Source: Paraphysomonas bandaiensis
Taxonomy: Eukaryota > Protista > Chrysophyceae
Assembly (NCBI GenBank): GCA_965644295.1
Contig: CBFFRP010000641.1
Span: 1 to 12,294 of the forward strand
Direction: 5' to 3'
DNA length: 12,294 nucleotides
Part shown: positions 1-12,294 of the stretch, one piece after another
How positions within the stretch are numbered: the stretch's first letter is position 1
Layout: each line of letters starts with the position of its first letter
Position numbers and translations under genes: made by a program
The notes under the pieces: model-generated
What the model was told of the DNA's origin: nothing
The model's database searches: none
The model's input: the letters and a program-made list of their open reading frames with translations, nothing else

Positions 1-1615
1 GGTACTAAGAGGACATGGTTGAAATTGTCTAAAGTATTTCCTGGACATACAATAACTACGGAAGTTATTCAAGATTTGATTGATCGTTGTCCAATATGCC
101 AGAAACTGAATGCGGGTATGAGTACTTCATTACAAGCGCCGATTAGAGCACTTGACTCAGAGCATTGTCGTCAATTTGTAGGTTTTGATACGCTTACAGT
201 TTCACCGCCGGACAAGTATGGACATTGCTGCATACATGTTGTCAAACAGATGCCTTCTCGTTTAATCGGTCTTTATCCAGCTAAGGATTACAAAGCGGTT
301 GGAGTCGCACGTGCATTGTTCAGTTATTTTGTTACATATGGAATATCAGAAGTTATGATATCAGATCCTGGATCTAATATTACAGCAGAGGTTGTACAAT
401 TGCTTTTGAAATGGTTTGGTGTGCGTTTTCGAATGTCTTTAGTAGATCGACATGAATCAAATATGGTTGAGAGAACTCATCAAGAGACGCTAAGGTTTCT
501 AAGTGCATTGGTGCATGATGAACGTTTACAGGATGTATGGGGAGATCCAGAATGTTACTTACTGATTCAGTTCATTCTTAATGATGAAGTTAGCAGTGAG
601 ACTGGTTTGTCGCCATTTGAGTTTACATTTGGTACTGCTGCTATGCCATACTTTAAATTAACGGATAATGTTAATGTGAGTAGCGCTATGGAGTATATTG
701 CCAAGTTTAATGAACATCTTGAGACGATTCGTGAAATTGCAAATGAGGTTCAGCGTAAGATACAAAACAAGCGTAAATCTAAGACGCCAGTTGAGAGCTT
801 AACCCAATATCAACCGGGCCAACTTGTATTATTCCAATTAAATCCAAAGCGCCACAAGCCTACGAAGTTATATCCTCGTTTTAAGGGACCTTATGAAGTG
901 GTGTCAACTTATAAAGCTGATGTTACATGTGTTCATATTGGTGTCAACTTATAAAGCTGATGTTACATGTGTTCATATTGTCATGCGTTTTGAAGTGGTA
1001 TTGCACATGTCATGGCTTAAACCGTTTTTTGGAACACTTGATGATGCATATCGTGTAGCCCAAATTGATTTCAACCAACATACAGTGCGTTCTATCGTTG
1101 CTCATAGAGGAGATCCTGAAGTGCGTACTACAATGGATTTTCAAGTACAGTTTGAGGATGGTTCTTTGTTGTGGATACCATCATGGTCCCTAGATATTTC
1201 CTCTACTTCACATTTCCAATTATACTGTGAACAACGACCATATCTTTTTCCGTTACTATTTACTGCTACCATGGCTAAAGCTGAACGTACTCGTATGAAA
1301 CGTATTCCTATTGAGGGAGTGTCTCCTGGTCAAACTATTTATGTAGATTTGCGTGCTTGGGGTGCCGATTTTTATGATACACTAGACTTACCGAATTGTT
1401 ATACGACTATTGATGTTGTGGAGTGTAACTATGTACGGTGGGCGGGTCGTCGTAAATTGCGTATTGATCTATACTGCCCTTTGTTTCAGTCTACATATTA
1501 TGAATGGAGTGCCTATGACGTTCATTGCTACGGTCGAGTTACTACATTTGACTCTTCTATTATGGTGTTGGTCGATACGGAGTTTTGCAAGAGATTTCCT
1601 GATATACTCTTGTAA
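1..1615 (+). pseudogene. pol: Gypsy pol C-terminus: integrase-chromodomain, frameshifted by a 40-bp duplication
   Basis: Frame 1 is open from base 1 (GTKRTWLKL...CPICQK, second half of the HHCC zinc finger). Catalytic motifs are FVGFDT, MISDPGSN and SNMVERTH; TGLSPFEFTFG and KLYPRFKGPYEV (GPY/F) follow. Removing one 40-bp copy at 901-980 fuses ORF 19..954 in frame with ORF 893..1615 (HMSWLKPF, then chromodomain VRSIVAHRG...FQVQFEDG..LW), ending at TAA 1613-1615. Confidence 0.92.
901..980 (+). repeat. Perfect 2 x 40-bp tandem duplication
   Basis: gtgtcaacttataaagctgatgttacatgtgttcatattg occurs identically at 901-940 and 941-980. Confidence 0.99.
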
Positions 1616-1833
1616 ACAGGTTTTATTCTTCTATTTTGAAATCATATTTACAATATTCTTTTATTTCTATTACAATATTATTACCTTGTCTATCTAGTTT
1701 ATTCTCAATCTAATATATGTTTGAATCTGATTTTGTTTGCTTATACTTAGAATGACGCTATCTAGTATGGCCGATTTAAGTATTTGCATACATGAATCAC
1801 AGTATCTGTATTCACAATCTAATTTCTTCAGCT

Positions 1834-1851
1834 GGGGGGAAAAGAGGGTAG
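1834..1851 (+). other. Polypurine tract (plus-strand primer of the retrotransposon)
   Basis: ggggggaaaagagggtag lies about 220 bp after the pol stop and directly before TGT. Confidence 0.88.
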
Positions 1852-2312
1852 TGTAACGCAGTACTGGTTACTTATACTGCGTTATTAGTAGTATGATATA
1901 TTACTCTTCTGTTGTACTCTCTAACACGTACAGAGTGTTTTAGTGTTTTCAGTTTTCAGTTTTATTTTCAGTTTCTACTCTCAGAGTGTTGAAGCTGTAC
2001 ATGCATACCGGATAAAATACTTCTAATCGGGTGTGTTGTGTGTTGAAGTGAAATGCTGAACATGATGTATGTGTATGTGTGTGTTACACTGTAGAGATGT
2101 ATAGCTGTGTTACTCTTTCTTTTCTATATAACGTTTTAATAACGATTCAATTAAGCTCATTCGCGGTTTGCGTTTGTGTGGAGGAGTTCTACCCGCTGGT
2201 AGACTTAACAGTGTAGCAGCCCGCTGGCGTACACTCTAAATCTGTTAAAACGTTTTTAGTAAGAGCTTTTTGTCTTTCACGTGTTTCTAGTTCTCAGAAA
2301 CATCACACTACA
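1852..2312 (+). repeat. 3' LTR (start firm, end uncertain)
   Basis: Starts TGTAAC right after the PPT. Candidate ends are GTTACA at 2083-2088 (6-bp inverted match) or CACTACA at 2312 (TGTA/TACA match). The 2312 end includes the TATATAA box and falls near the switch from G/T-rich to A/C-rich composition. Confidence 0.7.
2125..2131 (+). promoter_or_regulatory. Candidate LTR TATA box
   Basis: TATATAA follows a pyrimidine run in the middle of the putative LTR; supported by position only. Confidence 0.35.
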
Positions 2313-2736
2313 CCGAACTGATCAAACTTGGGAAGAAGTTTCCACTCCGAACTACTGTCTGCTACCATGTTAGAAAGTGACATTTTTAGTAATAAGACCT
2401 TGATAAACACTTATATAGAATATTATATATTATAATTATAAGAGATACCATACTTCATTCATTGACGTTCACCAACTCTTTTTATCTCTACTATACCAAC
2501 CATTTCTAGTACGATCTTACATAATAGTCACTATCTTGTACAGTCAGTATATTTCAGTCTCATCACTACAATGGCAATCATATTATTGGTTCTCATAATA
2601 CAGCTAGCTACTACTGTATTCTTTGAGTAACGGATATAATTCAAATATCTTGGAAACTACAGCTTTTAATTGCTCACAAACAGCAAAACTCAACAAATAG
2701 AAAGTAGCTGAAATGCTAGTAGTAAATGCTCTCAAC

Positions 2737-2756
2737 TATATAATATATATATATAT
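2737..2756. repeat. (TA)n microsatellite, one interruption
   Basis: tatataatatatatatatat. Confidence 0.85.
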
Positions 2757-3032
2757 GCACGACGTATTATTCCGTAAAAATTACTTTAAGTTAGTTTGTT
2801 TAAAAAGTTCTTAGCGACCTCATTCAACGGCTAAAAATGGAAAAATATTTTGCAGATAACTAGCTATATTATCAACTAAACAACTAGTTAGAGTGTTGTG
2901 TAGTACTTTTAAAATTGGATTAATAGTATCTAGTTAGTTTAGGTACTATATGTATCATAAGAAGTTGTAAAAAGCAATTTAAATAAATAGCGTGAAATTT
3001 TGAAGCTAATTGAACTGACTAATAGTTACGTT

Positions 3033-3834
3033 TTATACCAAGTAGTCATCATTATCACCTTGCCACACATCAACCTCATCGTCTCCCTTTATAACTAAAT
3101 CATCAACTTCTACATCAGTTTGTCCTCTTCATACTCAGCTAAAAGTCAATAACATCAGAATACATACCCTTCTCACGATATCTAATTTCTTGTTCTAAGT
3201 CACGATATTCACCCACACTAGACGTTCAGATATTCTACACTCAATGCGCTTATTACATTCCAAACGACGCTTAAGGTAAATGCGACGCTTATTTGTGATA
3301 CTTGCACTTTCACGACGAAGGCACAGCTCACGCATTTTTCCAAAATGGAAACCCATTTTTGGTCATTCGATACCTTAGCTGATAATGTGTAACCTCATGG
3401 TTGTGGACATCCTTAAACCACTTCTGTATATCCGGCAACTCTACTGCTCTACCTTCCTCACTTCTGATACGCCAAACCTTATGTCAAACTTGGAAGATTA
3501 ACAACCTTGAAGAGGGATTCATTACCTCTGCTCGTATAGGACCTGTCCAATCCGAGTTAATGTATTTCATGTGCCCCGGGTATATTGATTCATAGCTGCT
3601 ATGAGGAAGTGTAGTATCCTTGTTATCAACCCATTCTTTCCATAAGCTGTATAGCGTACTAACGCCAATACCTAAATAGTCGCTAGCGCGATTCATGACG
3701 TCAGTAATACTTCTCATTTGATGGCCGTTATAGAAGTCATGACGCATGCACCAAATTAACCTCAAAGACATGCTTATATCATCCATAGACAGAGTAGTAC
3801 CACTACAGCGACTACTGGAACATATAATTTCCAA
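3033..3834 (-). pseudogene. Degenerate IS630/Tc1/mariner-superfamily transposase (DNA-binding part and acidic tail; catalytic core not seen)
   Basis: First HTH is RASDYLGIGVSTLYSLWKEW. Manual translation past the annotated stop gives (V)WRIRSEEGRAVELPDIQKWFKDVHNHEVTHYQLRYRMT, then a 1-nt frameshift in the T5 run at 3356-3360, then KMGFHFGKMRELCLRRESASITNKRRIYLKRR, resembling the second HTH/linker (L.KMGF.F.K...E...I...R..YL). Frameshifted fragments follow, ending in acidic DVEVDDLVIKGDDEVDVWQGDNDDYLV* (TAA 3035-3033). Confidence 0.7.
3478..3525 (-). other. Probable 48-nt spliceosomal intron in the transposase relic
   Basis: Minus strand reads GAG|gtaatg...tgacataag|GTT. The segment contains the in-frame TGA; removing it gives continuous PIRAE-VWRIRSEEG. 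Confidence 0.5.
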
Positions 3835-4786
3835 TGGTATTTATATTGTTGGGTCGGTTTAAAAAAATTCATCAATATTATTAGTACTGCAACATTATAT
3901 TGTTCCCAGCCCTGATATCACTTAATACCTAATTAGTAAAATTGTGATCATCATACTCATCATTTATTCACATTTATGAATATATATTCTCACCACTACC
4001 AGTCATTATTATCAGTTCTTAGATAGACATAGCATTATTTCACTATTCAAAACAATTACGTTTATCTAAACTACTTCATAGCATAATATTATCATTAATT
4101 TGTATAATATAATATTTAAGGATTAATATAATATAATGTCAGTGTGGGAGATATGATATATAATAGTCGGAGGCGCGAGGTCAGCGAGCCCACAGTTTAC
4201 CCTCGAATGCTTTCACAAGAGTTGACAAGTAATTCTAACAATTATAAGTACTATATCGTACACGCAGCGGATGAAGAGGTAGGCCCTGAAATGTTGCGAT
4301 ACGTGAGGACAAATGAGCTAAAACACACCCAATTAGTTTCTTTCTACACCCTAAATTCCAAATACCTCAAAATGGGGGGCTGAGTGTGAGTAGAGAAATA
4401 GAAGCCTAAGAACGTTAGAAGTAATAGAAATTATATAAAATGAAAGAATATATGACTCGCTTTATATATAATATTCTATGATGGTTCTACTGTTCTACTG
4501 CTGAAATGTTGATCGGATGAAACATAGGCAATATTTTATAGCAGGCTATATTATTTAGATATTACACTTTTTAAACACAACTAAGAGCTACTCATCATAG
4601 CTGCAAACCCGCTTTATCACTATTAATCATACTTGTGTGACAGTATAACGGTCAGTAGACACTTTTATCTCACCACGCAATAAGAGATATATGTGGACAG
4701 CTAACCTTGGTATGTTCTAAATGCTCTCGATACCTCATATAATTGGGGATATGTTGAAATACTACACATGACATACTCAGCATTCA

Positions 4787-4805
4787 ATTATTATTGTTAT
4801 TATTA
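4787..4805. repeat. Short imperfect (ATT)n tract downstream of the fibre gene
   Basis: attattattgttattatta. Confidence 0.6.
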
Positions 4806-4892
4806 CTACGCATTTACCACCATGAACTCAGAAAATAACCAAGTAGGCCGGAATGTCGCTCAAAATTCTACAAACTACTACTCAATATTATC

Positions 4893-7800
4893 CTACCTAC
4901 AACTCCCTTCCAAATGTTCAACTCTACTTTCTATGTCTTCAAGTCTCTGTACCTTCGCAATCAAGACCTTAATTTCACTCTCCAAGGATGACAGCTTGTC
5001 GCCATATTCCACTCCCATTGAAGACTGCAAAGATTTTACACGTTCATCGATATAGTCTCTTGCACTTCCAACTGTCAACATATCAGCTTCAACATTCTCA
5101 CTTAACTCGCGTATTGCTTCCAAAAGAACAGGAACCAAAAGAATATAATTAACAGAGTAAAACCCGTTGTGATCAGTTGTAATTATTTCAGGGAAAATCG
5201 GCTTAACTTCTTGAGCAATAACTCCCATTGTGCGACGATCCAGTTCCGATATTTTATCCATAGGGAGACTTTTGTCCCATTTGAAATACACTCCACGAAT
5301 TTTGGATAGCTTTGATAAAACATTTTTCATAGGAGATATATTTGACTTCAGCCTGCGATCAGACGGCACCCAAACGTTAGTATTCGGGTTATATTTATAG
5401 GCCTGACCATAAACAGTTAGACCACTTGTAACAAGCAAACCACCATTCACAGTTAACTTATCATTGAATACGGAATCACCATCAACAGTAAGGCCGTTTC
5501 CAACTTTCAATCCGGCACCAGTAACTGTTAAACCACCTGCGGACTTCAGACCACTACTTGACACAGTTAATCCTGCTGCAACTTTCAAGCCAGAATCATT
5601 CACTGTAAATCCGCCTGTCACATCACCACCTCCAGTGCCAACCTTCAATCCAGCTCCACTTACTGTTAAACCGCCTGTCACATCACCACCACCCGTGGCA
5701 ACCTTCAATCCGGCACCAGTAACACTTAAACCACCTGCGGACTTCAGACCACTACTTGACACAGTTAATCCAGCTGCAACTTTCAAGCCAGAGTCATTCA
5801 CTGTTAAACCGCCTGTCACATCACCACCACCCGTGGCAACCTTCAAACCAGCACCAGTAACAGTCAATCCATCGTCAACCTTCAAGCCAGAATCATTCAC
5901 TGTTAAACCGCCTGTCACATCACCACCACCCGTGGCAACCTTCAAACCAGCGCCAGTAACAGTTAAACCACCTGCGGACTTCAGACCACTACTTGACACA
6001 GTTAATCCTGCTGCAACTTTCAAGCCAGAATCATTAACCGTGAAGCCACCTGTCACATCACCACCTCCAGTACCAACCTTCAAACCAGCTCCACTCACTG
6101 TTAAACCGCCGGTCACATCACCACCACCCGTGGCAACCTTCAAACCAGCACCAGTAACAGTTAAACCACCTGCGGACTTCAGACCACTACTTGACACAGT
6201 TAATCCTGCTGCAACTTTCAAGCCAGAATCATTCACCGTGAAGCCGCCTGTCACATCACCACCTCCAGTGCCAACCTTCAAACCAGCTCCACTTACTGTT
6301 AAACCGCCTGTCACATCACCACCACCCGTGGCAACCTTCAGTCCGGCACCAGTAACAGTCAATCCATCGTCTACCTTCAAGCCAGAATCATTTACTGTGA
6401 AGCCACCTGTCACATCACCACCACCCGTGGCAACCTTAAAACCAGCACCAGTAACAGTTAAACCACCTGCGGACTTCAGACCACTACTTGACACAGTTAA
6501 TCCTGCTGCAACTTTCAAGCCAGAATCATTCACTGTAAATCCGCCTGTCACATCACCACCTCCAGTGCCAACCTTCAAACCAGCTCCACTTACTGTTAAA
6601 CCGCCTGTCACATCACCACCACCCGTGGCAACCTTCAAACCGGCACCGGTAACAGTTAAACCACCTGCGGACTTCAGACCACTACTTGACACAGTTAATC
6701 CTGCTGCAACTTTCAAGCCAGAATCATTCACCGTGAAGCCGCCTGTCACATCACCACCTCCAGTGCCAACCTTCAAACCAGCTCCACTTACTGTTAAACC
6801 GCCTGTCAAATCACCACCACCCGTCGCGACCTTCAAACCAGCACCAGTAACAGTTAATCCATCGTCAACCTTCAAGCCAGAATCATTCACTGTAAAGCCA
6901 CCTGTCACATCACCACCTCCAGTGCCAACCTTCAAGCCAGCTCCACTCACTGTTAAACCGCCGGTCACATCACCACCACCCGTGGCAACCTTCAAACCAG
7001 CACCAGTAACAGTTAAACCACCTGCGGACTTCAGACCACTACTTGACACAGTTAATCCAGCAGCAACTTTCAAGCCAGAATCATTCACCGTGAAGCCACC
7101 TGTCACATCACCACCTCCAGTGCCAACCTTCAAACCAGCTCCACTTACTGTTAAACCGCCTGTCACATCACCACCACCCGTGGCAACCTTCAAACCAGCA
7201 CCAGTAACAGTTAATCCATCGTCAACCTTCAAGCCAGAATCATTCACTGTTAAACCGCCTGTCACATCACCACCACCCGTGGCAACCTTCAAACCAGCGC
7301 CAGTAACAGTTAAACCACCTGCGGACTTCAGACCACTACTTGACACAGTTAATCCTGCTGCAACTTTCAAGCCAGAATCATTCACCGTGAAGCCGCCTGT
7401 CACATCACCACCTCCAGTGCCAACCTTCAAACCAGCTCCACTTACTGTTAAACCGCCTGTCACATCACCACCACCCGTGGCAACCTTCAAACCAGCACCA
7501 GTAACAGTTAATCCATCGTCAACCTTCAAGCCAGAATCATTCACTGTAAAACCACCTGTCACATCACCACCTCCAGTGCCAACCTTCAAGCCAGCTCCAC
7601 TCACTGTTAAACCGCCGGTCACATCACCACCACCCGTGGCAACCTTCAAACCAGCGCCAGAAACTGTTAAACCACCTGCGGACTTCAGACCACTACTTGA
7701 CACAGTTAATCCTGCTGCAACTTTCAAGCCAGAGTCATTCACAGTGAAGCCACCTGTCACATCACCACCGCCAGTGCCAACCTTCAAACCAGCTCCACTT

Positions 7801-10800
7801 ACTGTTAAACCACCTGTCACATCACCACCACCCGTGGCAACCTTTAATCCGGCACCGGTAACTGTTAAACCATCGTCTACCTTCAAGCCAGAATCATTCA
7901 CTGTAAAGCCACCTGTCACATCACCACCACCCGTGGCAACCTTTAAACCAGCACCAGTAACAGTCAATCCATCGTTAACCTTCAAACCAGAATCATTTAC
8001 TGTAAAGCCACCTGTCACATCACCACCACCCGTGGCAACCTTTAAACCAGCACCAGTAACAGTTAAACCACCTGCGGACTTCAGACCACTACTTGACACA
8101 GTTAATCCATCATCAACCTTCAAGCCAGAATCATTTACTGTAAAGCCACCTGTCACATCACCACCACCCGTGGCAACCTTCAAACCAGCACCAGTAACAG
8201 TCAATCCATCGTTCACCTTCAAACCAGAATCATTCACTGTAAAGCCACCTGTCACATCACCACCACCCGTGGCAACCTTCAAACCAGCACCAGTTACAGT
8301 TAAACCGCCTGCGGACTTTAGACCACTACTTGACACAGTTAATCCATCGGCAACCTTCAAACCAGAATCATTTACTGTAAAGCCACCTGTCACATCACCA
8401 CCACCCGTGGCAACCTTCAAACCAGCACCAGTTACAGTTAAGCCGCCTGCAGACTTTAGACCACTTCCAGAAACAGTTAATCCATCAGCAACCTTTAAAC
8501 CAGCACCAGTTACAGTGACACCATCTACAACTTTAAGACCGTCAGCTGATACTGTTAGTCCGTCGCCCGCGATGACCATACCAGCATCATTCAGTGTGAG
8601 GCCACCTGTTGCTCTAATTCCTCCACTTGCAACTGTCAAACCAGTATTCTGCACTGTTATTCCACCAGAAACATAATATCCTCCTGATAGAACAGAGAGC
8701 CCGCCAGACACTTTCAATCCACCAGTCTCAATATTAGTGTTATCTGCATTTATAACAATATTGTCACCAGCATCAATGTCGATATTGTTAGCTGCATCAA
8801 TATCGAGGTCACCACCAGCATTTACAGTAATAGGAGAAGCAGATACGACAGTTATGCCAGTCTGCCTATCGACAAATAGACCAGCATCCTTCGCAGTATC
8901 ATCATCGTACAAAAAGACGCGACCAAAATCATCGGTCCCACTACTCGGAATAAGGAAAATATCACCACCATTACTTGTACCAGAAGCTCCTGAGCTACCA
9001 CCACTAATAATAGAAACACTTCCACCCATTTTACTAGCACTTGAGGTACTACCAGCAGATAAAACTAACTCACCACCTGATCCACTGTTGCCAGATCCTA
9101 CTGTCACATACACTGAACCACCACGTCCACTTGCACTAGATCCACTGCCAATGTACAACGAACCACTGTTGCCCTTACTAGAAGTACCAGTACTCAACAC
9201 CAATTGACCACTCACACCAGATGATCCAGCATTAGCAGTCAACAAGGACAATGCTCCACTGGATCGCTGTGAACTGAAACCAGTTACAATTGTCAAACGA
9301 CCACCACTCTCCGATGATGACTCGCCAGCTGACAACATCAACTCACCACCTGATCCACTGTTGCCAGATCCTACTGTCACATACACTGAACCACCACGAC
9401 CACTTGCACCAGATCCACTGCCAATGTACAACGAACCACTGTTGCCTCGACTAGAAGTACCAGTACTCAACACCAATTGACCACTCACACCAGATGATCC
9501 AGCATTAGCAGTCAACAAAGACAACGCTCCACTGCTACCCACAGATCCAGAACCAGTAACAATTGTCAAACGACCACCACTCTCCGAGGATGACTCGCCA
9601 GCTGACAACATCAACTCACCACCTGATCCACTGTTGCCGGATCCTACTGTCACATACACTGAACCACCACGACCACTTGCACCAGATCCACTACCAATGT
9701 ACAACGAACCACTGTTGCCTCGACTAGAAGTACCAGTACTCAACACCAATTGACCACTCACACCAGATGATCCAGCATTAGCAGTCAACAAAGACAATGC
9801 TCCACTGCTGCCACGTGTTCCTGAACCAGTTACAATTGTCAAACGACCACCACTCTCCGAGGATGACTCGCCAGCTGACAACATCAACTCACCACCTGAT
9901 CCACTGTTGCCAGATCCTACTGTCACATACACTGAACCACCACGACCACTTGCACCAGATCCACTGCCAATGTACAACGAACCACTGTTGCCTCGACTAG
10001 AAGTACCAGTACTCAACACCAATTGACCACTCACACCAGACGATCCCGCATTAGCAGTCAACAAAGACAACGCTCCACTGCTACCCACAGATCCAGAACC
10101 AGTAACAATTGTCAAACGACCACCACTCTCCGAGGATGACTCGCCAGCTGACAACATCAACTCACCACCAGATCCACTGTTGCCAGATCCTACTGTCACA
10201 TACACTGAACCACCACGACCACTTGCACCAGATCCACTGCCAATGTACAACGAACCACTGTTGCCCTTACTAGAAGTACCAGTACTCAACACCAATTGAC
10301 CACTCACACCTGTAGAACCAGAATTCGCGGTAAGTAGTGATAATTCTCCGCTAGTTCCTACAGAAGATCCTGTCTGTACTGATATATGGCCACCAGTAGC
10401 AACTGTGTCGGATATACCAGACGACATAATCAAAGATCCAGCAGCACCAGAATTTCCAGAGCCAATTGAAATTTTAATATTTCCTCCTCTTCCGGATGAC
10501 GCTGTATTCGTCCCAATAAAAATAGCACCAGAATTACCATCCGTGGATACGCCAGTACTCAAGACAATTAAACCACTCACACCATCATTGCCAGAATCCT
10601 CAGTACGTATTTCCAACGCACCACTGTCGACATTACCCTGGCCACTTCTGAGCGAAAAATGCCCTCCATTCTTGGCAGACGAGGATCCAGCTTGTAAGAT
10701 TAACTCACCACCATTACCACTATTTCCTGCACCAACAGTAATATGAATATTTCCACCTTTACCCGAACTCGAGTTCGCAGTTCCAATAAATATTGCACCA

Positions 10801-12294
10801 GTATTTCCAGTTCTACTGGTACCTGTGCTCAATACTATTAATCCACTATGTCCTGTTGTTCCCGCATTAGCAGTCATAATGGTCAACGCCCCACTAGACG
10901 CAGCGGCACCATAACCACTTGATATTGATAGTCTTCCACCAACTGAATTAGTGGCCGTAGTTGTTCCAGAAGTTAATGTTAATTCTCCACCAGATCCGCT
11001 ATCACCGCTTCCCACAGTAATTGTCACACTACCGCCTCTACCAGATGTAGAAACACCAGATCCGATATGAATAGTCCCACTGTTACCTTTCGTGGCAGAG
11101 CCAGTACTTAAAATCATCATTCCCGATATACCAGCAGTTCCGGAATCCTGAGTCTGGATAACCAATGCTCCACTGCTCTTGCTAGTTCCTTTACCCGAAC
11201 TGATCCAAACACGGCCTCCGGTGTCAGCTGATGTTTGCCCAGCCGAAAGATACAATTCCCCACCACTGCCTAGGTCACCCGAACCAGCGGTCACATAAAT
11301 AGCCCCACCAGCACCGTTTGAAGAATCACCTGTACCGATCAAGATATCACCGGAGTTACCACTTGTCGCAACCCCAGTACTCAAAGCGATCAAACCAGAA
11401 ACACCCGAACTACCAGCATCAGAACTATGCAGAAGAAGTTGACCGCTGCTCTTATTTAAATTCCTACCAGACAATATAGTAACATCGCCTCCAGTTGTAA
11501 CATCACTACCAGACCCAGTAACAGAACCAGCAGACAGATAAAGATTACCTCCGGAGCCACTATCACCAGACCCTACAGTTACATAAACCGCACCACCAGA
11601 ACCCTCAGAACCATCACCAGTACCGATGTAAATATTTCCACTATTACCTCTACTAGCATCACCTGAACTTAAAACCATCATGCCACTAACACCAGACAAA
11701 CCAGCTGAAGCAGTCTGTAAAACTAAGCTACCACTAGATCTAGAGTCAGACGAACCACTAGTTATGGACAACCGCCCACCAGTAAAGGCACCTGCAGCGT
11801 TACCAGCTGACAACATCAACTCACCACCTGATCCACTGTTGCCAGATCCTACTGTCACATACACTGAACCACCACGTCCACTTGATGCAGATCCACTGCC
11901 AATGTACAACGAACCACTGTTGCCTCGACTAGAAGTACCAGTACTCAACACCAATTGACCACTCACACCAGATGATCCAGCATTAGCAGTCAACAAAGAC
12001 AGCGCTCCACTGCTGCCACGAGACCCAGAACCAGTTACAATTGTCAAACGACCACCACTCTCCGAGGATGACTCGCCAGCTGACAACATCAACTCACCAC
12101 CTGATCCACTGTTGCCAGATCCTACTGTCACATACACTGACCCACCACGACCACTTGCACCAGATCCACTGCCAATATACAACGAACCACTGTTGCCTCG
12201 ACTAGAAGTACCAGTACTCAACACCAATTGACCACTCACACCAGATGATCCAGCATTAGCAGTCAACAAGGACAATGCTCCACTGGATCGCTCT
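4893..12294 (-). CDS. Giant Gly/Ser-rich repetitive beta-fibre protein with C-terminal Peptidase_S74 intramolecular chaperone (tail-fibre-like), 5'-partial
   Basis: Single stop-free frame from the window edge to TAG at 4895-4893. The track's start at 12275 is a TTG Leu inside a repeat, and the frame continues upstream as ERSSGA. Repeat-unit lengths are multiples of 3 and differences between copies are mostly synonymous. The non-repetitive C-terminus has S74 motifs. Confidence 0.93.
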   Translation of the reverse strand, partial: ERSSGALSLLTANAGSSGVSGQLVLSTGTSSRGNSGSLYIGSGSGASGRGGSVYVTVGSGNSGSGGELMLSAGESSSESGGRLTIVTGSGSRGSSGALSLLTANAGSSGVSGQLVLSTGTSSRGNSGSLYIGSGSASSGRGGSVYVTVGSGNSGSGGELMLSAGNAAGAFTGGRLSITSGSSDSRSSGSLVLQTASAGLSGVSGMMVLSSGDASRGNSGNIYIGTGDGSEGSGGAVYVTVGSGDSGSGGNLYLSAGSVTGSGSDVTTGGDVTILSGRNLNKSSGQLLLHSSDAGSSGVSGLIALSTGVATSGNSGDILIGTGDSSNGAGGAIYVTAGSGDLGSGGELYLSAGQTSADTGGRVWISSGKGTSKSSGALVIQTQDSGTAGISGMMILSTGSATKGNSGTIHIGSGVSTSGRGGSVTITVGSGDSGSGGELTLTSGTTTATNSVGGRLSISSGYGAAASSGALTIMTANAGTTGHSGLIVLSTGTSRTGNTGAIFIGTANSSSGKGGNIHITVGAGNSGNGGELILQAGSSSAKNGGHFSLRSGQGNVDSGALEIRTEDSGNDGVSGLIVLSTGVSTDGNSGAIFIGTNTASSGRGGNIKISIGSGNSGAAGSLIMSSGISDTVATGGHISVQTGSSVGTSGELSLLTANSGSTGVSGQLVLSTGTSSKGNSGSLYIGSGSGASGRGGSVYVTVGSGNSGSGGELMLSAGESSSESGGRLTIVTGSGSVGSSGALSLLTANAGSSGVSGQLVLSTGTSSRGNSGSLYIGSGSGASGRGGSVYVTVGSGNSGSGGELMLSAGESSSESGGRLTIVTGSGTRGSSGALSLLTANAGSSGVSGQLVLSTGTSSRGNSGSLYIGSGSGASGRGGSVYVTVGSGNSGSGGELMLSAGESSSESGGRLTIVTGSGSVGSSGALSLLTANAGSSGVSGQLVLSTGTSSRGNSGSLYIGSGSGASGRGGSVYVTVGSGNSGSGGELMLSAGESSSESGGRLTIVTGFSSQRSSGALSLLTANAGSSGVSGQLVLSTGTSSKGNSGSLYIGSGSSASGRGGSVYVTVGSGNSGSGGELVLSAGSTSSASKMGGSVSIISGGSSGASGTSNGGDIFLIPSSGTDDFGRVFLYDDDTAKDAGLFVDRQTGITVVSASPITVNAGGDLDIDAANNIDIDAGDNIVINADNTNIETGGLKVSGGLSVLSGGYYVSGGITVQNTGLTVASGGIRATGGLTLNDAGMVIAGDGLTVSADGLKVVDGVTVTGAGLKVADGLTVSGSGLKSAGGLTVTGAGLKVATGGGDVTGGFTVNDSGLKVADGLTVSSSGLKSAGGLTVTGAGLKVATGGGDVTGGFTVNDSGLKVNDGLTVTGAGLKVATGGGDVTGGFTVNDSGLKVDDGLTVSSSGLKSAGGLTVTGAGLKVATGGGDVTGGFTVNDSGLKVNDGLTVTGAGLKVATGGGDVTGGFTVNDSGLKVDDGLTVTGAGLKVATGGGDVTGGLTVSGAGLKVGTGGGDVTGGFTVNDSGLKVAAGLTVSSSGLKSAGGLTVSGAGLKVATGGGDVTGGLTVSGAGLKVGTGGGDVTGGFTVNDSGLKVDDGLTVTGAGLKVATGGGDVTGGLTVSGAGLKVGTGGGDVTGGFTVNDSGLKVAAGLTVSSSGLKSAGGLTVTGAGLKVATGGGDVTGGLTVNDSGLKVDDGLTVTGAGLKVATGGGDVTGGLTVSGAGLKVGTGGGDVTGGFTVNDSGLKVAAGLTVSSSGLKSAGGLTVTGAGLKVATGGGDVTGGLTVSGAGLKVGTGGGDVTGGFTVNDSGLKVDDGLTVTGAGLKVATGGGDLTGGLTVSGAGLKVGTGGGDVTGGFTVNDSGLKVAAGLTVSSSGLKSAGGLTVTGAGLKVATGGGDVTGGLTVSGAGLKVGTGGGDVTGGFTVNDSGLKVAAGLTVSSSGLKSAGGLTVTGAGFKVATGGGDVTGGFTVNDSGLKVDDGLTVTGAGLKVATGGGDVTGGLTVSGAGLKVGTGGGDVTGGFTVNDSGLKVAAGLTVSSSGLKSAGGLTVTGAGLKVATGGGDVTGGLTVSGAGLKVGTGGGDVTGGFTVNDSGLKVAAGLTVSSSGLKSAGGLTVTGAGLKVATGGGDVTGGLTVNDSGLKVDDGLTVTGAGLKVATGGGDVTGGLTVNDSGLKVAAGLTVSSSGLKSAGGLSVTGAGLKVATGGGDVTGGLTVSGAGLKVGTGGGDVTGGFTVNDSGLKVAAGLTVSSSGLKSAGGLTVTGAGLKVGNGLTVDGDSVFNDKLTVNGGLLVTSGLTVYGQAYKYNPNTNVWVPSDRRLKSNISPMKNVLSKLSKIRGVYFKWDKSLPMDKISELDRRTMGVIAQEVKPIFPEIITTDHNGFYSVNYILLVPVLLEAIRELSENVEADMLTVGSARDYIDERVKSLQSSMGVEYGDKLSSLESEIKVLIAKVQRLEDIESRVEHLEGSCR
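4896..5363 (-). other. Peptidase_S74 / intramolecular chaperone autoprocessing domain plus coiled coil (156 aa from the catalytic Ser)
   Basis: PSDRRLKSNI (Ser codon 5363-5361, Lys codon 5348-5346), IRGVYFKW, MGVIAQEV..IFPEII, YSVNY..LVPVLLEAIREL, then heptads LSSLESEIKVLIAKVQRLEDIESRVEHLE. Confidence 0.92.
5490..8720 (-). repeat. Coding modular tandem array B (39-bp and 60-bp modules; 13 and 20 aa)
   Basis: Modules are GLTV(T/S)GAGLKV(A/G)TGGGDVTG, G(F/L)TVNDSGLKV(DD/AA/AD/ND) and GLTVSSSGLKSAG. Copies are near-identical over ~5500-8510 and degenerate over ~8510-8720. Confidence 0.97.
9030..12294 (-). repeat. Coding tandem array A (273-bp / 91-aa unit of six 15-16-aa sub-repeats, about 12 units visible)
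   Basis: The marker accaattgacc recurs with its caattg at 9201, 9474, 9747, 10020, 10293, then 11952 and 12225 (273-bp spacing). About six diverged units lie between 10293 and 11952. Confidence 0.97.

Follow-up and report, generated by a model that had tools for sequence, protein, structure and literature searches.

A giant S74-terminated beta-repeat gene of Paraphysomonas bandaiensis and its relatives bearing a mastigoneme-type head

The stretch of DNA analysed here (the window) comprises 12,294 nucleotides of the chrysophyte Paraphysomonas bandaiensis (contig CBFFRP010000641.1, assembly GCA_965644295.1), and its principal feature is the 3' part of a giant gene on the minus strand, laid out as follows.

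4893 to 12293, minus strand: 3' part of a giant open reading frame (ORF) located by frame scan, 2,466 aa visible, intron-free in view
11799 to 12293, minus strand: array A, homogenized 91-aa units (aa 1-165), many-copy in DNA runs, running on beyond the window end
10314 to 11798, minus strand: array A, diverged units (aa 166-660) at single-copy depth, covered end to end by one contig of 1,552 bp (run X14)
8979 to 10313, minus strand: array A, 4.6 homogenized 273-bp units and closing strands (aa 661-1105)
8724 to 8978, minus strand: unique A-B linker, which aligns with the same junction in the OCM-headed proteins P0003, P0006, P0057 and P0100
5424 to 8723, minus strand: array B (aa 1191-2290), some 160 strands of 6-7 aa with the pattern Gly-x-hydrophobic-x-Val, a predicted triple-beta-helix shaft
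5094 to 5363, minus strand: Peptidase S74/ICA domain, Ser2311 (5361-5363) and Lys2316 (5346-5348) retained
4896 to 5093, minus strand: C-terminal long helix, a predicted coiled coil (helix 219-301 of the model)
4809 to 4892, minus strand: likely 3' UTR, a weak hint from RNA contigs of two studies that end here as against DNA contigs that continue

The frame is as uninterrupted as the first-pass annotation had claimed (more than 2460 aa): 2,466 stop-free codons precede a stop at 4893-4895, and the frame is still open at the window edge, such that its 5' end lies outside. The other two minus-strand frames contain 267 and 193 stops, and the longest frame in 200 shuffles reached 177 aa at most. 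The best 19-residue hydropathy in the visible protein is 1.44, with neither a membrane segment nor a DNA-binding segment seen. A Pro-rich plus-strand ORF of 1,087 aa (5413-8676) was rejected as an antisense shadow of array B, as silent-site variation tracks the minus frame. The neighbouring sequence had been read as a Gypsy chromovirus beside a Tc1-like relic. The former stands as a Gypsy-type integrase, matched below Pfam cut-offs (rve, E 3e-4; SH3_Tf2-1, E 0.005), but a chromodomain was not detected, leaving the chromovirus label unconfirmed; the latter label is likewise unconfirmed, with no transposase match in the three pieces searched. Both regions are multi-copy in DNA runs. The integrase end occupies window positions 1-1615, where its frame is broken at a perfect 40-bp tandem duplication (899-980), and positions 1640-2870 and 3198-3840 hold very high-copy non-coding repeats together with a decayed minus-strand coding relic that lacks a Pfam match; short RNA contigs match both the repeats and the relic.

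The stretch is contained in 20 public runs, including marine polyA metatranscriptomes, and the comparisons among runs made here rest on contigs, with run X20 (share 0.18) left aside. Across positions 4400-5400, which had been singled out beforehand as the place to look for a chimeric join, the junction between the gene and the transposon side is bridged by contigs covering 4375-5552 (run X1, 0 differences) and 3769-5534 (run X7), and no such join was found. In two studies, RNA contigs break off roughly 80 nt beyond the stop codon (at 4809 and 4820), where DNA contigs continue, and positions 4101-4510 are without RNA cover; the RNA contig ends are a weak hint of the 3' end of the transcript. 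Together, the bridging DNA contigs and the RNA contigs that stop just past the stop codon argue for a host gene rather than a chimera or a virus. Of the origins offered by the first-pass annotation, it is thus the host eukaryotic gene that the bridged junction favours, as do relatives with GT-AG introns and a stramenopile head (below). The A-linker-B junction is likewise bridged, in runs X3, X10, X12, X14 and X17, and the homogenized arrays are spanned by none of the contigs listed. At 8404-8500, contigs that are 89-90% identical to the window and much deeper in the RNA-like runs X10 and X17 indicate a second, possibly more abundant B-repeat paralogue.

Two beta-strand/Gly-turn arrays with essentially no Pro or Cys had been described, and both are borne out as arrays A and B, in which neither residue occurs; the linker between them contains 2 Pro. 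Array A (aa 1-1105) consists of some 72 strands of 15 aa, organized in a six-strand unit of 91 aa (273 bp) that is present 12 times, with two homogenized blocks flanking a diverged block. Array B (aa 1191-2290) is built of 6-7-aa units with mosaic higher-order periods of 13, 20, 33 and 66. When the four A units that most resemble one another are aligned in pairs, five of the six pairs have synonymous to non-synonymous codon differences of 8-9:1-2, 7:4, 6:4 or 3:5, and a B peptide repeated identically in 16 copies can be encoded by as many as 12 codon strings. As the copies differ mainly at silent sites, the arrays are constrained as protein and are not assembly stutter. The visible protein contains 22 N-glycosylation sequons, mostly in array B, and Ser and Thr make up 32% of array A.

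Single-chain models of A and B contain no intra-chain sheet (A model: pLDDT 76, pTM 0.61). When compared with 48,161 chains, the A model gave four weak matches (Z 2.4-4.2), all to phage-type hyaluronidase or tailspike chains, which are trimeric beta-helices. The sheet-free model and these weak matches fit an intertwined trimer without proving it, and the protein probably forms a long trimeric fibre. A Foldseek search of the A model against the PDB returned 0 matches and the A profile made one chance match to PDB sequences, neither of which implies a novel fold. In the ESM Atlas, array A fell with three unnamed clusters at 0.97, of which one is automatically named as S74-containing and one is eukaryotic; recognition was low (955 vs 2300), such that this is a lead only.

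The terminal S74 domain proposed from the letters alone is recovered by profile search: aa 2311-2370 match Pfam PF13884 with 51 bits (E 1.6e-13), the curated cut-off being 22. Its Ser-x4-Lys pair is present (S2311, K2316); across 35 aligned rows, the Lys is invariant and the Ser is retained in 90% or more. The catalytic role of this pair is known from K1F and MYRF. The predicted model of the domain matches the ICA domain of MYRF (7DC3) with a Foldseek E of 3e-6 (Z 8.6, rmsd 1.9, 100 aa) and 3GW6 with Z 7.2, and also matches the T5 fibre chaperone. A long helix follows the ICA fold in the model (residues 219-301), on which a Trimer_CC match falls below cut-off (E 0.026). By sequence and by predicted fold, then, the visible protein belongs with the S74/ICA class, having the PF13884 match, the Ser-x4-Lys pair and an ICA fold with trailing helix, and its S74 domain is predicted, by analogy, to cut itself off at Ser2311-Lys2316.

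This C-terminal layout recalls the ICA fibres and tailspikes of phages (3GW6; T5 L-fibre, 4UW8; long tail fibre distal subunit, 6F45; neck appendage, 3GUD), which have in common a C-terminal S74 domain, the Ser-x4-Lys pair, a trailing helix and a beta-rich shaft upstream. Here, however, the gene is nuclear and belongs to the host, its relatives are secreted and bear introns, and the shaft is a pure homogenized repeat with no recognizable enzyme or receptor-binding tip. The best fold match of the C-terminus remains the ICA domain of MYRF/MrfA (Z 8.6), and Pro-Ser-Asp occupies the predicted cut site. MYRF is a membrane-bound transcription factor, from which the visible protein differs in having no DNA-binding or membrane segment seen.

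Searching longer proteins with the A region yielded 11 matches; HMMER, run in full, produced 898 at E 0.001, 150 of them listed. Among 114 other proteins with at least two A units, mostly fragments, a B array follows A in five records (four clusters) only, namely P0003, P0006/P0023, P0057 and P0100, and all five carry an OCM head; by comparison, none of the 18 headless A proteins longer than 1,000 aa has a B array. The order in P0003, P0006, P0057, P0098 and P0100 is a leader, a Cys-rich head, a short B array and four A units, followed, where the record is complete, by a linker, a long B array, S74 and helix; P0006, P0057 and P0100 are 2,228-2,254 aa long, and P0003 and P0098 are incomplete. 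These headed relatives have four A units, and the window no fewer than 12. A hydrophobic leader is present at 11 of the 11 N-termini examined among the relatives. In PDB 9UFE, the tubular mastigoneme structure, every one of the six chains (209-748 aa, none of the six matched by the A profile) is matched by the heads, OCM5 and chain BA over their full length (P0006, E 6e-37 to OCM5 and 1.5e-34; P0100, E 8.7e-40). Full-length relatives thus resemble the OCM1-6/PnMas1-3/Sig subunits in starting with a complete Cys-rich EGF head of OCM5 type. This link to the tubular-mastigoneme (OCM/Mas) family, which the first-pass annotation did not draw, emerged through the A-B relatives and is the main lead from the locus. 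Judged by these relatives, the gene in the window probably has a head of its own, in the region outside the window.

Restricted to proteins of 1,225-3,899 aa, the head search gave 40 matches; nine of these, two Ectocarpus clusters among them, combine EGF with S74 domains, and 23 are vertebrate tenascin-like proteins, matched via their EGF repeats. From a motif scan of metagenomes (311 stretches confirmed, 79 loci kept), 16 of the 79 loci encode a head followed by S74 on the same strand; four were examined, and all four show GT-AG introns. Named members of the head-plus-fibre family come from Ectocarpus (with S74) and MAST-4 (without S74). GTDB (185,579 prokaryote genomes) yielded a single occurrence of the head, on a MAG contig of 1.8 kb that probably represents contamination. 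JGI metagenomes were scanned for sequences closely related to the C-terminus itself, and none of 153 pattern matches was confirmed. By BLAST, the best S74 neighbours of named architecture are head-linked (99 and 96 bits). In a tree of 86 of 96 S74 rows (111 columns; 10 partial or nearly identical rows omitted), the window's domain lies outside a clade that holds 20 of the 24 head-linked S74 rows, and pairs with two unnamed fragments consisting of B and S74; the tree is poorly resolved, with 35 of 83 branches open and bootstraps unsettled, and neither orthology nor a donor is derivable from it.

Tripartite hairs reverse the thrust of the flagellum and define the stramenopiles, one of the largest groups of eukaryotes. 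They bear terminal and lateral filaments (PMC2108286), and filaments are described in Bouck (1969) and Bouck (1971). PnMas1 and PnMas2 have been placed in the shaft (bioRxiv 10.64898/2026.09.11.750887), an Ectocarpus mas1 hair-subunit knockout has been made (editorial PMC13109109), and PMC12221091 and PMC8577464 hold no decisive addition. In the literature covered, known hair proteins belong to the shaft and none is named for the fine filaments. A fusion of a mastigoneme head with S74 was not described in the literature searched, the scope of which stops short of the 9UFE paper and Harada et al. (2026), both of which may bear on the matter. What appears new is therefore the joining of a hair-subunit head to a phage-type self-folding fibre, giant repeat fibrils with an ICA domain being already known in protists.

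On this basis we consider it an evenly balanced proposition that the gene encodes a secreted, headed, self-chaperoned triple-beta-helix fibre which forms a terminal or lateral filament on the tripartite hairs of the flagellum, a reading suggested by sequence kinship and by analogy. In its favour, fibre-bearing heads separate from most short heads of shaft type in a head tree (SH-aLRT 96, below); against it, the window's S74 domain falls outside the clade with most head-linked S74 rows, and A repeats also turn up in headless proteins. A signal peptide, as in the relatives, would direct the chain to the ER, where hairs are built. Three C-terminal coiled coils and S74 domains would then trimerize and start folding of the shaft from its C-terminal end, as phage and MYRF ICA domains suggest, after which the Ser2311-Lys2316 pair, observed in the visible protein, would remove the chaperone. 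Arrays B and A would form a thin rod, probably glycosylated, and the N-terminal head may dock into the hair tube of short paralogues, leaving the rod to project; this docking is the weakest step of the scheme. If correct, phage or bacterial fibre hardware has been built into a eukaryotic organelle, and the head-plus-fibre family, of which the visible ORF is an unusually long member, supplies named candidates for the fine filaments and a length rule that can be compared with electron microscopy. The S74 term was absent from the supplements of two zoospore proteomes (PMC12223298, 3 files; PMC12221091, 4 files), the tables of which may omit domain names.

Repeat number bears directly on that length rule. 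Taking 4.8 Å per strand per chain, as implied by the alveolate fibril protein TLP-12 (9.6 Å per two strands), we estimate the visible part of the fibre at about 115 nm. Sequence like the 273-bp A unit, at 9067-10310 and 11799-12294, is the high-depth part in three DNA runs, in which contig depth summed over A units, which is not a copy number, exceeds single-copy depth by a factor of hundreds. Scaled roughly to array B, this suggests some 170-350 A units in the genome, and only about 3 in the RNA-like run X14. The high depth reflects either one gene of 15,000-30,000 codons or many A-rich paralogues, and the rod could possibly reach several hundred nm were the genome's remaining A units part of the same gene. 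A bolder generalization, to which we attach a chance somewhat short of even, is that the fine terminal and lateral hair filaments consist of triple-beta-helix fibres of the phage tail-fibre kind, each joined to a hair subunit and dependent for its folding on an S74 chaperone that cleaves itself off, with repeat number setting their length, and that the visible gene may give a filament of up to about 1 micrometre from one chain of tens of thousands of residues.

Kinship of the head with hair subunits does not establish location. The same headed, secreted trimeric fibre might work off the flagellum, in surface threads, a stalk, a lorica, mucilage fibrils or adhesion to prey or substrate, with the head serving only to nucleate or anchor it, and although we regard this as rather unlikely, several observations lend it substance. 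Family members range from about 700 to 2,700 aa, and their length and shaft type vary more than a single hair part might need. Further, fibre-bearing heads group apart from those of the shaft subunits, which, at 209-748 aa, have no beta-repeat shaft or S74 in the searches made: in a quick tree of 71 heads, in which no 9UFE sequence was included, a branch with SH-aLRT 96 parts 25 fibre-less rows from 46 rows that contain all 28 fibre-bearing heads. The remainder of the 46 comprises seven rows labelled short, four other long rows and seven cut rows, and several of the seven short rows end at an intron with B motifs downstream; the five A-bearing heads fall within one group of seven (support 91). 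Set against a site off the flagellum are the full-length matches of the head to subunits solved within the hair tube, and the named carriers, Ectocarpus and MAST-4, which are stramenopiles that bear hairs at some stage of life. Should the fibres nonetheless sit elsewhere, they would still constitute a widespread and undescribed class of protist surface fibre.

A further departure from the proposed hair filament would dispense with the head, and cast the gene as a giant glycofibril of 15,000-30,000 residues, similar to TLP-12, in which array A is hugely expanded and the link to hairs was lost or never present. The TLP-12 preprint (bioRxiv 10.1101/2025.09.30.679562) describes giant repeat fibrils with a predicted C-terminal ICA domain in alveolates; together with candidates from Amoebophrya (A0A8J1ZHD7, 19,853 aa), they share with the present protein a giant Gly/Ser repeat, a predicted C-terminal ICA domain and the triple beta-helix proposed for its shaft. 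The opinion of the first-pass annotation that no characterized eukaryotic protein has this layout was accordingly too strong, given that such fibrils are in print, albeit with a different repeat. The extreme A-unit depth, the Ser- and Thr-rich composition of array A and the existence of headless A polyproteins with internal S74 domains (P0005, P0008) all suit a headless giant. However, the additional copies behind that depth may sit in other genes, array B is absent from headless A proteins, and great length is compatible with a head. TLP-12 also has a 12-residue GSxxSx7 repeat, in contrast to the 15/91- and 6-7-residue repeats here; this motif has 0 tandem matches in the visible protein, where period-12 identity is at background, and no hair-type head is reported for TLP-12 in the accessible text of that preprint. 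We therefore judge a headless giant improbable. Headless A repeats occur in oomycetes (Lagenidium, Aphanomyces), the green alga Chloropicon and phage-like proteins, such that array A alone does not point to hairs.

That the ORF is instead an endogenized giant-virus or phage fibre gene, or a bacterial contig misassembled onto the transposon region, is very improbable and largely refuted: the S74 domain does match 564 phage records (identity up to about 44% among the matches listed) and the A model one uncultured phage protein (E 5e-6, TM 0.37), but the junction is bridged, scores of 85-110 bits for the closest S74 relatives exceed the 69 bits of the top-scoring of five phage rows, third-position GC is alike in the ORF (0.31) and the retroelement (0.29), the sequence is present in polyA metatranscriptomes, no viral gene lies in the window, relatives have introns, and IMG/VR gave 0 relatives in pattern scans with two queries (A region; head alignment), which are sensitive to close or motif-sharing relatives only.

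Several further arrangements of these modules were encountered. Internal S74 domains occur in the headless A proteins P0005 (three copies), P0008, P0173, P0189, P0110, P0150 and P0180, which are likely to be self-cutting fibre polyproteins; these domains form their own clade (99/97), in which the one named member is an oomycete and several copies lack the Ser. Long proteins with A-type repeats and neither head nor S74 are found in Chloropicon roscoffensis (P0009/P0024, WZN60016.1) and in a cluster of unnamed marine contigs (P0004). Among the metagenome loci, L038, L040, L042 and L047 each hold two OCM-head genes arranged head to head, and L013 holds two S74 genes arranged tail to tail. Finally, in the long proteins P0090 (Cafeteria roenbergensis), P0092 and P0079, the OCM head lies near the C-terminus and not at the N-terminus.
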